From NCBI GenBank assembly GCA_041665365.1, contig JBAYIY010000002.1, positions 2,178 to 66,177 on the forward strand: a stretch of DNA of 64,000 bases. Reading direction: 5' to 3'. The translations under genes were made by a program, and so were the position numbers. This document shows, piece after piece, positions 1 through 64,000 of the stretch; the first letter of the stretch is position 1; each line of letters starts with the position of its first letter. The DNA comes from Patescibacteria group bacterium (GTDB lineage: Bacteria > Patescibacteriota > Patescibacteriia > UBA9570). Below the pieces are notes generated by a model that did not search any database, was not told where the DNA came from, and worked only from the letters and a program-made list of their open reading frames with translations.

Positions 1-930
1 TTTCCATTCATCTAAATTACTCGCGACCGTTATCGTTACTTCTTTAAGACCCGCTTTGTCTAACAGTTTCCTTGCTTGCACAGAACGCTTGTATAAATCA
101 CCACTGTCAATGGTGATGCCTTTTATTGAATTTTTCTTTCGCTTCAATTCACTAGCAACTTGGATAGCATGCTGTAATCCTCTATCAAAATTGTAGGTAT
201 CAACCATAAAATCCATCGTATTTGGAAAAATTTCTGCTGCCCGGCTCATCGCTGCCGTCTCGGTAGAAAAAGATTTGATCAAAGCATGATAGGTCTTTCT
301 GGAAGGATCACTAAACGGTAGATCATATTTCCTGCAGAAAGCCGGAATCATATTAGCACCATGCCCACCCGCAATATAAGTTGCCCGGCCGAATTTAAAA
401 GCAGATTCGTTAGATTGAGCTCGTAAACTGGCCGATGCAAGAAATTTCTTGTCTTTGGCTGCTATTACTCCTCTGATCACCTTTGATAAAAAAATGGTAT
501 TACTTGTAAAGGCGTTAATCAAGAACATCGTCATTAGATTTCCTTCAATGATCGGTGCGGTGATACGCACGACTGGCTCATCCGGAAAAAATACCGTGCC
601 CTCTGGCAAGGCATAGACATCTCCGGTGAAATGAAAGCCTCGCAGATACCGTGCAAAACGAGGAGTGATGATGTTATTTTTTTGTAAGTACCTTACTTCG
701 TCACCTGTGTACCGCCAATTCAGTATGCCACGCACTATTTCCTCTGTGCCTCCCATCAATAAAAAATTTCTGTTCTTCGGCAAGCTTCTGACAAAGAGAT
801 CAAATGTTGCAACCTGGTGCTCCATATTTGACTCAAGCCAGATTGAACCGGCGGTAAATATCTGAGGTAACTCAAAAAGATGGAGGTCAGAATGGGTAAA
901 ATATGGTGTTTGGGGAAATGGTTTAGTCAT
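1..930 (-). CDS. Nicotinate phosphoribosyltransferase (NAPRTase, PncB)-family protein. The start codon is at 928-930 and the 3' end runs off the window edge.
   Basis: Manual reverse-complement translation gives MTKPFPQTPYF...DEPVVRITAPIIEGNLMTMFLINAF...VDTYNFD...GITIDSGDL, which matches NAPRTase blocks. The start overlaps the upstream stop as TAATG. The canonical FGTRR/GTSN/GTMAHS motifs are diverged (FGRAT/GGHGAN/RKTYHA). Confidence 0.55.
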   Translation of the reverse strand, partial: MTKPFPQTPYFTHSDLHLFELPQIFTAGSIWLESNMEHQVATFDLFVRSLPKNRNFLLMGGTEEIVRGILNWRYTGDEVRYLQKNNIITPRFARYLRGFHFTGDVYALPEGTVFFPDEPVVRITAPIIEGNLMTMFLINAFTSNTIFLSKVIRGVIAAKDKKFLASASLRAQSNESAFKFGRATYIAGGHGANMIPAFCRKYDLPFSDPSRKTYHALIKSFSTETAAMSRAAEIFPNTMDFMVDTYNFDRGLQHAIQVASELKRKKNSIKGITIDSGDLYKRSVQARKLLDKAGLKEVTITVASNLDEWK

Positions 931-2234
931 TAGATCCGTTTATTTGAGAGAGGAATTAAGTGACCAAGTTTTTTGATTCTGAACTCAATCTGCGACTTAT
1001 TATATTTATGTAATTTAGTGATGAGTGGTTCACGCCGGATCTCAATATTCATCTTTTCCAAAGCGGATATCTTTTTTGGGTTATTCGTGAGAAGACGAAT
1101 CTGTTTTAATTTAAACCACTTCAGAACATCTTCGATCTCGCTGTAATCGCGGGAATCGACTGGCAAACCCAATGTGAGATAAGAATGAATCGTATCATAA
1201 CCTTCGTCTTGCTTTTGATACACGCGGATGTGGTTAAAGGCGCCAACCCCTCTGCCTTCGTGGTTGACCACATAGATAATAAGACCTTTACGCGCGCGGT
1301 GGATTACTTCCATCGCCATCTGTAGTTGCGCATGACAGTCGCAACGCTGGGAATGAAATATCTGTGCAGTATTACAAGCCGAATGAATGCGAACCAATGG
1401 CCAGTCAGTCCCTTTGACGCGACCTTTCTCTAGAGCGTAATAATCTCCGTTACGTAATCTTAAAAGGTATAATTTGAAATGCGCTACAGATTGCTTTCCT
1501 ACTAGGGCTGGCATTTTAATCGGTCCGGCGACTTTAATTTTTTGTGCAGATCGTTTTATTTCAAAGACATAAAATACCCTAGGATCTCCCTTGGGCATTG
1601 TCTTTTTGCCAATGAGTTTAACTGTAAAACTCGCCGCTTTGGCTAAACGCTTCATCATCGCAATGTCTCCATAGTTGGCTTGTGCCAGATAAATTCTTCC
1701 GTTGCGGTTGAGGTACTTACTTACTTCTGAAAAAAATCTTTTATAGGTTCGGAACCCAGAGTCCCAGAATGAAGCTTCCACAAGATCCTTGGCGGCTTTG
1801 TTACGGTAGGGCAAATTTACAGTAATAACGTCAAATTTTTCACCGGTCTCTAATTTGTTGAATAGATCGGAACAGCGCGCATCAATGATCTTTGTGAAGC
1901 CATGAGTGTGAGCGTTCTGGTTCGTAGCTCGTACTGCCACAGAATTGGTATCTACAGCCACCACCTTACTGGCTCCTTTGTATGCAGAAAATACAGCAAT
2001 CACTCCGCAGCCAGTGCCGATATCCAACACACGCTCACCGGGTTTAATCATATATTTTTTAACGAGCAGAATTGAATCCTCATACGGTACAAACACAGTG
2101 CGATAAACAATAAATTTCTTTTCACAATAATTAATCATGATGCCTTTGTTAGGTATAGTGCGCGATTGTTTTTGTTTAGTTTTTTGCAGGCGTGTGATCT
2201 TGGCCAGTTGTTTTGAAGTGAGCATAGAGATCAA
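930..2234 (-). CDS. Fusion protein: N-terminal HemK/PrmC-like class I SAM methyltransferase joined to a C-terminal GTP cyclohydrolase II (RibA-like) domain.
   Basis: N-terminus: VLDIGTGCGVIA...DVITVNLPY (NPPY-type motif as NLPY). C-terminus: LVRIHSACNTAQIFHSQRCDCHAQL...NHEGRGVG...LLTNNPKK (GCHII zinc Cys triad and signature). Confidence 0.7.
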   Translation of the reverse strand: MISMLTSKQLAKITRLQKTKQKQSRTIPNKGIMINYCEKKFIVYRTVFVPYEDSILLVKKYMIKPGERVLDIGTGCGVIAVFSAYKGASKVVAVDTNSVAVRATNQNAHTHGFTKIIDARCSDLFNKLETGEKFDVITVNLPYRNKAAKDLVEASFWDSGFRTYKRFFSEVSKYLNRNGRIYLAQANYGDIAMMKRLAKAASFTVKLIGKKTMPKGDPRVFYVFEIKRSAQKIKVAGPIKMPALVGKQSVAHFKLYLLRLRNGDYYALEKGRVKGTDWPLVRIHSACNTAQIFHSQRCDCHAQLQMAMEVIHRARKGLIIYVVNHEGRGVGAFNHIRVYQKQDEGYDTIHSYLTLGLPVDSRDYSEIEDVLKWFKLKQIRLLTNNPKKISALEKMNIEIRREPLITKLHKYNKSQIEFRIKKLGHLIPLSNKRI

Positions 2235-2256
2235 TTATTATTATTACGAAGTTGTA

Positions 2257-2976
2257 TTAAATAACTTGCCGAGCAACGTTGACGAATTTTTTTAATCGCT
2301 CAGTTTTTGGATTAATTAAAATATCACCAGTTCCCTCTTCCACAATACTACCCGCATCCAGAAAAATTACTTTGTCACTAATTTTACTTGCTAGGTGTAA
2401 CGCATGACTCACAATAACTATTCCAACTCCTCGGTTGGCAATCTGTTTAAGATGGGCAAGAATCAGATAAGATTGTTCGATATCTAACGCGGAAGTTACT
2501 TCGTCAAGTAAAAGGTAATTTGGTTTAAGGAGCAAAGCGCGTACCAGAGCCGCTCGCTGGCATTCTCCGATTGATACTTCGTTTGGGTAGCGCTCTAAAA
2601 ATGAATCCATCTGAAATAGATCGACCATTTCTGCAAAATGCTTTTCATTGATATTCTTGCGCAAAGGTAGCGTTAGATTTTGCCTAATAGTTAAATGCGG
2701 CCAAATGAAAAGTTGCTGAAAAACAATAGTCAAATTTGGATATGGAAATTTAATACATTCATCTTGTCGAATCGGAAATTGATAATTGTCTTCATCAATT
2801 TTCAATGATCCTGCATCCGGAAAATCAATTAAAGAAATGGCGCGCAAAAAAGTCGTTTTACCAGCCCCACTCGGACCAACAATAGAAATGATCTCACCAC
2901 TTTCCAAGGATAGGGAAACATTATTTAATATTTTCTTACCAGCTATTATCTTGGTGATATGAGTTGCGTGCATCAT
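2257..2976 (-). CDS. ABC transporter ATP-binding protein, polar amino-acid type
   Basis: Walker A GPSGAGKTT; ABC signature/Walker B LLLDEVTSALD; operon with permease and binding protein. Confidence 0.85.
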   Translation of the reverse strand: MMHATHITKIIAGKKILNNVSLSLESGEIISIVGPSGAGKTTFLRAISLIDFPDAGSLKIDEDNYQFPIRQDECIKFPYPNLTIVFQQLFIWPHLTIRQNLTLPLRKNINEKHFAEMVDLFQMDSFLERYPNEVSIGECQRAALVRALLLKPNYLLLDEVTSALDIEQSYLILAHLKQIANRGVGIVIVSHALHLASKISDKVIFLDAGSIVEEGTGDILINPKTERLKKFVNVARQVI

Positions 2977-2977
2977 A

Positions 2978-3646
2978 TTACTTCTCGGAATGATTTCTGG
3001 TATAAGTTTTTTTCAGCCAATAAGCCAGTACATTAAGTGGCAAACAAATAGCGATAAAAAATAAGGCCAGGGTTGTATAAATTTCGACTGGTTTGTAGAT
3101 CATGGAGTTGATTCTTTGAGCAACACGAAAAATCTCTTCAACAGAAATTAAACTGGCGAAAATTGTGGCTTGCAACATCGCCACTTGCAGAAAAAGCAAT
3201 TGCGGAATAACGGCACGCATCATCAACGGAAATTTAATTTTAGTAAATATTTCTTTTTCGCTTAGCCCACTGACTTTACCGGCAATAAAATACTGTTTCG
3301 GCAGTCCATCCAAACTATCTTTTATTATGGCTGCAACAAAAACAATATTAACAACCGAAAGACCAGCTGCTGCGGTAATAAATGGTTTGATGACAACTCC
3401 TAACATGGCTTGCAAGGGGAAGTGCAACCAAAACAAAATAACTAAAATTGGACTACTTGAGATTAGAAACCAAAACACTTTGAGCCAAGAGCCTACACCT
3501 TTTTTTTGATGTGCCCACCAGCCAAACAATACACCAAAAACTAAACCTGTCGTCCAAACAATTGCAACTAACGCCAAACTAACAAGGATGCCTGAGATGA
3601 GACCCTCCCGATATTGAATAATGATATGTGCGATCGTGTCAAACAT
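2978..3646 (-). CDS. Amino-acid ABC transporter permease
   Basis: Multi-TM hydrophobic protein between the binding protein and the ATPase; 1-nt spacing suggests translational coupling. Confidence 0.75.
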   Translation of the reverse strand: MFDTIAHIIIQYREGLISGILVSLALVAIVWTTGLVFGVLFGWWAHQKKGVGSWLKVFWFLISSSPILVILFWLHFPLQAMLGVVIKPFITAAAGLSVVNIVFVAAIIKDSLDGLPKQYFIAGKVSGLSEKEIFTKIKFPLMMRAVIPQLLFLQVAMLQATIFASLISVEEIFRVAQRINSMIYKPVEIYTTLALFFIAICLPLNVLAYWLKKTYTRNHSEK

Positions 3647-3651
3647 GTTCG

Positions 3652-4524
3652 CTATGGTACGGTATATGGTTTGACGACTGGATAAAAGGATCCTGGATAC
3701 TTTTCGTACTGATGTATTAATTCATTTATTTTCCCGTTATTCAATAGTTCTTCGAGCGCCGTATTCATCATTGACTCAAATCCAGCTTGATTTTTTGGTA
3801 TTCCCATTGTATTACCAAAAGATCGAATCGGATCATCTTTAGTTATATTTTTTACCGAACCCGGATTATTCGCCAAAAATTCTTCAGCAATAGCCGGCTG
3901 AACAAAAGTCACATCCGCTTTATGCGTTATGACATTAAGAAGTAATTGTGAGACAGGAGTATCTTGCGGCAACGAAATAACAGTTGCGTCAGGAAAATTT
4001 GATTGAGTGATAAAAGCCGACATTTCACCATCTATCGTCGCAACCGTAATATCTGGGTTATTGATATCGACTAGATCAGCAAAACGATTTTCATCTGGGC
4101 GTGTATACACACCAACCGCGCTGTAATAAAGCGGGATTGTAAAATCTATATTCTTTGCTCTGGCGGCATTAGGCCATAAGTCTGTCACGATCACATCGTA
4201 ACGACCAGCGTCTAATCCCTCTATCATTGTTCCCCAACCAGCCTCTTCAACCCAATTAATTTTGAGATCCAAATTTTCACCAGCCACCTCAAGTGCATCG
4301 TGAAAAATACCAGACAGCTCACCAGTATTTGGATCTTTGATCATGGCCGGTGGATCTACTACATAGCCAGCGCGAATTTCTCCTTTGTCCAATACGGTAG
4401 ACAAAAGATCGTCATTTTGACTGGTTCTATTTTTATCAGAGAACAAATTAACCCCAATGAAAGAGGTAATGAGGACTATCACCACAATCAGCAAAATTGA
4501 TTTATAATTGTTCAGGTTATACAT
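3652..4524 (-). CDS. Amino-acid ABC transporter substrate-binding protein, membrane-anchored
   Basis: N-terminal TM anchor followed by a periplasmic-binding-protein-like domain; first gene of the transporter operon. Confidence 0.7.
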   Translation of the reverse strand: MYNLNNYKSILLIVVIVLITSFIGVNLFSDKNRTSQNDDLLSTVLDKGEIRAGYVVDPPAMIKDPNTGELSGIFHDALEVAGENLDLKINWVEEAGWGTMIEGLDAGRYDVIVTDLWPNAARAKNIDFTIPLYYSAVGVYTRPDENRFADLVDINNPDITVATIDGEMSAFITQSNFPDATVISLPQDTPVSQLLLNVITHKADVTFVQPAIAEEFLANNPGSVKNITKDDPIRSFGNTMGIPKNQAGFESMMNTALEELLNNGKINELIHQYEKYPGSFYPVVKPYTVP

Positions 4525-4564
4525 ATTTGATTATTTAAAGTGTAAAGTAGTGCCAGATTTTGTG

Positions 4565-4710
4565 AAGGCCTTTTTCGCGACGGCGCAACGGCAAAAAACT
4601 GCAGTTTATTACGACAGAGTGCAACGACCTGCTTGTGGATAACATTTTTCAGCGACGGCTCACCTACGTTCCTAAGAAGGAACTTCGGGTGAGTAAACTC
4701 TAATGTTGGT
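4565..4710 (+). repeat. Intergenic two-box repeat element, copy A (box1 CGCGACGGCGCAACGGC; box2 TGTGGATAACATTTTTCAGCGACGGC; nested hairpin)
   Basis: About 90% identical to copy B. Contains the perfect DnaA-box nonamer TGTGGATAA and the hairpin CTCACC-tac-GTTCCT-aaga-AGGAAC-ttcg-GGTGAG. Confidence 0.7.
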
Positions 4711-4835
4711 CACTAACCCCACGTTTTAACGTGTGGGTTAGTTTGAGTTGGTTCTTCTGTCCACTATCTTTTTTCAGGGCTTTCATTTGTATTCATCTTT
4801 TCAGCGATCCATTTTTTGCAGCATTATTACAGCTG

Positions 4836-4865
4836 TTGACAAACAAAAAAGTTTTATGATATACT
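4836..4865 (+). promoter_or_regulatory. Near-consensus sigma70 promoter with extended -10
   Basis: TTGACA, 18-nt spacer, TGaTATACT. Confidence 0.5.
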
Positions 4866-4871
4866 TTTTTT

Positions 4872-5001
4872 ACTGAGCTTGTTAGGGTTTAGGCCCTCTC
4901 ACGGTTGAATACATAAAACCGTAAACAAGTCTCAGTAAATAACAAAACAAGTTATAATACAATCAATCCCCTTCTAAATCTCCAATGTGGAGTATTTTTT
5001 T
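4872..5001 (+). ncRNA. Candidate small RNA of about 130 nt, with its own sigma70-type promoter and a weak terminator
   Basis: TTGACA(4836-4841)-18 nt-TGaTATACT(4860-4865). The transcript has nested stems (gagCTTGTT...AACAAGtctc enclosing AGGGtttaggCCCT and ACGGTT...AACCGT). A 5-bp hairpin plus T7 lies at 4980-5001. There is no plus-strand ORF. Confidence 0.35.
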
Positions 5002-5014
5002 GTTTGATGTATTT

Positions 5015-5332
5015 TTAATATTTTACATTGACCATACGATATTGCCATTGAGAATTTGTATTCATTTGCTCCAGATGATTCGTTTCAAAAAATTCTTGCA
5101 AGGTATGTGATTTTTGTATAATCACAGGAGCCAATTTTAACAACCGAAAACGAATGTATTGATCTAGTTTTAATCTAGCCTTACCTTTTTTCTTAAATTT
5201 GAGATGTTCAATCCCCTTGGCATTGAAAGATACCGGCGTATGAAAGTAAGGACAATCTATTTGTCTAATAGTTTTATAAAAAGATTCTGCATCTGTTTTA
5301 GTTGATGCTAATTTTTCATCAGTTATTTCCAT
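5015..5332 (-). CDS. Hypothetical protein
   Basis: 105-aa ORF with no recognisable motifs. Confidence 0.4.
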   Translation of the reverse strand: MEITDEKLASTKTDAESFYKTIRQIDCPYFHTPVSFNAKGIEHLKFKKKGKARLKLDQYIRFRLLKLAPVIIQKSHTLQEFFETNHLEQMNTNSQWQYRMVNVKY

Positions 5333-5371
5333 TTATAAAATACTAAGTATAATATTTCGTTTTTACAAGAC

Positions 5372-5530
5372 CTTTTTCGCGACGGCGCAACGGCAAAAAA
5401 CCACACTTTATTATGACTGAGTGCAACGACTTGCTTGTGGATAACAATTTTTAGCGACGGCTCACCTACGTTCCTAAGAAGGAACTTCGGATGAGTAAAC
5501 TCTACTACGCTCGTAGGACAGAGCTTCGTA
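5372..5530 (+). repeat. Two-box repeat element, copy B
   Basis: Same architecture as copy A (box1 5377-5393; TGTGGATAA 5436-5444; hairpin). Confidence 0.7.
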
Positions 5531-5573
5531 GGAGCAGGCTCTAAAGCCAGTTAGTTAACAAGATGGTCTAGTA

Positions 5574-6473
5574 TTATTGTTTGTAAGTAACCACACTAAA
5601 CCCAGGCATATCATCAAAGAAAGAAACATCAGTTAGCTTCGCACGAGTATTCGTTGAACGTTGTGCAATACCGACTGATTGATTGAATGGATTACTGGTA
5701 ATGGTAATGTCAGCACCTGGCTGAAAATACTCTAGGAGTGGTTGGTCTGAAGCTGTGATAAAGATATCGGGAGTTTTAAGCATAATAGGTTGATCTAATG
5801 ATAACGTTTGGACAGTTTGGGTGTTTGGATCGTAGCTGAACCTAGCAAGTTCACGTTGTACTTGCACTGGTGGCATATTTTCAGATCCACTGGGTAACAG
5901 ATCATATAGTAACTTACTACGAACGCGAATGATGTATTGGTCGTGTGTTTTATCCCAATTACTATCCCAAAATGTATCAATGTAGGCTTCTGTGTTCCAA
6001 TCAAATTTTTGCGACAGGAGAGCCGTCACGTCAACACACGGTCCTAAAGTTTGGAAATCAAATGTGCTGATACAGTGAATTGAAGAATCGACTGGATTGT
6101 ATTCTAAAAAATCTTGCTGCGGTGAAAGTGATAAGTACTGGTACGTTCTATCAGCTGACTGCTCAATTAACTGGCTACCTTCTGGAGTTATGTAATAAAG
6201 ACCAGTGTCACCTACTAATAATTTTTGCGGTGACAAAAATTCTGTACTGGAGTCAGATTTGTAGGTAGTGTGCATCTTTCCATCTCCTGAAAATATATCC
6301 AACTTGTCATTACTATGAATCATAATTAGCGGCACACCATCATTCCATTGGATGGCAGACAAAGTGGCATTGTAGTTTGGTTGAGTAAGTCCTCCAAAAA
6401 AGTTTGATACCGTGGCTAAGATTATGAATAGATAGCTGATTAATGAAGGCATAATGTTATTACTTTTATACAT
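5574..6473 (-). CDS. Secreted hypothetical protein with an N-terminal signal/anchor
   Basis: Hydrophobic N-terminus MPSLISYLFIILATV; 299 aa. Confidence 0.5.
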   Translation of the reverse strand: MYKSNNIMPSLISYLFIILATVSNFFGGLTQPNYNATLSAIQWNDGVPLIMIHSNDKLDIFSGDGKMHTTYKSDSSTEFLSPQKLLVGDTGLYYITPEGSQLIEQSADRTYQYLSLSPQQDFLEYNPVDSSIHCISTFDFQTLGPCVDVTALLSQKFDWNTEAYIDTFWDSNWDKTHDQYIIRVRSKLLYDLLPSGSENMPPVQVQRELARFSYDPNTQTVQTLSLDQPIMLKTPDIFITASDQPLLEYFQPGADITITSNPFNQSVGIAQRSTNTRAKLTDVSFFDDMPGFSVVTYKQ

Positions 6474-6587
6474 CGTTTAATAAGGTATATACATACTAAT
6501 ACGATGCATACATTTTGTCCATAGTCCACAGCTACTTATCAAGACCATTTTGGAATTTTCTTTGATGCTTCTCAAAAAAATACAATG

Positions 6588-6665
6588 CCGGATAACATTT
6601 TTCAGCGACAGCTCACCTGCGTTCCTAAGAAGGAACTTCGGATGAGTAAACTCTACTACGCCACT
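6588..6665 (+). repeat. Partial repeat element, copy C (degenerate box2 plus hairpin)
   Basis: GCCGGATAACATTTTTCAGCGACAGCTCACCTGCGTTCCTAAGAAGGAACTTCGGATGAG. Confidence 0.6.
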
Positions 6666-6808
6666 TTTTCAAATATACAAAAACGAAAGAAGCTCTTAGT
6701 TAACACGATGTGTAGTCGCGTCAACGTTGAGCTTCGGCAGTACACAGACGACAGCTGGCGAACATTGCTGTTCAACAACCGATCTGGTCTGGTACTGAAT
6801 GTATCTGA

Positions 6809-9313
6809 CTAGCAGGGCGGTGCTGAGGTAGCGGTACCGAGATACCACCACTCGTAGTCGTCGTGACAACCGCCGGCGTAGTAGCCAGAGCAGCTGCCAT
6901 CACAACCTTCGTCCACCGTGCCGTCACAGTTGTTGTCGTTCCAGTCACCCCGTTCTGGTGCGCCCGAGTAGGTAGTTGCATCCCACCAGGCACAGTCGAA
7001 GGAGTCATCGTAGCCGTCGCCGTCCGAATCTGCCGCGCTGGAGCCGCAGACATAGGTTAGCGAACCGGTCGAGTAGTAACTTTCGTAGTCGTCGGTGCAG
7101 CCATCCCAGTAGGCGCCACCGCAACCGTAGTCACAGCTCTCGTCCGTGCTTCCATCACAATCGTTGTCGACCCAGTCGGCCAATTCAGGCGCACCGGGAT
7201 AGATGGACGCACTCCACCAACCACAATCGACAGTATCATCGTAACCGTCGCCGTCGTAGTCGCTGGCAGTGGGCGTACTGCAAGAGCTGCTCGACGCACA
7301 GTCGGAGTCTCCACAGTCCACTAGCCCATCCAGATCATTGTCCATGCCATCGGAACAGTAGAGTTCGGCGCAGGGCACATCGCCCCCAACGCAGTCATCA
7401 TCCGTTCCGTTGCCACAGATCTCTGGTGCTCCATAGTAGATGGCTGTGTTGCTGTCGTTGCAGTCATTTCCACCACAGCCCGTGGCCGTCTGGCCGTCAC
7501 CGTCGATGTCGCAGGAGGTATCGCTCTCGTCGGTGGTGTCACTCGTACTAGTCGTATCGTCCTCATCCATTGGATCGATCGCCATGCCGTTGAGTGATCG
7601 AACCTCTGTACTCGTCCGAACACCGAAGTTTCCGAACAGAATATGAGGCCGGCCGTAGGTTGAACTCAAACCAGTGATCAATTGAGACTGATCCACCTGC
7701 TCTTCGAAGCTGTTGCCGGCATTGCTCCGTGCCAGATACAGAGTTGTACCGTTGGAACGAATCAGATCGGCGTAGGCGTCGAGGTAGTCCAGAGGATAGA
7801 TGGTATAGTCACCATCCGTACCACCGACATCGGTACCCATCACTGCGATGGTGAAGGTACTCGTGCTGTTGTTATAGTGACCAGCTTCAATTTCCACACT
7901 GGAGTCACGTTCGTCGATGCGAATGATCTCATCGCTACCGTCACCATTAGTGTCGGCGACAACGAACTCATCCGTGGGCAATGCCCAACCAGTGCTGATG
8001 TTGGTCACGCTGCCAGAACTGCTCAGACGTTGCCAGGTCAGAGTGCTCCCCGAACCAGCGAAGGCTTCCGCCTCACCGTTGCCGTTGAAGTCGCCAACTA
8101 AGACGACACTACTGGTGGTTCCGAAGCTGGTGCTCCAGGTGACCGCGTCACCGAACCGACCGTTATCGCTGTCGTTGAGAAAGTACTTCCAAGTCAGAGT
8201 GCCGTCGGTGTTGGCGAAGACCAGAATCAGATCCGCGCGCCCATCTCCGTCCACATCATCCAAGAACGCTTTGACCGCTTCACCGGACGTCTTCTTCCAG
8301 CGGGTCTGAGTGTTGAGCTCTCCTTCCCCATTGGACAGGTAGACATTGGTGTAGGTGTAACCAGGCTTGATCCGCACTTGCACCAAGTCATCCCAGCCAT
8401 CGCTATTCATGTCTCCGGAGAGCCAGGACAGAATGGTGGCAGTAGAGCCAGTGTTGGTGTAGGAGAAGTAGTTACCGGACAGTGCAGTATCCTCACCCGA
8501 ACCCGTCACCTCGTAACCGTAGATGTCGAACTTGCCACTGCTGTTAGGTTCGACAGTCATGAGGTGAGTGGTGGTAGTAGTGGAGGTAGTGGCTGAGGAA
8601 GATCCGTCGTTTGTAGATTCGTAGTAGTTGCCTGCAACGTAATCCACAAACTGGATACCTTCCATTTCAACTCCATCAAGCTCACTGGTGTAGCTGTAGC
8701 CGCTGCCGTTGTACTTGATGGAGAAGTGCAGATGGGTACCAGTTGAATCTCCCGTCGTGCCAATCGCACCGAGAATTTCGCCCTGTGCCACGGTCTTGCC
8801 GATGTAGAGCGAAGACGGAATTGAATCCGCAGCGAGGTGGTAGTAGAGAGTGGTATATCCGTCACTGTGGTCGAGCTTGACGTAGCAAGCAAAATGACCT
8901 TCGCTCGCCTTGCCCTGAGTGCAGCCAGTCGTTACCATGTCAATGATCGTGCCAGCGGCGACTGCCACAGCAGGATCACCACTGTAGCGATCTTAGAAGT
9001 CGATGGCATAGTAGCCATTGTTGGCATCAGTATGCCATGAATCGATGCCACCATGTAGAATCTCGGCAACCACACCACCAGCTTCCACGTTGCACCGAAT
9101 GAGATCGCCAGGCTGCATCGGCATCTTGAGCTCGGGACCCGTATAGCCAGTGGCCTTGAGAGAAATACCCGATCGACCAGATGCACTGACATTGTCACCA
9201 CATTCAGCACCCGGCAGTGATGGATCACAATCGCCGAAGCTGCAGGCGACCAGATCGGCGAACCCGAACATCACGAAGAGGCTGATCATGAGGAGGCGGA
9301 TGTACCGTTCCAT
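6809..9313 (-). pseudogene. Secreted M23 (LytM-type) peptidase with FG-GAP repeats and a C-terminal Cys/Asp-rich repeat region. It is interrupted by an in-frame TAA at 8993-8995. It is compositionally foreign (GC-rich).
   Basis: ORFs 8993..9379 and 6809..8968 are in the same frame. The M23 block ...GYYAIDF*DRYSGDPAVAVAAGTIID...STGTHLHFS spans the stop. The region has RBS AGGAG and signal peptide MERYIRLLMISLFVMFGFADLVA. FG-GAP-like DVDGDGRADL/GDFNGNGEAEA/ADTNGDGSDEI repeats are followed by DxDxDG...CxxxDCDD...PGAPE..CDGxDNDCDG repeats. GC is about 55-60% against about 35% in the flanks. Confidence 0.55.
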
Positions 9314-9408
9314 TGGAAGACTCCTGGATTGTGAAGGAACGACTCTAGTCAAGAAGATTCCTGAGCTAGCAGAGCCCATCTAGTTGAAATAGATGGACCG
9401 GTGTTAAA

Positions 9409-10032
9409 TCAGAAATTAAATGTAATAGTAGATATAATCAATTCAACTTGTTTTTTATCTTCTTGTTTAGTGTTATTTGATAATATTGTAAAGTGTGCAT
9501 CTACTAAAGGATAATTATTAACCCAATACTCACTACTAATATCAGAAAAGAGTTCAGTTCCAGATTTTCCTCCTATTATGACCATTTTTTGTTCTAACCC
9601 CGGAACGCCATGGTCAATGTTTCTTTCGGGAAAAATTGTAAGCAGTATTTCCCCTTCCTTTGCTACCTGAACAACAGATACTTTTTTTCCTGGTAAAATC
9701 TTTGACACCAGATCAGTTTCTTGAACAGTTACATTAATGCCCACTGGATATTTAAAACTAAACCCATATTCATCATTCGTGTATGTTAACCAATCACTTG
9801 TATCCACTTCACTCACCTGTTCTGTATTAGTATTCTCATTGGTTACTACACCATTGATATTGTCATTTGAGTCCGTAACAACTACGTTAGTATTATCGTT
9901 TGTTGTATTTGTGTTTACCGTAACTGCATTGGTATTTATATTTGTTTTTTGAGTAGTTGTACAACTAGAGCCAGCTAAAAGTAGTGTGCAGGCAACTAAA
10001 GTGGTTAGTAAAGATAGTTTAGTTTTAAACAT
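9409..10032 (-). CDS. Lipoprotein, paralog A; Asn/Thr-rich linker followed by a conserved C-terminal domain
   Basis: MFKTKLSLLTTLVACTLLLAGSSC (lipobox-like). It shares ...DTSDW.TYTNDEYGFSFKYP with the 10405..11103 gene. Confidence 0.6.
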   Translation of the reverse strand: MFKTKLSLLTTLVACTLLLAGSSCTTTQKTNINTNAVTVNTNTTNDNTNVVVTDSNDNINGVVTNENTNTEQVSEVDTSDWLTYTNDEYGFSFKYPVGINVTVQETDLVSKILPGKKVSVVQVAKEGEILLTIFPERNIDHGVPGLEQKMVIIGGKSGTELFSDISSEYWVNNYPLVDAHFTILSNNTKQEDKKQVELIISTITFNF

Positions 10033-10099
10033 AAATTTAGAGTTAATAATAGTCTATATACTTGTACTATGGTCATAGAATGTTATTTAGTGCAATGAG

Positions 10100-10198
10100 T
10101 ATTCAGCGACGGCGTTAACTATAAAAAACTCAATTTGAGCCTAACATTAGATAAAATAAATAACAGGCGCATGTGGATAACATTTTTTAGCGACGGCT
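10100..10198 (+). repeat. Two-box repeat element, copy D (box1 10104-10114; TGTGGATAA 10172-10180), abutting a 5' stub of the M23 gene
   Basis: TTCAGCGACGGCGTTAAC...65 nt...ATGTGGATAACATTTTTTAGCGACGGCTC. Confidence 0.7.
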
Positions 10199-10300
10199 CT
10201 AAGATACTAATCATGAGGAGACGGATGTACCGTTCCATTGAGAGACTCCTGGATTGTGAAGGAACGACTCTAGTCAAGAATATTCCTGAGCTAGCTGTAC
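10199..10300 (-). repeat. Truncated duplicate (stub) of the M23-peptidase 5' region (promoter/RBS/first 14 codons), copy 1
   Basis: Near-identical to 9283-9372. It encodes MERYIRLLMISLF and then diverges exactly at the repeat-element boundary. Confidence 0.7.
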
Positions 10301-10404
10301 TCCTTCATATTCGTTAGAAATTGTATGAAGGAGTATGTGCTAAATCAAGAAGTAAAATTTCATTGTTCTAGTAAATTTCTGTGATTTATAAGTCATAAGG
10401 TCGT

Positions 10405-11103
10405 TTAAAATGTTAATGAATCTGCTACTTGTAAGAGGTCATCACTTATAGAAACATCTCCACTGATTGTTAAATTATTTTGTTTATCATTATAATTTGG
10501 TATCAATATATGTAGTGTATTAATTTTACTGCCATCAAAATCTGATATATCCTCAGTAACCTTAAGAGCAGGTTTGGTTCCGATAGTTATTTTCTCGACC
10601 GTCATTGTATTAGTTAGATTTCTATGTAGATCTTGCGCCAACTGATCATTTGTTTTTGTAAAATCAACTTTTGTGTAATCGAACCAACTGTTTGCATCAG
10701 ACGCATTTATAGTTTCTAAGCTATTACTTGATATCACCAAACGAGGGTTGCCAATTATGTCTTGCTTAAAATTATTTTCATCTCTAAAATTAATTGTCAA
10801 AAGAAATGGCACAGTATCACCTATCGAAACTTGCACGCTGCCCCACTCTTTTGGATACTTAAAACTAAACCCATATTCATCATTGGTATAAGTTTGCCAA
10901 TCACTAGTATCAATACCACTAACCTGCTCTACATTAGTATTGTCATTACTAACATTATCATTGGTGTTAGTTACAGCTTCAGTATTCACGTTATCGTTAA
11001 TAGTATTTGTATTTGTTTTTTGAGTAGTTGTACAACTAGAACCGACTAAAAGTAGTGTGCTGGCAGCGAAGGTGATTAGTAAAGCTAGTTTAGTTTGAAT
11101 CAT
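10405..11103 (-). CDS. Lipoprotein, paralog B
   Basis: MIQTKLALLITFAASTLLLVGSSCTTTQKTN..., paralogous to 9409..10032. Start chosen at MIQTKL (11103). The upstream promoter cassette is conserved. Confidence 0.6.
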   Translation of the reverse strand: MIQTKLALLITFAASTLLLVGSSCTTTQKTNTNTINDNVNTEAVTNTNDNVSNDNTNVEQVSGIDTSDWQTYTNDEYGFSFKYPKEWGSVQVSIGDTVPFLLTINFRDENNFKQDIIGNPRLVISSNSLETINASDANSWFDYTKVDFTKTNDQLAQDLHRNLTNTMTVEKITIGTKPALKVTEDISDFDGSKINTLHILIPNYNDKQNNLTISGDVSISDDLLQVADSLTF

Positions 11104-11177
11104 AAATTTAGAATTAAATAAATATAGTCTATATACCTGTACTATGGTCATAGAATGTTAGTTAGTGCAATAAGTAA

Positions 11178-11276
11178 CTAACGACGGCGCTAACACTAAA
11201 AAGCTCAATTTTAGCCTAACATTAGGTAAAATAAAATACAAATGTGTGTGGATAACATTTTTCAGCGACGGCTCAA
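11178..11276 (+). repeat. Two-box repeat element, copy E (TGTGGATAA 11247-11255), abutting M23 5' stub copy 2
   Basis: AACGACGGCGCTAAC...TGTGTGGATAACATTTTTCAGCGACGGCTCA. Confidence 0.7.
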
Positions 11277-11375
11277 AGAGGCTGATCATGAGGAGGCGGA
11301 TGTACCGTTCCATTGGAAGACTCCTGGATTGTGAAGGAACGACTCTAGTCAAGAAGATTCCTGAGCTAGCTGTAC
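11277..11375 (-). repeat. Truncated duplicate (stub) of the M23-peptidase 5' region, copy 2
   Basis: Identical to 9287-9372 over about 90 nt, including the AGGAG RBS and codons 1-14. Confidence 0.7.
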
Positions 11376-11509
11376 TCCTTCATATTCATTATAAATTGTA
11401 TGAAGGAGTATGTGCTAAATCAAGAAGTAAAACCTATTAGACACACAATTTTGTTTTAATGATTATATGATTTAATTAGTTATTGATTTATTATTCTGTC
11501 TAATATTAT

Positions 11510-12265
11510 TTATAATGGTTTAGGAATTCCACGTATGATTTTTCTATTAACAGCAATGGAATGATTTTGAATATAAACAAGTAATTGATCATTAGACATA
11601 TACGTTAACTCGTCAATCTCATTAATATCTGGAATGAAATATAACTCACCATCGCTTTCGACGGCCATAATAACCCGTCCTATTAATCGTTGTTGTAAAT
11701 CCTCATATAGCTCCTCATGACCACTAATAATACTACTACAGGTAGGCCCTTCTCCAAAATCTAGGCATGCTAAAGCCTGAATATCTAAATTAGATGCCGG
11801 TGTAACACGAAAATCACCAACAGCTGCTGCTTCCAAAAAAGCAGAATATATGTTTTTTGAACTCAACTTTTGTTTAAAACCGTCTGCTATCCAGTAATAC
11901 CTGTTTTTTACTTTATAAAACCCATCTGGTAAATATCTATTGATTATCGGTAAACCGTTGGCAGTATTTATCCAATACATTTTACCAGAGTGTTGTGCGC
12001 GTAAAATAACTTTTCCTTCTAAGATATTAAGTATGGGATCACAAAGTCTACCTAGCGGAGTTGTGACAGCATCACTGGGTACATTTTCGTTTGCAGTGTA
12101 ACAATGACTATTCAATAATTCTTTATAAACAGATTCACTAACACCAATAATATTAGGGGTAAGATTCACCACGGTCATAGCGTTTGTTAAAGACGGTAGT
12201 ACCAACGTAAGTACTAATAAACTAACAACTATAGTAGAGATAGTTATGTGTTTAGATCTAGTCAT
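11510..12265 (-). CDS. Secreted hypothetical protein
   Basis: Signal-peptide-like N-terminus MTRSKHITISTIVVSLLVLTLVLPSLTNA. It shares the same upstream promoter cassette as the lipoprotein paralogs. Confidence 0.5.
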   Translation of the reverse strand: MTRSKHITISTIVVSLLVLTLVLPSLTNAMTVVNLTPNIIGVSESVYKELLNSHCYTANENVPSDAVTTPLGRLCDPILNILEGKVILRAQHSGKMYWINTANGLPIINRYLPDGFYKVKNRYYWIADGFKQKLSSKNIYSAFLEAAAVGDFRVTPASNLDIQALACLDFGEGPTCSSIISGHEELYEDLQQRLIGRVIMAVESDGELYFIPDINEIDELTYMSNDQLLVYIQNHSIAVNRKIIRGIPKPL

Positions 12266-12407
12266 AAATTTAGAGTTAATAATAGTCTATATACTTGTAT
12301 ATATGGTCATAGAATGTTAGTTAGCGCAATAAGTATCCGGCGACGGCTCAATTGTCTATCATTACCCCCCACGTTTTAACGTATGCCCGCCTGCCGATAG
12401 GCAGGGG

Positions 12408-12992
12408 TTATTTTTTTGTGGTGTGGTCGTCTACTTCATGTAAGGCTATACCTCGTTCCTGAAAAATTCTATCTCTAATGATGAGACCTAAAATTGGATA
12501 AATCTCAAGCATGTTCATACCAATAGAAAAAGCGTGAGTTTTTATCTCATTTTGTTCGTCAAGCGTGAATATTTTATCAAAATTATTTCCAGCTACATCT
12601 AGTGCTACTGTTTGAATGTCGTAAGGATTCGTGGGAGCCTTACTTTCGACTGCTTGTTTAATATCCGTCCAATGATTGTTTACTTTTACTTCAGCCGATA
12701 TGGCTTGAGCAATTTCTGCTCCTTTGGTGGTTAAACTAATTGGGCTATGGGATTTAATGGTACTTAAGTGTGCTTGATAAAGTAGATCTGAAGTAGCCTG
12801 AATTTTTGCTATATTTGAATTTATTGCATCAATTTTTACATCAAATTTGTCACTCTTTCCCTCAAAATCTTTATATGCCTTCACCCAACCACCACTTTTA
12901 TAAGCTAGCCAAAAAGTTAGTATTAAAATAAGAACAAGCACGAATACGGCACTATTTAACTGTTGAATTAAAGCTAGAAATATTGCTTCCAT
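12408..12992 (-). CDS. Membrane-anchored hypothetical protein
   Basis: N-terminal TM segment AVFVLVLILILTFWLAY. Confidence 0.45.
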   Translation of the reverse strand: MEAIFLALIQQLNSAVFVLVLILILTFWLAYKSGGWVKAYKDFEGKSDKFDVKIDAINSNIAKIQATSDLLYQAHLSTIKSHSPISLTTKGAEIAQAISAEVKVNNHWTDIKQAVESKAPTNPYDIQTVALDVAGNNFDKIFTLDEQNEIKTHAFSIGMNMLEIYPILGLIIRDRIFQERGIALHEVDDHTTKK

Positions 12993-13025
12993 AAATATTA
13001 GTATATCATTTTTGTAACTAAATTG

Positions 13026-13529
13026 CTACCCAGCGAATGGTTCTAAACTCAAAATATTTTTTGCTTCCTGGGGTGAAAACACTTTTTTATCTTTGAGTAA
13101 ATTTACCACCGCCACTGTTTTCTTATCTTCCTTCCGTAAAATGTTGATGATATTACCTTCCATGGTACTAAGTCTAATATCCAAATAAGACTTAGTAACC
13201 ATCTGGGTTTTAAACTCAGCTAAATCAATTTTTGTGGCCATGCTGGACTCAATAGTATCAAAACGTTTATCGATGTCAGCAAAACGCTTATCTATATCCA
13301 TGAATCGTTTATTGATATCAACAAAATGTTTATCAATATTTACAAAATGATCATCAATACCAATAAATCTTTGTTCATTTTGAATGGACATATTGGTTAC
13401 TGCTGTCATGAACTCCTGGAGGGTTGTTTGAATATTATCCACGCTGGTTTGAATATTATCCACGCTGGTTTTAACTCCCTCAAGAGTTACTTTATTTGTA
13501 TGGGGTGTTTTTGTCATAGAATTGTGCAT
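13026..13529 (-). CDS. Hypothetical coiled-coil protein with tandem heptad repeats
   Basis: Protein has GIDDHFV NIDKHFV DINKRFM DIDKRFA DIDKRFD and TSVDNIQ x2. These are encoded by imperfect 21-bp DNA tandem repeats at about 13270-13390. Confidence 0.5.
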   Translation of the reverse strand: MHNSMTKTPHTNKVTLEGVKTSVDNIQTSVDNIQTTLQEFMTAVTNMSIQNEQRFIGIDDHFVNIDKHFVDINKRFMDIDKRFADIDKRFDTIESSMATKIDLAEFKTQMVTKSYLDIRLSTMEGNIINILRKEDKKTVAVVNLLKDKKVFSPQEAKNILSLEPFAG

Positions 13530-13704
13530 GTGATACTAGCATTATTAATAAATATTTTCAATTTAGCGCTTTCGCTGCCCATCGTGATCAAATATAGCTT
13601 GAGGCATGAGTTATATTTGCAGCACGATGGGGCATTGCTTGGGCGTCTTGGTCAACCAATGCACACAGCGAAAGACTGAGATCATTTTAGAGAAATAAAC
13701 TTTA

Positions 13705-13837
13705 TACACAAGGGCTTTTCCGCGACGGCGCAAATACAAAAAATCAGTAAAATCACAAAATTATCCAAATTAATTGTTAATTATATAAAAAAATACCTTG
13801 TGTATAACTTTTTTTAGCGACGGCGCTACACTTGCAT
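13705..13837 (+). repeat. Two-box repeat element, copy F, overlapping the promoter region of the asparaginase-like operon
   Basis: CCGCGACGGCGCAAA ...70 nt... TTGTGTATAACTTTTTTTAGCGACGGCGCTACAC followed by TTGCAT (-35-like) and RBS AAGGA. Confidence 0.6.
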
Positions 13838-13867
13838 TATTTTTGAAAATAGTTAAGGATACATGAC

Positions 13868-14770
13868 ATGCGTGTTTTAGCTATCTACACAGGTGGTCTA
13901 CCCGGCAAAAATATAGTTGAACAATTACAACATTATTTTGAATTACAATTAGTGGCCACGGTGGATATTCATCTGTTTTCCAGTATTACCGGCGGTGATG
14001 TTCCCTATTCATTAAGTAGTGATCTTACCCAATATATTTACGATCATTATAATGACTACGATGGCTTTGTGGTTATTCATAGTATTGATAATGTTATCTA
14101 CAGCGCTAATTTAACCGCCTTCCAATTTAGTAATTTAGGTAAACCGATTGTTTTTACCGGTGCCACTTTATCAGAAGACTTTTTCTCTTTTCCGGGTCAT
14201 TTCTCCAATACTGAGCAATCGATGTATCGCGAAATGAGTTTGCGCACTAGTTTAGTTACCGCCGTCCAGTTAGCCACGCAAAACACCTCCGATGTTTCTA
14301 TTACCTATGGTTCACGCATTGTGAAGGCAGTGCGGGCTTGGGAAAATTTCACCACTTACAATGAATTGGATTTAGCTTCGATCCGGTTTGGTATCGAAGT
14401 AACAACGGCTGCTAGACCACGCAATGATCAACCACCCATTTTACGCTTAGGGTTTGACACTAATGTTTACATGGTGCCACGCCAACCTGAGGTTATCATC
14501 CCAACACCCAATACCTATCGTGCTATTTTGATGTATGCCCATCAAGATCGGGCGCTACCCAGCCAATTTAATATGCCAACTGATACTCCAGTTTTCTTGT
14601 TAGGCGGCTTAGGACATCAGAAGTTACCAAACAATGTGTTTGCCTTACCGCCGGTCACTCCGGTTACTGCCCTGAGTAAACTGATGGTGGGCTGCAAACA
14701 TTTTCCGACCACACCAGAACTAGTGGATTATATGCAGCATAATATTAACGGCGAAGGTGGTATTGTATGA
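13868..14770 (+). CDS. L-asparaginase-fold protein with substituted catalytic threonines (probable pseudo-enzyme)
   Basis: MRVLAIYTGGLPGK...YDGFVVIHSIDNVIYSANL...GKPIVFTGA aligns to asparaginase type I blocks. TGGTIA is replaced by TGGLPG and HGTDTM by HSIDNV. Confidence 0.55.
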   Translation: MRVLAIYTGGLPGKNIVEQLQHYFELQLVATVDIHLFSSITGGDVPYSLSSDLTQYIYDHYNDYDGFVVIHSIDNVIYSANLTAFQFSNLGKPIVFTGATLSEDFFSFPGHFSNTEQSMYREMSLRTSLVTAVQLATQNTSDVSITYGSRIVKAVRAWENFTTYNELDLASIRFGIEVTTAARPRNDQPPILRLGFDTNVYMVPRQPEVIIPTPNTYRAILMYAHQDRALPSQFNMPTDTPVFLLGGLGHQKLPNNVFALPPVTPVTALSKLMVGCKHFPTTPELVDYMQHNINGEGGIV

Positions 14771-15309
14771 ACATTTACCTGGTAAACAACGCCCCCACCA
14801 ATATTGTCAGTTTGTTGCAACACAAAAATGTCAATATTTGGTCACGGACAACGGGTTTACCCAGTGTGATTACTGGCTTCTCCTGGAACGCTCTAGAACG
14901 AGTTGATGCGATTATTTTAGAAATTTCTTACCCATCAGATGAATTGCATTATATTCTGGCTCAAGCGATTGTTTTACAACGTCCCACGTTATGTTTATAT
15001 CCAAAAAATCGCGAGCCCCGTGAAATGTTACTACACTTACAAAAACCTAGTGTACCGAAATCAGTTGTCGCACGTAGTTACACTACCACTACCATCAGTG
15101 AAGTGATCGGTAAATTCCTACATAGTATCGATCATACTGTACAACTGGATCAAACCCCCAATATAAAATTTACTTTACGCTTAACTCCGGCCATTTCACA
15201 TTATCTAACTTGGCTAACTGAATTTAAAAATGTGAACAAAGCTGACTATTTAAGACAATTATTAAAAGATACGGCCGAGAAGGATAATGATTATCAGAAA
15301 TTAATGTAG
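14767..15309 (+). CDS. Hypothetical protein, translationally coupled to the asparaginase-like gene
   Basis: ATGA overlap with the upstream gene; 180 aa. Confidence 0.45.
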   Translation: MNIYLVNNAPTNIVSLLQHKNVNIWSRTTGLPSVITGFSWNALERVDAIILEISYPSDELHYILAQAIVLQRPTLCLYPKNREPREMLLHLQKPSVPKSVVARSYTTTTISEVIGKFLHSIDHTVQLDQTPNIKFTLRLTPAISHYLTWLTEFKNVNKADYLRQLLKDTAEKDNDYQKLM

Positions 15310-15340
15310 AAATTTAATTAATGTCTAGACTTATCCACCA

Positions 15341-15368
15341 TTGACACCATCTGTCAGTGTGCTAATAT
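15341..15368 (+). promoter_or_regulatory. Sigma70-type promoter
   Basis: TTGACA-16 nt-TAATAT. Confidence 0.45.
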
Positions 15369-15476
15369 GCCCGTAGGAAAACTGAGGCGTCCAAAATCTA
15401 GATAACACAAATAAGGAATTAATTTCTCTTGTGCTTATCTCTGGACACCTCAGTTTTCTTATAGGGACGTTTTTCT
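15369..15476 (+). ncRNA. Candidate structured RNA: long, near-perfect hairpin of about 105 nt downstream of the promoter, ending in a T-run
   Basis: GAAAACTGAGGCGTCC pairs with GGACACCTCAGTTTTC (15/16). Inner AGATAACACAA pairs with TTGTGCTTATCT. Apical loop is ATAAGGAATTAATTTCTC; the hairpin is followed by TTTTTC. Confidence 0.3.
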
Positions 15477-15650
15477 GGCACAGCCTCAATTTATTGAAGT
15501 TGTGCTGGAAAACACGCCTCTAGCTACCACTCCGATTATCCCCTTGTGTGGTAGTAATACAATTTATGGTGAAACCGAACACTTAGGCGGCGCTTTTTTC
15601 TAAGTGACTAAGGTAAACTTTTTACCCCAATTCGGATAACACCAGTCTGC

Positions 15651-15693
15651 TATCTCTATGGTAGATGTCATACACTCATTTACCATAGAGATA
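15651..15693 (+). promoter_or_regulatory. Perfect 13-bp inverted repeat (candidate operator) upstream of ssb
   Basis: TATCTCTATGGTA-N17-TACCATAGAGATA, about 80 nt upstream of the ssb start. Confidence 0.35.
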
Positions 15694-15773
15694 ATAGATG
15701 TGCCAGATGTACAAACGCGTTTCATCATCTACAGTAGCTTATCTTAATATTGTCTTAAACTAACATTAGTCTT

Positions 15774-16166
15774 ATGGATTTGAATCGCGTATCATTAATT
15801 GGTAATTTAGCTATGGAACCAGAACACAAAACTTTACCATCTGGTGCCAGTATTACTCGCACTAGTCTGGCTACTAGTTTTGCCTGGAAAGATAGTAAAA
15901 CTAAAGAGTTAAAAGAAAAAACCGATTTCCACACCATCATTGGTTGGAATAAACTAGGTGAACGAATTCACCAGTATCTAAAAAAAGGCGACCGCATTTA
16001 CGTGGAAGGCCGATTGGATCATCATTCTTACGAAGGAAAGGATGGCATCACGAAATATTTTACCAACATTATTGCCGAACAGTTAATTATGTTAGGCAAA
16101 GGTAAACGTGAAGTCACCACCACCGATGAACCAATTGTGACCGAACCGGTGACGGAACCGTTTTAA
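15774..16166 (+). CDS. ssb: Single-stranded DNA-binding protein
   Basis: MDLNRVSLIGNLAMEPE...IGWNKLGERIHQYLKKGDRIYVEGRL; acidic C-terminal ...TEPF tail. Confidence 0.85.
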   Translation: MDLNRVSLIGNLAMEPEHKTLPSGASITRTSLATSFAWKDSKTKELKEKTDFHTIIGWNKLGERIHQYLKKGDRIYVEGRLDHHSYEGKDGITKYFTNIIAEQLIMLGKGKREVTTTDEPIVTEPVTEPF

Positions 16167-16233
16167 TATCACCCAATGTAGGGACATGCCATGGCATGTC
16201 CCTACATTGGGTGATTGTCATACAAATTAATTA

Positions 16234-16935
16234 TCAAATAATGATTTCATCAATCCCCCGTACCGGTTCGCCTAACCATTTACCTCCGGCTTTGGTTACT
16301 TCCACCATATCTTCCAACCGGATCCCACCCCAACCAGGTTCATACACGCCAGGTTCATCAGTGATTACGTCACCTATTTGTAAGAGTCTTCTCCCCCGCC
16401 GACTCGGTGATAAAAACGGCGGTTGATGTATGGCTCGACCCACACCGTGCCCCAAACCATGAATGAATAATTTATCTAAGTGCTGGCTTTGTAAATATTG
16501 GCGCGCAACCTGATCTACTACATTTCCAGTCACACCCGGTTTGATTTTTTTGAAAGCTAACCGTTGGGCTTGTAGCACTGCATAAAAACGCGTGCGAAAT
16601 AAACTGGTGGGTGCACCCATAAAATAAGTTCGCGTCACATCACCCCGCATATGTTGGTATACTCCACCAGCATCAACCTTAACCATATCGCCCAACTGTA
16701 ATCGACGACTGGTTGGTTTATGATGCGGCTCAGCCGCTGAAGACCCAAAGGCCGCAATCACCGGAAAAGCGCGTTGCTCTGAGTAAGCTTCGGTTAATAA
16801 TCGGCCCATGCGCCAGGCTAATTGTTTTTCAGTTATCCCTATTACAATATAACGTGGTAAAAATCGAAACGCCCGATAAGTTATCCGTGCTACTTTCCGG
16901 CAGGCCGGTAGATTATAGCTTGGCCCACTTCCCAT
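16234..16935 (-). CDS. M24 family metallopeptidase, catalytic domain only (Xaa-Pro aminopeptidase-like)
   Basis: GDVTRTYFMG...FIHGLGHGVGRAIHQPPF...GVYEPGWGGIRLED pita-bread fold motifs. Short (233 aa), with no N-terminal creatinase-like domain. Confidence 0.65.
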   Translation of the reverse strand: MGSGPSYNLPACRKVARITYRAFRFLPRYIVIGITEKQLAWRMGRLLTEAYSEQRAFPVIAAFGSSAAEPHHKPTSRRLQLGDMVKVDAGGVYQHMRGDVTRTYFMGAPTSLFRTRFYAVLQAQRLAFKKIKPGVTGNVVDQVARQYLQSQHLDKLFIHGLGHGVGRAIHQPPFLSPSRRGRRLLQIGDVITDEPGVYEPGWGGIRLEDMVEVTKAGGKWLGEPVRGIDEIII

Positions 16936-18211
16936 ACTGCCGCACTAATACATCACTGGCGATGCTCTCATCTTCCAAACAGGCTCGTACAACTTTTTCT
17001 AACCGCGCCACCTGTGAACCTTTGACTAAAATAATATCATCTGGTTGTAATAAGGCCGCTACATTACCTGCCGCGGCTTGCGCACTAGCATAATGGTGAA
17101 TCATGTCCGGATTAAACCCATTGTCAGTCGCGGCTTCCGCTATCCAATCGCCTTCATTGCCAATTGTCACCAGTAAATCTATTTCTAAACCGGCTAAATA
17201 TTTTCCGATGGCCGCATGAGATCGTTTGGCACTATTACCTAATTCAGCCATCACTCCTAAAACAGCAATTCTGCGCCCCGGTGTTTTTAACTCATGTAAA
17301 ATGCGTAGTGCTTCTCGCGCCGCCGCCGGTGAAGAATTATAAGTATCATCTAAAATAACACTGTGTTGCTTACCGGGTAATAATCTTAAGCGTCCATTCG
17401 GGCCATGATAATGTTGCAAAGCTGATACTATATCAACCAAATTAATTCCTAATTGCAATCCACAGGCAATGGCAAATAAGGCACTATACACCGTTGGTTT
17501 ACCAACCGCTCCGGGAATAAAAACCGGTACAGTACTACCTATATATTTTACTTTGAATCTAGTTCCGGCTACCTTTGGATCATAAGCTAACTTCATTGGA
17601 TCTTTACTGTAATCTATTTCAACAGCTGCAACATCAGCCGGTTGAGTAGCTGAAATCGTTATAGTTTTAGCTGACAATGAGGCTTGCGCTGCACTAATGA
17701 ACTCATCATCCAAATTCACAATAGCAATATCTGACTTGGTTAAATGCCTCAACATCACTAGTTTCTCAGCGGCTAACGCCTTAACATCAGAGAAAGCTTG
17801 CAGATGAGCCGGAGTATCACTGATCGCCGTAACAATACCAATCTGCGCTGGTGCGATTTGTGTCAGATATTTAATATCACCCGGTTTATCAGCACCCATT
17901 TCTATTATTAGTACGCGCGGATATGGTAACGGCAACAACCCATAACCAATGGCTTTAATACACACCCAAAGCCAGCGTAATGGATTTCGTCCACCACTAG
18001 TGGCACCAATAATAGTTAAAGGCACACCAATCTCATTGTTGTAATTTTCCACTGTGGCACGAACTGAATATTTTTTCTTCAAAACAGCCAAAATGGCTTC
18101 TTTGGTAGAAGTTTTTCCCACACTTCCAGTCACGGCTATAATTATGGGGTGTTGTTTCCATAAAATCAGCTTGGCTAAGTGCTTAAGGAGTGAAAATAAT
18201 ATTGGGTGCAT
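16913..18211 (-). CDS. murF: Mur ligase; its dcw-cluster position and C-terminus point to UDP-MurNAc-pentapeptide synthetase MurF
   Basis: IIAVTGSVGKTSTKEAI P-loop; C-terminal ...DIILVKGSQVARLEKVV; lies downstream of ftsI. Confidence 0.6.
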   Translation of the reverse strand: MHPILFSLLKHLAKLILWKQHPIIIAVTGSVGKTSTKEAILAVLKKKYSVRATVENYNNEIGVPLTIIGATSGGRNPLRWLWVCIKAIGYGLLPLPYPRVLIIEMGADKPGDIKYLTQIAPAQIGIVTAISDTPAHLQAFSDVKALAAEKLVMLRHLTKSDIAIVNLDDEFISAAQASLSAKTITISATQPADVAAVEIDYSKDPMKLAYDPKVAGTRFKVKYIGSTVPVFIPGAVGKPTVYSALFAIACGLQLGINLVDIVSALQHYHGPNGRLRLLPGKQHSVILDDTYNSSPAAAREALRILHELKTPGRRIAVLGVMAELGNSAKRSHAAIGKYLAGLEIDLLVTIGNEGDWIAEAATDNGFNPDMIHHYASAQAAAGNVAALLQPDDIILVKGSQVARLEKVVRACLEDESIASDVLVRQYGKWAKL

Positions 18212-18212
18212 A

Positions 18213-19958
18213 TTAATTTCGATCAGGTGGTATTTGCATATAATTTAACACATCTTTGGCAATTTCTCCCCACACCGGTACAACTGACCCTTCGGCATAT
18301 TGGCTCTTTGGTTCATTCATTTCTATCAACATCACAAATTGTGGATCAGACATTGGTCCAAATCCGATCATAGTATCGTTGTGCTTATATGTACTATAAA
18401 CACCGTTGCTGACGATTAAGGCCGTACCGGTTTTGCCTGCTAAATAATAGCCTGGCACAGCGGCTGGCTTAGCTGTGCCACTATCAATTACACTAACCAA
18501 CATGGCGGTTAAAGTTCTGGCCGCATCAGCACTGATAACTTGTCTTACTTCAGTTGGAGTAGTTGGTATTTCCGCTCCACTAGCTAGAATCCGATTCTCC
18601 ACGATATATGGTTTCATCAACATACCATGATTAGCGACCGCACCGTAGCCAGCTACTAACTGCAATGGCGTCACCATAATACCATGGCCAAACGAACCGG
18701 TATAAGCGTAGACATCTTTCAAGGTTTCTAGAGACGAAATATCTCCACTCCGTTCATTCGCTAAAGTAATACCAGTTTTATCCCCAAACCCAAAGGCTTT
18801 AACATAATCATTTAAAGCCGCATTGCCAATTTGTTGAGTCACAAAAATCGTTCCAAGATTATATGATTTTTCTAACACGGCCGTCATGGTTTGCACGCCA
18901 TGGGCGGCACCATCTGAATTTTTAATGGGCATCCCGGCCACTTTTACTTCGCTGGTATCATTATAGGTGGTAGTCGGTGTCACCTTACCGGTATCTAACC
19001 CCGCCGCCATGGTGAAGGTTTTAAAGGCTGAACCCGGTTCATATTCATCGCTGATAGCGGCATTAGAAAATACATCAACCGATTCAACTTCATTATAATT
19101 ATTTGGATCATACGTTGGGTAATTACACATAGCAATAATTGCTCCAGTACTGGGCTGCATAATAATCAATGTTCCCTTTTTTGCCTCTAAACGTTCAACG
19201 GCTTTGCCTAATTTATCACAGGCACTATATTGAATGTTTTTATCAATCGTTAAAACAATATCATCACCATCAACTGCCCGCTGAATTAAATTATTACCAA
19301 TCGTTAAAAATCTACCCAAAGCATCTTTTTCGCCAGACACATAACCGGCCTGACCAGCCAATTCTTTATTAAAGTAACCCTCTAAGCCATATTGACCAAC
19401 CCGATCAACATCGGAATAACCAAAGTAACCAGTGACATGCGCCAGCGCTGGACCTTCTGAATAATAGCGCCACTGCTCTTCCCGAAAAGTAATACCCGGT
19501 AAATTTTTTTCTTTAATGGCGGTCATCACTTCTTCAGGGACGCGTCGTTTTAAGATTTCATCAGGATCATTCGGTTTGGTTAATTTGGCTTCGATGTCGG
19601 CTTTATCAATTGATAACAATGGCGATAAGTCAGCGGCCGTGACTGCAGCATCTGTGACGTGAATTGGTTCGGCATGTACTTCATATAATACTTTATTGGT
19701 GGCAATTGGGACGTTGCCAGTTTGACTATAGCGATCATGCACTAAAATACTGCCTCGTTCGGGAAATAGTTCTTCAAATAACTCATGATTATCCACCGCT
19801 AAGGCTTCATAGTAACCATGTTGCACTACTTGCACGATAAATAACCGTAAAGCAATCACGCCACCTAACATAACAAAAACCAAGCGCAGATAATCGAGCC
19901 GGTCATACCGACTGCCGCGCGGATGTTTATTGTGAGAAGGCGACCGCTGACGTATCAT
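18213..19958 (-). CDS. ftsI: Penicillin-binding protein transpeptidase (FtsI/PBP2 class)
   Basis: SxxK (GSAFK), SxN (KSYN) and KTG (AGKTGTA) motifs; N-terminal TM; dcw context. Confidence 0.85.
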   Translation of the reverse strand: MIRQRSPSHNKHPRGSRYDRLDYLRLVFVMLGGVIALRLFIVQVVQHGYYEALAVDNHELFEELFPERGSILVHDRYSQTGNVPIATNKVLYEVHAEPIHVTDAAVTAADLSPLLSIDKADIEAKLTKPNDPDEILKRRVPEEVMTAIKEKNLPGITFREEQWRYYSEGPALAHVTGYFGYSDVDRVGQYGLEGYFNKELAGQAGYVSGEKDALGRFLTIGNNLIQRAVDGDDIVLTIDKNIQYSACDKLGKAVERLEAKKGTLIIMQPSTGAIIAMCNYPTYDPNNYNEVESVDVFSNAAISDEYEPGSAFKTFTMAAGLDTGKVTPTTTYNDTSEVKVAGMPIKNSDGAAHGVQTMTAVLEKSYNLGTIFVTQQIGNAALNDYVKAFGFGDKTGITLANERSGDISSLETLKDVYAYTGSFGHGIMVTPLQLVAGYGAVANHGMLMKPYIVENRILASGAEIPTTPTEVRQVISADAARTLTAMLVSVIDSGTAKPAAVPGYYLAGKTGTALIVSNGVYSTYKHNDTMIGFGPMSDPQFVMLIEMNEPKSQYAEGSVVPVWGEIAKDVLNYMQIPPDRN

Positions 19959-20280
19959 CCAAATAATGCACTGAACCAGCTGCCACTAGATGGTACCGTT
20001 CACTCATATCGCTCACATGAGGCAAAGCTAACACTTCAGAAATTTCTAATTCCATCTTTTGATTATTGGCTTTGGTTTGATTAATATCATGATTCAACGC
20101 GGACACAGTAAAAGATTCAGCCGCCGTAGAATTAACAATCACTAAATAAGCCGCTCCACCAATTAAGAGTAAACCAATCATAATAAGATTAATGACAATT
20201 GTGTTTTGCCACAACGGTAAAGCCACCACCTGTTTTTGTTGGCTCAATTTACTGTTAGTGAGGCGAGTTATTTTTGTCAT
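19927..20280 (-). CDS. FtsL-like cell-division membrane protein
   Basis: Small bitopic protein between rsmH and ftsI. Confidence 0.5.
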   Translation of the reverse strand: MTKITRLTNSKLSQQKQVVALPLWQNTIVINLIMIGLLLIGGAAYLVIVNSTAAESFTVSALNHDINQTKANNQKMELEISEVLALPHVSDMSERYHLVAAGSVHYLDDTSAVAFSQ

Positions 20281-20286
20281 AGCATT

Positions 20287-21282
20287 TTATATTTTTTGGA
20301 TAACCCGTAATTTAGCGCTACGGGAACGTGGATTGGTTCTAATTTCTGTATCACTGGGCACCAGTGGATGTTTGGTTAAGAGCGTAGCTACCGGCTGTGG
20401 GTGACAGGTGCATACTGGGAGCTCGGGTGGACACACACATTTGGTACTACTCCAATTAATAAATTGCTGTTTTACTATCCTGTCTTCTAGTGAATGGAAG
20501 GTTATGACGGCCATCCTTCCACCAGGAGACAAGACAGTAAACGCGGCAGTTAACATACTTTGCAATGTCTCTAACTCATCATTCACGGCAATGCGACAGG
20601 CTTGCCATATTTTTGCCAGGAGATCACTCGACTGGCTATGAAAAGCCTGCTGCACACATGCCAACACGTCAGCGACGGTAATGATCGGGCGATCCAGACG
20701 CCTGGAAATAATCGTCCGAACCAGCCGGTGTGGGTTTGATAACTCACCATAGCGCCGAAACATCTGGACGAGCATCGCAGACGTATCAGTATTGAGCAGA
20801 TCCGCCGCGGTGGTAGGCAAGGTGGGATCCATCCGTAAATCGAATGGATCAGACAGCGCCCGGAAGGAAAAACCTCGTCCGCGTTGGAACTGATCGGATG
20901 AATAACCAAGATCAAATAACACACCGTTTACCTGACCCGTAATACTCCAAGTAGCACAGGCTGTGGCGATGGTTTTGGCATTGGCCGTAATTGGAATGAA
21001 CTGACTAGAACCAAATTGTTTTCTAAACCGCTCCTGCACCAGGGTAATAGCTGCTGGATCCTGATCGAAGCCATACAACTGACCACTGGGTTGAATTCGT
21101 TCCAGCAGTGCAGCCGCGTGACCTCCCCCACCGAGTGTGCCATCAATCATGATGTCACACACCTGTGGGTTCAGGAGCCTGATTACCTCCTCAGCTAGGA
21201 CTGGTATATGTGCGGTAGGCATAACAATTTTTAAGGTTCCACAGCGCCGAGCCAATTTCCACTCGGCAGTGTCGATCCTCAA
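20287..21282 (-). CDS. rsmH: 16S rRNA (cytosine1402-N4)-methyltransferase RsmH/MraW
   Basis: HIPVLAEEVIRLLNP...DGTLGGGGHAAALL...GFDQDPAA; follows mraZ. Confidence 0.85.
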   Translation of the reverse strand: MRIDTAEWKLARRCGTLKIVMPTAHIPVLAEEVIRLLNPQVCDIMIDGTLGGGGHAAALLERIQPSGQLYGFDQDPAAITLVQERFRKQFGSSQFIPITANAKTIATACATWSITGQVNGVLFDLGYSSDQFQRGRGFSFRALSDPFDLRMDPTLPTTAADLLNTDTSAMLVQMFRRYGELSNPHRLVRTIISRRLDRPIITVADVLACVQQAFHSQSSDLLAKIWQACRIAVNDELETLQSMLTAAFTVLSPGGRMAVITFHSLEDRIVKQQFINWSSTKCVCPPELPVCTCHPQPVATLLTKHPLVPSDTEIRTNPRSRSAKLRVIQKI

Positions 21283-21710
21283 ACACCTAATTGTGAAAGG
21301 GCCTCCGCAATACTGGTACTTTCCTTTTCAGTTGCGGCTTTATAAGTCTTCCAAGTGGCTTCATCCCACACTTCTAAACGGTTATACAAACCAGCCACCA
21401 CTACAGCTTTATTGATACCGGCATATTGTCGGAGATATTCCGGAACAACCACTCTCCCCTGCTTATCTAAAGAACAATCCATCGCTCCGGCTAACATTAA
21501 ACGAGCAAAGGCACGATTATTAGCTTGGGCTAGTGGCAAAGTCGCTAACTTATCGGCGAGTTTCTTCCATTCATCAGCTGAATAAACGAACAAACAGCGG
21601 TCAATGCCGCGAGTGATGACAGCTCCATGTGCAAAATCTTCCCGAAACTTAACCGGGAGAGCCAAGCGGGCTTTATCATCAATATTGTGTTGGTATTCAC
21701 CGATAAACAT
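21279..21710 (-). CDS. mraZ: Transcriptional regulator MraZ
   Basis: MFIGEYQHNIDDKARLALPVKFRE...; two MraZ half-domains; first gene of the dcw operon. Confidence 0.85.
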   Translation of the reverse strand: MFIGEYQHNIDDKARLALPVKFREDFAHGAVITRGIDRCLFVYSADEWKKLADKLATLPLAQANNRAFARLMLAGAMDCSLDKQGRVVVPEYLRQYAGINKAVVVAGLYNRLEVWDEATWKTYKAATEKESTSIAEALSQLGV

Positions 21711-21743
21711 AGCTTACACTTTGACTTATACACTTAATGGCTT

Positions 21744-21823
21744 AGTTATCCCCAAAGTTATCCCCACTTTCTACCACTTTGTTTAACTTTTTACCATTAT
21801 ATACCACTACGTTTCCAATGTAA
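21744..21823 (-). promoter_or_regulatory. mra promoter (TTACAT-16 nt-TATAAT on the minus strand) with downstream direct repeats GTGGT/GTGGG/TGGGG (MraZ-box-like) in the leader
   Basis: Minus-strand sequence ttacattggaaacgtagtggtaTATAATgg...aaagtggtagaaagtggggataactttggggataact precedes the mraZ ATG. Confidence 0.5.
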
Positions 21824-21854
21824 ACCCTTTTATACCCAAAACACCGCGGGTGAC

Positions 21855-21908
21855 ACGAAACAACGCAGCGGACGAATATTATTCGTCCGCTGCGTTGTTT
21901 CGTGTTTT
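21855..21908. terminator. Perfect 22-bp-stem palindrome hairpin followed by GTTTT, between the histidine-kinase gene and the mra promoter
   Basis: ACGAAACAACGCAGCGGACGAATA|TATTCGTCCGCTGCGTTGTTTCGT. Confidence 0.6.
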
Positions 21909-21926
21909 GTGGGGTGTTGGTTCGGT

Positions 21927-23564
21927 TTACGTAATTGGCAGTTTCACCGTAAATGTCGAACCACGGCCAATGGCTGAGATTAACTCAATGGTGCCGCCGT
22001 GTTTTTCAATAATACTTTTAACAATATAAAGGCCTAACCCGGAACCGGATGGATCTTTAATAACCGCTTCACGCCCGCGGAAAAACTTGGTATATAATTT
22101 ATCCCGGGTGATTTCGGACATCCCAATGCCATGATCAATCACGCGCACCACCACTTCTTCACGTTGTAACTCCATGGTGATCGTTACTACCTGAGTAGCG
22201 GAAGAATATTTTACAGCGTTATCTAATAAATTTTGAAAAGCCATTTTAATCTTTTGCCGATCGAGTTTTAGTAATGGAATAGATGACGGCGGCGTAAACT
22301 CAATCATTACCTGTAAGCGCTCAGCGTGTACCCGCGTGGCTGTCACTATTTCCTGCAACACATCAAGCAACGAAGTATCCACAAATGTTAACGGTAAACG
22401 CCCCCCTTCAATTTCGGACACATCTAATAAATTGTTCACTATCTCAATCACCTCTTCATTACGTTGATACCCTTTCGCAATTAGATCCTGTTGTTTATCG
22501 GTCATGGGCCCGCCATCACCATCTAATAATAGTTTAAATAACCATTTCAAAGTTGATAACGGCGTGCGCAACTGATGAGCCGCCACTGAAATAAAATCTG
22601 ACTTCATTTGATCCAGATCTTTCTCCTTGGTGATATTACGCAAAATTACCAAGGCGCCAATATTACTCCCATCAGAATCTGACACTTGCAAAGCTGTGGC
22701 TTGCACAATGACATGTTCATCCCCTTCTTGAATAATCATCTCCGTACTTTCATACACCGAGCCTTTGGTGGCACCCCGAATAAATTTTACTAAATCATGC
22801 AACGCTGGTGGAAATTGATTAGGTAAAAATATTTTGTTGACGTATTGATTGGTGTGGATATGTAACAAACGTTGCGCATATGGATTCATTAACACTACGC
22901 GACCACGATAATCTAATAAAATTACGCCATCAACTAAATTGTTGACAATCGACACCACTTTATCGCGTTCTGATTCAATGGCCGCCTCACGTTGTTTGAT
23001 TAAATTGTTAATAAAAGCTGAAAAAAATGAAATACAAATTAAAGTAAATACCACGGTTGAACCATTATTTACCGTCGCAGTGATATTTCCAAAAAAACCC
23101 GGATCATAATTATACGGTGTCAGGTGTGGCAAAACGGTACTATGTTCCAAGATTAACAGGCCGATATAGAGAAACACTGTAAACAACATTAAGCCGATAA
23201 TTTGTATTTCATTAAATAATATTATGGCCATAAATAATGTCACAAAATAAAACAAGAAGGTGTAACTCTCTATACCCCCTGTCATGTACAGCACAATCGT
23301 ATAGAGAATTTGATCGAGCATAATTTGCGTAATACAAACAATCTGTAAACCACGATTTGTAATTTGCTTTAAGGGTCGACGTAAATAGAAATAAAAAATC
23401 GCATTGTAACTATAACTCACAAGCAACAGAACAAATATGATTGGATTAAAATGTACCACGCCGGCAATTTGCTGAATTAAGCCCAAAATGGCAAACAAAG
23501 CGTGCAGTACCCACCGGCTGGCAATAATATAATGCAACAATTTAACGCGTCGCTCTTTATTCAT
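21927..23564 (-). CDS. Sensor histidine kinase (multi-TM N-terminus, PAS-like region, HisKA, HATPase_c)
   Basis: FISVAAHQLRTPL H-box; VIDHGIGM...GSGLGLYIVKSIIEKHGG. Confidence 0.85.
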   Translation of the reverse strand: MNKERRVKLLHYIIASRWVLHALFAILGLIQQIAGVVHFNPIIFVLLLVSYSYNAIFYFYLRRPLKQITNRGLQIVCITQIMLDQILYTIVLYMTGGIESYTFLFYFVTLFMAIILFNEIQIIGLMLFTVFLYIGLLILEHSTVLPHLTPYNYDPGFFGNITATVNNGSTVVFTLICISFFSAFINNLIKQREAAIESERDKVVSIVNNLVDGVILLDYRGRVVLMNPYAQRLLHIHTNQYVNKIFLPNQFPPALHDLVKFIRGATKGSVYESTEMIIQEGDEHVIVQATALQVSDSDGSNIGALVILRNITKEKDLDQMKSDFISVAAHQLRTPLSTLKWLFKLLLDGDGGPMTDKQQDLIAKGYQRNEEVIEIVNNLLDVSEIEGGRLPLTFVDTSLLDVLQEIVTATRVHAERLQVMIEFTPPSSIPLLKLDRQKIKMAFQNLLDNAVKYSSATQVVTITMELQREEVVVRVIDHGIGMSEITRDKLYTKFFRGREAVIKDPSGSGLGLYIVKSIIEKHGGTIELISAIGRGSTFTVKLPIT

Positions 23565-23896
23565 AAAGCGGGTTGACTGTAAGTTGGTTGAAGTTGTTTG
23601 ACTGGTGTTTGGCCATCAAATAATTGCAAATTCTTACTATAAGCTAACGCATTGAAAATGGTGGCTAATACTCTAATTAAAGTAAAAGATTGAGCCTGAT
23701 TTACTAGCACTAAAGCCTCAATTGGGTCTGCCCCGAGAAATTGACTGATCTCAGCTAATAAATGATCGGCTTTGGATTGTTCTAAAACTTTTTGTCGGAT
23801 AAGTTTATCAGCCTGACGATAAGTTAGGATAACATGATTGAGTTGTGATGGATCACATTCTAAAATATACATATTATAAATTAGGTGACCACCCAC
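23561..23896 (-). CDS. Hypothetical protein, coupled to the kinase by an ATGA overlap
   Basis: 111-aa ORF; 4-nt overlap with the downstream kinase gene. Confidence 0.4.
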   Translation of the reverse strand: MGGHLIYNMYILECDPSQLNHVILTYRQADKLIRQKVLEQSKADHLLAEISQFLGADPIEALVLVNQAQSFTLIRVLATIFNALAYSKNLQLFDGQTPVKQLQPTYSQPAL

Positions 23897-24584
23897 CGGC
23901 TATTTCTAGATTAGCACCGGACACATATTTTGCCTCAGGTGAAATTAACCAACGCACAGCAGTTGTAATGTCCTCAAACTTGGCTGGATGTTGCATTGGT
24001 AAGGCTTGCGTTACCAAACTGTTTTCCACGATACCCGGAGACATACAATTCACTGTAATATTTTCATGAGCTAATAACGACGCGTATGATTTGGTTAAAG
24101 TAATCACACCGGCTTTGGCAATGTAATACGGCACGGTATATTTTCGCGCTAAGGTTTGTTCAGCGGTGACACAACCAAAATTAATAATCCTTCCTCCCCC
24201 ACTGGTGCGCAATAATGGTATGGCGGCTTGCATACACGCCAATGTTGCGCGCACATTACTCGAAATAACGTCATCAAATTCTTCCAGTGTTACCTGACTA
24301 ATGGGATGATATACCCCAAAAGAACCAATTGTGTTGATTAGAACATCTAAACGCCCATAGGTGTGGTGAATCGCCTGAAATAATCTGGTCACTTCATCAT
24401 TATGGCGCAAATCGGCTTGCATCATCCGTGAGGCTGGAGCATGAATTTGAACCTGATGTAACACTTGTTTGGCGGCTTCGGCACTATGCCTATAATGCAC
24501 CACAACAGTAGCCCCTTGCGCCGCGAGATCTAAAGCGATAGCTCGACCAATTCCCTTGGCCGCACCGGTAACAACTGCAATCAT
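23874..24584 (-). CDS. Short-chain dehydrogenase/reductase (SDR) family oxidoreductase
   Basis: VVTGAAKGIGRAIALDLAAQGATVVV Rossmann motif; YxxxK region present. Confidence 0.8.
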   Translation of the reverse strand: MIAVVTGAAKGIGRAIALDLAAQGATVVVHYRHSAEAAKQVLHQVQIHAPASRMMQADLRHNDEVTRLFQAIHHTYGRLDVLINTIGSFGVYHPISQVTLEEFDDVISSNVRATLACMQAAIPLLRTSGGGRIINFGCVTAEQTLARKYTVPYYIAKAGVITLTKSYASLLAHENITVNCMSPGIVENSLVTQALPMQHPAKFEDITTAVRWLISPEAKYVSGANLEIAGGWSPNL

Positions 24585-24621
24585 AATGACGATACTGTAT
24601 CATATATGATAGACTTTCACC

Positions 24622-25488
24622 ATGTTAACCATCATGCTACCAATCGCCGGATTAATCTTACTTGGCTACATTTTAGGTCGTTTTAAACTCATCTCACCAA
24701 CGTGGATTGGAGTGTTTAATAATTATGGTTATTACATTGGTTTGCCAGCTTTAGTATTTAATAGTTTGGCCTTTGCCACTATTCAATGGCAACAATATAG
24801 CTTAATTTTTTTGATTCAAATTATTTTAGGGGCGGCCTTAATGTTGTTGGCACATTTTATTGGAGGCAAACAGCGCAACACTTATAGTATTGGCATTTAC
24901 TTTTCCAATGCCGGCTATGTTGGTATACCCATACTGCAAATGGCGCTGGGCACTTCGGCCGCGGCTGAAGGCACGGTGATTGTGGCTGCTATGGTTGTTA
25001 TGACTTCAACCTTGGGTTTAGGTTTAATGAGCCATGTCAAAATAAAACACTTACTCACAAATCCATTATTATGGCTGACGATTGTCGGTTTTCTGGTGAG
25101 TGCCTGTCAGTTTGTATTACCAGACGCCATAATTAAACTTAGTGGCATGGTTGCCGCCACCGCCTCCCCAATTGCCATGTTAGCCCTGGGTGCTTTTATG
25201 GCTTATAACCATCCAAAAAAATCAACTTTAAAAATAGCGGCTCGTTTAACTTTTGCTAAAATGATTATTGTACCGTTAGTTGTTGGTATAATCATTTGGC
25301 TACTACCAAATAGCCAATGGTTAAACACTACCTTTATTCAAGTGTGTATGCCAGTAGCCGTTACCGCGTTTGCGTTTGCTGAAATCTATCCAATTGATAA
25401 ATCGACTATTTCTAATGCGATTGTATTGAGTACACTCACTAGCCTTGTGACGATCCCGTTGGCGTTGTGGTTGCTCCCGATGTTGTAG
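24622..25488 (+). CDS. AEC (auxin efflux carrier) family membrane transporter
   Basis: About 10-TM protein with typical AEC N- and C-terminal repeat architecture. Confidence 0.6.
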   Translation: MLTIMLPIAGLILLGYILGRFKLISPTWIGVFNNYGYYIGLPALVFNSLAFATIQWQQYSLIFLIQIILGAALMLLAHFIGGKQRNTYSIGIYFSNAGYVGIPILQMALGTSAAAEGTVIVAAMVVMTSTLGLGLMSHVKIKHLLTNPLLWLTIVGFLVSACQFVLPDAIIKLSGMVAATASPIAMLALGAFMAYNHPKKSTLKIAARLTFAKMIIVPLVVGIIIWLLPNSQWLNTTFIQVCMPVAVTAFAFAEIYPIDKSTISNAIVLSTLTSLVTIPLALWLLPML

Positions 25489-26563
25489 CGCGTTTCTTTC
25501 CAAACATTCTGGCTACTAAAACAATAACTACAACTAATACAACTACGGCAATTAAGGCGATCCAAATGTTTTTTATCAGTAAAACAACCCCCCATAGCAC
25601 AACCCACATCACAGCACCGAACAATCCTGCCACAAAACCGATTATCGCATCAAAACCACGATCAATACGTCCACCAATGAATGGGATAAATCGGAAAACA
25701 TTGGTTAAAGCCGTTAACGGACTAACGATCATCGACATACCAACCACCATTAAGATAAATGACAAAATACGTAAGCCCCATTTTGTACTAGTATCTTGAG
25801 ATTTTATTTCCGATAAAGTACCGGCATAATCAACATTCGAGATAACATAAGGCTTATTATCCGCCGCTGTAGAAATTTTGCCATTAGCTGAGGTACCGGC
25901 CACCAATTTTACATTACTGGCCTCATAATATTTATAGATATTACGTTGATCCCCAATCGCCGGAGTGGCATTGGTGGTAGTGGTATAATCCTGTGTCCCA
26001 ATAAAATTTACATCAGATGATGGTTGGATACTATAAGATCCAACCGTGAATGGTTGATAAGCGGTCTTGGTATCGATTGTATTCCAATCAGTGCGCTCAA
26101 TTTGGTAACACGACTGACAATTTTTACCATCAGAATCACACTCATCCGGTAAATTCTGAATCACTCGCTCATTACTGCTTAAACTACCACATTTTCGCTC
26201 CTGTTTACTATCGAAGCGTTGGGTTTGCGTATTTAAATAAATACAATCAGTGGCGGCAGTGGTGTTTGGACAAGTTAAACCGTCCGTCACAGTAGCCGTA
26301 CCAGAAACGGCGACATAACCAGGTTGGACATCATTAGATTGCACCTGCGCGGCGGTGGCAAAATCCTGCGCTTTGTGTTGTGACTCGGCGTACCACAAGG
26401 CCAATGGTGAACCAATTAAAACAAAACCAATCCCCAATAAGGCGGCAATAAAACTGCCTACAATGCCACCAGATTTTCGCACCGTGTATGGGCGACGACC
26501 CATGTTGCCGGCCACGTTTCCAGCCATGTTACCTAAGTTTAGATTATTGAGATTTAATGCCAT
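25439..26563 (-). CDS. Membrane protein with a Cys-rich extracytoplasmic domain between TM segments; hypothetical
   Basis: N-terminal TM, a domain of about 200 aa with 9 Cys, then C-terminal multi-TM. Confidence 0.45.
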   Translation of the reverse strand: MALNLNNLNLGNMAGNVAGNMGRRPYTVRKSGGIVGSFIAALLGIGFVLIGSPLALWYAESQHKAQDFATAAQVQSNDVQPGYVAVSGTATVTDGLTCPNTTAATDCIYLNTQTQRFDSKQERKCGSLSSNERVIQNLPDECDSDGKNCQSCYQIERTDWNTIDTKTAYQPFTVGSYSIQPSSDVNFIGTQDYTTTTNATPAIGDQRNIYKYYEASNVKLVAGTSANGKISTAADNKPYVISNVDYAGTLSEIKSQDTSTKWGLRILSFILMVVGMSMIVSPLTALTNVFRFIPFIGGRIDRGFDAIIGFVAGLFGAVMWVVLWGVVLLIKNIWIALIAVVVLVVVIVLVARMFGKKRATTSGATTTPTGSSQG

Positions 26564-26618
26564 ATGAATTAATTAAGAATTAAGAATTAAGAATTATGGT
26601 TAGGATAACATAATTTAA

Positions 26619-28079
26619 TTATTTTAGTAAACTACGATAGAGTTTAGCATAAGCTAATGCGGATTTTTTCCAACTGTAATCCCCTTTCATACCATGCAGT
26701 ACTAATTGTTGCCATATGTCTGGTTCACGTTGATACACTTTAATGGCTCGTTTTAGTGTAGTTAACATGGCCGCACTGGAATACTTTGTAAAGACGAACC
26801 CATTATAGCCCTCGTGCACAGTGTCTTTTAAACCACCAGTGGCACGTACTACTGGCACGGCACCGTAACGCATCGCAATTAATTGCGCTAAGCCGCATGG
26901 TTCATGGCGTGACGGCATTAAAAAAATATCACTGCCGGCATAAACATATTGGCTAAAAGTGGTATCAAATTTATTATGAAAATGCCATTGCTCAGGACGA
27001 AGTTTGGCTACGGCTCGCAACACAGTAGTATAGCGTTTAATACCGTTACCACAAATCACATATTGTACCGGCAAACGAGACAATTCTGTGAGGGAATGAG
27101 TTATAAGATTCATGCCTTTGGGTGTATCGAGGCGAGTAACAATGCCGATAACTGGAATCTTGTTATTTATCGGTAAACCACATTGGCGTTGTAAAAATAT
27201 TTTATTTCTTTCCCGTTGTTTGATAGTGCGCCAGGAAAAATTAACCTGCACAGCTGGATCTACTGTGGGGTCAAAAAACTTAGTATCAATTCCATTTAAC
27301 ACAGAATAAAGATCAGATTGACGTTGTTGTAATAATAATTCGAAATCATTGCCATATTCCGGTGTAATAATTTCTTTAGCATATTGTGGGCTGACCGTAG
27401 TAATATAATCAGCTGACTTAATTCCAAGCCAGGACATGCGCGGACCCTTCGGACGTAATGCCTCTGTGAAATCAAATAATCTATATAGGGAGGGGGTAAA
27501 TTGTTCCCAAATTGGTTTTAGTAATGAACCGGCATAACCAAGATTATGAATGGTATAAATGGTTTTGAGATGAGATAAATTAAGATCATTGTGTAACAAA
27601 GCTACCAAAGGAGCCATGTGATAATCGTGTGCATGTATAATATTAAAATCTTTTGGCCGTTGACAAATGAAGGCATATACCGCATAACTAAAAAAAACAT
27701 ACCGTAGTGCCTGCCCAACAGCATCCTTGCTCGATACTAAACCGGTAAGTGGATTTAATACCGAAAAACCATCATAGATTTTTCCCTGACTAAGAAAATC
27801 AGGTTGTTGAAATAACAAAAGACTCATGGTTTTATAGCGCGCTTTCCACACAACTACACTATAAGACTGCTGACCAACTTTAACTGTTAAAGTCGTGATA
27901 CGCTCAAGACTATGTAAAGCCGGTCGAGGAATTTCTTCGTAAAATGGTAAGGCAATTACTAAACGATCAACCTGCTTTTGTAGTTCCAATGGTAATCCCC
28001 CAATCACATCGCCTAAACCACCGGCTTTAGCCAATGGCGCCATTTCCGCCGCCGCAAATAAGACGCGGGTTGGTTTCAT
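26619..28079 (-). CDS. glgA: Glycogen/starch synthase (GT5)
   Basis: N-terminal FAAAEMAPLAKAGGLGDVIGGLP motif. Confidence 0.85.
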   Translation of the reverse strand: MKPTRVLFAAAEMAPLAKAGGLGDVIGGLPLELQKQVDRLVIALPFYEEIPRPALHSLERITTLTVKVGQQSYSVVVWKARYKTMSLLLFQQPDFLSQGKIYDGFSVLNPLTGLVSSKDAVGQALRYVFFSYAVYAFICQRPKDFNIIHAHDYHMAPLVALLHNDLNLSHLKTIYTIHNLGYAGSLLKPIWEQFTPSLYRLFDFTEALRPKGPRMSWLGIKSADYITTVSPQYAKEIITPEYGNDFELLLQQRQSDLYSVLNGIDTKFFDPTVDPAVQVNFSWRTIKQRERNKIFLQRQCGLPINNKIPVIGIVTRLDTPKGMNLITHSLTELSRLPVQYVICGNGIKRYTTVLRAVAKLRPEQWHFHNKFDTTFSQYVYAGSDIFLMPSRHEPCGLAQLIAMRYGAVPVVRATGGLKDTVHEGYNGFVFTKYSSAAMLTTLKRAIKVYQREPDIWQQLVLHGMKGDYSWKKSALAYAKLYRSLLK

Positions 28080-29194
28080 GACCGTTTTCTAAAATCTTTT
28101 AACGCTGCCTCATACACAACCTCATAATTTTTTGTCATGGTCGGCACGGAAAAGTTTTTTTCCACATGGTCACGACAAGCCTGACGGTTAATAGTTGGAA
28201 TCTTTTTAATCGCGCGCACCATTTCCGGCAGGGTACGCACAATGAAACCAGTTTTACCATCACGAATCAACTCTGGAGCCGCGCCATTTTTAAACGCAAT
28301 CACAGGTGTACCACAGGCCATAGCTTCGACTATGACTAAACCAAATGGTTCTTCCCATTTAATTGGTACCAGTAAAGCCTTAGCCTCACCATATAGTTTG
28401 ACAAGCTGGGTTTGGTTAATCTTGCCATAATGTTGCACATCCTGACTGTGTAATAATTTTGTCACAGTGGTTTTAAAATCATGTGGTACCGGTTGACGTG
28501 GATCAAACAGACCGGCTACTTTCATCGGATAATGGGCTAACTTGGCCGCTTGCAAAGCCACAGCAACGCCTTTTTCTGGAATAAACCGCCCACTATAAAA
28601 CAAGTAGTCTTTTGGTGACGGATTAAATTTGAATACCTGTGTGTCAATGCCATTATGAACCTTAGCAAAAAAAATATTTTTCGGTACGGCAGCTTGCTGA
28701 CGTTTTGAGATACTAACAAAATAATTGCCTGGTTGATTTTGAAAAAGTTGTAAAAAATAATTATTGAAGGCGGCGGCGGCACTGGCCGTGCGAAATAAAT
28801 TCTCATGCACAGTAATAATCTTTGGAACTCCCGGCATTAAGGCTAATAATGGTATTACTTCCTGCACAATATGAAAGTGCATGACATCTACTGGATGGGT
28901 TTGAATGTACTTGTAAATATCCTGCATCATCCGCTGTGAATACAGCACCGTGTGCTTACTACGAATAAATACATCAGCTACTTGTTTATTAACTGGCAAG
29001 TTAACAAAAGCTCTATAACCTAATGACTGTTTATGGGCTAGTGTGTGTGATTCTTTAGTACAAAAATAATCAACGTGGTGACCACGCGCCACTAACCCAC
29101 TAACCAAAGTGTCAGCTATAGCAATCGCCCCGTGAATAGTCCCTGCAGCTAATGGGGTGGGATATTCATTAGACGAATAAAAACCAATGCGCAT
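28076..29194 (-). CDS. GT4 family glycosyltransferase, tandem paralog 1
   Basis: EPFGLVIVEAMACGTPVIAFKNGAAPELIRDGKTGF GT4 C-terminal motif. Confidence 0.75.
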   Translation of the reverse strand: MRIGFYSSNEYPTPLAAGTIHGAIAIADTLVSGLVARGHHVDYFCTKESHTLAHKQSLGYRAFVNLPVNKQVADVFIRSKHTVLYSQRMMQDIYKYIQTHPVDVMHFHIVQEVIPLLALMPGVPKIITVHENLFRTASAAAAFNNYFLQLFQNQPGNYFVSISKRQQAAVPKNIFFAKVHNGIDTQVFKFNPSPKDYLFYSGRFIPEKGVAVALQAAKLAHYPMKVAGLFDPRQPVPHDFKTTVTKLLHSQDVQHYGKINQTQLVKLYGEAKALLVPIKWEEPFGLVIVEAMACGTPVIAFKNGAAPELIRDGKTGFIVRTLPEMVRAIKKIPTINRQACRDHVEKNFSVPTMTKNYEVVYEAALKDFRKRS

Positions 29195-29197
29195 AAA

Positions 29198-30289
29198 TTA
29201 TTTTTTTAGATTATTCTGTAAAACTGCTTCATAAACCGATTGATATTTCTGAATCATTGAATTGTACGAAAATTTATTAACCACATGTTCACGACACTCA
29301 CGGCGGCTGATAGTAGAAACTTTTTTAATGGCGCGCACCATTTCAGGAATGGTGCTAACAATGAAACCAGTTTTACCATCTTTGATAATTTCCGGTACTG
29401 AACCCCGCTTAAAAGCAATCACCGGCGTACCACACGACATCGCTTCGATCATGACTAGGCCAAAGGCTTCTTCCCACTGAATCGGAAACAATAGCGCTTG
29501 CGCTTGACCATAATATTTGGCCAATGAGGCATAATCAGCTTTCTTGGTGTACTTAACGTATGGTTGATGTAACAAAACGGTCACTGATTGTTTAAATTCT
29601 TTCGCCAATTCCACGCGCGGATCAAAAAAACCGATCACATGAATTGGTCGATGCGCTTGTTGCGCCGCTTGCAAAGCAATGTCTACTCCTTTTTCCGGTA
29701 TAAATCTGCCACTGAACAAGACCTGATTAGTTGGAAATGGATTAAATTTGAATAAATTAGTATCGGTGCCATTATAGACATTGTCATAAAAAGATAATTC
29801 CGGCATACCCATTTGTTGCCGTTTTGAGATACTAACAAAGTATGTGTTCGGTGAGTTTTTATACAAACTCAGAAAAAAATTATATTGCGTGATAAATAAA
29901 CTATCATGCACCGTCACAATTTTTGGAGTATCCGGTAAAAACTGCATGAAGGGTAAAGCATCGCGCACATTATGTAAGTGAATAACATCCACCGGATGAT
30001 CGCGCAGATAGAGCGCCATATCTCGAGCCATGCGTTGGGCGTAATAGGATTTTGTCTGATAGCGCGCCTTACCACTGGGCACTGACATCGGTAAATTTAT
30101 ATATGAGTTATATCCTAATGATCTTTTATTAGCCTTGGTGGTAGAATCTTCTGAACAAAAAAATTCCACAGTATGCCCCATTTCAGTTAGGCCATCAGCT
30201 AAAGCGCCAGCCACAGTTACAACTCCATGAATATATCCAGCCGGTACGGGATAAGGATATTCATTGGTGGCGTAAATCGCGATGCGCAT
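29198..30289 (-). CDS. GT4 family glycosyltransferase, tandem paralog 2
   Basis: EAFGLVMIEAMSCGTPVIAFKRGSVPEIIKDGKTGF; paralogous to the 28076..29194 gene along its whole length. Confidence 0.75.
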   Translation of the reverse strand: MRIAIYATNEYPYPVPAGYIHGVVTVAGALADGLTEMGHTVEFFCSEDSTTKANKRSLGYNSYINLPMSVPSGKARYQTKSYYAQRMARDMALYLRDHPVDVIHLHNVRDALPFMQFLPDTPKIVTVHDSLFITQYNFFLSLYKNSPNTYFVSISKRQQMGMPELSFYDNVYNGTDTNLFKFNPFPTNQVLFSGRFIPEKGVDIALQAAQQAHRPIHVIGFFDPRVELAKEFKQSVTVLLHQPYVKYTKKADYASLAKYYGQAQALLFPIQWEEAFGLVMIEAMSCGTPVIAFKRGSVPEIIKDGKTGFIVSTIPEMVRAIKKVSTISRRECREHVVNKFSYNSMIQKYQSVYEAVLQNNLKK

Positions 30290-30294
30290 ATAAT

Positions 30295-32061
30295 TTAAAT
30301 TGGTCTAGTTCTATAATTGCGTCTCCAATTATGTTCGTGTTTTCCCATACTTTCTGCTTCTAAGGCTGGCCGGTACATGATATCAATATACTCAGACAGC
30401 ATCCGTTCGGCAGAAAAATTACCCCAGATTAAACCGATGGTTAACTTCATCCGATTCACCCACTCCACCGGTATTTTGTCAGCATTTCTGTTGTAGTACA
30501 GCGGTACGATATCAGTTTCGAGCATTTTATAAAGCGCTAGAGCCGTTTGCGCCTCAGGTAATATCCAACCAATTCCCTCCAGATCAACTTCATCAACCCA
30601 GCCATCACTGACCGAGCATTGCAAGACACCATTCGCTCCCGCCTTCATACCACTGGTACCACTTGCCTCTTCACCACGGCGGGGCGTATTAATCCATAGA
30701 TCGACACCCGATACCAAAACACTGGCTAATGAAATTGTGTAGTTCTGTATAAAAACAATGTTAGCACTTAACTTCTGGTCTTTAATTATTTTTATTATAT
30801 TGTGAATGTGAGAATGACCAATGACGTCCCCCGGGTGAGCTTTACCGGCCATAATTAGCTGCACTGGTTTATCGGCATTATTAACAATGGCGCGCAATTT
30901 TTCGATATCAGAAAAAAGTAACTCCGGTTGTTTGTAATCAGCAAAGCGCCGCGCCCAGGTCATAATTAAAGCGTCCGGGTTTAAAACATGACCAGTTTGA
31001 AATTTAACTTCATCCACCAACCTCTTCTTAGCCATCAGATGTAATTGCCAAAGCTCGTGCGGTGGCAAAGCATTTATCGCCGTACTATCAAACTGTGGTG
31101 CCTGGGCTTTAAGATCAGGGTTAACCCAATGTGGCAGATTTACACCATTAGTAATGGCGATCATGTCTTTGTCTGGCCAAATCAATTTAGCTCGGACACT
31201 GTGCAGTTTACTAACAGCATTAATGCGGCTAGCCATGTTAAGAGCCAAAACCGTTAAACTAAATTGGGTTGGATCGGCTGCTAACTGACCTTTTTTTAAA
31301 ACATCATCCATGGCTAAACTGATATGTTTGGTATAGGCAGATAACTGCTCTGTTACAACTGTCGCTGGAAAACATTCATTACCCGCCGCCACTAAGGTAT
31401 GATTAGTAAACACAATTTTTTGTCGACCATACTCATAGGCTTGATCAAATGACATACCATACTCGTCCATATAGTGATGAGCAATTTCCAAAATAGCCAA
31501 AGCTGAATGACTTTCATTGAGATGATAAATCGAGGGATGAATATGCAACTCCATCAAAGCGCGCACACCACCAATGCCTAAAATAATTTCTTGTAAAAAC
31601 CGAACATCAGTGCGCGTATCATATAGGCGTTGCGTAATCAGACGATCAGTGGGAGAATTTTCCGGCACATCGGTATCTAATAAATACACCGACACATCTC
31701 CCTGACAGTATTCCCAAATTTGAATAGTGACCTCCCGATCTTGAATCGGCACACGCACCAAAATGCGCTCCCCTTCGGTATTAACCACCAATTCAATCGG
31801 CGCATCCGATGATTCTAAAATTGGATAATACTCTTTTTGTTCGCCAGCTAAAGTTATTGATTGCTTAAAATACCCCGCCTTATAGAGCAAACCAACCGCC
31901 ACAAACGGTAAATTCAAATCATTGGCCTGGCGCACAATATCACCAGCCAACACACCTAAACCCCCGGAATAAATCGGTAAACGATCATCCAAAGCAAACT
32001 CGGCACTCATGTAAGCTAACGGGTGTTGCGCTAAAGTAGTTCGAAAGGCACGTAAATCCAC
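30295..32061 (-). CDS. glgP: Alpha-glucan phosphorylase (GT35, short type)
   Basis: YMSAEFALDDRLPIYSGGLGVLAGD; PLP-site EASGTSGMKAGANGV. Confidence 0.85.
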   Translation of the reverse strand: MDLRAFRTTLAQHPLAYMSAEFALDDRLPIYSGGLGVLAGDIVRQANDLNLPFVAVGLLYKAGYFKQSITLAGEQKEYYPILESSDAPIELVVNTEGERILVRVPIQDREVTIQIWEYCQGDVSVYLLDTDVPENSPTDRLITQRLYDTRTDVRFLQEIILGIGGVRALMELHIHPSIYHLNESHSALAILEIAHHYMDEYGMSFDQAYEYGRQKIVFTNHTLVAAGNECFPATVVTEQLSAYTKHISLAMDDVLKKGQLAADPTQFSLTVLALNMASRINAVSKLHSVRAKLIWPDKDMIAITNGVNLPHWVNPDLKAQAPQFDSTAINALPPHELWQLHLMAKKRLVDEVKFQTGHVLNPDALIMTWARRFADYKQPELLFSDIEKLRAIVNNADKPVQLIMAGKAHPGDVIGHSHIHNIIKIIKDQKLSANIVFIQNYTISLASVLVSGVDLWINTPRRGEEASGTSGMKAGANGVLQCSVSDGWVDEVDLEGIGWILPEAQTALALYKMLETDIVPLYYNRNADKIPVEWVNRMKLTIGLIWGNFSAERMLSEYIDIMYRPALEAESMGKHEHNWRRNYRTRPI

Positions 32062-32115
32062 GGCTGAATTATAACAGAAAAAATGAATGTTTACAAGCCT
32101 TTATTAAATATATTT

Positions 32116-33267
32116 CTAAAATAAAGTCACTTTATCTCGAACCGCGCGATAAGCTAAAATATATAAAGCCGCCGACCAAACCTGCTGGGCGCGACCAAGC
32201 GGTTGACCAGTCATACCATCTAACCACTCATTACAATCGGTTTGTATAATTATTTCGGCCAACTTGTTTAATAGTGTTTCAGCTTTATTTTTTTGTTTGT
32301 CTTTTAATAAAGTCAACACCGACCAACCACCAATAAACGGCCAACTGCCACCATTGTGATAATGATTTGGCAAATTCAAATCCCGCTTACGAAAGTACTC
32401 ACGCCAATAAGTTTCCCCGGGTTGAATGGTTGGATAAATCGCTTTAGCCGGATACGGTAAAAAAATATCATGCTGCTCGGCATAGTTAAAGATAGCCTGG
32501 GTTTGCTTGGTATCAGTGAGATCAAATAAAACAGCTAACATATTACCTAAGGTATCAAACCAAGTACCGGCTTCATGAAACCCACGCCAAGCCAGCAAAT
32601 ACGGATACTTATGAACCAATTGAGCATTTTCCTGCTGAAATATCTGGGCGTATTCTAAACTAACTGGATTAACTAATTTACTCGTATCAACTGAGCTAAG
32701 TTCATACGTCCAAAAATATTTTTGCATGCTCTCCTGCACAAGGTTAGCCTGAGTTTGGTCACCAGCTATTTTTAAAGCATAATAATACAAAACATTGTCA
32801 TATAACACTTTACCGTGTGTGGGAAATAAATCTTGCCAATCTCCGGCCTCCTGTATGGATAACACACCAGATTGATCCACATCTTGATTCGACAACCACT
32901 GTAGAGCTTGTTCTGCTGCTGGATAGTATTCTTCTAAGTGCAATGCATGGACTACAATAACAAACCAGAGCGTTCCATCGATGGTGGCTTGGTAATCAGC
33001 CTGTTTGGCGGTGGCATCAACATTGTTTGGCAACATGCCCAATGACGTCTGAAAATGTTGGAGTGTTTTGATAGATGCTTTTGCGGTATTTAATAAATCT
33101 GTATCACCGGATACTTGGGCCGCTAAGGCAGCCATTAAACTATCCCGCGCCCAGATTTCACTATACCCATCAATTTTGCCAGAGGCTTTAAACCCAATTG
33201 GTGTACAACAGGCGCGCAATGTATTTAGAGCTATTTGGTAAGCTTGATCCATATCAGTAGCGTACAA
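32116..33267 (-). CDS. Six-hairpin glycoside hydrolase (GDE_C / GH63-like amylo-alpha-1,6-glucosidase family)
   Basis: GYSEIWARDS motif and an (alpha/alpha)6-type length/composition; sits in the glucan locus. Confidence 0.5.
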   Translation of the reverse strand: MYATDMDQAYQIALNTLRACCTPIGFKASGKIDGYSEIWARDSLMAALAAQVSGDTDLLNTAKASIKTLQHFQTSLGMLPNNVDATAKQADYQATIDGTLWFVIVVHALHLEEYYPAAEQALQWLSNQDVDQSGVLSIQEAGDWQDLFPTHGKVLYDNVLYYYALKIAGDQTQANLVQESMQKYFWTYELSSVDTSKLVNPVSLEYAQIFQQENAQLVHKYPYLLAWRGFHEAGTWFDTLGNMLAVLFDLTDTKQTQAIFNYAEQHDIFLPYPAKAIYPTIQPGETYWREYFRKRDLNLPNHYHNGGSWPFIGGWSVLTLLKDKQKNKAETLLNKLAEIIIQTDCNEWLDGMTGQPLGRAQQVWSAALYILAYRAVRDKVTLF

Positions 33268-33292
33268 TACCTAAGTTTGCTAGTCTATAGCT

Positions 33293-33973
33293 ATGTTATT
33301 TTTATTAGATTATGACCATACATTATTAGATGACGAAATTGAACATGCTGGAGTTCGTCAGTTGATTACCGCACTAACTAATAATCCAAAAAATATTGTC
33401 GTCATTATTAGTGGACGCGCCCATGATGTGCTTGATGAAAAATTTCACGGTTTACGTTGTGCTCTTTCGGCCGAACATGGGATTTGGCGAAAAGACCCTG
33501 ACCAACCTTGGAATTTAACACAGCAAATCAAGTTAGATTGGAAAGATCCGGTGCGCCAATGTTTTCAGGCTATCGTTGCTTGCACGAGTGATTCTCTCTT
33601 TGAGGAAAAACCGTATGGGTTTGTGTGGCATAATAAAAAAGTATCACCTGATATTAGACAAAATCGTATGCAGCAACTAGTTACTAGTTTAACTCCATAT
33701 TTAACACGTTATCATCTACGCATTATTATTGGACACAGTTTAATTGAACTTGTCCCAGACAGTGTTAATAAAGGTCGCGCCACGCTGTATTGGTTACAAC
33801 GCTACCCGGAAAAAGATATTTTGGCCGCCGGCGATGATACCACCGATGAAGACATGTTTAGTGTTTTACCAGACAATGCCATAACTATCAGAGTTGGCGC
33901 CGGTGCAACTAAAGCCAAACAAAGAGTACCTAACCCAACGGCTCTACACACTTTACTTAGACAGTTCGTTTAG
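33293..33973 (+). CDS. HAD-IIB sugar-phosphate phosphatase (trehalose-6-phosphate phosphatase-like)
   Basis: LLDYDHTL (DxD nucleophile motif), ISGRAHDVLDE, AAGDDTTDEDMF. Confidence 0.65.
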   Translation: MLFLLDYDHTLLDDEIEHAGVRQLITALTNNPKNIVVIISGRAHDVLDEKFHGLRCALSAEHGIWRKDPDQPWNLTQQIKLDWKDPVRQCFQAIVACTSDSLFEEKPYGFVWHNKKVSPDIRQNRMQQLVTSLTPYLTRYHLRIIIGHSLIELVPDSVNKGRATLYWLQRYPEKDILAAGDDTTDEDMFSVLPDNAITIRVGAGATKAKQRVPNPTALHTLLRQFV

Positions 33974-34766
33974 TCTTATCGTATTCAGTCATTTTCCGCC
34001 ACTGAGATTGCAAGTCAGTTTCTAATGGCGAACGTGGTTTTGGTAATAAATTATATTTCACACCCTCCCCGGCCGCGATTGCCGCGACAATATCCTTACT
34101 GACTCGCTGTTTAAAATCACCGGCGCTATACCGTGGCGTTAATCTGGAACCATAACAGATTGAAAAAAAACTCATGCCTAACGCATACCAATCCGCCCAC
34201 TCATCTAAAGTTTTACCCGCCACATGTTCGGGTGACATATACTGTGGTGTTCCCTCCACCGGTAACTGCGGAGTTGTTTCCGGTAAGCGCCGCGCATGAT
34301 CCCAATCGACTAACCACACTTTATTATCTTTATCCACCACAATGTTTTGTGGTTTCATATCACCATGCATGATGTTTTTATTGTGAGTCATTTTTAATAT
34401 CTCCACACATTGTTTAAACCACCTCTCCACCCACGGTAACAGCTTTATTTGCTCATCAACCGGACGATCCACGCGCACGTATTGTCCGAGTTGAAACTGT
34501 GTATCTATATACTTAACAAAATGCACCTGATTGTGATAAGCCACCGATTGTGGAATACCCGGAATACCGGATAAATCCTGTAAGATTTTTTGTTCCGATA
34601 ACAAAGCCTGATTAGCCTCTTTACTGGTAGCACACTTAGCCACTAATAATTCTTTAGTAGTTTTGTCTTCAACCAAATAAACCTCATGCCCGCGATGTGG
34701 TGAAGTTAATAAATTTTGTTTGATGATATAATTTTCTCCAAAGTCTTGACCAGTTGACAAATTCAT
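33957..34766 (-). CDS. Atypical protein kinase-like protein (RIO/Kdo-kinase-like catalytic core)
   Basis: Catalytic loop IMHGDMKPQNIVVD and WLVDWDHA (DFG-equivalent). The 3' end overlaps the phosphatase gene by 17 nt. Confidence 0.5.
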   Translation of the reverse strand: MNLSTGQDFGENYIIKQNLLTSPHRGHEVYLVEDKTTKELLVAKCATSKEANQALLSEQKILQDLSGIPGIPQSVAYHNQVHFVKYIDTQFQLGQYVRVDRPVDEQIKLLPWVERWFKQCVEILKMTHNKNIMHGDMKPQNIVVDKDNKVWLVDWDHARRLPETTPQLPVEGTPQYMSPEHVAGKTLDEWADWYALGMSFFSICYGSRLTPRYSAGDFKQRVSKDIVAAIAAGEGVKYNLLPKPRSPLETDLQSQWRKMTEYDKTKRTV

Positions 34767-34877
34767 AAAAATGTGATAAATTTACTCTCGTATCATGTTA
34801 CTAGCTTTCATTAAAGCAACAAAACATGAAATGAACAACTCTAATAACATTTAATATAATAAATAAACTATACATAT

Positions 34878-35621
34878 ATGGTTGCAAGAATGGAAATTTT
34901 TAAACCACAAAGACAGGAAGATCCTGAGTCTGCAACTACTCAACCAATTAATCGAGAAGAGGCGGCAATTCAGACGACTGAAAATAGACCACCAGTAGAT
35001 GAATCAGAACTACCAACAGTTAAATTAAGTGAGGCAGAAGAAGCCTCCACAGAATTAGATGTTAAGGATTATTTGGTAGAAGATGATGAGACTCCAACGG
35101 ATAGGGTGCCAATACCACAAGCAAACGAAGGCGAAGAAACTGAAGGTGAAGAAACTGACAAAAAAGTTGCTGCTATGTTTACAAGTGATGATTCTACACC
35201 GGCCGATGTTGATGTAAGTAAAGTTAGATCAATGTTTGAACCTGGTGTAATCACTCCAAACAACATGACCCAAGATGAAATAAGAGAACAATCCGACCAA
35301 TGGTATTTAGAAGAAAAAGCCATAGCGGATATGTTGGGTCTTGATGAAGAAGTTGAAGAAATAGATATGGAAGTCTTACAGACAGAGGCCGCTAAAGCTG
35401 TTGGTCCAGAAAAATCTGTCGGATTAATGGAACAAATTCGCAACATGGCTGATAAAAGATTAAAAGTTGCCAGTTTAGTACTAGCTATGGCTGGCGCTGC
35501 AACTGGAGTGGAAGCACTAAATAATGCCTTGGCCAAGTCTCAAGTAGAAGAAGTAACTAGTGGTGAGATCACACAATTTGTGTTAAAACATCCTGAGTTA
35601 TTGGGATATAATAAAAACTAA
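34878..35621 (+). CDS. Acidic hypothetical protein
   Basis: Glu/Asp-rich 247-aa ORF. Confidence 0.45.
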   Translation: MVARMEIFKPQRQEDPESATTQPINREEAAIQTTENRPPVDESELPTVKLSEAEEASTELDVKDYLVEDDETPTDRVPIPQANEGEETEGEETDKKVAAMFTSDDSTPADVDVSKVRSMFEPGVITPNNMTQDEIREQSDQWYLEEKAIADMLGLDEEVEEIDMEVLQTEAAKAVGPEKSVGLMEQIRNMADKRLKVASLVLAMAGAATGVEALNNALAKSQVEEVTSGEITQFVLKHPELLGYNKN

Positions 35622-35626
35622 CATTC

Positions 35627-35854
35627 ATGGAGCCCAAACCAGTATTTCGCCCACAACCATTGGCCGTTGATCCAATAGTTGAAGAACATGTTGGGGATTA
35701 TGATACTAAAAAAGCAAGAAAGTTGGCAGAACATCGTAAGGCATTTGAGGCTGCTAAAGCACTAACTCTAGCCTTACAAGAAGCAAAAAAAACATCATCT
35801 GATGTTTATCCACCACTGGATTCTGATGATGATATTTCGAAAAACGAGAAATAG
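35627..35854 (+). CDS. Small hypothetical protein
   Basis: 75-aa ORF located 5 nt after the previous gene. Confidence 0.4.
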   Translation: MEPKPVFRPQPLAVDPIVEEHVGDYDTKKARKLAEHRKAFEAAKALTLALQEAKKTSSDVYPPLDSDDDISKNEK

Positions 35855-35859
35855 TATCT

Positions 35860-35893
35860 AAACAAACACCCGGCTTGAGCCGGGTGTTTGTTT
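35860..35893. terminator. Bidirectional Rho-independent terminator between convergent genes
   Basis: AAACAAACACCCGGC-TTGA-GCCGGGTGTTTGTTT, a perfect 15-bp stem with U-rich arms. Confidence 0.7.
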
Positions 35894-37418
35894 AGATGAG
35901 ATATTTATTCTTTTTTAGTGTTTCCACTAAAACTGTTTTGCTATCAAGTTTAATGGCTCCCCTAACAGATGCTACGGTAGTTAACACGAACACTTTATGT
36001 TTCAGTAATAATTTCACTAATACAGGAGCATGTTTAATATCTTTAGCTGACACAATTTCGTAAGACACACCTAATTTTTTTAATTGTTGAGCAGCATGTT
36101 TCAGGAATTTTGGTGAACCGGAAATAAGACCGGCTTTTTTCACTTGCACAGTTGATTTAGTAACGGCTACTTTAACACCTTTAACAGGTGCGATAATTAC
36201 TCCGGCACCAACGGTGGCATTAGTGAGCTCATCAATAATAATAAAAGCACCGGTATTGCGGTTTTTATAATACGGATCAAACATTAACGGTTGACTAGTA
36301 GTGATATACACCCGACCGATTTCGTTAAACTGTAACGCCTTAGCTGGTTCACGATGATAGCTATCAATGTTTAAACGATACCGCAGCGTATCAATCTGGC
36401 CTCTGGTGGTTCTGGTGGTATGTTTAATAATATAGCTTCTTTTGGGTTGCATGGGCTCTTCAGAAAACCAACACATAGTAGCTTCAAATTTATTAGCCAC
36501 TTCCGGCACGTTTTGTTCGCGCACAATCATGTCACCGCGGGAAATGTCCCGTTCATCAGTTAGAGTTAAAACAACAGATTGCCCAGAGAAAGCCTCGGTT
36601 TGGTTTTTATCATCATAGATGACTGACTTAATTTTGGAGGCTTTACCCGATGGTAAAATACTCACCTTATCCCCCACGCGCACAATGCCACCTTCAACTC
36701 TACCGGCATAACCACGAAAATTTTGATTAGGCCGAATAACGTATTGCACGGGAAATCTAAAATCAATTAAGTTGCGATCGCTCACAATTTGCACGTTCTC
36801 GAGATAATCATACAAGGTGGCCCCTTGATACCAGTTCATGTTATTGCCTCGATTCACTACCATATCACCCCGTAACGCTGAGATCGGCATAATCTGAAGA
36901 TCTTCAATGTGTAACCGAGTGGCGCATTGAATAACATCTTTTTTTATAGCCTCAAATATTTCCTGACTATACTCAACATCATCAATTTTGTTGACTACTA
37001 CTAAAATATGCGGGATAGATAACAAACTAGCCACAAACAAATGTCGCTTAGTTTGGGTGAGCAACCCATGCCGAGCATCTACTAAAATGATAGCAATATC
37101 AGCGGTAGAGGCACCGGTCACCATGTTGCGGGTATACTGCTCATGGCCAGGCACGTCAGCAATAATAAAACGTCTTTTCTGCGTGGTGAAATAACGGTAA
37201 GCGACATCGATCGTAATTTTTTGTTCACGCTCAGCCGATAAACCGTCAGTGATTAAAGATAAATCTATCTCTTGACCGGAGGTTTGACTGGCTTTCTTAA
37301 TAGCATCCAGTTGATCTTGAAAAATGGCGTTACAATCAAATAGTAACCGACCAATCAAGGTGGATTTACCATCATCGACACTGCCCGCGGTTGTAATTCT
37401 AACTAGTTCTAGTGCCAT
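35892..37418 (-). CDS. cysN: Sulfate adenylyltransferase subunit 1 (CysN GTPase) with a C-terminal extension of about 80 aa
   Basis: AGSVDDGKSTLIGRLL, DGLSAEREQKITIDVAYRYF, DVPGHEQYTRNM. Start taken at MALELV. No APS-kinase P-loop in the extension. Confidence 0.8.
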   Translation of the reverse strand: MALELVRITTAGSVDDGKSTLIGRLLFDCNAIFQDQLDAIKKASQTSGQEIDLSLITDGLSAEREQKITIDVAYRYFTTQKRRFIIADVPGHEQYTRNMVTGASTADIAIILVDARHGLLTQTKRHLFVASLLSIPHILVVVNKIDDVEYSQEIFEAIKKDVIQCATRLHIEDLQIMPISALRGDMVVNRGNNMNWYQGATLYDYLENVQIVSDRNLIDFRFPVQYVIRPNQNFRGYAGRVEGGIVRVGDKVSILPSGKASKIKSVIYDDKNQTEAFSGQSVVLTLTDERDISRGDMIVREQNVPEVANKFEATMCWFSEEPMQPKRSYIIKHTTRTTRGQIDTLRYRLNIDSYHREPAKALQFNEIGRVYITTSQPLMFDPYYKNRNTGAFIIIDELTNATVGAGVIIAPVKGVKVAVTKSTVQVKKAGLISGSPKFLKHAAQQLKKLGVSYEIVSAKDIKHAPVLVKLLLKHKVFVLTTVASVRGAIKLDSKTVLVETLKKNKYLI

Positions 37419-37419
37419 A

Positions 37420-38325
37420 TTAAAAGTAACCTTCTTTCTTTTTTTGCTCCATGGCAGATTCAGACCCATGATCAATCGCTCTGGTTTGACGTTCTGAGGC
37501 TTTGGCAGCTAACACTTCGGCAATGATTTCATCCAGCGTAGTGGCAGTAGACTCAACTGCCCCAGTTGATGGTGAACAGCCTAAGGTACGATACCGACAC
37601 CAAATATCTTTAACTGCCTCCCCGGCTTTGGGTTGAACAAACTCATCTAAGCGTAACCAGACACCGTGTCGTTTAATCACTTTTCGTTTCTGGGCAAAAT
37701 ACAGCGGCACCACTTCAATTTTTTCTTGTTTGATGTAATACCAAATGTCTAATTCGGTCCAATTCGATAGTGGAAAAATACGCACCGTTTCACCTTCATT
37801 TAATCTGGTGTTGTAAGTATGCCACAATTCTGGCCGTTGATTTTTTGGATCCCAAACATTTTCTTTATTACGCAACGAAAAGATTCTTTCTTTGGCGCGG
37901 GCTTTTTCTTCTTCCCGGCGGGCTCCACCAAAGGCACCAGTGAAGGCATGCTGTTTAATTGCCTCCAACAACGGTTTGGTTTTTTTGTAGTAAATGTATT
38001 TATCTGTATGGGCGTCATCGGGAGACATGGCTAAAGCGGCTGGTTCGGTATTTTTATGCACAATTAGTTTGGCGCCAATCTTTTTTGTGTAGTAATCGCG
38101 AAACTCAATCATCTCATGAAACTTATACCCAGTGTTGATATGTAACAAGGGAAACGGTATCTTCGCCGGATAAAACGCCTTTTCCGCCAAGCGTAACAAC
38201 ACTGAGGAATCCTTCCCAATCGAATACAGCATTACTGGATTAGCCAGTTCGGCGGCTGCTTCCCGGAAAATATAGATACTTTCGGCTTCTAATTGCTTTA
38301 AATAGTCTAGATTATAATCCTGCAT
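37420..38325 (-). CDS. cysD: Sulfate adenylyltransferase subunit 2 (CysD)
   Basis: [19 protein letters not shown]...[21 protein letters not shown] (PAPS-reductase-like fold). Confidence 0.85.
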
Positions 38326-38353
38326 ACCGACCCATGATAGAGGATTCTATCAA

Positions 38354-40567
38354 TTACGGCAATCGGGTGAACTTCTTGTTGTTAGATAGCGTTCTAGCCG
38401 TGTAAACGTTTGCATCAGCCTTGGTGGCACGCCAGCGGGCTTGGAAAATACCACCCTTGGCATGAACAGAATATTGCGCTTTACCATTTTTGATTTTCAT
38501 ACTATCAATCAGTTTAAATGTACCGGCTGTCTTGGCTTTGCGATAGATTTTAACGGTGCGGTTATTTAACGACTGATTGGTCGATTTATCAGTTAAGCGT
38601 ATCACTAGCTGACGCTGTTTGGTTCGTTTTGTCAGACGTAAATTAGCCTTACTTTGGTAGGAATAGATACCGGTATTAGACCCAGTAACTAAACCATCAA
38701 ACAACATTGTGTTAAAGGTTTCATCTTTTAACCCTGTGTAATAAATCTCACACACATCTGTACTGATGGTACAGGAATAAATGTAACCGGTGCCGGATGG
38801 GCGTGCGGTACTAACAAAAATCTGATCAGAGTTATGAGCGTTGACAACAACATTTTGTCCCCAGAAATCACTTGGAATATCATTGGTTCCAACAATGTCC
38901 CATTGTCCCCAATTACCAGCATCAGTCGATTTATATACCTCCCCCTCGATATCGGCGCCGGATGACACAGCGAAAATTGTATTTGTATCGCTACTGTAAG
39001 CTAAGGCTGTTATTAAAGCACTCTGAGAATAAAGTTGTGACCAAGCTAGACCATTAAATAGATATAAGCCACGACTTGCTTCGGCACTGGTTTGCTCAAC
39101 TCCAACACCAACTATTAATTGACCATCTGAATCAACCACCATCGGGCCAGCTGGAACATTCGGCATATCTAAATCTGTCCAGGTAATTCCCCCATCGGTG
39201 CTTTGAATAACACCACCACCAATTTCATCATTATTACTACCACCTTCGGTATACTGATAACTGGCATATAACACACTACTAGTGCCGTCATATTCAACAA
39301 TATCAACAAAGATTGATCCGTTAGTGGTATCAATACCGGTATCACCTTCTGTCCAAGTAGTACCACCGTCAGCCGTGCGAAATATCACACCACTGGCTCC
39401 GGCTAACACGACGTCAGATTGGTTTGGGTCAACCCAAACGGCATCGCCTGTATTAACTGTCTCATTTTGATTGATTGGAAACTCCCAGGTTGGGTCAGAA
39501 CCGGCGGCTAGACTAGAAGCAAAATTGGTCGATTTGGCAAAACCACCTTGAGCGGCCAACCAAACCACTTCTTTACTATCATCCTGGGCTAAATCGTTCA
39601 CGGTCACACCGGTCATGCCGGTAATTTTGTCTGTATATGAAACACCCGCATCACTTGAACGCCCGACTCCACGATCAGATTGAGTATAAACATAACCATT
39701 GACATCATCAAAAGTCACCCAATTTCTAATACTGGCATTTGTCCATGTAGTGCCGTTATCATCACTGTAATCATTACCTAAATAAATTCTCCCTGATGCT
39801 CTAATCACCGCCTTTTGCGCATTACTAATACCCTCTGGGTTAGTCATAGCCGTAAACACTCCGGCGGCACCGGTGGAGCTATAACTAACTCCAGATGAAC
39901 TGGATAGTACAATAAAGTTAGGATCTGTTGGGTGAGCAGCGACATAACGCCAAGTCCCACTCACACCAGTGTTTACCGCCCCAGATAAAGTAATGGTATA
40001 AAGTGCGGTAGTATCACCAGTCACAGTCACAAGTGCCAAAATAGTACCATCGGCACTGACAGTAACATCAGTGACAGATAAATCTAAGGCAGTAAAATTA
40101 TCGCCATCGTCACTACTGATATATACTTGATTATCACGCGTTGGCACCACTAAAACTCCGCCAGTTCCAGTGGCGATAAACTGAGACACATTTTGAACAG
40201 CGGATAATTCTTGCCAAGTAGTACCATTATCTTGGGTACGATAAAGATTGATGCCTCCAACCATAAAAGCGGTACCGGGTGTGGTGGAAGTTTGTACATC
40301 ACTAATGGTGCCAAAATCAGAGCCAGCACTGGGCGCATGCCAGGTGTCAGCAAAATCATCTGACCAAAAAATACCATTCGGTGAATTTAAACCGGCATAC
40401 AACATATCATTCGTTCCGGCTGTCACACTTGAACCCACGACCACATTTTCCGGATAACCCCCTTCAAAGGCCAAACTTTGGCGTAATGAATTTTCTTGTG
40501 CCGAAACAAATGAGCCAGCTAGTAACATAACTGTTCCTAGCCCAAAACTCAATAACCATTTTTTCAT
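38354..40567 (-). CDS. Secreted BNR/Asp-box repeat protein
   Basis: Signal peptide plus repeated S-x-D-x-G-x-T-W motifs (TQDNGTTW, SDDNGTTW, TADGGTTW, STDGGITW). Confidence 0.7.
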   Translation of the reverse strand: MKKWLLSFGLGTVMLLAGSFVSAQENSLRQSLAFEGGYPENVVVGSSVTAGTNDMLYAGLNSPNGIFWSDDFADTWHAPSAGSDFGTISDVQTSTTPGTAFMVGGINLYRTQDNGTTWQELSAVQNVSQFIATGTGGVLVVPTRDNQVYISSDDGDNFTALDLSVTDVTVSADGTILALVTVTGDTTALYTITLSGAVNTGVSGTWRYVAAHPTDPNFIVLSSSSGVSYSSTGAAGVFTAMTNPEGISNAQKAVIRASGRIYLGNDYSDDNGTTWTNASIRNWVTFDDVNGYVYTQSDRGVGRSSDAGVSYTDKITGMTGVTVNDLAQDDSKEVVWLAAQGGFAKSTNFASSLAAGSDPTWEFPINQNETVNTGDAVWVDPNQSDVVLAGASGVIFRTADGGTTWTEGDTGIDTTNGSIFVDIVEYDGTSSVLYASYQYTEGGSNNDEIGGGVIQSTDGGITWTDLDMPNVPAGPMVVDSDGQLIVGVGVEQTSAEASRGLYLFNGLAWSQLYSQSALITALAYSSDTNTIFAVSSGADIEGEVYKSTDAGNWGQWDIVGTNDIPSDFWGQNVVVNAHNSDQIFVSTARPSGTGYIYSCTISTDVCEIYYTGLKDETFNTMLFDGLVTGSNTGIYSYQSKANLRLTKRTKQRQLVIRLTDKSTNQSLNNRTVKIYRKAKTAGTFKLIDSMKIKNGKAQYSVHAKGGIFQARWRATKADANVYTARTLSNNKKFTRLP

Positions 40568-40646
40568 AACTTTTTGTGTTTAATGCTAAACGAGCATATT
40601 TATGCCCTCCACTAGATAGGATACTACTTATAAATTGAGTAAGCAA

Positions 40647-43247
40647 CTATTGCGGTACTCTCTTGCCAACAGGCTTAAGAAAAGTTATATTTAGCGGCGC
40701 TAGTGGGGCGTAGCCAAGTGGTAAGGCAATGGACTCTGAATCCATCATCGTAGGTTCGACCCCTACCGCCCCAGCCCCACCTGGAAAAATATTTTGATCT
40801 TCATAATGGATATGCAATTTTATTTTTCTTATGTCTGATTTATTGTTTACTTGATCGAGAGCCACTACTTTTATTGTCTTTGTCCGCTTAACGATAAATG
40901 AATGTACATATAGCCTTTTATGCCTAGTGGGCTTGGTATTATCTAGAGTATAATATAGTGTACAAGCTTCATTACAGGTCAAAACTAGTCTTTTTTGATG
41001 CCGATAATAACCACTTGTGACGCTAGTGTGAATGATTGGTTGTGTAGTATCTAAAGTTATTTTTGTCTCTACTGCAATACTTGTTAGCCCACTGGCAGTC
41101 TGCGCTTGAATAATTAAATTATTATCCCCTTCACTTAAGGTAACAACAAAATTCCACACAGTTTTATCATCCTGCGGAACTATTTCGACATCATTTAATG
41201 AAATGGCAGTGTTAGCTTCTTTGGTACCAGAGAGCGTTTGTGTACCTACTTTAGTTGGAGATAATACACTGTTAATCGTTGGAGATTCTGGTAAATTGGA
41301 TTGCAACAGTGCATTGTAGGCATTAATTCTTTTTCCGCTAACTGTTTTGCCAACTAATGAATCTAATGTATCACCAGTGGCTAACAATACTGTTTTTACT
41401 TGGTTAGATGTTAACATCGGTCGATACCCCATCAATAAAGCCGCTAAGCCAGCGACCTGCGGTGCTGCCATGGAAGTACCACTGTAATAATCATAGCTGT
41501 TATTACTGCCATCCCCCATATAATTTACAGAAATGTTATCTACTATACAACCACGGTATGTGTTATCGTTACCATCTGTTACCCAATGAAAACGAAACTG
41601 AAAATTACTCGTCAAATAACCATCTAAGGAAATATCATCAAAATAATGGTATGTATCATTGGTAGCATCCGAATCCATTTCTATATTATCCAAAATATAT
41701 TCATCAAATTTTTCTGCCCCATAGTAAGATACACTGACTGGTGTAAAAGTGACACCATCAGCACTAAATTCTAGTGTCATATAATCCACCGGGATATCAA
41801 CATATTGTGTATCGCAGCGAGCCCGAAAATTAAAAGTTGCCTCAGTACTAGCACCGCTTAAATCATAGAGTGGCGACAAAATATAACTATCACTATTTGC
41901 TGCATAATAATATCCGGTTGTAGCCACACCTGTGAGATCTGGGTACAGCACCTGGCCCCAGGAAGATGCCGCATTAAATGTTGCCACCGATCCGGCAGCC
42001 CAATTACCATTAATTATGGTCCAATTACTGGGTAAATTACCAGTTGTAATAGTGTTGAAAGTTTCATAAAAAGAGTAGTTTTCAGCCACACTACTATACA
42101 CATCAACTCCTGGTGCCGCTACATCGACAAAATTTTCTCCATAATCGGAAAATAAAGCTAACTCATCGTTCGAATCAGTTGCCGCCACACTAATTACATT
42201 GTCCAATCCTGCCCAGCAATCACTTGGATGTCCATAATCAGCTGGCACTACTACATAATTTGAGCCATCATGCTCAGCAGTATCATTGCCCGCTGCGGCA
42301 ATAAACAATCCAGGGAAATTATCAATCGCTTCGTAAGTTAATTCATCGTAAACAAAAAAACAAGCGAAAGATCCACCGCCAAAACTGGCATTAATGACGC
42401 TGGCATTATTTTCTTTAGAAAAATTAATCGATTTCATAATTTCTGTATCGTAGAAATAACCATCCGGCTGTGTCGCCTGCAACGCCATTATTTGCGCATT
42501 CGGTGCAACACCCATAATTCCATAACCATTGTTTTTTAGTGCAGCAATTGTTCCGGCCACATGTGTTCCGTGTGAATCATCATTGGGTAACGGATATTTG
42601 TCATTGTTGCCATAATCATAACCATGTGCACAACCACCAAGATAGTTACCATTTTCATCTTTGCAAGATGTACCATCCCACATGTGATTAGCAAGATCTG
42701 GATGATTATACCCCACACCCATATCAATTACCGCCACAATTACATCTAGATTTGTACCTTCATTGATAGACCAGGCTTCCGGCGCATCAATATCAGCGTC
42801 TGGTAGACCAGACACAGTGTTTATAGTTTGGCCAGTATTATCTAAACCCCAGAGATAATCCTTGTAAGGATCGTTCGTCTCAATGGCCAAATTACGATAA
42901 CGAAAATTAGGCTGTATAGACTCTATATTCGGATCATCTTTTAACCTGGTTATGGCTTCCAATACAGTTTCATTCTTAATCTTAAAAACTACAGCATTGG
43001 CAAATTTTAACGTTTCCTGACTAGTCAATTTATTTCCGTTACTAAAGCTACTCAGTTGATGACTGTTATTTAAGTCAATCTTACCAGATTTGAATTTGAT
43101 AATTATTTCATCTGGTGCATAATCGCCAATTTTTATGGTGCTAGTTTCAGCAGTACAGATATTACCGGCCACAAAAAACATGCTAACACTAAAAAAAATA
43201 TAAATTGTATTCTTTATTGACATTGTTATCACTTTCAATGATAACAA
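40647..43247 (-). CDS. Secreted subtilisin-like serine protease (S8) with large C-terminal extension domains
   Basis: Catalytic triad blocks VAVIDMGVGYNHPDL, HGTHVAGTIAA, GTSMAAPQVAGLAALL. The ORF continues antisense through the tRNA-Gln gene before reaching a stop. Confidence 0.8.
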   Translation of the reverse strand: MLSLKVITMSIKNTIYIFFSVSMFFVAGNICTAETSTIKIGDYAPDEIIIKFKSGKIDLNNSHQLSSFSNGNKLTSQETLKFANAVVFKIKNETVLEAITRLKDDPNIESIQPNFRYRNLAIETNDPYKDYLWGLDNTGQTINTVSGLPDADIDAPEAWSINEGTNLDVIVAVIDMGVGYNHPDLANHMWDGTSCKDENGNYLGGCAHGYDYGNNDKYPLPNDDSHGTHVAGTIAALKNNGYGIMGVAPNAQIMALQATQPDGYFYDTEIMKSINFSKENNASVINASFGGGSFACFFVYDELTYEAIDNFPGLFIAAAGNDTAEHDGSNYVVVPADYGHPSDCWAGLDNVISVAATDSNDELALFSDYGENFVDVAAPGVDVYSSVAENYSFYETFNTITTGNLPSNWTIINGNWAAGSVATFNAASSWGQVLYPDLTGVATTGYYYAANSDSYILSPLYDLSGASTEATFNFRARCDTQYVDIPVDYMTLEFSADGVTFTPVSVSYYGAEKFDEYILDNIEMDSDATNDTYHYFDDISLDGYLTSNFQFRFHWVTDGNDNTYRGCIVDNISVNYMGDGSNNSYDYYSGTSMAAPQVAGLAALLMGYRPMLTSNQVKTVLLATGDTLDSLVGKTVSGKRINAYNALLQSNLPESPTINSVLSPTKVGTQTLSGTKEANTAISLNDVEIVPQDDKTVWNFVVTLSEGDNNLIIQAQTASGLTSIAVETKITLDTTQPIIHTSVTSGYYRHQKRLVLTCNEACTLYYTLDNTKPTRHKRLYVHSFIVKRTKTIKVVALDQVNNKSDIRKIKLHIHYEDQNIFPGGAGAVGVEPTMMDSESIALPLGYAPLAPLNITFLKPVGKRVPQ
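40704..40776 (+). tRNA. tRNA-Gln (anticodon CUG)
   Basis: TGGGGCG acceptor, D-arm GCCAAGTGGTAAGGC, anticodon loop CTCTGAA, T-arm GTAGGTTCGACCCCTAC. It closely resembles E. coli tRNA-Gln. Confidence 0.85.
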
Positions 43248-43268
43248 AAAAAATCTAAGCCTGCCAGC

Positions 43269-44813
43269 TTATTTACCGCTCTGACCACCCACCGATTGCA
43301 GGGCTAGATCCCACACATTATCCATTTCAACTGGATTAACCTGAGCAATATTATCTGATGGTAAAGTGTTTAGTACTGAGGCATCGATATCGTACTGCTC
43401 CCCCACTACACATTCTAGTTGCATGTCTTGATTTAATAATTGGGATAATATTTTTCTAATGGCGGTGATGTAATCTACTTTGCAGACTTGATCTTTATGA
43501 AAATCATAGCGAAAACCTAACTGCACGCGGTTTGGTGCATAGGCATTGGCGACATGAGCCATTGATAAAGCAATCGCCAGGGCATGATTGACTACTTTGG
43601 TTTTACTAATCACTTCGGCCCAGTGTTCTTTTACTTTATGTAATAAAACTGTATCAACGGTTGTCTCAACACTAGTTGAAATTACTGGTGTCTTGTTAAC
43701 AACCGAATTAGTGATTGGAGCGATTTTCTTTTGTATAATTGTTTGTTTCGGTTGAGTTACAACCACACTACTGGTACACCAAGTTAAACCAGGTACTTCA
43801 ATCATCAATTGTGTTATTGGGCTACTGCGATACAGATCACCGGCAGACATAAACAGATTTAATAAATGCACATAATCGGCCGTGGTGAGTAAAGACAGTG
43901 TGGCTAATAACTGTTCATGAGTGCCACTATGCACATCTAAATCTTCGAGGTGGGTTAATTGCTGATCCACACTAAATAACAAACCGCGCCGGAATAATTC
44001 TAGTAACAACTGCCATAATTCTTTCATTTGTGTACCGGCTTGCACGGCGGTTTGTACTGAATTAGTAAAAGCTTGAGCTTGGCGTTGAGTTAAATGGGTA
44101 AACAACTCAACCGCAATGGCCATATCCACACGGGGCAAGACAATATCCGCTTGCTCAACGGTGATTTTATCACCCCCAATCGCTAACACTTGGCCTAATA
44201 AACTTTCCGCATCGCGCACTGCTCCCTGACCTTTACGCGCAATGCGCTCCAACACCGCTTGGTCAACTTGCACGTGTTCTTGAGTACAAATCCACTCTAA
44301 CCGTTTGATAATATCCAGCAACTTGATGGCATGAAAATCAAACCGTTGGCAGCGCGATACTACTGTGGCCGGTAATTTATGTACCTCGGTAGTGGCTAAA
44401 ATAAACACCACATTAGCCGGTGGTTCTTCTAAGATTTTTAATAAGGCATTAAACGCTGAGCCGGATAACATGTGCACTTCATCGATGATGAAAACCTTAT
44501 AGGGTAACTGGCTTGGTGCCACATAAGCATTTTGAATAATATTCTCGCGCACGTTATCTACCCCAGTATGGCTAGCCGCATCGATTTCGATAATATCAAT
44601 ATACGTGGCCGTATTATCTGTCACCTGGTTGATAGTTTTAGCAAAGATTCGAGCTAAGGTAGTTTTACCCACCCCCCGTGGCCCAGCAAACAAGTAAGCA
44701 TGCGCAATTTGCTGGTGTTTAATTTGATTTTGCAAAGTAGTCTTAATATGATCTTGAGCGATCACAGCCGAGAAATCTTGCGGGCGGTATTTTCGATAGA
44801 GGGCGATGGACAT
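43269..44813 (-). CDS. dnaX: DNA polymerase III subunit gamma/tau
   Basis: YRPQDFSAVIAQDHIKTTLQNQIK...AYLFAGPRGVGKTTLARIFAK. Confidence 0.9.
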   Translation of the reverse strand: MSIALYRKYRPQDFSAVIAQDHIKTTLQNQIKHQQIAHAYLFAGPRGVGKTTLARIFAKTINQVTDNTATYIDIIEIDAASHTGVDNVRENIIQNAYVAPSQLPYKVFIIDEVHMLSGSAFNALLKILEEPPANVVFILATTEVHKLPATVVSRCQRFDFHAIKLLDIIKRLEWICTQEHVQVDQAVLERIARKGQGAVRDAESLLGQVLAIGGDKITVEQADIVLPRVDMAIAVELFTHLTQRQAQAFTNSVQTAVQAGTQMKELWQLLLELFRRGLLFSVDQQLTHLEDLDVHSGTHEQLLATLSLLTTADYVHLLNLFMSAGDLYRSSPITQLMIEVPGLTWCTSSVVVTQPKQTIIQKKIAPITNSVVNKTPVISTSVETTVDTVLLHKVKEHWAEVISKTKVVNHALAIALSMAHVANAYAPNRVQLGFRYDFHKDQVCKVDYITAIRKILSQLLNQDMQLECVVGEQYDIDASVLNTLPSDNIAQVNPVEMDNVWDLALQSVGGQSGK

Positions 44814-44831
44814 AGGGGTGTTACTATAGGC

Positions 44832-44879
44832 AAAAAAAACTGGGGGGTCAAGTAGTTGTCTTAGACGATTTACCCCCCA
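44832..44879 (-). terminator. Rho-independent terminator for the 44870..45454 gene
   Basis: Stem TGGGGGGT/ACCCCCCA followed by T8 on the minus strand (A8 at 44832-44839 on plus). Confidence 0.55.
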
Positions 44880-45454
44880 CTGGGCAATTCAGCGGCATCG
44901 CCTAGGGGTAAAAGTTCTTCGTCAGAATCACGATGAATGAGGTTTTCCACAGCGGCCCATTGGCTCTCACCATCTTCCGGGGTCAATATCACTACTTCAT
45001 CACCGGGCTGACCTTTATAGTAAGTCACCGCGGCTAAAATCACTCGGTACGAACGCTTCCCGACTAAAACGCTGAGCTCGCCAGTACTATCATCCCGGAC
45101 TAAAGCGCCCACCATGCGTTTTCGTTCGACTGGTCCAATTTGTTTATAGATAAAAGTACCATCCGATTTAATGGTTAATTTCAGGATATCGCCCTCAACC
45201 AGCTTGGATTTAGACGCATAATTAGATGGCACGGTATACACTTTACCATCGGCGCCAACCATATTTTGCCCATTAAACACACCTTCAATCACCTGATTAT
45301 TACCAACAAAAGACGGCTCAGTGGTTACACCGGTCATACTCACACGATCTAACTCACTACTGTCGATATTATCTAATAATTGTTGGGCGTAGTGCAATTG
45401 AGAGGTAGCATTGGCTAGGGCTTGACGCACTTCATGTAGGCTGGGAGTATCCAT
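44870..45454 (-). CDS. Hypothetical protein (downstream partner of the AAA_10 ATPase)
   Basis: 194 aa; no TM; no recognised motifs. Confidence 0.45.
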   Translation of the reverse strand: MDTPSLHEVRQALANATSQLHYAQQLLDNIDSSELDRVSMTGVTTEPSFVGNNQVIEGVFNGQNMVGADGKVYTVPSNYASKSKLVEGDILKLTIKSDGTFIYKQIGPVERKRMVGALVRDDSTGELSVLVGKRSYRVILAAVTYYKGQPGDEVVILTPEDGESQWAAVENLIHRDSDEELLPLGDAAELPSGG

Positions 45455-45489
45455 AAATATTGGGTTTTTATTTTATTATTGTTTATTTT

Positions 45490-48033
45490 TTAAAAAAATG
45501 AATCGGGACTAGTTAAGTCTGAACCGCCGCCTAATTGATCTAATTTGCCGCGTTCAATAACTTCGGCCTCCACAATAGCGCGATCCCGGCCAAACTTCAA
45601 GCGGGATAACTGTTTTAACTGGTTAGCCAACTCAATATTGCCGGGTGGCGGCATGATGGTTTTCATGTTGAATGGCCGACAGACGGTGTTATCGATCAAC
45701 AATTTAATATTAGCGGTATATTTTTCCACATTGATCACATCGTTTTCATCAAACACGGGAGCAAACTCTTTAGCGATCATTTCAGCATCTTCCACACCAA
45801 TCCGGAAAGCGACTTTGGTACCAACGTTGCCAAACACCGCATCTCGAATTTGGGTGTCATTATCTTTCACCAACTGCGAAATATACTGGTGAGCCAGTAT
45901 CATATCTAAGCGATATTTTCTAGCCTCAGATAAAATAATCGCAATTGAGTCGGTACAATAATTTTGAAACTCATCAATGTAGCAATAAAAATCTTTGCGC
46001 TGTTCTTTGGGCATGTTGGCGCGCCCCATGGCCGCCATTTGAATTTTGGACACCATAATCAAACCTAACAAACTGCTGTTCACTTCACCAATCGCACCCT
46101 TAGATAAATTCACCAATAATATTTTCTGATTATCCATGATATCACGCACATTAAAACCGGATTTGGTTTGACCGACAATATTACGCATCATGTCGTTGGT
46201 TAAGAACCGACCAATCTTGGAAATAACGTAAGACAACATATCGGCGGCTTGTTGTCCGGCTTGAGATTGTTCATACTCTTGTTCCCAGAAATTTTTTACA
46301 ATCAAATTTTTGACATGCTTCAATTTTTCTTTGCGGAATTTAGCATCGGTAAACATGCGCGGAATTTCGATCAAACTCGACCCGGCCTCTTTATCATCCA
46401 TCATCGCCAACATAGCATTACGCATGTAATGTTCAAACATCGGGCCAATCATTTCTTGGCCAAACAATTTATAAAAAATCGCCACCATTTCCTGTACAGC
46501 AAAATCTTTCTGTTCGTCAGTATCATATTCCAACATATTCAAACCAACTGGCCGCTCAATATCCCCGGGTGAAAAAATCACTACATCATCAGCCCGTTCT
46601 TTCGGAATGTGCTCGAGCACATCTTGGACTAAATCACCATGCGGATCAATAATACACACGCCTTCACCATTTTCTACATCCTGAATGGCTAATTGCGATA
46701 ACATCACCGATTTACCAGAACCAGTTTGCCCAATCACATACATATGCCGTTGCCGATCCGGCCGCTTTATGCGCACATCAGTGGTGACACCACGATATTC
46801 CACAAAGCCTAACTTCACCCCTTCTTTGGGCATGTTAAATGGCGGCGCGGCTTTTTTGGATAACAGCCAGCGAATATTTGGCGTTTCAGTGGTGGGTAAC
46901 GGCATGTGATACAGCGTGCAAATTTCCTTGGTGTTTAAAATAAACGATTTCTTTTGATCAAACGTGCGATAAATAAAATGCTCAAGCTCTTTTTTATTAA
47001 CACTCGGTTTGGAATTTTTAAATTCGTTCGCATACAACGTGCCAGAGTATTGTGAAAAGGCACCTAAAATAGTGTGGGTTTTATATTCAGCAATCTCCTT
47101 GGTGGAAGCCGATACCACTACTCGAATATTAACATCAAAGCCAGGATTACCGGCTTTTTCCTCAAAGCCTTTCACCACTTCTTCTTCCATAGGTGATAAA
47201 CGATATTCTCGCTCTGTTCTAATATCTATGCCCTGTTCACGTTTGGCTCGACTCTTAAAAAACATGTACTTTAAATCTATCCACAAACGATAAAAAATAA
47301 AACCGGCTACTTCGGCGCGGGCTTGCTCATATTTCTTACCCTGGTGCATCACAGCGGCAATGCGGGCTGGAATTCTGGCCCAACGCGAGTGGTTCGGCCG
47401 AATGATGAATTGAACGGCGGCGCCTTCATGCTTTTCAAATTTAGACATGACATTCGTTAAAGCATTCATCGGGTCAACTTCCAACTTGTTATAAATCAAA
47501 ATCGGAAATTCCTGACTCTTCTTCAAGCTCAGCCGTGCTGCCACTACCACTCCATTGGGTTCAAACACATTATAATCTTCCACCTCATCAATCACGGCAT
47601 CATCGTATTGCGCCTGAAACTGTTGTTCAAAATATGTTTTAAACCGGTGTGGTACAACCGCGTAATAAGTGATTAATTGATCCTTATCCGCCACAATCTC
47701 AAAACTAAAATGATCATCACCACCAAACCAAAATTCCGTCCACTTGGATTCATGCGGCACTTGGTGAATGGCACCATAAAACGCTTCGGCAATACTAATG
47801 CGGGCTTCTTCTGATTGTTTGCGATAAGACGGATTATCACCCGATTGTTTTTCTTTCAAATCTTCCTTCGGTACGCGCAACATTAAGATAGCGCGTTTCA
47901 TACTATCAGCTCGATGCACAGAACGACGCGTAAAATTTCTGATTTGAAAAATTAGTACCACTATACTAACTCCAGTCAATCCGACATAGAGCATGAAGGC
48001 GATGGTTGGATACTGTTGTATATAATCCACCAT
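45490..48033 (-). CDS. Membrane-anchored VirB4/TraC/CagE-like (AAA_10) P-loop ATPase, type-IV-secretion-type
   Basis: N-terminal TM; Walker A YVIGQTGSGKSVMLSQL...GVCIIDPHGDL; Walker B FYCYIDEFQNY; RKYRLDMILAHQYISQL motif; 847 aa. Confidence 0.5.
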   Translation of the reverse strand: MVDYIQQYPTIAFMLYVGLTGVSIVVLIFQIRNFTRRSVHRADSMKRAILMLRVPKEDLKEKQSGDNPSYRKQSEEARISIAEAFYGAIHQVPHESKWTEFWFGGDDHFSFEIVADKDQLITYYAVVPHRFKTYFEQQFQAQYDDAVIDEVEDYNVFEPNGVVVAARLSLKKSQEFPILIYNKLEVDPMNALTNVMSKFEKHEGAAVQFIIRPNHSRWARIPARIAAVMHQGKKYEQARAEVAGFIFYRLWIDLKYMFFKSRAKREQGIDIRTEREYRLSPMEEEVVKGFEEKAGNPGFDVNIRVVVSASTKEIAEYKTHTILGAFSQYSGTLYANEFKNSKPSVNKKELEHFIYRTFDQKKSFILNTKEICTLYHMPLPTTETPNIRWLLSKKAAPPFNMPKEGVKLGFVEYRGVTTDVRIKRPDRQRHMYVIGQTGSGKSVMLSQLAIQDVENGEGVCIIDPHGDLVQDVLEHIPKERADDVVIFSPGDIERPVGLNMLEYDTDEQKDFAVQEMVAIFYKLFGQEMIGPMFEHYMRNAMLAMMDDKEAGSSLIEIPRMFTDAKFRKEKLKHVKNLIVKNFWEQEYEQSQAGQQAADMLSYVISKIGRFLTNDMMRNIVGQTKSGFNVRDIMDNQKILLVNLSKGAIGEVNSSLLGLIMVSKIQMAAMGRANMPKEQRKDFYCYIDEFQNYCTDSIAIILSEARKYRLDMILAHQYISQLVKDNDTQIRDAVFGNVGTKVAFRIGVEDAEMIAKEFAPVFDENDVINVEKYTANIKLLIDNTVCRPFNMKTIMPPPGNIELANQLKQLSRLKFGRDRAIVEAEVIERGKLDQLGGGSDLTSPDSFF

Positions 48034-48036
48034 AAT

Positions 48037-48570
48037 TTATTGATGTTTGCGCCGCAACATTTCGGCTTGCCCTAGTTTCATAATCTCATCGGTTTTTAGT
48101 TTAGCCTCTTGCTCTAAAAAATAACGATTGATACCAGGAATCATTTTCAACCACGCCCGAATGAGTTCAATCACTTTGCGCGCGGTTAATTTCAAATGTA
48201 CGGTTAATTCTTCAATGACTTTGGCGATCTCCTCGCCTCGTTTACGAAATTTCTCTTGTTGAGCCGGTGTCATCGTATGATAAACATCCCCTAACCCATC
48301 AGCCATTACTTCTTCATATTTATCTTGCAACTGACTTTTACCGGTATCGTCAGTCATTATTTCGTCTTTTTTTTGTCTGGCTTGCTTGATAACATATGGA
48401 GATTCATCTGGTTTCTCCTCATTCACTTGTTTATACTGCTCAAAGGCCTGCTCAGTAGTAGATTTTACTTCCGCTGGTTTTTGTACCTCAACCGGCTTAA
48501 CTGTGGGAGCAAGATGATCGGGTAATTTTATTTCGGCTGGCTCGTGAGACATTCCATTACTATAACACAA
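48037..48570 (-). CDS. Hypothetical protein (upstream partner of the ATPase)
   Basis: 177 aa; charged, coiled-coil-like; 3-nt gap to the ATPase gene. Confidence 0.4.
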   Translation of the reverse strand: MCYSNGMSHEPAEIKLPDHLAPTVKPVEVQKPAEVKSTTEQAFEQYKQVNEEKPDESPYVIKQARQKKDEIMTDDTGKSQLQDKYEEVMADGLGDVYHTMTPAQQEKFRKRGEEIAKVIEELTVHLKLTARKVIELIRAWLKMIPGINRYFLEQEAKLKTDEIMKLGQAEMLRRKHQ

Positions 48571-48612
48571 ATTCGACTTTACAGCAATAAAACCGTTTGC
48601 TAGAGTGCCCTC

Positions 48613-49524
48613 ATGCTACATCCAGAAACGCTGACGCATAATGGGTTGCGCTGGATAGACTTAGAACAACCAACCAAGACGTCACTGCAATTCTTGAAAA
48701 ACGAGTTTCCGTTTCATGTGTTGGATTACGAAGATATCCTAGCTATTACTCATCGCTCAAAAATAGATAAATACTCTGATTATATTTTTTTGGTATTGTT
48801 GTTTCCGTTACTTGATCGTAAAACCAATACGATTCGATCTGGTGAGATAGATTTTTTCTTAGGCAAAGATTATGTCGTCACGGTACACCGCGGTGACATT
48901 CCACCATTTGTTGATTTGTTTCAAGTCTGTACTGCTTCAGAAGAATCCCGCAATCAGTATATGGTGGCATCACCGCAGTTTTTATTGTACAAGATATTAC
49001 AACGCTTGTTTCAATATTGTTATCCCCTATTAGATAATATCGATGCTGAAATTGATCAAATTGAACGCCGGATTTTTTCAACTGGCCAACAAAGTTTATT
49101 GCAAGAAATTTTAGTTACCCGGCAAAATATTATTGATATTAGACGCATTGTACAACCCCACCGGCAAATTCTAATGCACTTACGCAGCGTTGAATTAGAT
49201 AAAAAATATATTGATTACTTCGATGACTTACTCGATTACACCCAAGAAATCTGGAACCAGTTAGAATCATATAAAGAATCGATTGAGGCACTACATGAAA
49301 CCAACCAATCGTTGATTTCTTATCGCATTAATGAGGTGATTAAAACTCTCACAGTTTTTTCGGCACTCATGTTACCCGCCGGTGTGATCGCCGGATTATT
49401 TGGCATGAATGCTGTCGATATTCCCTTTGCCGGACAACCGGAAGATTTCTACATTTTTACTGCCCTCACCGGTTTAGGAATCGGCTTAACTTTACTCTAT
49501 ATTAAAAGAAAGAAATTACTGTAA
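48613..49524 (+). CDS. corA: CorA family magnesium/cobalt transporter
   Basis: C-terminal two TMs with the FGMNA (GMN) signature. Confidence 0.8.
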
Positions 49525-49526
49525 TC

Positions 49527-50897
49527 ATGAAACTCTATAATACTCTTACTCACCAACTAGATACTTTCACTCCCCTAGATCATAACCGCGTGGGTTTATA
49601 TACTTGTGGGCCAACCGTTTATAATTATGCCCATATTGGTAATTTACGCACTTATATATTTGAAGATATTTTAAGAAGAGTCTTGCAGTATAACGGTTAT
49701 GAAGTGAATCATGTCATGAATATTACAGATGTTGGACATTTAACCGATGATGCTGATGCCGGTGAAGATAAACTGGAAGTGGGCGCTGCCCGGGAGAAAA
49801 AATCCGTCTGGGATATTGCCAAATTTTATACCGAAGCCTTTTTCCAAGATAGTAAAGATCTTAATTTGTTAGAACCCAAGATAATTTGTCGCGCCACTGA
49901 CCATATTGAAGAACAAGTAAATTTAATAGTAGCCTTACAAGCTAAAGGTTTTACTTACCAAACCAAAGACGGTATTTATTTTGATACCAGTAAGTTATCT
50001 GATTACGGCAAGTTAGCCAGACTAGATATTAAAGGTTTAGCGGCTGGCAACCGAGTGACCATGGGTGAAAAGAAACACCCCACTGATTTTGCTTTATGGA
50101 AGCTCAGTCCAAAAAATAGTAAACGCCTGATGGAATGGAATTCTCCCTGGGGAGTAGGCTTTCCGGGGTGGCACATTGAGTGTTCAGCCATGAGTTTAAA
50201 ATACTTAGGCGATCATTTTGATATTCACTGCGGTGGGATTGATCATATCCCTGTCCATCACACCAATGAGATCGCCCAAAACGAAGCCGCGGCTGGGCAT
50301 CAAACTGTTAATTATTGGTTACACGGCGAATTTTTGCTCACTAATGATGAGCGCATGGGAAAATCCCAGGGGAATTTCTTAACTTTACAATTACTCAAAG
50401 ATAAAGGTTTTGACCCACTCGCCTACCGCTATTTCTGTTTCACTGCCCATTATCGCCAGAAACTAAATTTTACTTTTGAGGCTTTAACCGGCGCGCAACA
50501 AGCGCTGGAAAAATTACGACACCAAATGTTAACTTGGCCGGAACCAACTGAAGTGGATACTGTCACCATTGAAAAATTCACCCAAGCCATCAATGATGAT
50601 CTAAACATGCCACAAGTATTGGCTATAGTTTGGACTATGGTGCGATCAAATATGGATCCCAGTATCAAACATGCCACCATGTTAGAAATGGATATAGTTT
50701 TAGGCTTACATCTTAATCAATCACCGATCAGTATTCCGGCAGAAATTATGGAATTGGTTATGGCTCGAGAAACGGCTCGTGAAGCGAAAGAGTGGAAAGT
50801 ATCCGATGAGTTACGTGATAAAATTGCTCAACATGGGTTTGTCGTTGAGGATACTAAAACTGGTGCACGGGTATTTCCCTTGATAAAAAAAACATGA
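49527..50897 (+). CDS. cysS: Cysteine--tRNA ligase
   Basis: [17 protein letters not shown] (HIGH); KMGKSQGN (KMSKS). Confidence 0.9.
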
Positions 50898-51862
50898 AGA
50901 ATCCGTGGTTGGATTTACCGAAACCAGTGGTGTGGTTAGCACCGATGAGTGGCATAACCAATTTAGCTTACCGGTTAATGGTTAAACAATTCGCCTCTGA
51001 TATTCTTTTTCCTGAATTTGTGTCCATTGATGCCATGCATTATGGTGCAGAAAAGTCTGACCAACTATTGGTTTATCAGGATAATGAGAGACCGATTATA
51101 GCTCAGTTGTTTGGCGCTGACCCAGACTTATTTCATGAGGCAGCTATAAAAATAAAACAATTAGGTTTTGATGGTGTTGATATAAACTTTGGTTGCCCGG
51201 CGCCGAAAGTAGCCAAGAACGGAGGTGGTTGCACTCTACTAAGTGATTTGGATAAATGTCGCGCCATCATAGAGGCTGTAATAGACGCTGTGGGTCAAGA
51301 CATGCCCGTATCTGTTAAAACTAGAGTCAGTTATAAATCAGTTCATGTACGCGATTTTTGCAAAAAGATTTCCGATTTACCATTGAGTAATATCACCATT
51401 CATGGTCGACCATTTGAAAAACCTTATGAAGGGGCCGCTGATTTAGATTGTATTAAAGAAGCTAAACAATTAGTACCATTTTTAGTGTGTGCCTCTGGTC
51501 ATGGCCATACACCCGAAGCGGCTAAATACACTTTAGACTATACTGGCTGTGATGGCATCGCTGTAGCCCGAGGGACATTTGGCAAACCCTGGTTAATTAA
51601 ACAAATCAAAGATTATTTAACTACTGGCCAATATTGGCAGCCCACCCAGAGTGAGATTTTAAATGTGATGTTGCAGCACGCTCGTTTGGCTGCTGAAAGT
51701 GAGGTTGATAAACCTTTTGTAGAAATAAGGAAAGTCTTAGGTTGGTACATTCGCGGTATCCCTAATGCGGCACAATATCGGGCTCAGTTAGTTAGGGTGA
51801 ACTCACTCGAAGAAGTTGAAGTTATAGTGGGAGAGATACGGAATAATTTACTTAGCAACTAA
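50894..51862 (+). CDS. tRNA-dihydrouridine synthase
   Basis: [13 protein letters not shown]...[24 protein letters not shown]-binding TIM-barrel motifs. Confidence 0.8.
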
Positions 51863-51877
51863 AACACCTCCCCAACC

Positions 51878-51940
51878 CTCCTATCGTAGGAGGGGGTAAG
51901 AAAATAGACAGATTTTTTTTCAACCCCTTCCTACAATAGG
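51878..51940. repeat. Two related GC-rich hairpins in tandem between convergent genes
   Basis: CCCTCCTA-tcg-TAGGAGGG and CCCCTTCCTA-caa-TAGGAAGGGG, separated by a T8 run. Confidence 0.4.
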
Positions 51941-51988
51941 AAGGGGTGGCCCGAGTCATCGAGGGACGGGGATGGTGTCCTAAGGTTC

Positions 51989-52618
51989 CTACTCTCTATT
52001 TCTTCCCACTACAATCATAGCCACGATCGGGGCGGCGATCCAGGCAAAATGAGTCCACTCGTTAGTGAAGATATATTGCGTTAAAGGCGAAAATTTATTC
52101 AGGATATTTACCGGCATAAAAGACAGTGTCACGGACACGAGTAAACCCACATGGAGTATGCTGAACACTAAAGTCTGCCACCACTTCCCTTCTCCATTTG
52201 GAGCCAGCGCATTCAACACCGCTTGGCGCGATAACAAAAAGAATAACACAATAAACACAGCAATAAACGCCGTAATCTGCACCGTGTAACTATCATTCAC
52301 TTTAATATTCAAAACAAAATCCGGTAACGCCGCTACTACCGCTAGCGCCATGTAAATACTAACCATGATGGCAATAATACGATCTTTTCCCAGAGATAAA
52401 CCATAAAGTAAAGCTCCCACAATAAAAAAACCAACTAGAAAAAGATCCCAAGTTGGATTATTCAAATCAATTTTCTTTAAGGCCGTATCAATATTAACCT
52501 GAGCGGAAGAAATCGTTTCACCCGAATTCGTTGCCGCATTGGTGTTTGTTACTGTGCCTGTGGCCGTGTTGGTATTAGTAACAACTGTAATATTTTTTTT
52601 AACTGTTTTGTCTTTCAT
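51989..52618 (-). CDS. Hypothetical membrane protein
   Basis: Thr/Asn-rich N-terminus followed by about 5 TM segments. Confidence 0.45.
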   Translation of the reverse strand: MKDKTVKKNITVVTNTNTATGTVTNTNAATNSGETISSAQVNIDTALKKIDLNNPTWDLFLVGFFIVGALLYGLSLGKDRIIAIMVSIYMALAVVAALPDFVLNIKVNDSYTVQITAFIAVFIVLFFLLSRQAVLNALAPNGEGKWWQTLVFSILHVGLLVSVTLSFMPVNILNKFSPLTQYIFTNEWTHFAWIAAPIVAMIVVGRNRE

Positions 52619-52657
52619 TCACAGATCAGTATACCACAGCCGAACTATCTGAATCAA

Positions 52658-53803
52658 CTAAAAACCAAACAAGCCACCGCCAGCATCAACGGATTCAGCA
52701 TGCAGGGCGGCTAAATCTTGGAAAAGTTTCTTGTCTTTCTTGGATAATTTAGTTGGAGTTATTACTGTTACAGTAACTAACTGATCACCTCTGTCACTAG
52801 AACTACCTAAATGTGGCACACCTTTATCTCTTAATCTAAATATTTTACCCGATTGTGTGCCGGCTGGAATTTTTAACTCGATCTTACCATCGACGGTATC
52901 AACATCAACATGGGTGCCAAGCGCCGCTTGAGCAAAAGATACTTCCAACTCGGTGAGAATGTCATATTGTTTGCGGGTAAACTCTTTACTGGGTTTTACG
53001 CGCACCCGTACATACAAATCACCGGCTCTACCGCCATACGCTGGCATTTCCCCTTCTCCATCCAAACGAATCATTTGGTTATCATCAATGCCAGCGGGAA
53101 TCTTCACAGAAAATTTAGCCGTTTTTTTCTTCACACCGGTACCGGTACACTCATTACATTTTTTCTCCGGCAATGAACCAGTGCCACGACACTCCGGGCA
53201 AGTGGCGCGCGACCGCATCGCACCAAGAATAGTGCGCTGAATTTGTTCAACTACACCATGGCCACCGCACGTTGCACATTGTTTGGTCTTACTACCTGGC
53301 TCTGCGCCATCACCATGGCAGTGTGCACAAGCGGCCGTTTTATAAACTTCAATCTCTTGCTCAGAACCAAACACAGCCTGTTTAAAATCCAAATCCACTT
53401 TGACTTCAATATCCGAACCGGTTGTCTGACGTCGACTGGAACCACCGCCACCGCCAAAAAAATCTGAAAAGATATCACCGATATCACCAAAATCAAAATT
53501 GGCTCCACTAAACCCACCGCCACCTTGCGATTGCTGCCTGGCCTGACGCATGTAATCATTCCAATTCATGCCACCACCAAAACCACCCTGTTGCTCAAAG
53601 TCTGCCCCGTATTGATCATATTGTTTGCGCTTCTCCGCATTGCCCACCACCTGATAAGCCTCGTTAATCTCTTTAAACTTAGCCTCATCACCCGACGCCT
53701 TGTCCGGGTGATACTGGTGCGCTAATTTTCGAAACGCCTTTTTGATCTCATCATGCGAGGCACCTTTTTCGATTCCGAGTGTTTTGTAATAATCTTTAGA
53801 CAT
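52658..53803 (-). CDS. dnaJ: Chaperone DnaJ
   Basis: J-domain YYKTLGIEKGASHDEIKKAFRKLAHQYHPD; G/F region; four CxxCxGxG zinc-finger repeats. Confidence 0.95.
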   Translation of the reverse strand: MSKDYYKTLGIEKGASHDEIKKAFRKLAHQYHPDKASGDEAKFKEINEAYQVVGNAEKRKQYDQYGADFEQQGGFGGGMNWNDYMRQARQQSQGGGGFSGANFDFGDIGDIFSDFFGGGGGSSRRQTTGSDIEVKVDLDFKQAVFGSEQEIEVYKTAACAHCHGDGAEPGSKTKQCATCGGHGVVEQIQRTILGAMRSRATCPECRGTGSLPEKKCNECTGTGVKKKTAKFSVKIPAGIDDNQMIRLDGEGEMPAYGGRAGDLYVRVRVKPSKEFTRKQYDILTELEVSFAQAALGTHVDVDTVDGKIELKIPAGTQSGKIFRLRDKGVPHLGSSSDRGDQLVTVTVITPTKLSKKDKKLFQDLAALHAESVDAGGGLFGF

Positions 53804-53811
53804 GAATCAAT

Positions 53812-55731
53812 TTAATCCTTCTTCTCCTTAAACTCAGCATCCTCTACAACCTCTCCCTCTTTTGTCTTTCCTTCAGCGTCTTCAGGTTTTTGTTCAGCGC
53901 CTTTCTGCGATCCCTTGTCCGCCTCTTGCGCGGCTTTATAGGCTACCTCACCCATCTTCTGCGCGGCGGTGGCTAACTCATCAGAGGTTTTTTTGATCTT
54001 TTCAATGTCATCACCGGACAGAGCAGTTTTAACATCTTCCATTTTATCTTGAATGTTTTTTACTTCTTCCGGAGATAATTTAGCACCATGTTCTTTGACG
54101 GCTTTCTCGGTGGTATAAACCATCGTTTCCGCCAGATTCTTAGTTTCAGTCAACTCTTTTTTCTTGCGATCTTCATCGGCATGTAACTCGGCTTCTTTGG
54201 CCATCTTTTCCACTTCTTCTTTACTTAAACCAGTGGAAGCGGTAATACGAATACTTTGCTCTTTATTGGTGGCTTTATCTTTGGCTTTCACATTAAGAAT
54301 ACCATTAGCATCGATATCAAACGTCACTTCAACTTGTGGCAAACCACGGGGCGCTGGTGGTAAACCAGTTAAAACAAACTTACCGAGCGATTTATTATCC
54401 GCGGCCATTTCCCGTTCACCTTGCAACACATGAATCTCCACTGAGGTTTGATTATCAGCCGCGGTACTAAACACCTGGCTCTTGGAGGTTGGAATGGTGG
54501 TATTGCGTGGAATCAATGGTGTGCGCACACCGCCGAGGGTTTCTAAACCTAAGGTTAAAGGTGTGACATCAAGTAGCAATACATCTTTCACTTCGCCTTG
54601 TAACACACCGGCCTGAATGGCAGCACCAATGGCGACAACTTCATCCGGGTTTACGCCAGCGTGTGGTTCTTTTCCAAAAAATTCTTTCACTTTACGAATC
54701 ACCATCGGCATACGCGTCATTCCACCCACTAACACCACTTCATGAATATCACCCACTGACAAACCGGCGTCTTTTAAAGCGGCTTTGACTGGCTCCATGG
54801 ATTTATCCACCAAGCCACCCACTAACTCTTCCAATTTAGAGCGCGTTAAACGAATGACTAAATGTTTTGGACCAGTTGACGGATCGTTCGCGATAAATGG
54901 CTGATTAATTTCCGTTTCTTGCGCAGACGACAATTCAATCTTGGCTTTCTCAGCCGCTTCTTTTAAACGTTGTAAAGCTAATTTATCTTTGGAAAGATCA
55001 ATCCCTTCTTGTTTCTTAAATTCATCAATTAACCATTTAATTAAATACTGATCAAAGTCATCACCGCCTAAGTGCGTATCACCATTAGTGGCTTTTACTT
55101 CAACGGTATCGTTACCGACTTCCAGAATGGAAATATCAAACGTACCACCGCCTAAATCATAGACGGCAATTTTCTCATCGGCTTTTTTATCAAAGCCATA
55201 AGCTAAGGCCGCCGCGGTTGGTTCATTGATAATCCGTTTGACATCCAAGCCAGCGATTTTACCGGCGTCTTTAGTGGCCTGACGTTGGGCATCATCAAAA
55301 TACGCTGGCACAGTAATGACAGCTTCTGTCACTGGTGCACCTAATCTGGCTTCAGCATCGGCTTTTAATTTCGCTAACACCATGGCCGAAATTTCCTGAG
55401 GGGCATAATTTTTATCACCCATCTTCACACTAACACCTTCACCATCTTGTTTCACAGCATAAGGTAACATCTTAATATCACTCTGCACGGTGGCTTCACC
55501 AAACCGGCGGCCAATTAAACGCTTCACCGAAAAGATAGTATTATCGGCATTGGTCACGGCCTGACGTTTGGCCACTTGCCCCACCAGACGATCTCCATTT
55601 TTCGATAAGGCTACCACTGACGGAGTCGTGCGCAGTCCTTCTGAATTTTCTAATACTTTTGGTTGTCCACCTTCAATCACTGCCACGCAGGAGTTGGTAG
55701 TACCAAGATCAATTCCGATAATTTTTCCCAT
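53812..55731 (-). CDS. dnaK: Chaperone DnaK (Hsp70)
   Basis: [18 protein letters not shown]..., DLGGGTFD, full Hsp70 architecture. Confidence 0.97.
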
Positions 55732-55776
55732 AAATTTTTTATTGAGACATGCCATGGCATGTCTTTACTAATTAAG

Positions 55777-56199
55777 TTACTTAGTTGAAACTTTAATCGT
55801 CTTTTTCTGTGCCACAGTCGCTTTGGGGATACTAACTTTTAGCATACCACTGACATAATCGGCTTTGGCTTGATCGCCATCCACGCTGCAAGGTAAAGCC
55901 ACCGCGCGATGGAAAGATCCATAACGCACTTCTTTGCGATAATAATCTTTTTCATCGACTTCGGATTGTTTTTCACTACTCCCTTCAATCGATAACACAT
56001 CGTTTTCAATTGAAATTTTTAACTTGTCGGCATCCACTCCGGGTAATGGAGTTTCTACCACCACTTGATTATCTTTTTCATAGACATCAACCGCTGGAGA
56101 GAAATTACCAGCCGTTAAATTGCCAGAAAAATCTTCGAACATATTGTTGAAATCCTGAAACATGGGCGGGTTAACGGGTGACCATTTTACTAATCTCAT
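55777..56199 (-). CDS. Hsp20/alpha-crystallin small heat-shock protein
   Basis: Alpha-crystallin domain (VDVYEKDNQVVVETPLPGV...GSFHRAVALP...GMLKVSIPK). It lies between grpE and dnaK. Confidence 0.8.
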   Translation of the reverse strand: MRLVKWSPVNPPMFQDFNNMFEDFSGNLTAGNFSPAVDVYEKDNQVVVETPLPGVDADKLKISIENDVLSIEGSSEKQSEVDEKDYYRKEVRYGSFHRAVALPCSVDGDQAKADYVSGMLKVSIPKATVAQKKTIKVSTK

Positions 56200-56228
56200 A
56201 GGTATGTTTATTAATGTTATTAATTGAT

Positions 56229-56717
56229 TTATTTTTTCGCCACAATGACTTTGGCGTGACGAATCACTTTATCGTGCATCATGAAACCAGCTTGGGCTTC
56301 ACGCACGATGGTTTGATCGGGTTGCTCGGAGGCTTCTTCACCCACCGCCTCATGGAGGTGTGGATCAAACGGTTTACCAACCGTCTCCATTCGTTCAACC
56401 GAATGGTTTTTTAAAACTTGGAGTAAATAAGTTTGAATGTGCTTAACACCTTGCAGCCAAGGTTGCGTCAGTTGTTCCGGTGGAATAGCTTGGAAAGCGC
56501 TATCGAAATAATCTACCAGTGGGCAAAGTTCCTGCAGTAAATCTTCATTGGCAAATTGTCTAATATGTTTTAAACGTTCGTCTGTTTCCCGTTGTAAGTT
56601 TCTGTAATCGGCCGTGGCTCGTTGCGCCACTTCTTTATAATCAATTTCAGTTGGTTCTTCCGGCGTTTCTTCCGCCTGTTCTTCGACGGCCGGTTCAATT
56701 GGTTCTGTTTCAGTCAT
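56229..56717 (-). CDS. grpE: Nucleotide exchange factor GrpE
   Basis: Acidic N-terminus; ...DYRNLQRETDERLKHIRQFANEDLLQEL.... Confidence 0.85.
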   Translation of the reverse strand: MTETEPIEPAVEEQAEETPEEPTEIDYKEVAQRATADYRNLQRETDERLKHIRQFANEDLLQELCPLVDYFDSAFQAIPPEQLTQPWLQGVKHIQTYLLQVLKNHSVERMETVGKPFDPHLHEAVGEEASEQPDQTIVREAQAGFMMHDKVIRHAKVIVAKK

Positions 56718-56720
56718 ATT

Positions 56721-57443
56721 TTATGGTTGATAAGTGTTTAATAGTGCTTTGGTATATTTCATTAGCCCGTAATTATACTGATACTGCATGCGCATCGGGC
56801 CAAGCAACGCCATGGTGCCGGCCACATTGGCAGCACGATAGGGTGTCACCAACACGCTACAATACCGGCTAATAGGATTATCACTCCCGACATAAAACGT
56901 AATATCATCATCTGGCTCGGTGCTGTGCAATTTCATCATGACATCATCTAAGTGATCAATTAATTGAGTAAAGCGTAACATCTCATTAACGCTCTTAAAT
57001 TCTGGCTTACTAAATAAGTTTGAAATACCAGTATAAAAGAAACTACTCCGGTTTAAACTAATCAGTATCGCCTCTTGTGATTTCGCCGCCACGCCTTTCA
57101 TGACAGTTTTAATCATCCCCTCTGTGCCTTGATCGGACACCACTTTGGTTAATTGTCTTAACTCTTCTTGGCTAGCTGTATCCAATTCGTTTTTGCTATC
57201 CAAGAATTCTTCCAAAAAATAGCGATACCCTTGTTCGGTTGGTATCCGCCCGGCGGATGTATGCGGCTGAATAATCAGGCCAGCGTCTTCTAATTCCTTC
57301 ATTTCATTGCGAATTGTCGCTGAAGATAGATCTAAACCCAACTTATCCACAAGCAATTGTGAAGGAACCGGTTTGGCCTCAACGCCGTATTCTTCAATAA
57401 TCCCCAATAAAAGCGCTTGTTTTCTATCAGATAAGGCAGCCAT
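56721..57443 (-). CDS. hrcA: Heat-inducible transcription repressor HrcA
   Basis: MAALSDRKQALLLGIIEEY...LSSATIRNEMKELEDAGLI. Start placed at MAALS because the CIRCE element lies immediately upstream. Confidence 0.85.
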   Translation of the reverse strand: MAALSDRKQALLLGIIEEYGVEAKPVPSQLLVDKLGLDLSSATIRNEMKELEDAGLIIQPHTSAGRIPTEQGYRYFLEEFLDSKNELDTASQEELRQLTKVVSDQGTEGMIKTVMKGVAAKSQEAILISLNRSSFFYTGISNLFSKPEFKSVNEMLRFTQLIDHLDDVMMKLHSTEPDDDITFYVGSDNPISRYCSVLVTPYRAANVAGTMALLGPMRMQYQYNYGLMKYTKALLNTYQP

Positions 57444-57460
57444 AACTGTATGATAAATAA

Positions 57461-57487
57461 TTAGCACTCCCCTGTCAAGAGTGCTAA
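57461..57487. promoter_or_regulatory. CIRCE operator (HrcA binding site)
   Basis: TTAGCACTC-N9-GAGTGCTAA, a perfect consensus, 17 nt upstream of the hrcA start. Confidence 0.9.
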
Positions 57488-57519
57488 TTATATGTTTGAT
57501 CAAGTATTTCTTTTGTAAC

Positions 57520-57921
57520 TCAGCGATAATGACGTAAATTGTCCAAGGGTACAACACCCATCATTCTTTTACACCTCGTAGCAATTTCAGTAGGCATCAC
57601 CTTAGTTTTCTCCCAAAATGCCAAAGCACCTAAATTTTTGGTTTGTTCCATAATCTCCCGACCGGCCAGGTTTGATAGCATAATAACAGGAATATTATTG
57701 GTAGTAGTATCTGACTTCAGTTTCTTTAAAACCTCAATACCACTCATATCCTCCATAATAATATCAAGCAAGATTAGGTTAGGGTGAAGAGCGCGAGCTT
57801 GGGCTAGGCCGTAATTACCACCATCCGCCGTTTCTAGTTTCATCCCGACATGCTGAAATGCAATGAAGTAAAGCATTGCTTGATCAAGGTCATCTTCAAT
57901 TAGCAGCACTTGCTTAGTCAT
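57520..57921 (-). CDS. Response-regulator receiver domain protein (CheY-like, no output domain)
   Basis: LLIEDDLDQAMLY...LILLDIIMEDMSGIEVLKKLK...PVIMLSN. Confidence 0.75.
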   Translation of the reverse strand: MTKQVLLIEDDLDQAMLYFIAFQHVGMKLETADGGNYGLAQARALHPNLILLDIIMEDMSGIEVLKKLKSDTTTNNIPVIMLSNLAGREIMEQTKNLGALAFWEKTKVMPTEIATRCKRMMGVVPLDNLRHYR

Positions 57922-57925
57922 ATCA

Positions 57926-59560
57926 TTACGATTTGGTCAGTTCAACGTAAAATGTCGTTCCTTTGCCTTCACCTGGGCTAATGAAGTAAATCTTACCACC
58001 CGGATGAGCTTCAATGATTTTCTTTACAATAAATAATCCTAAGCCAGACCCATCAGCATAAGAGTTAACAGCATTTCTCGCACGTGTAAATTTCTCAAAT
58101 ATCTTGGGTTGATCATCTACGGGTACACCAATACCTGAATCACTAATTTTTACAATGACTTTGTTAGTCCCTATTTCAGGTAATAGTAGTTCCATCTTTA
58201 CAAAGCCTTTGGGTGTATATTTGATGGCATTATCAACGATATTAAACAAAGCATTTTCAAGATAATGCTCATTGCCGGAAACCATGACAGCCTTGTCACT
58301 CGCTACCTGCTCATAGGTAAGGGTAATTTTGCTTGCGTCGGCCTTTTCTTGAAGATCAGTATAAACTTTTTTTAATAGCTTCTGCACATCTAACGGTTTA
58401 ATAGCTTCCTTGGACAGGTGAAAATTCATAATATCCATTTCTGATGCCTGCAAAATATCGTTAATGATACAAGTGAGTTTCCTGGATTTTACAAAAATAC
58501 CTTCAAGTAACTTGGCCTTCTGGTCTGGCGGTAGTTGGTCTATTGTTCCGTCCTGCATCAACGATAGTGTACCGGTGATTAGGGATACAGGCGTACGGAG
58601 TTGATGGGATGCCACTGTCAAAAAATCAGATCGCGCTTTAATGAGTTGCTCGATGGCTTGGTTTTGTTTGATTTCTAGAAGAATATTTTTGATCAATGCA
58701 ATACCAAATATTATAGTCAGTAAAAATGTAACTGTCGTCACAATACGTAGTGTTTCAACTTGACTAATAAAAATCATGGAAAAATTCAGCGTGGCTAAAG
58801 AAAATACCAATGCGAAAGAACCTACAAGTTTGATGTTAAACGTTTTATATTTTACTATGCCGTACATAAGGAAACCGATAAATATAGGCATGCCTATCAA
58901 ACCAACTTGTGCTAACGTCCAGTTCTCTGTAAAACTTCCTATTAGGTTACCCGAAGAAAATGCTATTAAAAATAGTACGATTCCAATACCAAAGATCATT
59001 ACCTCTTTCTTTCTCGTAGGGGTAGAAATTTTTCTGTATTCAAAAATAGTCAGAAATGTAATTGACAATATAAATACTGATTCAATAATATAAGTAAAAT
59101 ATTGAGCCATAAAACCTTCTATGGCATTACATGTACTTACATTTACACCAATCAGACTATAGTTGGTCGGTAAAAGTAAAACTACAGGCAAATATAAAAG
59201 TATAGCTAACAGTTTCCATTTTAATAACAAGTCTTTGTTTTTAATAAATATATACGCTAAATAGAAACATATTAGATAGACGAACGGTTCAACTAAGATT
59301 TGTAACGACCAGAAGAACAAAACAACATCTGGTCTATTTGTCGCCCATACTATCAAATCAAATAAACACCATAAAGAAAACAAAATACTAACTGTCAGTA
59401 AAGATATTCCTACTTTAGATTTACCACTTCTATAAAAAACAAGAAATCCTACAAGTAATGCTACAATTATAGCTGGAATATGTGAGTAGAAAAAAAGAGT
59501 AGGTATGTTACTTGAATAAATAAAGTATTGAGCTGTTTCCCAGGGACATAATTGTTCCAT
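57926..59560 (-). CDS. Sensor histidine kinase with an N-terminal 7TM-type membrane sensor domain
   Basis: Multi-TM N-terminal domain; HisKA FLTVASHQLRTPV; HATPase GSGLGLFIVKKIIEAH. Confidence 0.8.
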   Translation of the reverse strand: MEQLCPWETAQYFIYSSNIPTLFFYSHIPAIIVALLVGFLVFYRSGKSKVGISLLTVSILFSLWCLFDLIVWATNRPDVVLFFWSLQILVEPFVYLICFYLAYIFIKNKDLLLKWKLLAILLYLPVVLLLPTNYSLIGVNVSTCNAIEGFMAQYFTYIIESVFILSITFLTIFEYRKISTPTRKKEVMIFGIGIVLFLIAFSSGNLIGSFTENWTLAQVGLIGMPIFIGFLMYGIVKYKTFNIKLVGSFALVFSLATLNFSMIFISQVETLRIVTTVTFLLTIIFGIALIKNILLEIKQNQAIEQLIKARSDFLTVASHQLRTPVSLITGTLSLMQDGTIDQLPPDQKAKLLEGIFVKSRKLTCIINDILQASEMDIMNFHLSKEAIKPLDVQKLLKKVYTDLQEKADASKITLTYEQVASDKAVMVSGNEHYLENALFNIVDNAIKYTPKGFVKMELLLPEIGTNKVIVKISDSGIGVPVDDQPKIFEKFTRARNAVNSYADGSGLGLFIVKKIIEAHPGGKIYFISPGEGKGTTFYVELTKS

Positions 59561-59585
59561 AACTGTATTCTACATGTAAATGTTG

Positions 59586-60515
59586 TTAATGGGAAGTTGA
59601 ATATAAGAAGTAACTACCTATTAAGATAGTTCCGATAGAAATAATCTTATGGAATAAATGTTTTTTGGAGATTTTCTCAGATATAAACTTTGGAAAAAAT
59701 ATTGTTAATAGTACGGCGCTAAGAAAAACAAAAAGGGATTGATAACTATTTACAACAAACACCAGGGCTACAGGGGCGATCAATATAGCAAAATTGTTTG
59801 CAAGGCCACCAACTATATATAAAAGCTCGCTTACTACATTGAGAGACAAGACATTTAGTTTCGGCGCAGTAATCATAGCGATAAAATTTTGTCTAAATTT
59901 TTTATAAAAAATTAGAACTACTATTCCAAAAATTGTCAGCCCAACATATTGCCAAAAAATCGATACCCAATAACCATTCTCAAGAGCTAATTTTTTAAAT
60001 AAAACTCCACTGACAGCAAATAAAAAGGAAGCAGAAATTATTAACGATAGGACTTTCTTTTTTAAAGTAAATTTGTTATTTATATCAATCTCCACGGAAA
60101 GCATTAAAATACCTAATAAAATTAATAAGGAAGAAAAGATCTGAGGTACGTTAAGTGACTCTCCAAGAAGAAAATAACCTAAAATATAACCAAAAATAGG
60201 GTCAAGCTGAAACAATGGGATTACTGTTGAGGCTTCTTCTATGTCCATTGCTTTCAAGTAAAAATAAAAAGCCATAGCACCCAAGAAACCAATAAATGAC
60301 AATACAAAAAAATTGTTTAGAGATATATTGAAAATTGCAGAAAAATGAAAGTAGACAATAAATGGTAAAATAATAAATGAAGAAAGGGAAGAAAAAATAA
60401 GAATAGCACCAACACCCCTGCCCTCTTGATATCTAGAAAGAATATGTTTATCAATATGATTAACAACACCCCAGAGAGTCGGAGCTACTAGTGACAATAT
60501 AAACCAGTTCGGCAT
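59586..60515 (-). CDS. DMT/EamA family transporter
   Basis: 10-TM protein with duplicated EamA-like halves. Confidence 0.6.
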   Translation of the reverse strand: MPNWFILSLVAPTLWGVVNHIDKHILSRYQEGRGVGAILIFSSLSSFIILPFIVYFHFSAIFNISLNNFFVLSFIGFLGAMAFYFYLKAMDIEEASTVIPLFQLDPIFGYILGYFLLGESLNVPQIFSSLLILLGILMLSVEIDINNKFTLKKKVLSLIISASFLFAVSGVLFKKLALENGYWVSIFWQYVGLTIFGIVVLIFYKKFRQNFIAMITAPKLNVLSLNVVSELLYIVGGLANNFAILIAPVALVFVVNSYQSLFVFLSAVLLTIFFPKFISEKISKKHLFHKIISIGTILIGSYFLYSTSH

Positions 60516-60518
60516 AAA

Positions 60519-61553
60519 TTATTGATTTTCCCCCGATATTTCTCCTTCAACAATTGCAAAACTTCGATCCACAAAAGATCTCTTATAGGTAAAAAAAATT
60601 GAAATTGAAACGAGCACGCTAACTATCAAAATCACCATTAAAATTGTTGACTTTGCATTCATCTGTTGAATAAACTTTTTATATCTTACTATATTGTAGA
60701 CAAGGAAACCTATAAAAAACGGCATACCAAACAAACCATATTGGCCGTAGGACCAGTTGCCGGTGTAGCTGCCGACAACATTTCCCAGTGCGAACGAGAT
60801 CAGGAAGAAGATTAGCCCACATAATACAGTTAAAGCTTCCGATTTTTGAGCCTGTTCTTTAGAGTTAAAATATTTTTTAAGCACCAAGACTAGTGCCCAC
60901 CCCATGAAGATGGTTTCAATATAATAATTGGCGAAGACCAATGCTCCTTCCACTGCATTACGATCACAATTTGTGAGATCAAAGCTCTCCAAGTTAAAAT
61001 GCGTGGGCAACAAGATAAAAGTCGGTAAAAGAAGAACCCCTGCAATCATAGCGGATTGAAATGACAAAGGCTTTTTATTGAGGAAAAGGTAGGTGAAATA
61101 AAGACAGACAAAATAAATCAGCGGATCGATAAGATTAGTTATTGCCCAAAAAAACATGACATACTGAGGTTGATCTGTCGCCCAGACAATCATATCCGCC
61201 ATAGACCAAATAAAGAACAAGGATACAATGATCAGTAATGCGCGGGTCAGAGGATTATTTCTGCTTTTGCGAAAAACATATAATCCAAAAATGAGCGACA
61301 ATAGTGCTGGTATGAAATGGGAGTAGTAGACGACTTGATCAAACACATTTTCTGAAAAAAAGAAAAAGTACACAGGTGACCATTCACAGGCCTGTATTTC
61401 AGCGCTGACAGTTGCAATAGGTACAGGTGTGGCTCCCTTAACCAATAAAACCGAAATATCTTCCACGACAATATTCCTATAAAAAGAAGCACTAATTGCT
61501 ATGGCCCCAGCGAGTAGAAAAAAGTATAAAATTATTTTAGTGCGCTTTTCCAT
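60519..61553 (-). CDS. Stand-alone 7TM sensor-domain protein, paralog of the N-terminal domain of kinase 57926..59560
   Basis: Shared blocks SLFFIWSMADMIVWATDQPQYVMFFW...YFVCLYFTYLF versus SLWCLFDLIVWATNRPDVVLFFW...YLICFYLAYIF, and CDRNAVEG versus CNAIEG. No kinase domain. Confidence 0.6.
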   Translation of the reverse strand: MEKRTKIILYFFLLAGAIAISASFYRNIVVEDISVLLVKGATPVPIATVSAEIQACEWSPVYFFFFSENVFDQVVYYSHFIPALLSLIFGLYVFRKSRNNPLTRALLIIVSLFFIWSMADMIVWATDQPQYVMFFWAITNLIDPLIYFVCLYFTYLFLNKKPLSFQSAMIAGVLLLPTFILLPTHFNLESFDLTNCDRNAVEGALVFANYYIETIFMGWALVLVLKKYFNSKEQAQKSEALTVLCGLIFFLISFALGNVVGSYTGNWSYGQYGLFGMPFFIGFLVYNIVRYKKFIQQMNAKSTILMVILIVSVLVSISIFFTYKRSFVDRSFAIVEGEISGENQ

Positions 61554-61670
61554 TTTTTTCTTAGTACACTTTCAAAATTTATGGTATCCAGGCTTGTTCA
61601 CATGAATGAATTGTACGATCTAGTTTACTCTTTAAGTTAAATTGTAGCATACAAAACTGTTTTATCAAAC

Positions 61671-63047
61671 TTATTTCTTATACTGCACACTCGCCACAGC
61701 CATGGCTTGATGCAAAAAACCGGCAAAGCGACGCATGGCGTCAGTTACACCCTGATCAACCTTATGATTAGGGGTTATTTTTGGCAAGATAACCCCAACG
61801 AAACCCACGGAAACGTCATTATTGAGTAATGGAAGGATGTATTGAGTATTAGAATTAAGTTGTTTCATAAATTTGTGTGAAACAGCGTCGATCGATAGCA
61901 TGGTGTTATTTTTTAGAAGATTCGTCATATGATCATCAGGTTGCACTTGAACCAGTTCGTCCCCCACCTTAAAAAAGGTATTGTTTTGGGAATCGAATAG
62001 AAAAATATCAGTGGTAACAATGTCAAATTCATCAACTAAGTATAGTTTTATTCTTTGTATCAACCATTCCACGGACATATCCATCGGCCGATGTTCCGGT
62101 AAAGCAAAGCACAGCGATGATTGTTTACTGAGATAATGACTAAAATGTAACAATATAACCATATCAATTACACCAATTACAAATAACACAACCGCCTGTA
62201 CAACAAATAAATTTGTAAACTGCTGTATTAGATATGATACTGCAATCAATACAATAACCAACATGCTAATAATAAATCCAAGAATTATTTGCCCACGTAA
62301 ACGAATAGTGATATCAAACAAACGATACCGAGTTATGGCATAAGCTGTAGTGGTTGTCCAAACACTGGTTATGGTGGCACTTAAAATCAGCACACTAACA
62401 AATTGATCTGAACCCAATAAGTAAAGTTTATCAGGCCAGATGATACCAAATATTAACGGGATAATAATCGTACAAAGAGTAGCTAATAATGAAAATAATA
62501 AACTATTACGGACTAATGATTGTCTGGCATTTTCTAACTTAGATGTTCCAGATTTAACTACGCGAAAAAATAATAAATAGAGTGCCAATGTTATCATGAC
62601 AGCAAATGCCCCATAATAAAACATCATCCCCCAAGAATTTGATTCTATTATATAGTTATGATATTTAGAACCAACATAAAGACGTGAACCGACACCAATT
62701 ATTGGTATCATCATACACACAAGAACTAACACAATAAAACCAATCATTTTAATCCATGGCAACACTTTTGTTTCTGAATAGTTTACTAAAAAACCTAAAG
62801 TACTAAACATAATTAAATACCCAAATAAAAATTCTACTCTATCAATAAAATTATTACCATATATGCCATGATCGGTATATTGAGAAAACCAAAAAAATAT
62901 TTCCCAGATAACCATGGAACTCAACGCGATGCTAAACCACAAGATAGTTTTGTTCCAGCGACCTTTAGCAATTAGTATAATTGATACAATCGCATCAAAG
63001 GCGATGGTGATTGGTAGAACATATTTTAGAATGGTGATGAGAAGCAT
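61671..63047 (-). CDS. Polytopic membrane protein with a C-terminal soluble domain (possibly GAF-like)
   Basis: About 10 TM segments followed by about 150 aa of cytoplasmic domain. No kinase motifs. Confidence 0.45.
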   Translation of the reverse strand: MLLITILKYVLPITIAFDAIVSIILIAKGRWNKTILWFSIALSSMVIWEIFFWFSQYTDHGIYGNNFIDRVEFLFGYLIMFSTLGFLVNYSETKVLPWIKMIGFIVLVLVCMMIPIIGVGSRLYVGSKYHNYIIESNSWGMMFYYGAFAVMITLALYLLFFRVVKSGTSKLENARQSLVRNSLLFSLLATLCTIIIPLIFGIIWPDKLYLLGSDQFVSVLILSATITSVWTTTTAYAITRYRLFDITIRLRGQIILGFIISMLVIVLIAVSYLIQQFTNLFVVQAVVLFVIGVIDMVILLHFSHYLSKQSSLCFALPEHRPMDMSVEWLIQRIKLYLVDEFDIVTTDIFLFDSQNNTFFKVGDELVQVQPDDHMTNLLKNNTMLSIDAVSHKFMKQLNSNTQYILPLLNNDVSVGFVGVILPKITPNHKVDQGVTDAMRRFAGFLHQAMAVASVQYKK

Positions 63048-63107
63048 ATTTGATTATTTTAAATTTGAATGCCCACACACTACACCATTCACAAAATTAC
63101 ACAATAC

Positions 63108-63196
63108 CTTTTAGCGCCGTCGCTGAAATTTTTGTTGAAAAAACTACTCAAACTATGGCAAATTTGGCTAAAAACTTTGTTAGCGCCGTCGCACGT
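63108..63196 (-). repeat. Two-box repeat element, copy G (inverted orientation), upstream of the 61671..63047 membrane protein gene
   Basis: Minus strand reads CGTGCGACGGCGCTAACAAAG...CAACAAAAATTTCAGCGACGGCGCTAAAAGG. Confidence 0.6.
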
Positions 63197-63200
63197 TGAA

Positions 63201-63653
63201 TCAAATTTTCACCAATTTCTTCACTTTATCAACCACCTCACTGGGTTGATACCGTGCCTTCACCCAGAAATCTACTGCCCCTAGTTTTTGCGCGCGCTCT
63301 AAGTTCTCGTTTTTTATACCCTCATCAAGGTTAGTAAATACAACAACGGGAATGTTTTTAGTCTGTGGATTATTTTTCAATGCACTCAAGAGATTAAAAC
63401 CAACCTCCTTATTTATGGCATCGGGTATACCACTTTGTTTAGGCAAAACCAGATCGAGCAGAATTAGCTGCGGTTGTTCAGTTTCGGCTAAAGATATGGC
63501 CTGAGTTGTATCTGTAGTCGTTGACAAACGGCACTGGCCATCCACTAAGAATTTGTGTTTGTACATGTCAATCAACATCTGATCATCGTCAATTAGTAGA
63601 ACTTTGGGTTTAATTCCATTCATAAAAATAATTGTAACAGTTTTATCAAGCAA
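63201..63653 (-). CDS. Response-regulator receiver domain protein (no output domain)
   Basis: VLLIDDDQMLIDMY...LILLDLVLPKQSGIP...PVVVFTNL. Confidence 0.75.
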   Translation of the reverse strand: MLDKTVTIIFMNGIKPKVLLIDDDQMLIDMYKHKFLVDGQCRLSTTTDTTQAISLAETEQPQLILLDLVLPKQSGIPDAINKEVGFNLLSALKNNPQTKNIPVVVFTNLDEGIKNENLERAQKLGAVDFWVKARYQPSEVVDKVKKLVKI

Positions 63654-63721
63654 TGACCATAGGCTTTTTACTACTTACTTCAGCGTCTTCAGTTTCTTCT
63701 CATCTTTTCAGCGATCCGTTT

Positions 63722-64000
63722 TTTACTTCACAAACAGTCTCACTAACCGTAATTCATCATAACTATAGCTCTCCCCTAGTAGGGTGCGCACGGGGCTAAG
63801 AGTCATAGCGCCACCAATTTTTTTAAACGCTTGAATGATAGTAGCAACACGTGGCCCATCTGGTTTTAGATAGGCAATATCAAGTTGCGGATCAACGATT
63901 AATAATTTTTCAATATGGCTAACTATCGTACTCGCAGCAACCTCACGCTGTTTGGCTATGTCGGCAATGGTGAGTTTTTGTTGAAGTAACTGCTTAGTTA
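63722..64000 (-). CDS. C-terminal fragment of a CDS running off the window end; HTH-containing tail (helicase-associated HTH_40-like)
   Basis: Manual translation gives ...LTIADIAKQREVAASTIVSHIEKLL...LSPVRTLLGESYSYDELRLVRLFVK* with the stop at 63722-63724. Confidence 0.35.

Follow-up and report, generated by a model that had tools for sequence, protein, structure and literature searches.

Three described groups of proteins come closest to the gene examined here. They are the M23 zinc metallopeptidases (PF01551), represented by lysostaphin, LytM, LasA, zoocin A and Csd1-3; the lectin-type and FG-GAP propellers, such as those of the teichuronic acid-bound UmbA4 of the Streptomyces umbrella toxin particles, integrin alpha V and the PLL/PHL lectins; and the MopE or "putative metal-binding motif" repeats (PF11617), which are common in Myxococcota surface proteins. 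In a window of 64,000 nucleotides from contig JBAYIY010000002.1 of a Patescibacteria group bacterium, a single gene joins all three. Like the M23 enzymes, its product passes the Pfam threshold and carries the HLHF (HxH) motif and the invariant Asp, and by analogy it would be expected to cut peptidoglycan cross-links; unlike them, the copy in the window is interrupted by a stop codon and fused to a propeller and MopE repeats. Its propeller compares with UmbA4, integrin alpha V and the PLL/PHL lectins through the stalk model of a homolog (P0002), not of the window protein itself, and at only 10-15% sequence identity; unlike UmbA4, the window protein is not part of an umbrella particle. Three repeats match the MopE family at 65.8 bits, here in a low-GC Patescibacteria genome, with metal binding as a putative property. 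The literature searched held no account of GC-rich hydrolase genes in Patescibacteria, nor of a protein built in this way.

The gene lies on the minus strand, as do its parts and the hairpin, leader, tail, intergenic module (6590..6661), solo leader copies and upstream lipoprotein gene described below, and its translation runs from an ATG at 9313 to a TAG at 6811..6809, with one in-frame TAA (8995..8993) at codon 107 of 834, around which it reads ...NNGYYAIDF, stop, DRYSGDPAVAVAAG.... The N-terminal fragment (8996..9313) comprises 106 codons for a putative lipoprotein signal, a linker and the beginning of the M23 domain, in which His94 (WHTD) and Asp105 (IDF) lie, while the remainder continues in the same frame over 727 codons and the TAG stop (6809..8992). 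Apart from the TAA, the gene contains no further stops or frameshifts, its 833 other codons are intact and all family-invariant residues are retained. The initial annotation had interpreted the two ORFs as one gene of M23, FG-GAP and Cys-rich-repeat type, interrupted by a stop of substitution type, without a frameshift. This reading is borne out by the common frame, by the conserved Asp that homologs carry at the stop position, and by three Pfam matches on the joined protein, all above their cut-offs; the overlapping antisense ORFs that it listed as spurious do exist, and nothing points to their coding. In the public record, the locus appears as a "MopE-related protein" of 719 aa starting at GTG 8968 (P0001, 100% identical to ORF 8968..6809). 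The ATG at 9379 is probably not the true start, because the start conserved in homologs corresponds to ATG 9313 (MERY...) and the ribosome-binding site AGGAG (9325..9321) precedes it. Apparent 5' disruptions in two homologous genes (L027 and L029) were gene-calling start errors, with intact signal peptides in frame upstream.

The Pfam matches cover most of the joined protein. Peptidase_M23 (59.4 bits against a cut-off of 28.7) spans the stop and belongs to a domain at 8594..9148 (about residues 56-240), whose HLHF motif and other His lie 3' of the TAA. FG-GAP_3 (45.4 bits against 26.9) falls in a beta-propeller "stalk" at 7607..8587 (residues 243-569), and Cu-binding_MopE (65.8 bits against 27) matches three stretches of the acidic linker and Cys-rich repeats at 6812..7603 (DxDGDG...C..WD....PGAPE..D..DNDCDG). 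By inspection, the N-terminus MERYIRLLMISLFVMFGFADLVAC is a putative lipoprotein signal with the lipobox LVAC at residues 21-24 (Cys24); P0002 carries LTAC, and other homologs have signals of the signal peptidase I type. An alignment of homologs revealed that the MERY N-terminus is kept and that Asp105 is invariant. Alignment to PDB sequences placed the canonical His of the M23 HxxxD motif opposite a Tyr (YYAID) in the window protein, a departure from the described enzymes for which the His of WHTD (His94), ten residues upstream of that position and eleven before the ligand Asp, is a plausible substitute as zinc ligand, as in LasA-type enzymes.

The PDB sequences matched by the M23 domain include phage Gp16, Csd, zoocin A, LasA and lysostaphin (best 4e-10), and the modelled domain of a homolog superposes on Csd2 at 1.6 A over 96 residues. 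The domain of the window gene is 60-70% identical to those of P0002, P0003, P0004, P0006 and P0008. Searching a word-indexed database with the stalk profile returned generic FG-GAP proteins only, while an exhaustive HMMER search recovered the whole module in about 30 clusters. In the AlphaFold model of P0002, whose stalk is 50% identical to that of the window protein, this region is all-beta (pLDDT 80-96), and the PDB structures that it matches best are UmbA4 (E = 1.4e-11), the heads of integrin alpha and the Photorhabdus PLL/PHL lectins, which suggests a targeting domain for surface glycans. The MopE-type C-terminal region shares 76% identity with the C-terminus of P0002 and 59% with the corresponding part of P0031, and is modelled with low confidence. 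Taken as a single gene, the locus would encode a membrane-anchored, secreted peptidoglycan hydrolase composed of a lipoprotein signal, a LasA-like zinc M23 head, a propeller and MopE-type repeats, in which the lectin-like FG-GAP propeller probably binds a cell-surface polymer and aims the enzyme; peptidoglycan is the presumed target.

The TAA interrupts the frame of the catalytic domain at codon 107, two residues beyond the putative zinc-ligand Asp105. At this codon, all five homologs of the same M23 subtype (L001, L003, L007, L008 and L006) carry GAT or GAC (Asp). TAA differs from GAY by two base changes, and neither of the intermediates that would explain this, GAA or TAY, was observed. A double substitution of this kind is unusual for an otherwise intact gene and weighs against a nonsense allele. 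An alternative genetic code was rejected: the window uses the standard code, with all three stops in use and a coding density of 89% under table 11. A lesion at a conserved Asp within the catalytic domain of an otherwise homologous gene fits a pseudogene or null allele. The TAA would leave the signal peptide and the first ligands on one fragment and the HxH half of the active site on the other, so that neither could be an active secreted enzyme.

The stop could also have arisen in sequencing or assembly, or the assembler may have chosen a minority variant, in which case the gene would be intact and functional in most cells. The intactness of the other 833 codons, with every family-invariant residue kept, agrees with this, as does the origin of the contig, which comes from a short-read metagenome assembly and is the single contig of the locus in databases. 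We nevertheless consider it quite unlikely, since two of the three codon bases differ from GAY, and two wrong bases in one codon are unlikely as a short-read consensus error. Misjoins are not expected either, because the nearby 95-nt repeats are shorter than the largest k-mer of the assembler (k141 in the contig name). The locus, moreover, already appears to have lost two copies, and an in-frame stop also occurs in another family member from an independent assembly, L029, which is split by a TGA at the conserved Arg of PDLIRW.

This second split gene also bears on a functional stop, either through low-frequency readthrough or through two products, a small lipoprotein and a propeller/MopE protein re-initiated from GTG 8968. 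The stop of L029 is a TGA followed by C, a context established as leaky, and in the window the downstream ORF is fully intact, with GGTGAT ahead of GTG 8968. Against this, the stop is not conserved, with Asp in five of five same-subtype homologs and the L029 stop elsewhere. TAA followed by G is an efficient terminator, and TAA, which ends 35 of the 54 ORFs, is the commonest stop in the window. The re-initiated product would have no signal peptide and only half an active site, and no Rfam element lies in the region: at gathering thresholds, the only match across the whole window was a tRNA-Gln at 40.7 kb, and at E <= 1, none was obtained over 4.4-12.5 kb, leaving no known RNA element at the stop, leader or repeats. 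A functional stop thus appears very improbable, and the programmed readthrough offered as one option by the initial annotation is unlikely given TAA as the main terminator of the window and homologs without a stop at codon 107. From the sequence, we infer that the TAA is a real nonsense allele and not recoding; as the rest of the gene is undamaged, the inactivation would be recent, or the allele would be a null allele within the sampled population.

The surroundings of the gene point to a longer history of loss. A terminator-like hairpin with a 10-bp stem (9373..9399) follows the upstream lipoprotein gene and forms the 5' boundary of the M23 transcription unit; among six loci compared at this position, all 10 pairs are kept, with compensatory changes in each. 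The conserved leader (9314..9370) follows, with the GCTAGCTCAGGAAT box (9357-9370), CTAGAGTCGTTCC and the AGGAG site. The exact GCTAGCTCAGGAAT box precedes the homologous gene in L001/L002, L003 and L008; L007, L009, L028 and L029 have variants of it, and L027 has a weaker, degenerate match. On the other side, a GC-rich 3' untranslated tail (6696..6808), in which a terminator-like stem (GAAGCTC...GAGCTTC) followed by a T-run can be read directly, aligns with the tail of L001. Beyond it lies a 72-nt repeated intergenic module with GCTGTCGCTGAAAAA (6590..6661), 94% identical to 5439-5510, which probably serves as promoter or operator for the gene that follows (5574..6473); the GCTGTCGCTGAAAAA motif occurs nine times, always within 4.5-13.8 kb, against 0.03 expected. 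Two further copies of the leader with the first 13 codons stand without a gene: one at 10201..10295, which matches the leader of the gene at 93% identity, runs straight into the intergenic module and is listed by gene callers as a 39-aa ORF, and one at 11276..11370, 100% identical over 95 nt. The former is probably the deletion scar of a lost M23 paralog, and both look like scars of lost copies. The nonsense mutation would then have followed an earlier loss of two paralogous copies, of which the leader and first 13 codons remain. The upstream lipoprotein gene (9409..10032, 207 aa) has a low GC of 0.325 and a paralog at 10405..11151; its best Pfam match, PsbP_2, is weak and below its cut-off. 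BLAST of the upstream genes of 10 loci revealed a member of this lipoprotein family before the M23-family gene at every locus with visible upstream sequence.

Base composition sets the hydrolase gene apart from these surroundings. Its GC reaches 0.556, against 0.407 for the window and 0.402 +/- 0.039 for the 53 other ORFs (z = 3.9), and its GC3 0.636, against 0.357 +/- 0.055 (z = 5.0), with third positions rich in C (0.44 versus 0.16 in other genes) and poor in A (0.09 versus 0.27). The description of the gene as GC-rich holds against the other window ORFs (55.6% versus 40% GC, GC3 0.64 versus 0.36), and the GAC/GGC/ACC bias attributed to its codons is real and extends to TTC, TAC, AAC and AAG. 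The anomaly extends past the coding sequence: GC is about 0.47 in the leader against 0.29-0.33 further upstream, and 0.48 over +1..+120 of the 3' tail before it drops to 0.34-0.38, so that the GC-rich zone covers the whole transcription unit, that is the leader, the ORF and about 120 nt of 3' tail. Several simple causes were rejected. Amino-acid composition alone does not account for a shift that is largest at third positions. The codon bias of highly expressed genes is contradicted by the GC-rich untranslated tail, and also by EF-Tu and the S10-operon genes beside P0035, with a GC3 of 0.38-0.55 versus 0.80 for the hydrolase. A chimeric assembly is contradicted by the same GC step in independent NCBI, ENA and Logan assemblies.

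The same anomaly accompanies the family in other genomes. At ten homologous loci from other assemblies, the gene has a GC of 0.49-0.60 and a GC3 of 0.46-0.80 for flanks at 0.28-0.50 GC, and each of the ten homologs is richer in GC than its flanks. The nearest relatives, at 31-61% identity, are all found in low-GC contigs, and those with a named source belong to Patescibacteria or Kerfeldbacteria; a related-locus search with the M23-domain alignment added only distant relatives (34-40%) to the known Kerfeldbacteria locus. The short contigs of the homologs have no housekeeping gene in common with the window. Between GC-rich homologs, 0.26-0.54 of the four-fold synonymous sites are identical, against 0.25-0.36 expected from composition, and this near-saturation makes their divergence old. 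The family is also mosaic. Its heads are variable, with at least three M23 subtypes or a CHAP-like amidase, on a common stalk with variable C-termini, and the relationships of the modules are discordant: in the window protein, the best match of the head is P0003 (70%) and that of the C-terminus is P0002 (76%), while the stalk is closest to P0004, P0005 and P0002 (50%) and only 31% identical to P0003. One low-GC homolog exists (P0008/L006, GC3 0.275), showing that the family can ameliorate, a fact that fits repeated or recent arrivals as well as maintenance. A homolog from a 71% GC genome shares the head-and-stalk architecture, carries many MopE repeats and adjoins another FG-GAP/MopE protein. 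P0038, whose composition is of the GC-rich-genome type, nests among Patescibacterial stalks, and exchange with GC-rich organisms has therefore happened.

These observations bear on the horizontal acquisition that the initial annotation had deduced from composition, with Myxococcota or Planctomycetota as hinted donors. The gene may have been transferred recently into this genome, or independently into each, from GC-rich, Myxococcota-like donors, the spread of GC3 reflecting stages of amelioration and the stop an early decay under AT-biased mutation. The compositional outlier, untranslated tail included, is what such a transfer would leave, and GC3 forms a continuum: it is 0.88 in the 71% GC genome, 0.80-0.46 among the copies in Patescibacteria and 0.275 in the low-GC homolog. 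The head-and-stalk homolog native to the 71% GC contig beside another FG-GAP/MopE protein, the nesting of P0038 among Patescibacterial sequences, and the GC-to-AT kind of the nonsense codons in two members agree with it as well. All close relatives, however, occupy the same kind of locus in low-GC contigs, with the lipoprotein gene, the terminator hairpin and mostly the shared leader motif, although heads and signal peptides differ, and serial import would have had to land behind the same promoter every time. Mobility genes and tRNAs are absent nearby: none of the precomputed Pfam hits within +/-10 kb of the gene is an integrase or transposase, no tRNA flanks it (the only one in the window being at 40.7 kb), and island-type direct-repeat borders were not found, the repeats present being promoter-type modules and leader remnants. 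No close homolog was found in a plausible donor, the best match from a GC-rich genome (P0129) being 29-36% identical per module. Of what a recent island would display, atypical composition and codon usage are present, and patchy absence at the equivalent locus was not seen among the 10 other loci.

Recent transfer is, in our view, rather unlikely, and neither the acquisition by this genome nor the suggested donor was upheld: close relatives are GC-rich within low-GC contigs, behind a homologous low-GC lipoprotein gene, and the homolog from a GC-rich genome is distant (about 29-36% per module). From these comparisons, the high GC is family-wide and old, and is not evidence of recent import into this genome. 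We favour, with moderate confidence, a broken secreted hydrolase that carries a recent nonsense allele within a family of old GC-richness. An ancient origin of this family in a GC-rich lineage is possible; it would have come from there long ago, and recombination between its members, visible in the mosaic modules, may keep it off the AT-rich equilibrium of its hosts. This force is the presumed one, to which GC-biased repair or repeated replacement may or may not add.

Taken alone, a broken M23 hydrolase is ordinary and of limited interest; the persistent GC island is the interesting part. A one-gene GC island at the same kind of locus in diverged Patescibacteria warns against reading atypical GC as recent transfer. 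If the high GC is being actively maintained, the locus would offer a small natural setting in which to study GC-biased conversion, or selection on composition, among bacteria. The wider pattern also defines a family of modular secreted cell-wall hydrolases in which M23 or CHAP heads and the tails vary around a lectin-like propeller. Its hosts are ultrasmall and probably episymbiotic bacteria, in which such enzymes are candidates for attacking or remodelling the wall of a partner.

In this respect, the locus resembles the polymorphic modular cell-wall toxins with orphan immunity genes. It shares with them swapped heads on a common stalk, variable C-termini and a small lipoprotein gene beside the hydrolase gene, and the window keeps two lipoprotein genes by the scars of deleted copies. 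It differs in that the lipoprotein gene lies upstream of the enzyme gene and not downstream, and in that no secretion-system genes or known immunity families were identified. An immunity role of the lipoprotein is conceivable purely by analogy with these toxins. The hydrolase and upstream lipoprotein might then form an antagonism module, for instance a cell-wall toxin and a lipoprotein that protects against it, exchanged among Patescibacteria by recombination so often that GC-biased repair holds the hydrolase unit at a GC-rich equilibrium (GC3 +0.3 over the host); we give this reading a small chance of being right. If true, biased gene conversion would here act on the scale of a whole gene and to an unusually extreme degree. 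This genome would be the end state, in which two orphan lipoprotein genes lie by deletion scars and the last hydrolase copy has just been inactivated.

The resemblance to classical genomic islands recognised by their GC lies in how sharply GC changes, by 0.15-0.25, at either edge of a single transcription unit. Unlike them, this island is a single gene without integrase, tRNA or direct-repeat borders, occupies the equivalent locus in every related genome examined, and has synonymous sites near saturation.

On the minus strand, the hydrolase frame extends from an ATG at 9313, preceded by AGGAG at 9325..9321, to a TAG at 6811..6809, and its 834 codons contain exactly one in-frame stop, a TAA at 8995..8993 (codon 107). 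The ATG at 9379, which opens the mechanically delimited ORF, is probably not the start: it falls in the non-coding leader, a conserved stretch 5' of the gene, and close homologs all begin at the equivalent of 9313, each with an MERY/MERI N-terminus. With 55.6% GC and a GC3 of 0.636 in a window of 40.7% GC, the gene exceeds the maximum of all 53 other window ORFs of at least 120 aa (GC 0.402 ± 0.039, GC3 0.357 ± 0.055), deviating from them by 3.9 SD in GC and 5.0 SD in GC3. C occupies 44% of its third positions (16% elsewhere) and A only 9% (27% elsewhere), with a strong preference for TTC, TAC, AAC, GAC, ATC, AAG, CTC and CTG. This confirmed the initial annotation, which had described a GC-rich outlier gene interrupted by an in-frame TAA; the overlapping antisense ORFs that it reported are present as well, and look like by-products of composition.

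The TAA lies two residues past the invariant Asp105 (IDF), a presumed zinc ligand. The other catalytic residues (YYHL, HLHF) are encoded 3' of it, so that the upstream fragment retains half of the active site along with the signal peptide. The downstream ORF from GTG 8968, publicly annotated as the 719-aa ‘MopE-related protein [Patescibacteria group bacterium]’ (P0001), lacks a signal peptide and carries only the other half. In all five homologs of the same M23 subtype the equivalent codon is GAT or GAC, placing the TAA two bases away from the ancestral state; through a tolerated GAA or TAY intermediate, inactivation would have taken a single substitution. Nothing suggests stop reassignment, since all three stops terminate ORFs in the window (TAA 35, TAG 11, TGA 8) and coding density reaches 89% under translation table 11. 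Stop-codon readthrough is also unlikely, and an Rfam search returned no element near the TAA. The hydrolase gene shows no further lesions and keeps all family-invariant residues; its inactivation, if real, would therefore be recent.

The sequence of this gene is on record in one contig only, and an artefactual TAA would imply a two-base consensus error, which is unlikely; real decay is favoured by a second split family member and by remnants of the gene itself. In locus L029, fetched from an independent assembly (ERZ24794648 NODE_392), an in-frame TGA at about 9387-9389 separates a homolog into the ORFs 8001-9389 and 9417-11291, the second of which, downstream of the stop, is an intact frame of 624 codons. 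The stop takes the place of the conserved PDLIRW Arg, as a CGA to TGA mutation would produce. In the window, two extra copies of the leader and first 13 codons occur at 10201-10295 (93% identical to the gene's copy) and 11276-11370 (100% identical over 95 nt). Each follows a paralogous lipoprotein gene and runs straight into the promoter-type module of the gene after it, as if a hydrolase copy had been deleted and had left a scar. The window finding is real but largely ordinary, namely a secreted M23 hydrolase whose gene copy is interrupted by a nonsense codon.

The surroundings of the gene are conserved. In every locus with visible upstream sequence (L001, L003, L005, L007, L009, L027, L028 and L029), the hydrolase gene is preceded by a low-GC (0.30-0.38) lipoprotein gene of one family, represented in the window by the minus-strand genes 9409-10032 and 10405-11151 that adjoin the putative deletion scars. 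Its products carry an N/T-rich linker followed by a W.TY.N.EYGFSFKYP-type motif, match Pfam PsbP_2 only weakly, below the cut-off, and may function as a partner of the hydrolase or as its protective protein. Between the two genes stands a hairpin in which compensatory changes have preserved all ten pairs, followed by the conserved leader (GCTAGCTCAGGAAT...CTAGA.TCG.TCC). The layout in the window (9314-9400) and in L001, L003, L007, L008, L009, L028 and L029 comprises the covarying 10-bp hairpin, GCTAGCTCAGGAAT, a gap of 14-17 nt and TCGYT; in its spacing, GGAAT...CGTT may resemble ECF-sigma promoters, and an ECF-type sigma gene is found 5 kb upstream in L028. About 7-10 kb from the hydrolase locus, on the same strand, are cell-division and cell-wall genes (16234-21282), including a Mur ligase (16913..18211), a PBP/transpeptidase (18213..19958) and an RsmH-like gene (20287..21282).

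A distinct motif, GCCGTCGC[N]RAAAAA, occurs nine times in the window against 0.03 expected, always on the minus strand and inside 4570-13824 (4570, 4645, 5372, 5447, 6598, 10183, 11258, 13715 and 13810). Mostly paired at 75-95 nt spacing, each site lies 40-120 nt 5' of a minus-strand gene encoding an SBP_bac_3 protein, a small ORF or a lipoprotein. The motif belongs to a module of ~130 nt, near-identical at 4570-4700 and 5370-5510, which looks like a putative shared promoter/operator of a secreted-protein gene set.

The closest relatives of the hydrolase (P0002-P0007) show about 35-61% identity across the full alignment; an exhaustive profile search yielded more family members. We fetched the DNA around ten relatives (L001/L002, L003, L005, L007, L008, L009, L027, L028, L029), named Candidatus Kerfeldbacteria or ‘bacterium’ where a source was given, and added a low-GC homolog (L006) and a homolog from a GC-rich genome (L030). 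The hydrolase gene is GC-rich in each of the ten Patescibacteria-type loci (GC 0.49-0.60, GC3 0.46-0.80) against flanking genes at GC 0.28-0.50 and GC3 0.19-0.55. The GC-rich zone starts at the leader (about 0.45) and extends ~120 nt beyond the stop (about 0.48-0.55), and therefore corresponds to the transcription unit and not to codons alone. Among GC-rich homologs, four-fold synonymous identity at conserved residues (0.26-0.54) is near the 0.25-0.36 expected from composition, so that synonymous divergence is close to saturation while GC3 is still high. Codon bias of highly expressed genes was rejected as the cause: in L028, a hydrolase gene with GC3 0.80 adjoins EF-Tu and the S10 ribosomal-protein operon, which reach only 0.38-0.55. 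Near the window gene we found no integrase, transposase or tRNA. Taken together, these observations and the conserved surroundings argue against both a recent import into the window genome and an assembly chimera, and show the GC anomaly to be a long-standing trait of the family in these bacteria. The horizontal transfer initially proposed from composition therefore holds only in part: although the gene has a foreign composition, so do its relatives at this type of locus in ten other assemblies, which makes GC content uninformative on recent acquisition here.

The FG-GAP stalk profile recovered about 30 clusters (50% identity) carrying the whole module behind a ~200-residue head, either an M23 domain of at least three subtypes or a CHAP-like amidase, with varying tails. 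Compared with P0003, the window protein is 70% identical in the head but only 31% in the stalk; P0004, P0005 and P0002 (50%) come nearest to its stalk, and P0002 (76%) and P0031 (59%) to its Cys-rich tail. These discordant relationships imply that recombination among family members has been frequent. A homolog native to a 71% GC contig (L030; gene GC 0.71), where it adjoins another FG-GAP/MopE protein, combines an M23 head with this stalk and numerous MopE repeats; P0038, of GC-rich-type composition, nests within Patescibacterial stalks, and the Lys-rich homolog P0008 (L006) has a GC3 of only 0.275. The GC3 values form a continuum (0.88; 0.80-0.73; 0.68-0.60; 0.52; 0.46; 0.275), as would be expected if genes imported once or several times from GC-rich lineages had ameliorated in stages, but the conserved native promoter, hairpin and neighbour argue for long residence. 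Our best reading is that the family arose long ago in a GC-rich lineage and then diversified within Patescibacteria. The unit would presumably be held off the host's AT-rich equilibrium by some force, either exchange by recombination coupled to GC-biased repair, or replacement that recurs.

Other compositional outliers were observed. In L005, 2 kb from the hydrolase, a single-gene GC island (8324-9394, plus strand; 65-70% GC in a ~40% GC contig), where the gene caller annotated the antisense strand, encodes a lipoprotein (LLSGC lipobox) without Pfam match, whose C-terminal Cys-containing motif GSAGCVISAYAM suggests a cysteine peptidase or amidase. In the low-GC contig of L029, 1740-2897 (plus strand; GC 0.505 between genes of 0.28-0.35), with only faint Rossmann-type Pfam matches, may be another. 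Six distant relatives of this M23 subtype (L011, L016, L017, L020, L022, L024; 34-41% identity), from Magasanikiibacteriota, Bdellovibrionales, a Patescibacteria MAG and three metagenome contigs, exceed their 3-kb flanks by 0.07-0.15 in GC, so the tendency may not be limited to the close family. What merits further attention is the persistent GC island of the size of one gene, together with the modular locus of hydrolase and lipoprotein.

The joined translation matches Peptidase_M23 (59.4 bits, cut-off 28.7) across the stop, FG-GAP_3 (45.4 bits) and, in three stretches, Cu-binding_MopE (65.8 bits). Its N-terminus MERYIRLLMISLFVMFGFADLVAC carries, by inspection only, a lipobox (LVAC), from which the intact product would be a lipoprotein. 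The AlphaFold model of P0002, the closest full-length homolog, shows an M23 domain at pLDDT about 80-89, an all-beta 330-residue stalk at 80-96 and a poorly predicted Cys-rich tail. The intact protein is likely a membrane-tethered zinc endopeptidase cutting peptidoglycan cross-links, which a lectin-like propeller would aim, followed by acidic Cys-rich repeats that are probably metal-binding. In Foldseek searches against the PDB, the P0002 stalk matched integrin alpha heads, Photorhabdus PLL/PHL lectins and, at E = 1.4e-11, the teichuronic-acid-bound UmbA4 of Streptomyces umbrella toxin particles, and the head matched Csd2 (1.6 A over 96 residues). The window M23 domain itself matches solved M23 enzymes (phage Gp16, Csd proteins, zoocin A, LasA, lysostaphin), but the canonical HxxxD histidine of these enzymes is a Tyr in the window protein (YYAID); as in LasA-type enzymes, the zinc ligand is probably instead a conserved His in WHTD, ten residues ahead of this Tyr and eleven ahead of the ligand Asp.

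Follow-up and report, generated by a model that had tools for sequence, protein, structure and literature searches.

The leader of phage T4 gene 32, which has one small pseudoknot, provides autogenous translational control by the single-strand-binding protein. To our knowledge, ssb does not belong to a class of genes under riboswitch control, and almost nothing is known about the regulatory RNAs of Patescibacteria (CPR). A search of the literature found no relevant described CPR or ssb-associated RNA. In the rpsF-ssb-rpsR operon, the leader that binds S6:S18 is a short hairpin mimic of 16S rRNA located before rpsF (PMC3895269).

In one family of Patescibacteria, ssb is directly preceded by a conserved RNA of ~350-400 nt that has its own promoter and eight helices (P1 to P8). 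As in T4 gene 32, the gene is of SSB type and comes after a structured element, from which an unstructured A/U-rich stretch leads to the start codon; unlike in T4 gene 32, there are eight helices over ~350 nt and a pseudoknot is not established. The RNA also resembles the S6:S18-binding leader (PMC3895269) in being a structured RNA at the head of what would be an ssb transcription unit, but rpsF and rpsR are lacking here and the RNA is about ten times larger. An assignment to the S6:S18 rpsF leader was rejected because rpsF is not adjacent to the RNA and there is no Rfam match. The first-pass annotation of the window (the whole 64-kb stretch of DNA that was analyzed) had noticed only the first helix and described it as a self-contained 105-nt hairpin RNA. 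That hairpin is P1, one part of a P1-P8 architecture with covarying downstream helices.

Promoter and Gene Setting

In the window, the RNA lies in a 464-bp gap (15310-15773) between an ORF for a 180-aa protein (14767-15309, + strand) and ssb (15774-16166, + strand; 130 aa; Pfam SSB, E = 3.7e-29; NCBIfam ssb). The gap was initially thought, at about 460 bp, to be unusually large for this genome; large it is, but not unique, as seven other gaps in the window measure at least 300 bp, one of them 1049 bp. No ORF of at least 40 aa is present on the + strand of the gap. Hidden ORFs on the - strand (52 and 42 aa), considered together with small genes called in relatives, are mutually inconsistent and were rejected. 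The RNA/ssb locus is beside a dcw cluster (mraZ, rsmH, ftsI, murF).

The promoter of TTGACA-16-TAATAT form proposed ahead of the hairpin is present at 15341-15368 (+ strand). It consists of a -35 element (TTGACA, 15341-15346), a 16-nt spacer, and TAATAT at 15363-15368 with TG ahead, which together give an extended -10 (TGcTAATAT, 15360-15368) and 10/12 matches in a consensus scan. Full TTGAC-N13-16-TGnTAnnnT sites number three in the 64-kb window, this site among them, and TTGAC-N14-16-TGnTAnnn[T/G] is kept in 16 related loci. From the position of the -10 and the -10-to-start distance at leaderless genes, we infer a transcription start site (TSS) at ~15375. The gene for the 180-aa protein, which is clade-specific, always adjoins this promoter; in the window, no terminator falls between the two.

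P1 and the Downstream Helices

P1 (15375-15460, + strand) would form the 5' end of the RNA. Above its 18-bp base helix (15375-15392 with 15443-15460; one C.A mismatch at 15388/15447) come an asymmetric internal loop and an upper helix that varies; the inner helix is 11 bp with a bulge. Both stems were correctly recognized from the outset; the 105-nt unit assigned to them does not stand. A fold of 15368-15476 reaches -44.2 kcal/mol compared with -19.3 +/- 3.2 for 200 dinucleotide shuffles (z = -7.9), none of which (0/200) folds as well. Within the window, the hairpin is single-copy when up to 3 mismatches are allowed.

Conservation in relatives, anticipated for the hairpin, is found for the base helix, which is retained with the promoter in 16 related loci. 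Across 15 sequences, 263 of 285 cells of the base helix are paired (92%), and by our own count compensatory changes occur at five positions; pairing is far above chance. For example, CUGAGG/CCUCAG in some sequences is UAGAGG/CCUCUA in others, and in locus L026 a G-C pair is replaced by A-U. The 5' arm, GAGGCGUCC, is nearly invariant across the 15 sequences and reads AG(A/G)AAAA(C/U)UGAGGCGUCC in relatives. The 3' arm, GGA(C/U)(A/G)CCUCAG followed by U6-7, varies, with changes from C.A to C-G and from G-C to G.U. The polarity of the A-run and U-run does not flip in any of the 15 sequences, while neighboring pairs covary. Near invariance of the 5' arm and fixed polarity of the runs point to constraints beyond pairing; recognition of the 5' arm by a factor, sequence needs close to the promoter, and pausing or partial termination at the U-run are candidates. 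Because the predicted TSS is the first base pair of P1, the 5' end would be fully sequestered. Burial of an RNA 5' end in a helix is a classical stabilizing arrangement. A pairing of the 5' arm with the loop of P5 (8 pairs, one bulge) was also considered and set aside, since the invariant arm gives no covariation. The interior and apex of P1 range from 30 to 79 nt among relatives and have no common motif.

The span of P1-P8 is about 15375-15730. A common plan, derived from alignments and per-sequence folds, is found in all relatives, and ~300 nt of further structure beyond P1 is common to the related loci. Elements are in the order of P1, P2, P3, a ACAAUUUA linker, P4 enclosing P5 and P6 in a three-way junction, P7, P8, an AU-rich stretch, and ssb. 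When the whole gap is folded, the + strand yields -155 kcal/mol (z = -10.5) and the - strand has a z of -7.0.

P2 (15462-15522, + strand) starts 1-2 nt past the U-run of P1 and is a hairpin of three sub-helices, CUGG/CUGG among them, with the form UAGGG..ACG..CUGG[hairpin]CUGG..CG..CUCUA. The TTTTTC at 15470-15475, formerly read as the end of the P1 hairpin, in fact belongs to P2 as its 5' strand, with 15508-15516 as the pairing partner. P3 (15523-15555, + strand) abuts P2 and is a hairpin of GCUACCAC and GUGGUAGU. It is followed by the conserved, single-stranded linker (15559-15566, + strand), which in relatives ends with an invariant ACAAUU(U/G)A; at the DNA level, ACAATT is invariant in alignments A2, A3, and A4.

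The three-way-junction domain of P4, P5, and P6 (15567-15644, + strand) is marked by covariation, and model R2 scores the window at 63.9 bits. P4 (15567-15571/15640-15644 plus 15575-15579/15631-15635, + strand) encloses P5, P6, and a C-rich junction strand, ACCCC (15624-15628, + strand). In relatives, P4 is 10-14 bp and wholly different in sequence in each lineage. P5 (15580-15606, + strand) has a conserved loop, GGYGGCGCU, at 15587-15599, which across relatives reads GGUGGCGCUC...; P6 (15612-15626, + strand) is inside P4. A pseudoknot between CGCCAC, in the 3' strand of P2, and GUGGCG of the P5 loop was examined. The two are complementary, but CGCCAC already pairs with GUGACG in P2, and changes in relatives do not tell the two pairings apart. 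The pseudoknot was rejected as a fixed element, and the complementarity could possibly represent a switch.

P7 (15646-15698, + strand) is a long near-perfect hairpin with 22-nt arms and no U tract. A hairpin of this type follows P4 in 10/10 full-length relatives, is about 20 bp with a stability of -31 to -37 kcal/mol, and always differs in sequence; it may be an attenuator, a terminator, or a stabilizer. P8 (15705-15730, + strand) is a short GAUG/CAUC hairpin whose loop holds the palindrome AAACGCGUUU at 15713-15722. In DNA, this 10-bp palindrome is AAACGCGTTT and is ~56 nt 5' of the ssb start. Most relatives have a short hairpin with the loop palindrome (A)AACGCGUU(U); the palindrome is AACGCGTT in six relatives and a shorter GAAACGTTTC in locus L014. 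Read by eye, the stems that flank it differ in sequence among relatives and keep their complementarity. The palindrome could be a kissing-loop (dimerization) motif or an operator for the ribbon-helix-helix (RHH)-like protein encoded nearby. As a genome-wide operator or SOS-like box it was rejected, since the window has one exact copy of AAACGCGTTT and no more near-matches than chance would give.

Between P8 and the start codon, an AU-rich linker (15731-15773, + strand) is predicted to be unstructured and has neither a Shine-Dalgarno sequence nor an extended -10. In relatives, the unstructured AU-rich stretch is 40-60 nt, and the last 45 nt before ssb are 67-80% A+T in 11 orthologues.

Covariation and the Transcribed Strand

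Covariance models were built from 3-4 close relatives with hand-written structures and used to realign distant sequences. With pair counts somewhat inflated because the alignments were fitted to the structures, 92.1% of cells in P2 and P3 combined are paired and 18 of 28 pairs are changed on both sides (model R3, alignment A10, 11 sequences). P2 alone has 21 pairs, of which 12 are changed on both sides, and is 90.7% paired in the 11 sequences; the corresponding values for P3 are seven pairs, six changed on both sides, and 96% paired. None of 500 shuffles reaches the values observed for P2/P3, and slid controls are 31-52% paired. Under the same procedure, 89.3% of cells in P4-P6 are paired and 15 of 25 pairs are changed on both sides (models R1 and R2, alignment A8, 8 sequences), with 0/500 shuffles reaching these values and slid controls 29-46% paired. 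In P4, 12 of 13 pairs are changed on both sides. Despite the inflation, the formation of one helix from totally different P4 sequences would be hard to explain without selected pairing.

P2 contains a tandem U.G/G.U, present in 10/11 and 11/11 sequences, respectively, and never replaced by Watson-Crick pairs. The transcribed strand is the + strand, because the invariant U.G/G.U would be A.C/C.A on the other strand. The tandem suggests a specific recognition site. The broader proposal that this is a promoter-driven, structured, non-coding element on the strand of ssb, conserved in relatives, is borne out.

Distribution and Synteny

Relatives were gathered from contigs that encode homologues of the 180-aa protein, plus a 373-kb contig with an SSB homologue. 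The promoter and the base of P1 are carried by 16 related Patescibacteria (Kerfeldbacteria-like) loci. In every relative with enough sequence, an asparaginase-like gene, the 180-aa gene, a gap of ~390-530 nt, and ssb are kept in this order. In two of them, L010 and L015, the four-part block is flipped with respect to murF and a gene for an M24 peptidase, with its internal order the same. The position before ssb is fixed: across 10 loci, the distance from the predicted RNA start to the ssb AUG is 362-449 nt. All genes in this narrow clade keep their synteny, so the position next to ssb says little about a functional link.

The outgroup locus L027, with an SSB of 47% identity, has a classical rpsF-ssb arrangement in which rpsF is directly before ssb and efp is after (L027:576-1503). 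Upstream of its ssb, neither covariance model gives a score. The only match of R2 in L027 (15.1 bits, E = 0.033) is at 3281-3384, ~1.8 kb downstream and antisense in an unrelated gene, which is at chance level. Conversely, the RNA-bearing family lacks rpsF beside ssb.

A metagenome scan with a DNA pattern of the promoter and 5' arm recovered four true partial loci and one chance high-GC match, counts that underestimate the abundance of the family since the pattern is too strict (L026 has GAGGCATCC). A scan of a genome collection seeded with SSB returned only three distant Firmicutes/Tenericutes loci. Phage and plasmid collections gave no BLAST match, and neither the metagenome pattern scan nor the contigs of relatives showed the RNA apart from ssb. 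Models R2 and R3 each match the window once, and a repeat element or MITE was rejected on account of the single copy in the window. The distribution is narrow, at one Patescibacteria family and about 16 loci.

Comparison with Known RNA Classes

Searches with Rfam models identified no family at gathering thresholds across the window, at E<=10 in 15250-15830, or at E<=1 in ten homologous loci. The permissive search returned only chance matches to microRNA precursors, far below their thresholds. Even at E<=10, the Infernal/Rfam scan that had been put forward as a check (SRP, 6S, tmRNA, and others) yields no match to SRP, 6S, tmRNA, or RNase P RNA. What the data strongly support is a new family of structured RNAs within one Patescibacteria family.

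Like small SRP RNA, P1 is a single long imperfect rod-like hairpin with its own promoter. Unlike it, P1 is only one-fifth of a conserved RNA and its tetraloop/loop site is unconserved. The likeness to SRP (4.5S) RNA first seen in the long rod with internal loops and an A/G-rich apical loop containing AAGGAA does not hold, as no covariance model (RF00169) matches, AAGGAA is unconserved, and the apex, where domain IV would be expected, is the least conserved part. Also rejected were 6S RNA (no match; the RNA is a row of local hairpins without end-to-end pairing or a central bubble), tmRNA (none found by ARAGORN in 14500-16500; no Rfam match; no tRNA-like end), and RNase P RNA (no model match; folds lack long-range P1/P2/P4 pairing and a P4-type pseudoknot core). 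Short motifs reminiscent of the eukaryotic 7SL Alu domain (GGUGGCGC, GUAGUCC, AGCUAC, CUGAGG) differ from it in order and pairing partners.

The RNA is like riboswitch, T-box, and protein-binding leaders in its covarying, sensor-like core, where loop and junction nucleotides are conserved. As in attenuator leaders, an ever-present hairpin of variable sequence follows the core, and the whole is on the same strand as, and directly 5' of, one gene. It differs from riboswitch and T-box leaders in that no aptamer or T-box model matches, the attenuator candidate has no U tract, and a long 5'-terminal helix precedes the core. By inspection, no mutually exclusive antiterminator or conserved alternative pairing was recognized. 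OLE, ROOL, GOLLD, and raiA RNAs are likewise multi-helix, strongly covarying, and lineage-restricted; unlike these, which are in Rfam, the RNA described here has no match, is smaller, and is tied to one housekeeping locus.

Neighboring Genes and Genome Habits

The 180-aa protein has 24 homologue clusters among 5.8 billion proteins, and those that are named belong to Patescibacteria/Candidatus Kerfeldbacteria MAGs. Its distribution is as narrow as that of the RNA. An AlphaFold (AF2) model has a pLDDT of 82.6, and a Foldseek match of its N-terminal domain to DNPH1/RCL (E about 6e-5) identifies a predicted nucleotide-binding fold that is like nucleoside 2-deoxyribosyltransferases. A modeled C-terminal strand-helix-helix looks RHH-like by eye, and no model confirms it. 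The location of a putative nucleotide-sensing regulator beside a structured RNA and ssb is suggestive. The 180-aa gene is translationally coupled, by an ATGA overlap, to a gene for a truncated asparaginase/GatD-like protein of 300 aa (13868-14770).

None of about 55 ORFs in the window has a Shine-Dalgarno sequence before it. In nine other genes of the window, TGnTAnnnT ends 3-9 nt before the start codon. Extended -10 elements of this geometry, with no Shine-Dalgarno sequences, imply that leaderless mRNAs are probably widespread.

A perfect 24-bp palindrome (16168-16215) comes right after the ssb stop and is terminator-like without a U tract. Strong hairpins after ssb are present in 7/9 relatives with enough downstream sequence, L014 and L015 being the two without. 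Long perfect U-less palindromes also occur at gene ends at 35856-35897 and 51923-51947. Canonical terminators are not enriched (19 found vs 15.5 expected in 20 kb). The lineage may terminate or stabilize transcripts with U-less hairpins.

A second full-consensus promoter, TTGACA-N-TGATATACT (4836-4865, + strand), is followed at ~4872-4935 by a candidate for another small, structured non-coding RNA (-28.1 kcal/mol, z = -6.4). Two small hairpins lie within its closing stem, ACUGAGCUUGUU/AACAAGUCUCAGU. The candidate shares with P1 an opening ACUGAG and a closing CUCAGU, and Rfam has no match to it. After it, at 4980-5003, is a canonical terminator of a stem and U7. Within the 1049-bp gap, a 145-nt direct repeat (4558-4702 and 5360-5504; 91% identical) brackets this candidate and a minus-strand ORF of 105 aa (5015-5332), and each copy of the repeat has a CUCACC...GGUGAG hairpin. 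Elsewhere in the window, genes at 9409-10032 and 11510-12265 (- strand) have identical 30-nt upstream sequences; one is PsbP-like and the other has no Pfam match. A third PsbP-like gene is at 10405-11151, and the set looks like a local tandem duplication.

Candidate Roles

The only conserved promoter in the interval between the 180-aa gene and ssb is the one at the base of P1, and TGnTAnnnT is found within 70 nt of the ssb start in 0/11 orthologues. Because no ssb orthologue has the usual promoter of the lineage close to its start, the best reading is that the RNA is a long cis-acting 5' leader of the ssb mRNA, a reading to which we give about half of our confidence. P7 and P8, with stems that have diverged yet stay complementary, occupy the interval up to ~45 nt from the AUG. 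Since P8 is beyond P7 and its stems are complementary, selected RNA structure appears to reach this far, which favors co-transcription. In addition, ssb in the outgroup is the second gene of an rpsF-ssb operon without the RNA; therefore, ssb of the family with the RNA would have needed a new upstream promoter.

As a leader, the RNA would be transcribed rightwards from the promoter at 15341-15368, through P1-P8 and ~45 nt of AU-rich sequence, into ssb. P1 would cap and stabilize the 5' end, and its polarity-conserved U-run may pause or partly terminate transcription. The P2-P6 core would be a putative binding or sensing domain for a factor, and P7, like the U-less hairpins after genes here, could be a gate on transcription that reaches ssb. 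A cis-acting attenuator or an sRNA, both offered for the hairpin in the first-pass annotation, was the right kind of idea for a unit of 350-400 nt, not for the hairpin alone. Several points count against a leader. A leader of 400 nt would be an outlier in a genome dominated by leaderless-looking genes that lack Shine-Dalgarno sequences. P7 resembles the hairpin after ssb at 16168-16215 and could end an independent RNA. A TAAC/TAAT motif, found in most orthologues 13-17 nt 5' of the ATG, could serve ssb as a weak promoter of its own. Lastly, neither a conserved alternative pairing nor a ligand or protein partner was found, and adjacency to ssb carries little weight in a clade of conserved synteny.

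The alternative that survives best, which we consider possible though tentative, is a stable ncRNA of ~330 nt that comprises P1-P6 and stops at P7; it would work in trans or within an RNP and be next to ssb by synteny only, and ssb would then have a weak leaderless-type promoter of its own. Full-consensus strong promoters are rare (3 in 64 kb), and the presence of another one ahead of a second small, structured hairpin that is non-coding suits an RNA gene, as does the similarity of P7 to the perfect U-less hairpins after ssb and between convergent genes. Most mRNAs in the genome look leaderless, and TAnnnT is found 5-9 nt before the ssb ATG in 5-6/11 orthologues. The conserved loops, tandem G.U, and three-way junction also suggest a specific partner. 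Against such an RNA, P8, with stems diverged yet complementary, is 3' of P7, and the transcript seems to run past P7; moreover, a conserved extended -10 before ssb is found in 0/11 orthologues, and there is no instance of the RNA apart from ssb.

More speculatively, and in our view rather unlikely, the RNA and the 180-aa protein could join in a ribonucleoprotein or in a nucleotide-sensing circuit through which SSB production and replication are coupled to the supply of deoxynucleotides, or the RNA itself could be a riboswitch for a new ligand that controls a core replication protein.

It is improbable that P1 alone is the product, either as a ~90-nt hairpin RNA that ends at its own U-run or as a mere terminator of the upstream two-gene operon. 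Its GC-rich base followed by U6-7, the constant A-run/U-run polarity in 15 sequences whose neighboring pairs covary, and the lack of another terminator between the 180-aa gene and the RNA promoter in the window are what such a product would predict. Yet the U-run (15454-15460), right after the GC-rich stem, pairs with the A-run at the RNA 5' end, the "loop" is a sub-structure of 30-79 nt, and a terminator scan of 15200-15900 reported none. P2 begins immediately after the U-run with no promoter between, so covarying P2-P6 must be transcribed through P1. Because selection acts on P2-P6 as RNA and they lack a separate promoter, P1 cannot be a full terminator, and a conserved promoter immediately 5' of a pure terminator would make no sense.

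We regard as very improbable a housekeeping RNA (SRP/4.5S, 6S, RNase P RNA, or tmRNA) so divergent that it escaped the covariance models. The dcw-side context, strong promoter, and a length in the range of RNase P RNA and tmRNA would fit one, but the permissive searches of the region and of 10 homologous loci and the ARAGORN search returned no such RNA. The structure comprises local hairpins and one three-way junction, with no 5'/3' terminal pairing or conserved apical SRP motif, and its distribution is confined to one family.

Least probable of all is a DNA-level element (cruciforms, a replication or recombination site, an operator array, or a decayed mobile element), for which long inverted repeats, a DnaA-box-like TTATCCACC at 15332-15340 just 5' of the -35, and the palindrome AAACGCGTTT near the gene for a putative DNA-binding (RHH-like) protein could be cited, but the invariant G.U pairs are on one strand only, the conserved promoter adjoins the base of P1 exactly, the element has one copy and no GC-skew switch or change in gene-strand bias at the locus, and the DnaA-like box is not conserved in relatives and probably due to chance.

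Significance

Patescibacteria make up a large share of bacterial diversity and have tiny genomes with little room for non-functional DNA. The narrow distribution of the RNA, one family and about 16 loci, limits its general impact. Within this family, a heavily covarying RNA of 350-400 nt before an essential replication gene likely has an important function. If it is an independent RNA, it would be a new orphan class. If it is part of a circuit that couples nucleotide supply to SSB production, that circuit would operate in host-dependent ultrasmall bacteria and the RNA would be a new class of large structured RNA. If, as we prefer, it is a leader, it would be a rare long one in a lineage that is otherwise leaderless-looking and without Shine-Dalgarno sequences, and it would be, to our awareness, the first structured-RNA control of ssb in cellular organisms.

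Follow-up and report, generated by a model that had tools for sequence, protein, structure and literature searches.

A predicted membrane-anchored ATPase and the small protein encoded directly upstream of it (UP) form a gene pair that we read, with a probability of roughly 0.45, as a domesticated, chromosomally fixed coupling-protein (T4CP) motor with a new adaptor, most likely feeding a Patescibacteria secretion system of type IV (T4SS) encoded elsewhere in the genome. The pair lies in a 64-kb stretch of DNA from a Patescibacteria MAG, which was analysed as a whole and is referred to as the window. The following features were assigned:

45490..48033 including the stop, minus strand: ATPase gene, 847 aa, DUF8128-T4CP (open reading frame and translation)
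47941..48009, minus strand: single N-terminal TM helix, residues 9-31, PTIAFMLYVGLTGVSIVVLIFQI (translation; Kyte-Doolittle 19-mer maximum 2.49; AF2 helix 9-45)
46774..47898, minus strand: DUF8128 (PF26449) alpha/beta domain, residues 46-420 (~375 aa), putative VirB4-N-domain-like fold (Pfam label, AF2, Foldseek)
45544..46773, minus strand: T4CP (VirD4/TrwB-type) nucleotide-binding domain, residues 421-830 (Pfam, NCBIfam and PDB matches)
46708..46731, minus strand: Walker A GQTGSGKS, residues 435-442 (direct translation)
46630..46653, minus strand: IIDPHGDL, residues 461-468 (direct translation)
Between Walker A and Walker B, minus strand: inserted helical region at the AAD position, about residues 500-640, the most conserved part
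45958..45987, minus strand: Walker B YCYIDEFQNY, residues 683-692 (direct translation)
45871..45903, minus strand: AHQ...QL motif, MILAHQYISQL, residues 711-721 (direct translation)
45493..45543, minus strand: variable C-terminal tail, its last residue hydrophobic (...GGGSDLTSPDSFF; tails of 45 relatives)
48037..48552, minus strand: UP, upstream partner gene, 171 aa from the ATG at 48552, MSHEPAE..., soluble
44870..45454, minus strand: DOWN, downstream gene, 194 aa, soluble
44930..45319, minus strand: tandem-barrel core of DOWN, two predicted OB/cold-shock-like beta-barrels, about residues 48-120 and 127-173 (AF2, Foldseek)
43269..44813, minus strand: dnaX, clamp-loader gamma/tau (Pfam labels DNA_pol3_delta2 and DNAX_ATPase_lid), given as context and not claimed as part of the machine

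The three open reading frames that a first-pass annotation had claimed, for the ATPase, UP and DOWN, are real, lie on the minus strand and kept their coordinates. For UP the maximal frame reaches a TTG at 48570 (177 aa), the ATG at 48552 being the likelier start and also the public gene call. Hydropathy profiles contained no hydrophobic segment in either UP or DOWN, in line with their earlier description as soluble. The ATPase is identical to NCBI entry MFA6474827.1, named 'type IV secretion system DNA-binding domain-containing protein [Patescibacteria group bacterium]', and its recorded homologues number more than 2,000, which places the feature far beyond chance. A Pfam scan of the open reading frames together with the Pfam labels of the contig revealed no T4SS genes in the 64-kb window, so that the earlier remark that no others lie nearby holds. 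By Pfam the window genes were housekeeping only (dcw, glycogen enzymes, histidine kinases, hrcA-grpE-dnaK-dnaJ, cysS, dus, corA, dnaX, S8 protease, SSB), with a few small frames giving no Pfam match.

All motifs quoted for the ATPase in the first-pass annotation were confirmed by direct translation. Their residues, Walker A, Walker B and AHQY..QL among them, were invariant in a 12-sequence alignment (A1) that included relatives down to 50% identity, and across 79 sequences the motor with its helical insert was the best-conserved region of the protein (conservation 0.75-0.93 per 20-residue block). The alignments indicate that the catalytic motifs are intact and that purifying selection on the ATPase is very strong.

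The family of the motor was assigned from profile matches. Pfam models of the coupling-protein type scored above their gathering thresholds: TrwB_AAD_bind (1.7e-12, residues 425-771, 47.4 bits vs 20.5), T4SS-DNA_transf (8.8e-9, 35.2 bits vs 20.1) and TraG-D_C (6e-7, 29.9 bits vs 22). The best PDB matches were TrwB (6e-7) and DotL, and the NCBIfam VirD4-like CD1115 and TraD families matched as well, far below their full-length equivalog cut-offs (47.7 vs 250 and 45.5 vs 366). The Pfam AAA_10 match remained below its cut-off (15.0 bits vs 27.5) and that of VirB4_CagE (TIGR00929) far below (23.4 bits vs 643), while hhalign against a true VirB4 from a plasmid cluster aligned the P-loop alone, at 2.4% probability; VirB4/AAA_10 was therefore rejected as the motor family. 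The Pfam model FtsK_SpoIIIE reached E=0.022 (14.6 bits vs 24) on the P-loop only (residues 425-448), and no FtsK gamma (KOPS-binding, winged-helix) domain was found in the ATPase with Pfam. Judged by its sequence, the motor is a VirD4/TrwB-type coupling protein of the FtsK/HerA superfamily. The first-pass annotation had been right in proposing a T4SS-family ATPase and in listing a coupling protein as an alternative, and a grouping with FtsK/SpoIIIE, which it had named as counter-evidence, was not seen; its VirB4/AAA_10 label for the motor is contradicted by these scores. A relaxase and a T4SS channel encoded alongside, by which T4CPs are also recognised, were found neither in the window nor in 80 related loci.

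The long N-terminal domain and membrane anchor that had been noted earlier correspond to the DUF8128 domain and to the single TM helix. After this helix comes a basic stretch, RNFTRRSVHR, and by the positive-inside rule most of the ATPase is predicted to be cytoplasmic. The PF26449 label was found on the identical protein and on 120 of 120 relatives among the matches listed, one relative being named 'DUF8128 domain-containing protein' in UniRef. In a Foldseek search of the PDB with the AF2 model of residues 1-425 (pLDDT 90.8, pTM 0.88), ranks 1-12 were all TrwK/VirB4 of R388, the best at E=1.4e-4 and the matches weak with TM-scores of 0.34-0.38. The earlier VirB4 impression may thus survive for the fold of the N-terminal domain and fails for the motor sequence. 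With the DUF8128 domain as sole query, E-values between 3e-18 and 1e-7 were obtained for Bacillota and haloarchaeal plasmid proteins.

With TrwB (R388, PDB 1E9R), TraD, PcfC and DotL the ATPase shares the motor signature GxxGxGKS ... DPxGD ... DEF/hhhDE ... AxQ..SQL, and with the VirD4/TrwB family it has in common the helical insert between Walker A and B, the TraG-D_C region, the N-terminal anchor and the C-terminal tail. Canonical T4CPs usually have two TM helices, whereas the window ATPase has one. It further differs from the family by the extra DUF8128 domain of ~375 aa between anchor and motor, by a helical insert that is the best-conserved region and not the most variable one, and by its chromosomal location without relaxase, oriT context or channel genes nearby. 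As read from the sequence, one TM anchor, a DUF8128 domain and a T4CP motor with helical insert make up a monoderm/archaeal variant of the architecture.

This two-domain architecture recurs in mobile-element proteins that share 20-31% identity with the ATPase. The B. subtilis plasmid protein WP_121549396.1 ('DUF87 domain-containing protein') is homologous end to end (query residues 95-813, hhalign 99.9%, E=1.9e-36) and has as neighbours a Replic_Relax gene, TcpE and a true VirB4 of the AAA_10 type. The Embleya plasmid relative WP_331738717.1 lies in an arrangement of the same kind, with PrgI, a VirB4-like ATPase, a relaxase-like gene and NlpC/P60. On a Halomontanus plasmid DUF8128 is a separate gene beside the T4CP (WP_317175933.1 and WP_317175934.1, a haloarchaeal split pair), and Bacillus phage G encodes the pair gp155 (VirB4-like) and gp156, the latter being phrog_5156, which matches the ATPase at 2.4e-80. 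Unlike the window ATPase, these proteins are encoded within conjugation or T4SS-like clusters, next to an ATPase that is of the VirB4 type or otherwise serves conjugal transfer; a Replic_Relax gene, which the window locus lacks, is present in the Bacillus and Embleya loci. The relatives are shown to occupy the place of a T4CP next to VirB4 genes and relaxase-like ones, and their sequences mark the DUF8128-T4CPs of monoderm and archaeal mobile elements as the true sister group of the ATPase. A search of two plasmid loci, L086 and L087, found no homologue of UP or DOWN.

The stop codon of UP lies 3 nt before the ATG of the ATPase. UP was present in 73 of 77 related species loci, in 68 of them next to the ATPase and usually at a spacing of 0-20 nt. 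In one locus (L053) it is fused in frame to the N-terminus of the ATPase, although loss of a stop codon or a misassembly could account for this. The family is sharply bounded, with 1,803 clusters at 50% identity, and its members stand alone with 119-270 aa among the best 150. Searches with UP against Pfam, NCBIfam, PHROG and PDB gave no match. Its N-terminal half is variable, disordered and P/E/Q-rich, followed by a conserved helical domain of ~90 aa with the signature W134-L-x-x-I-P-G-x-N-x-x-F-L-E-Q-x-x-K-x-K, in which W134, L135, I138, P139, F145, L146, E147, Q148, K151 and K153 were invariant in alignment A4. Its frequent presence, close spacing, single fusion and sharply bounded family identify UP as a true partner gene of the ATPase, and gene order together with the one fusion suggests that the two proteins touch. 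Of the two partner proteins proposed earlier, UP is hence a tight one, whereas DOWN is syntenic but follows dnaX. Free variation of the flanking genes between genomes, which the first-pass annotation had regarded as evidence against its reading, was not seen.

In ABY1-type lineages the genes for close relatives of the ATPase are chromosomal, syntenic and highly conserved. In the 80 related loci the locus was fixed, single-copy, vertically inherited and placed among housekeeping genes, and no T4SS component was found within +/-6 kb of it in these 80 species. Coupling to a T4SS is therefore unsupported by linkage. A survey by Quinonero-Coronel et al. (2025) counted 5,713 VirD4-type T4CPs in 2,918 of 3,035 Patescibacteria genomes, only 148 of them near virB4, and noted that even systems that work often have their T4CP genes at a distance from virB4 (PMC12102498). 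The Patescibacteria T4SS is monophyletic, MPF-FATA-derived and mostly relaxase-less, and was found in 2,417 genomes (PMC12102498). The window ATPase fits the orphan T4CP class counted there, and we infer that it belongs to it. The survey authors left the function of orphan T4CPs open, as possibly 'exapted' (PMC12102498). Orphan T4CPs were thus already noted in aggregate; the DUF8128 domain, its putative VirB4-like fold, UP and the dnaX/DOWN synteny are not described there.

In the preferred reading, the ATPase would assemble into a hexameric ring that is anchored in the membrane and faces the cytoplasm, and would spend ATP on recruiting a polymer substrate, either DNA or unfolded protein, and on pushing it. 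UP, which is translationally coupled to the ATPase and in one locus fused to its N-terminus, would be its dedicated cytoplasmic adaptor or regulator and may replace the relaxosome or VirB4 contacts that the plasmid relatives have in cis. The pair would then feed a relaxase-less T4SS encoded elsewhere, as its substrate receptor. Conjugative plasmids employ motors of this kind to bring DNA to a secretion channel; the chromosomal version in this ultra-small bacterium would have lost the other parts of that machinery and acquired UP.

DOWN gave no sequence match in Pfam, NCBIfam or PDB. Its AF2 model (pLDDT 86.5) comprises an N-terminal helix (6-29), a linker, the two barrels and an acidic tail. 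Foldseek matches were weak but consistent (Unr CSD789 best at 1.8e-3, Mpa OB ring, RNase R, D. radiodurans SSB), and single-domain matches to IF1 and the Rho CSD reached probabilities of 0.96-1.0. The family comprises at least 7,998 sequence matches, all 'hypothetical'; A3 is the alignment for DOWN. The gap between DOWN and dnaX was at most 230 nt in 40 of 51 loci, and dnaX lay downstream in 45 of the 50 related loci with full flanks; the gap between the ATPase and DOWN was at most 300 nt in 22 of these 50, the two genes being apart in about half of the genomes. DOWN is a syntenic neighbour of the ATPase that tracks dnaX more tightly. According to its model it is probably a separate, Patescibacteria-wide OB-fold protein of the dnaX neighbourhood that binds nucleic acid, and a functional tie to the motor is conjecture.

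A T4SS-independent use of the motor is the alternative that we take most seriously, although we consider it doubtful. UP and the T4CP would have been exapted for housekeeping as a membrane-anchored hexameric pump for DNA (or protein), with membrane nucleic-acid handling, movement of chromosome or plasmid DNA, or import and export of host polymers as proposed roles and DOWN as a partner it might have. The fixed place among housekeeping genes by dnaX, the missing T4SS genes in 80 species and the extreme, core-gene-like conservation of the ATPase agree with this, as may the modelled tandem OB-like folds and acidic tail of DOWN. Patescibacteria genomes with T4CP homologues outnumber those with VirB4 by about 500, and in S. 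epibionticum t4cp is dispensable for epibiotic growth while other T4SS genes are essential (PMC12102498), two observations that favour a T4SS-independent role; this t4cp may not be of the DUF8128 type. Streptomyces TraB provides a precedent for a T4CP-like motor that works without a T4SS channel (PMC12857230). On the other side, all relatives examined outside Patescibacteria belong to mobile elements, where they neighbour an ATPase of the VirB4 type or another one of conjugal transfer, or lie close to genes for conjugal transfer, and distance from virB4 is common in working systems. DOWN is often apart from the ATPase, a canonical SSB is already encoded elsewhere in the 64-kb window, and DNA binding by UP, the ATPase or DOWN is putative. 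In its boldest form, which we think rather unlikely, UP and the DUF8128-T4CP would be a core machine that ABY1-type Patescibacteria, perhaps most Patescibacteria, run independently of a T4SS, captured from a monoderm mobile element and rewired by UP to move nucleic acid or protein by itself at the membrane, possibly in handling host-derived DNA or nucleotides with the OB-fold protein on the dnaX side. The minimal secretion or DNA-translocation module envisaged in the first-pass annotation is possible.

A second, divergent VirB4 that powers pilus or channel assembly rather than substrate recruitment appears improbable. Like VirB4/TrwK (R388; PDB 7O43, 8RTD), the ATPase is ~850 aa long with an N-terminal domain of ~400 aa and a C-terminal TrwB-like motor, the only significant PDB matches of its N-domain model are TrwK/VirB4, and a small upstream gene, occasionally fused N-terminally, recalls VirB3-VirB4, fusions of which have been mentioned (PMC12102498). 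However, the TM-scores are low, AAA_10 membership and alignment beyond the P-loop are missing, UP lacks a TM segment such as VirB3 has, and the plasmid and phage G relatives coexist with a separate true VirB4 and fill the relaxase-adjacent T4CP slot. A three-gene anti-phage or anti-plasmid defence system, also suggested in the first-pass annotation, is very improbable: the PADLOC mad8 model matched the ATPase core (E=9e-16), but only over the generic T4CP-like motor, the sole PADLOC match of UP was a weak Csm2 (E=0.0054), DOWN had none, and neither a complete known system nor a nuclease or other effector was present at the locus. A small SAM methyltransferase gene is inserted after the ATPase in 21 of 80 related loci, yet it is absent from the window and weakly resembles small-molecule, protein or RNA methyltransferases, and the fixed vertical inheritance in a housekeeping context is just the reverse of how defence genes are distributed, which is patchily and on islands. 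Least credible is a chromosome-segregation translocase of the FtsK/SpoIIIE type. These proteins and Streptomyces TraB are, as predicted for the ATPase, membrane-anchored hexameric translocases of the same superfamily, and the housekeeping context near dnaX would suit such a role; their N-domain is different, though, the gamma domain is missing here, the best matches are all T4CP models, and in at least one Patescibacterium, TM7x, a separate ftsK is annotated (PMC10768705).

Much of bacterial diversity is accounted for by Patescibacteria, which cannot make nucleotides, lipids or most amino acids; to our knowledge, the route by which they get these building blocks from their hosts has not been established. 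The T4SS is essential in S. epibionticum, the sole Patescibacteria species tested (PMC12102498), and a recent perspective called its role in Saccharibacteria 'completely unknown' (PMC11665869). One orphan T4CP now has a defined anatomy, with a putatively VirB4-like N-domain, a T4CP motor, a monoderm conjugative origin and the conserved partner UP, which turns the remark on exaptation into testable questions about UP-motor binding, the ligand of the pair and its need for VirB4. If the pair is the distal coupling protein of the T4SS, the result is a useful and unsurprising annotation; if it acts independently of a T4SS, it would be a new kind of housekeeping translocase in Patescibacteria. How VirB4 and VirD4 diverged is a further question on which the fused and split DUF8128-T4CPs of plasmids, phage G and archaea have a bearing.

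A minor observation concerns the C-terminal tail of the ATPase, which in 45 relatives ends in ...GPDSF[FIM], ...ERTL or ...TRNM. The C-terminal tail of TraD is a docking element, and by analogy that of the ATPase may be a docking motif.

Three consecutive open reading frames were found by ORF calling on the minus strand, exactly as described in the first-pass annotation:

44870..45454, minus strand: DOWN, the small gene downstream of the ATPase, 194 aa
45490..48033, minus strand: the ATPase, 847 aa
48037..48570, minus strand: UP, the small gene upstream of the ATPase (maximal ORF; likeliest start ATG 48552, giving 171 aa)

The UP stop codon is separated from the ATPase ATG by 3 nt, the ATPase stop from the DOWN start by 35 nt, and DOWN from dnaX by 56 nt. 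The promoter and terminator scan stayed at chance level and gave nothing firm on operon structure. Direct translation of the ATPase reproduced the features seen before: one hydrophobic helix (residues 9-31), Walker A GQTGSGKS, IIDPHGDL, Walker B YCYIDEFQNY and MILAHQYISQL. The window (about 40% GC) is a chromosomal segment of housekeeping genes, among them the dcw cluster, glycogen enzymes, hrcA-grpE-dnaK-dnaJ, cysS, dus, corA, dnaX, SSB and histidine kinases. The 64 kb contain none of the genes for VirB4, VirB6, VirB8, pilins or relaxases, and the reported absence of other T4SS genes nearby holds.

The ATPase had been labelled as VirB4/AAA_10-type. Judged by its sequence, it is instead a type IV coupling protein (T4CP). 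The Pfam gathering scores were passed by TrwB_AAD_bind (1.7e-12, residues 425-771), T4SS-DNA_transf and TraG-D_C, while AAA_10 remained below its threshold (15 bits vs 27.5). The top NCBIfam matches were VirD4-like and TraD families, VirB4_CagE reached 23 bits compared to a cut-off of 643, and the only relatives among PDB sequences were TrwB and DotL. The VirB4 reading is thus disfavoured. A grouping with FtsK/SpoIIIE translocases, which the first-pass annotation had named as an outcome that would speak against its proposal, was not seen: FtsK_SpoIIIE scored 14.6 vs 24 and matched the P-loop only, which speaks against this reading. For the first ~420 residues no match was obtained in the local profile libraries; public precomputed annotation assigns them to PF26449, DUF8128, a name found in no paper within the searched literature.

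An identical protein is deposited at NCBI from a Patescibacteria MAG (MFA6474827.1). Scoring covered more than 2,000 homologues, and the best 120 were all ~820-890 aa long with an identical domain set. Scanning GTDB species representatives gave 80 loci at 47-87% identity, which belong to genomes of the Kerfeld-, Falkow-, Uhr-, Magasanik- and Komeilibacteria type; the scan used close-relative peptide patterns and therefore returned only relatives of at least 47% identity. Across 12 sequences spanning down to 50% identity the mean column identity was 66%. The motor was the most conserved part, above all the helical insert between Walker A and B (residues ~500-640; 0.75-0.93 per block), and the N-domain reached 0.5-0.75. 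Many of the MAG records, including L006, L007, L010 and L012, carry clear Patescibacteria genes and are titled 'uncultured Gammaproteobacteria bacterium'. This title appears to be a submitter placeholder that would mislead name-based taxonomy.

Gene order was determined from iterative HMM searches across the 80 species loci. UP was found in 73 of the 77 loci with sufficient upstream sequence and adjoined the ATPase on the same strand in 68 of these 77, typically at a distance of 0-20 nt. In one Kerfeldbacteria locus (JACPUP010000068.1, L053:5458-8535) UP (residues 64-162) and the ATPase (residues 182-1021) form a single in-frame ORF of 1,025 aa, to be explained either by natural fusion or by a stop codon lost in a MAG. 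DOWN was found in 43 of the 50 loci with full downstream flank, but only 22 have it next to the ATPase, and its distance from dnaX is at most 230 nt in 40 of 51 cases. In about 21 of the 80 related species a class-I SAM methyltransferase of ~176 aa is placed between ATPase and DOWN (e.g. L057:8491-9021, L032:8520-9056, L020:7252-7788), and in a few genomes a 1,400-aa beta-helix protein; the window has no methyltransferase at this place. Since UP adjacency is near-constant and DOWN is often separated from the ATPase, the conserved pair is UP-ATPase; DOWN, though part of this conserved neighbourhood, goes with dnaX. The flanking genes do not vary freely, but only UP is a tight partner of the ATPase. 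Clustering all neighbouring ORFs of the related loci returned housekeeping families only and no T4SS components.

UP consists of a variable, disordered N-terminal half and a C-terminal helical domain with the invariant residues W134, L135, I138, P139, F145-L-E-Q148, K151 and K153. It has no TM segment, which speaks against a VirB3 analogue. Its profile retrieved 1,803 clusters at 50% identity from 1.84 billion representatives; the family is sharply bounded, since 1,709 of these clusters have E <= 1e-10, and the best 150 of them are all stand-alone proteins of 119-270 aa. Profile searches of Pfam, NCBIfam, PHROGs and PDB sequences gave no match to UP, and PADLOC gave a single weak one (Csm2). 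DOWN is one member of a very large Patescibacteria family whose proteins are annotated as 'hypothetical', and it matched nothing in Pfam, NCBIfam, PHROGs, PADLOC or PDB sequences. Its AF2 model (pLDDT 86.5) starts with a helix, continues with two beta-barrels and ends in an acidic tail, and the Foldseek matches, though weak, all fell among OB-like or cold-shock-like folds (Unr CSDs, RNase R, Mpa OB ring, D. radiodurans SSB, IF1, Rho). That DOWN is the cell's SSB is ruled out by a canonical SSB gene at 15774..16166 (+) (PF00436, E=3.7e-29).

Relatives of the ATPase are also carried by mobile elements. A tblastn search of PLSDB found matches on 277 plasmids from Bacillus, Streptomyces, Clostridium, haloarchaea and Sulfolobus, the best-covered of which span residues ~100-830, i.e. 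both domains. On a 24.7-kb B. subtilis plasmid the homologue aligns end to end with the ATPase (hhalign 99.9%, E=1.9e-36, residues 95-813). It directly precedes a Replic_Relax gene and is followed downstream by TcpE and a true AAA_10 VirB4 (3e-116), which shares only the P-loop with the ATPase family. An Embleya linear plasmid has the order PrgI, VirB4-like ATPase, homologue, relaxase-like gene and NlpC/P60. In the two plasmid loci searched (L086, L087) no UP or DOWN homologues were found. With the DUF8128 N-domain as sole query, Bacillota megaplasmids (3e-18) and many haloarchaeal plasmids were matched. On the Halomontanus rarus plasmid NZ_CP135526.1 (locus L088) the N-domain is a separate gene, with a 1,105-aa conjugal transfer protein on one side and a T4CP on the other:

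L088:7785-8960: DUF8128-like gene, 391 aa, overlapping the start of the T4CP
L088:8950-12030: T4CP, 1,026 aa

Haloarchaeal plasmids thus hold as two genes what is fused in bacteria. The fused architecture also occurs in Bacillus phage G (JN638751.1, L090), where gp156, annotated as 'MsbA-like', comes right after the VirB4-like ATPase gp155; the two resemble a phage-borne pair of T4SS-type ATPases. The same architecture is represented by phrog_5156 (2.4e-80), listed as 'unknown function'.

The ATPase gene is best read as a domesticated form of a T4CP variant of monoderms and archaea, composed of TM helix, DUF8128 and motor. In mobile elements this variant acts beside a relaxase and a VirB4. The gene of ABY1-type Patescibacteria is fixed, strongly constrained and chromosomal, and would have lost these neighbours and acquired UP. 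This agrees with published work, in which the Patescibacteria T4SS, mostly devoid of relaxases, goes back to MPF-FATA conjugation systems, 2,918 of 3,035 genomes carry VirD4-type T4CPs of which only 148 lie near virB4, and ABY1 virB4 loci adjoin comF, recG and radA rather than the ATPase locus (PMC12102498). Accessions of the ATPase family were not found in the supplementary tables of that study.

By analogy with its family, the motor would assemble as a membrane-tethered hexamer and use ATP to thread DNA or unfolded protein. UP may be its adaptor or regulator because of the translational coupling, the near-universal adjacency and the one fusion. Our best guess, at a probability of about 0.45, is that the pair serves a distant T4SS. 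That it acts alone, independent of any T4SS, seems less likely, but is kept alive by the wider distribution of T4CPs compared to VirB4 and by S. epibionticum, in which the T4SS is essential and t4cp is not, so that 'exaptation cannot be ruled out' (PMC12102498). The ATPase-based defence system suggested earlier is disfavoured by the genomic context.

Database annotation and the counts of a 2025 survey already cover the protein class as such, which is therefore not categorically new. We found no description of the apparent VirB4-like fold of DUF8128, of its fused and split distribution with T4CPs (plasmids, phage G, archaea), of the conserved UP partner, or of the synteny with dnaX and the OB protein.

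Elsewhere in the window, sizeable ORFs without Pfam match lie at 51989..52618 (-), 61671..63047 (-), 5574..6473 (-) and 11510..12265 (-); one of them, lying between dnaJ and dus, encodes a multi-pass membrane protein of 209 aa. A tRNA-Gln(CTG) at 40704..40776 (+) (ARAGORN and Rfam; 67.7 bits) runs antisense within the last ~43 codons of an S8 subtilase-like ORF (40647..43247, -), and the public gene call (858 aa) likewise spans it. Either the overlap is genuine or the protease C-terminus is shorter than the ORF. The stretch ~6000..10000 is GC-rich (0.48-0.49 vs ~0.40 elsewhere) and contains an ORF at 6809..8968 (-), whose 719-aa product combines an M23 peptidase domain, FG-GAP repeats and MopE-type metal-binding motifs and is possibly a secreted lytic or adhesion protein.

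Follow-up and report, generated by a model that had tools for sequence, protein, structure and literature searches.

Six open reading frames on the minus strand of a Patescibacteria contig encode three membrane proteins of sensor type, a transporter and two response regulators. Only one of the three sensor-type proteins carries a histidine kinase, and the locus raises the question of what the two kinase-less proteins do beside it. The DNA analysed (the window) is 64,000 nt long. To our knowledge, signalling in the Patescibacteria (CPR) is almost unstudied, and the HisKA_7TM membrane domain is widespread with no known mechanism.

Arrangement and transcription of the cluster

The features of the cluster and its borders are:

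57461..57487, no strand assigned: perfect CIRCE operator, TTAGCACTC-N9-GAGTGCTAA (0 mismatches)
57520..57921, minus strand: RR1, receiver-only response regulator (Pfam Response_reg, E 7e-16)
57926..59560, minus strand: HK, HisKA_7TM domain (7 transmembrane helices, TM), two further TM, HisKA and HATPase (Pfam)
59586..60515, minus strand: DMT/EamA-family membrane transporter (Pfam EamA, E 8e-15)
60519..61553, minus strand: S7TM, kinase-less HisKA_7TM protein of 344 aa (Pfam PF16927, 34.5 bits)
61641..61668, minus strand: promoter-like TTGATA-16-TGnTACAAT in the 117-nt gap upstream of S7TM (consensus match only)
61671..63047, minus strand: MP458, divergent HisKA_7TM domain (7 TM), two further TM and a cytoplasmic GAF domain (hhalign, AF2, Foldseek)
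63111-63123 and 63180-63192, minus strand: two exact 13-nt GCGACGGCGCTAA boxes in the RR2/MP458 intergenic region
63201..63623, minus strand: RR2, receiver-only response regulator (Pfam Response_reg, E 7e-13)

An initial annotation of this DNA had described six minus-strand genes at these positions, and all are confirmed in the sequence. It had also placed an exporter between the sensor genes, which the EamA match bears out, and had the cluster flanked by two receiver-only regulators; RR1 and RR2 indeed match Response_reg alone.

In the order S7TM, DMT, HK, RR1 the genes are separated by 3, 25 and 4 nt. This stretch has one promoter-like site, upstream of S7TM (10 of 12 consensus matches, with an extended -10 TG), and a convincing internal terminator was not found in it. 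HK and RR1 are probably in one operon. MP458 and RR2 are each probably transcribed on their own, and the cluster as a whole probably consists of three units and not one. A search of Rfam matched no RNA family within the cluster. The CIRCE operator overlaps a promoter-like TTGACA-17-TATCAT at 57478..57450 and marks the start of a separate hrcA-grpE-hsp20-dnaK unit.

RR1 (133 aa) displays the conserved residues EDD, D53, S83 and K104. The phospho-acceptor set of RR2 is also intact: DDD, D (LILLDLV), T (VVFTNL) and K (FWVKA). The more likely start of RR2 is the ATG at 63623 (140 aa) rather than the TTG at 63653 (150 aa); the ATG is the start called in L002, an assembly with identical proteins, and a promoter-like TGGTCA-17-TGnTACAAT at 63659..63631 would leave the TTG upstream of the transcript. 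RR2 ends in a PSEVV motif common to receivers that adjoin kinases of this family; the REC genes beside these kinases all encode receiver domains only, with no output domain and with a PSEVV-type C-terminal motif. Since RR1 and RR2 have no DNA-binding domain, both presumably act through protein-protein contacts.

The EamA protein is strongly hydrophobic (GRAVY 1.03). Its EamA repeat is at residues 4–140 and the second half is equally hydrophobic; Pfam reported no second EamA repeat at the threshold used. Its GC3, 0.261, is the lowest in the cluster. GC3 is likewise low in the membrane part of HK (0.256), as against 0.367 in the HK kinase part and 0.394 in S7TM. MP458 shows a similar contrast, with 0.271 in the membrane part and 0.409 in the GAF domain. 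The break is a hint that the cluster combines parts of differing history. The sharp GC3 step had prompted the idea that EamA and a foreign 7TM domain came in as one low-GC block, inserted into an ancestral kinase like P0003, a relative of S7TM described below, giving S7TM and a chimeric HK. The idea was rejected, as the HK kinase domain shares only 34.6% identity with that of P0003 and ranks 35th of 139.

One 7TM domain in three contexts

HK is the sole protein of the cluster with HisKA_7TM N-terminal to a HisKA/HATPase core. Pfam gives HATPase_c at 9e-23, HisKA at 2.9e-11 and HisKA_7TM at 1.3e-5, the last with a score of 25.6 bits, slightly under the gathering score of 28.6 bits that sets membership of HisKA_7TM (PF16927). 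The class I (HisKA-type) boxes are intact: H (SHQLRTP), N (DNAIKYT), G1 (DSGIG), F (FEKF) and G2 (GSGLGL). Against PDB profiles, kinase cores are matched at E 8e-48.

S7TM scores above the HisKA_7TM threshold and displays no other domain. HK and S7TM have 37% identity over 242 aa (BLASTP, E 1e-56). The Cys blocks and WAT motif that were said to be common to the two (CPWE/CEWS, TCNAIEG/NCDRNAVEG and WATNRP/WATDQP) align in register. In an alignment of 47 family sequences both Cys are invariant (C56 and C196 of S7TM, C5 and C144 of HK) and the same is almost true of W124 in the WAT motif; S7TM keeps all of the invariant residues, C56 and C196 included. Hydropathy and the positive-inside rule give HK and S7TM seven TM helices with the N-terminus outside and the end of the last helix in the cytoplasm. 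The Cys blocks are family-defining and are predicted to face outward. Judged from sequence comparison, HK and S7TM are not recent duplicates. They are in different subclades, and the nearest relatives of the HK 7TM domain are P0064, P0011 and P0057 (46–48% identity), not S7TM.

The layout of S7TM is a signal-anchor TM, seven TM and one further TM, with the cytoplasmic domain absent. Its sister, P0003, is a full-length kinase of 582 aa with 67% identity over S7TM residues 1–311, and the similarity ends immediately past TM7. As read from these alignments, S7TM descends from a full-length kinase lineage and has lost everything past TM7/TM8, the kinase included. A second kinase-less copy, P0002 (locus L004), is 84% identical to S7TM; the two have a common truncation point and a common tail, a new C-terminal helix. 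(The L004 contig breaks off within the stretch that matches the S7TM tail, and sequence past P0002, including any EamA gene, is missing.) Between S7TM and P0002 the dN/dS is 0.11 at dS 0.85 over 294 codons. S7TM is therefore under purifying selection and is not a pseudogene. Its open reading frame is intact in three assemblies, and a kinase remnant for S7TM or MP458 was not found in the window. The kinase-less sensor paralog suggested by the initial annotation is thus real. A kinase is present in 55 of 56 complete family members from metagenomes. The kinase is thus seldom lost, and the truncated form has persisted.

MP458 shows no BLASTP similarity to HK or S7TM, has no Pfam match on its own, and a word-indexed search with it returned only itself. 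Its homologues were found by exhaustive HMMER search and its homology to HK and S7TM by profile methods. The MP458 family has 27 representative clusters, and the chain length is 440–503 aa in nearly all of them. Seven of 26 members match HisKA_7TM in Pfam (best 6.9e-22), and hhalign aligns the family with the kinase family at 97.9% probability (E 4e-13, 218 columns). Both conserved family Cys are absent from MP458. The three membrane domains are thus related, as had been proposed, HK and S7TM by BLASTP and MP458 at the profile level only.

The AF2 model of MP458 (pLDDT 84.7; a single-sequence model, at pLDDT 46.5, was unusable) displays nine TM helices and an alpha/beta tail at positions 326–457. 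TM1–7 end in a RYRLFD segment, and two further TM helices follow. The tail profile matches the GAF domain 3ci6 in the PDB (E 4.6e-8), with 3ksg, 4mcw, 3trc and 3o5y below 1e-3, and it aligns with Pfam-annotated GAF regions of 7TM-GAF kinases. Foldseek finds the GAF structure 3ci6_B with a TM-score of 0.51. The cytoplasmic tail noted earlier for this protein is thus a GAF domain.

The two-box repeat reported ahead of the MP458 gene is also present, as both GCGACGGCGCTAA boxes lie in the 153-nt gap upstream of it. At two mismatches or fewer, GCGACGGCGCTAA has 12 matches in the window (0.68 expected), and the pair aligns with five other two-box copies.

HisKA_7TM kinases have an N-terminal 7TM domain followed by the HisKA/HATPase core, as do HK and most of its relatives. 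Unlike these kinases, the cluster also has the domain free of a kinase (S7TM) and fused to GAF alone (MP458), and the Patescibacteria subfamily differs in its invariant Cys pair, predicted to face outward. PDB profile and Foldseek searches gave no solved structure and no known ligand for HisKA_7TM members, and the literature found on the domain consists of two census or review mentions. An example of such a sensor histidine kinase is VNG_2180C of Halobacterium salinarum (PF16927), listed in an archaeal two-component census (PMC5847659).

Related loci

The exact cluster is seen solely in L002 and L003, assemblies with identical proteins, and is not conserved beyond them. L001, the closest relative, has the same types of component in another order, with 7TM-kinase, REC and 7TM-GAF genes side by side; where the window has the standalone sensor, L001 has a full-length kinase. 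Its neighbouring genes are just 24–35% identical to those of the window and are not clear orthologs.

In at least five other loci, kinase-less 7TM-GAF proteins have a 7TM kinase within a few kb. Two kinase-less 7TM-GAF genes and one 7TM-GAF-HisKA-HATPase gene share ~5 kb in each of L006, L091 and L092, L010 has one kinase-less 7TM-GAF gene and one kinase, and L009 has two short 7TM-only genes and one kinase. Eight loci with an MP458-type gene were compared (L001, L005, L006, L008, L009, L010, L091, L092), and in all eight, as in the window, a histidine kinase lies within ~5 kb of that gene. It shares the 7TM domain in all loci but L005, where the kinase nearest the MP458 homolog is soluble, has a GAF domain and lies 5 kb off, with unrelated genes between. 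The recurrence of kinase-less HisKA_7TM(-GAF) proteins beside a HisKA_7TM kinase makes a functional link likelier than chance. These “several sensors, one kinase” groups suggest that the kinase-less copies may feed into the kinase or restrain it.

An EamA gene within four genes is present in 2 of 67 non-redundant other loci. A SET-domain gene adjoins most family kinases and is absent from the window; a literature search on SET domain, histidine kinase and Patescibacteria yielded nothing relevant.

The role of the kinase-less proteins

The cluster would be a two-component signalling system based on the HisKA_7TM membrane sensor, with HK as the sole phosphodonor, RR1 as the likely phospho-acceptor and RR2 as a possible one. 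The reading put forward here, tentatively and at a little short of an even chance, is that S7TM and MP458 are accessory sensors or modulators of HK. The shared 7TM domain would let them associate with it in the membrane, and they would either add inputs or sequester kinase protomers. Heterodimerisation with the kinase or its titration, raised in the initial annotation, is plausible as pure inference; the physical interaction, the direction of its effect, the ligand, the output and any part played by EamA (as co-sensor or as supplier of a substrate) are likewise inferred.

Several points tell against a modulator role. At 37% identity and in separate subclades, HK and S7TM may not be compatible in a heteromer. 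HK has no GAF domain, so the GAF of MP458 would have no partner there. The gene order appears confined to the identical-protein assemblies, the neighbours in L001 not being clear orthologs, and MP458 and RR2 are probably transcribed apart from HK. The GC3 break, too, counts here, as a hint that the parts do not have one common past.

Some of these points favour an alternative, rated somewhat unlikely, in which S7TM and MP458 are independent of HK. The 7TM domain would be a general receptor or binding module with other partners or a non-signalling role, MP458 would signal via its GAF domain, and a history of duplication and rearrangement in a small genome would account for the clustering. The differing subclades, the lack of a conserved cluster order and the probable separate transcription of MP458, which has its own two-box region ahead, are in keeping with this, as are the stable kinase-less family to which MP458 belongs and the distant soluble kinase of L005. 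However, the kinase near every MP458-type gene compared is far above expectation for kinase-poor genomes, and S7TM, with no cytoplasmic domain, has no obvious route for passing on a signal alone.

A broader form of the modulator reading, unlikely as matters stand, is that Patescibacteria have a “shared kinase” design in which several kinase-less HisKA_7TM paralogs, bare or with GAF, assemble with one kinase-bearing paralog. If true, several inputs would share one catalytic core in a very small genome, loosely like the many chemoreceptors that share one CheA. The kinase in most relatives would be coupled to a SET-domain methyltransferase and not to a DNA-binding regulator.

Less probable again is that the EamA protein is the key partner, either as a co-sensor whose transport state S7TM and/or HK would read, in the manner of transporter/kinase pairs like BceAB-BceS or UhpC-UhpB, or as exporter or importer of the 7TM ligand. 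Its gene lies tightly between S7TM and HK, and EamA genes are found a few genes from family kinases in L001, L040/L041 and L080/L081, but their frequency in other loci is near chance level, the L001 EamA is just 24% identical to that of the window, and the low GC3 is compatible with a separate origin.

That S7TM is what remains of a kinase gene once duplicated or broken, decaying and functionless, is highly improbable: the break in similarity to its full-length sister would fit, and truncated P0022 and P0065 and a split gene in L029 resemble frameshift or contig artefacts, but the dN/dS result largely refutes it, and the common truncation and new helix, the retained invariant residues, the unbroken open reading frame and the absence of a downstream kinase remnant also speak against it.

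Modulation of HK by its paralogs would have partial parallels. In the “three-component” systems UhpC/UhpB and BceAB/BceS a polytopic kinase relies on a membrane accessory protein for the actual sensing, and the interaction has been demonstrated experimentally. The present cluster is similar in having genes for a kinase-less polytopic protein and a transporter beside a polytopic kinase, with intramembrane signalling presumed. It differs in that the accessory protein in those systems is a transporter homolog and the regulators bind DNA, whereas the putative accessory proteins here are paralogs of the kinase's own sensor domain, associated with it through gene neighbourhood. In Pseudomonas, the kinase paralog RetS restrains GacS through heteromers. 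Here too a paralog is proposed to modulate a bona fide kinase, outside the classical kinase-regulator pair. RetS, however, retains and uses its DHp and catalytic domains; S7TM and MP458 have neither, so any contact must use the 7TM (or GAF) domain. Archaea have “incomplete” histidine kinases that keep HisKA without HATPase, and stand-alone REC proteins (PMC5847659). The cluster resembles these in its sensors without a full catalytic core and in its receiver-only regulators, presumed to act by protein-protein contact; in contrast, S7TM and MP458 are without HisKA as well as HATPase, and the host belongs to the Patescibacteria.

If the heteromer idea fails, what remains is a two-component locus of the ordinary kind, with additional membrane proteins. 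Purifying selection on the kinase-less copy shows a selectable function for the 7TM domain by itself, and the groups of several sensors and one kinase elsewhere also indicate a standalone 7TM function. The testable hypothesis that results is that truncated paralogs of a histidine kinase's own sensor domain may regulate the kinase. The invariant Cys pair, predicted to face outward, and the SET-domain neighbour of family kinases offer experimental handles on it.

Cluster composition and the three sensor domains

The cluster consists of six open reading frames, all on the minus strand and listed here in order of transcription.

Genes of the cluster and their domain matches (Pfam/NCBIfam scans)
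63201–63623 (or to a TTG at 63653), minus strand: RR2, receiver-only response regulator
61671–63047, minus strand: MP458, kinase-less 7TM and GAF protein; no match
60519–61553, minus strand: S7TM, kinase-less 344-aa protein; HisKA_7TM only (34.5 bits, above gathering)
59586–60515, minus strand: EamA/DMT transporter; EamA
57926–59560, minus strand: HK, histidine kinase; HisKA_7TM (E = 1.3e-5, slightly below gathering), HisKA and HATPase_c
57520–57921, minus strand: RR1, receiver-only response regulator

The scans agree with the initial annotation, which had described one sensor domain fused to HisKA/HATPase and one standing alone, a DMT/EamA gene between them, and two receiver-only regulators bracketing the cluster. 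The H, N, G1, F and G2 boxes of a kinase are all readable in the HK translation, and RR1 and RR2 show the acidic pocket and the Asp, Thr/Ser and Lys residues of a receiver. S7TM is publicly labelled “histidine kinase N-terminal 7TM domain-containing protein” and MP458 “hypothetical protein”.

HK and S7TM display 37% identity over 242 aa (E = 1e-56). The blocks previously noted as common to both (CPWE/CEWS, TCNAIEG/NCDRNAVEG and WAT(N/D)(R/Q)P) are in register in the pairwise alignment. In a 47-member family alignment the two Cys of these blocks, W136, Y210 and G273 are invariant, and the YYSH, LWAT and GQYGLFGMP blocks nearly so. Hydropathy and the positive-inside rule place the N-terminal Cys, the WAT loop and the TM4–TM5 loop Cys on the outer face; thus an extracytoplasmic disulfide or ligand site is topologically possible.

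BLASTP showed no similarity of MP458 to HK or S7TM, and MP458 is without both conserved Cys. An exhaustive HMMER search shows the MP458 family to comprise 27 representative clusters, nearly all 440–503 aa. HisKA_7TM is matched by 7 of 26 family members (best E = 6.9e-22), the family profile retrieves HisKA_7TM-GAF-HisKA-HATPase kinases, and hhalign aligns the family with the kinase family over 218 columns (97.9% probability, E = 4e-13). This alignment ends at a common post-TM7 motif, i.e. TRYRLFDI in MP458, VKYKTFNI in HK and VRYKKF in S7TM. By these comparisons MP458 is a distant branch of the HisKA_7TM sensor domain. The proposal of three paralogous sensor domains is therefore correct, from direct alignment for HK and S7TM and by way of the family profile for MP458.

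An AF2 model of MP458 with the family alignment (pLDDT 84.7, pTM 0.67) displays 7+2 transmembrane helices and an alpha/beta tail. The tail, earlier described only as cytoplasmic, is a GAF domain by profile (PDB 3ci6, E = 4.6e-8) and by fold. A search for a solved relative of the membrane part gave only weak generic 7TM/GPCR-like matches.

GC3 (GC at third codon positions) is 0.26–0.27 in the membrane parts of HK and MP458 and in EamA (58670–60515, 62120–63047), and typical for the window (mean 0.364) in the HK kinase part (0.367), the MP458 GAF part (0.409) and S7TM (0.394), although S7TM is as hydrophobic as the low-GC3 membrane parts. Over the window as a whole, GC3 shows no correlation with hydropathy (r = -0.09). 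Another two-component locus, of conventional type, is at 21927–24584, where a PAS-HisKA-HATPase kinase (21927–23564) is preceded by 111-aa and 236-aa open reading frames.

Origin of S7TM and gene context in relatives

Outside assemblies with an identical protein, the closest relative of S7TM is a full-length kinase of 582 aa (P0003). It is 67% identical over residues 1–311, and the similarity stops just past TM7. Kinase loss is a rare, derived state, since 55 of 56 complete family genes from metagenomes have the kinase part, and the remaining one is a split gene. A second kinase-less copy from another sample (P0002), a complete open reading frame 84% identical to S7TM, is truncated at the same position and ends in the same new C-terminal helix. 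The pairwise dN/dS is 0.11 at dS 0.85 over a 294-codon core and 0.43 in the looser short tail. The core value indicates that S7TM is a maintained gene and not a relic, and largely excludes a pseudogene. The HK 7TM domain is 46%–48% identical to three other homologs (P0064, P0011, P0057) vs 37% to S7TM, and HK is not a recent duplicate of S7TM.

Co-occurrence across relatives is partial: kinase-less paralogs near a 7TM kinase recur, but the exact gene order is found in only two other assemblies, both with identical proteins (L002, L003). The P0003 locus (L001) carries EamA, one unknown gene, a SET-domain gene, the kinase, a receiver (REC) gene and a 496-aa MP458-type 7TM-GAF protein. These are the same component types as in the window in a different order, and the neighbours are only 24%–35% identical to their counterparts, or profile-detectable only. 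Among 67 non-redundant family kinases, few have a REC (4) or an EamA (2) neighbour. The kinase-adjacent REC genes encode receiver domains only in all cases, and their proteins share a PSEVV-type C-terminal motif with RR2 (weaker in RR1).

The MP458-type loci are the more informative comparison. Within about 5 kb, two kinase-less 7TM-GAF genes accompany a single 7TM-GAF-kinase in each of L006, L091 and L092; in L010 there is one kinase-less 7TM-GAF gene and one kinase, and in L009 two short 7TM-only genes and one kinase. Groups of HisKA_7TM paralogs in which a single member carries a kinase are therefore a recurring arrangement. A histidine kinase lies within about 5 kb at 8/8 other MP458-type loci examined, which in kinase-poor genomes is, as an informal judgement, well beyond expectation. 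The kinase has the same 7TM domain everywhere but at L005, which has a soluble GAF kinase instead. At L005 (1602–9584) a 446-aa MP458 ortholog precedes a 248-aa protein matching the GAF-tail profile only. The GAF-HisKA-HATPase kinase lies 5 kb downstream, and no 7TM sensor domain was found in it. This looks like a sensor kinase split over separate genes.

HisKA_7TM kinases have a gene for a small SET-domain protein (about 160–185 aa) directly upstream on the same strand at 53 of 59 non-redundant metagenome loci; in 8 more the SET gene is one gene farther away (L011–L090 and L001, e.g. L015:7499–8011, L017:7338–7820, L001:3135–3689). Pfam PF00856 is above threshold in 7/7 small SET proteins tested. 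No SET homolog is present in the window (1–64000), and no description of the pair was found in the literature searched. In at least seven other loci (L029, L030, L033, L034, L064, L080, L085) dnaK/grpE lie 5–7 kb from the SET-kinase pair; likewise, in the window an hrcA-grpE-hsp20-dnaK operon (53812–57443) adjoins the sensor cluster. This could be lineage synteny or a functional stress-response link.

Likely transcription units and upstream boxes

Sequence features point to three likely transcription units in addition to a CIRCE-controlled heat-shock operon. S7TM, EamA, HK and RR1 are separated by gaps of 3, 25 and 4 nt with no convincing internal terminator, and the 117-nt gap upstream of S7TM has a promoter-like TTGATA-16-TGnTACAAT (consensus match only). 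MP458 has its own 153-nt upstream region with two exact GCGACGGCGCTAA boxes, the two-box repeat previously reported there. Transcription from a promoter-like site at RR2 (also a consensus match only) would yield an mRNA with almost no leader before the ATG at 63623. A perfect CIRCE inverted repeat (TTAGCACTCCCCTGTCAAGAGTGCTAA) at 57461–57487, directly downstream of the cluster and upstream of hrcA, overlaps a good promoter-like site (TTGACA-17-TATCAT) and sets the hrcA-grpE-hsp20-dnaK operon apart as a unit of its own. Translation of hrcA probably starts at the ATG near 57443 rather than at the GTG at 57557, which overlaps RR1.

The GCGACGGCG(C/T) box has 12 matches in the window at two or fewer mismatches (0.68 expected).

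Sites of the GCGACGGCG(C/T) box
4577–4589
5379–5391
10106–10202
11181–11277
13722–13829
63111–63192

Most boxes form intergenic pairs 69–95 nt apart, and the neighbouring genes encode secreted or hypothetical proteins (SBP_bac_3, PsbP-like). In five aligned two-box copies a DnaA-box-like TTGTGGATAACA precedes the second box, which would lie within a weak promoter's spacer; TTGTGGATAACA is missing from the copy upstream of MP458. Downstream on the plus strand, the copies near 10.2 kb and 11.3 kb both have a conserved stretch of ~90 nt, possibly a small open reading frame (MYRSI(E/G)RLLDCEGTTLVK...) or an RNA.

Proposed function of the kinase-less paralogs

Architecture, homology, selection and recurrence are observed, and comparative genomics is the entire basis of the functional proposal. 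HK would phosphorylate RR1 and perhaps RR2, which may then act on protein targets. S7TM and MP458 would modulate HK via contacts between the common 7TM domains, and the MP458 GAF domain could add cytoplasmic input. By hydropathy S7TM has a signal-anchor helix, then the 7TM domain and a last helix, with no cytoplasmic domain; therefore any action must be within or outside the membrane. Histidine kinases require a DHp dimer, so a 1:1 heterodimer of HK with a kinase-less partner would be inactive (titration); higher-order assemblies could instead add inputs. Alternatively, the kinase-less proteins may function independently of HK, or the EamA transporter may be the real co-sensor.

Accessory membrane proteins for kinases are an established concept. 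Receiver-only regulators and incomplete kinases are likewise established (PMC5847659), and the HisKA_7TM family is known and uncharacterised (PMC5847659, PMC6944256). Three points are new: the candidate accessory proteins are paralogous to the sensor domain of the kinase itself, one of them, S7TM, has demonstrably been under selection since kinase loss, and the arrangement of several paralogs with one kinase recurs in Patescibacteria.
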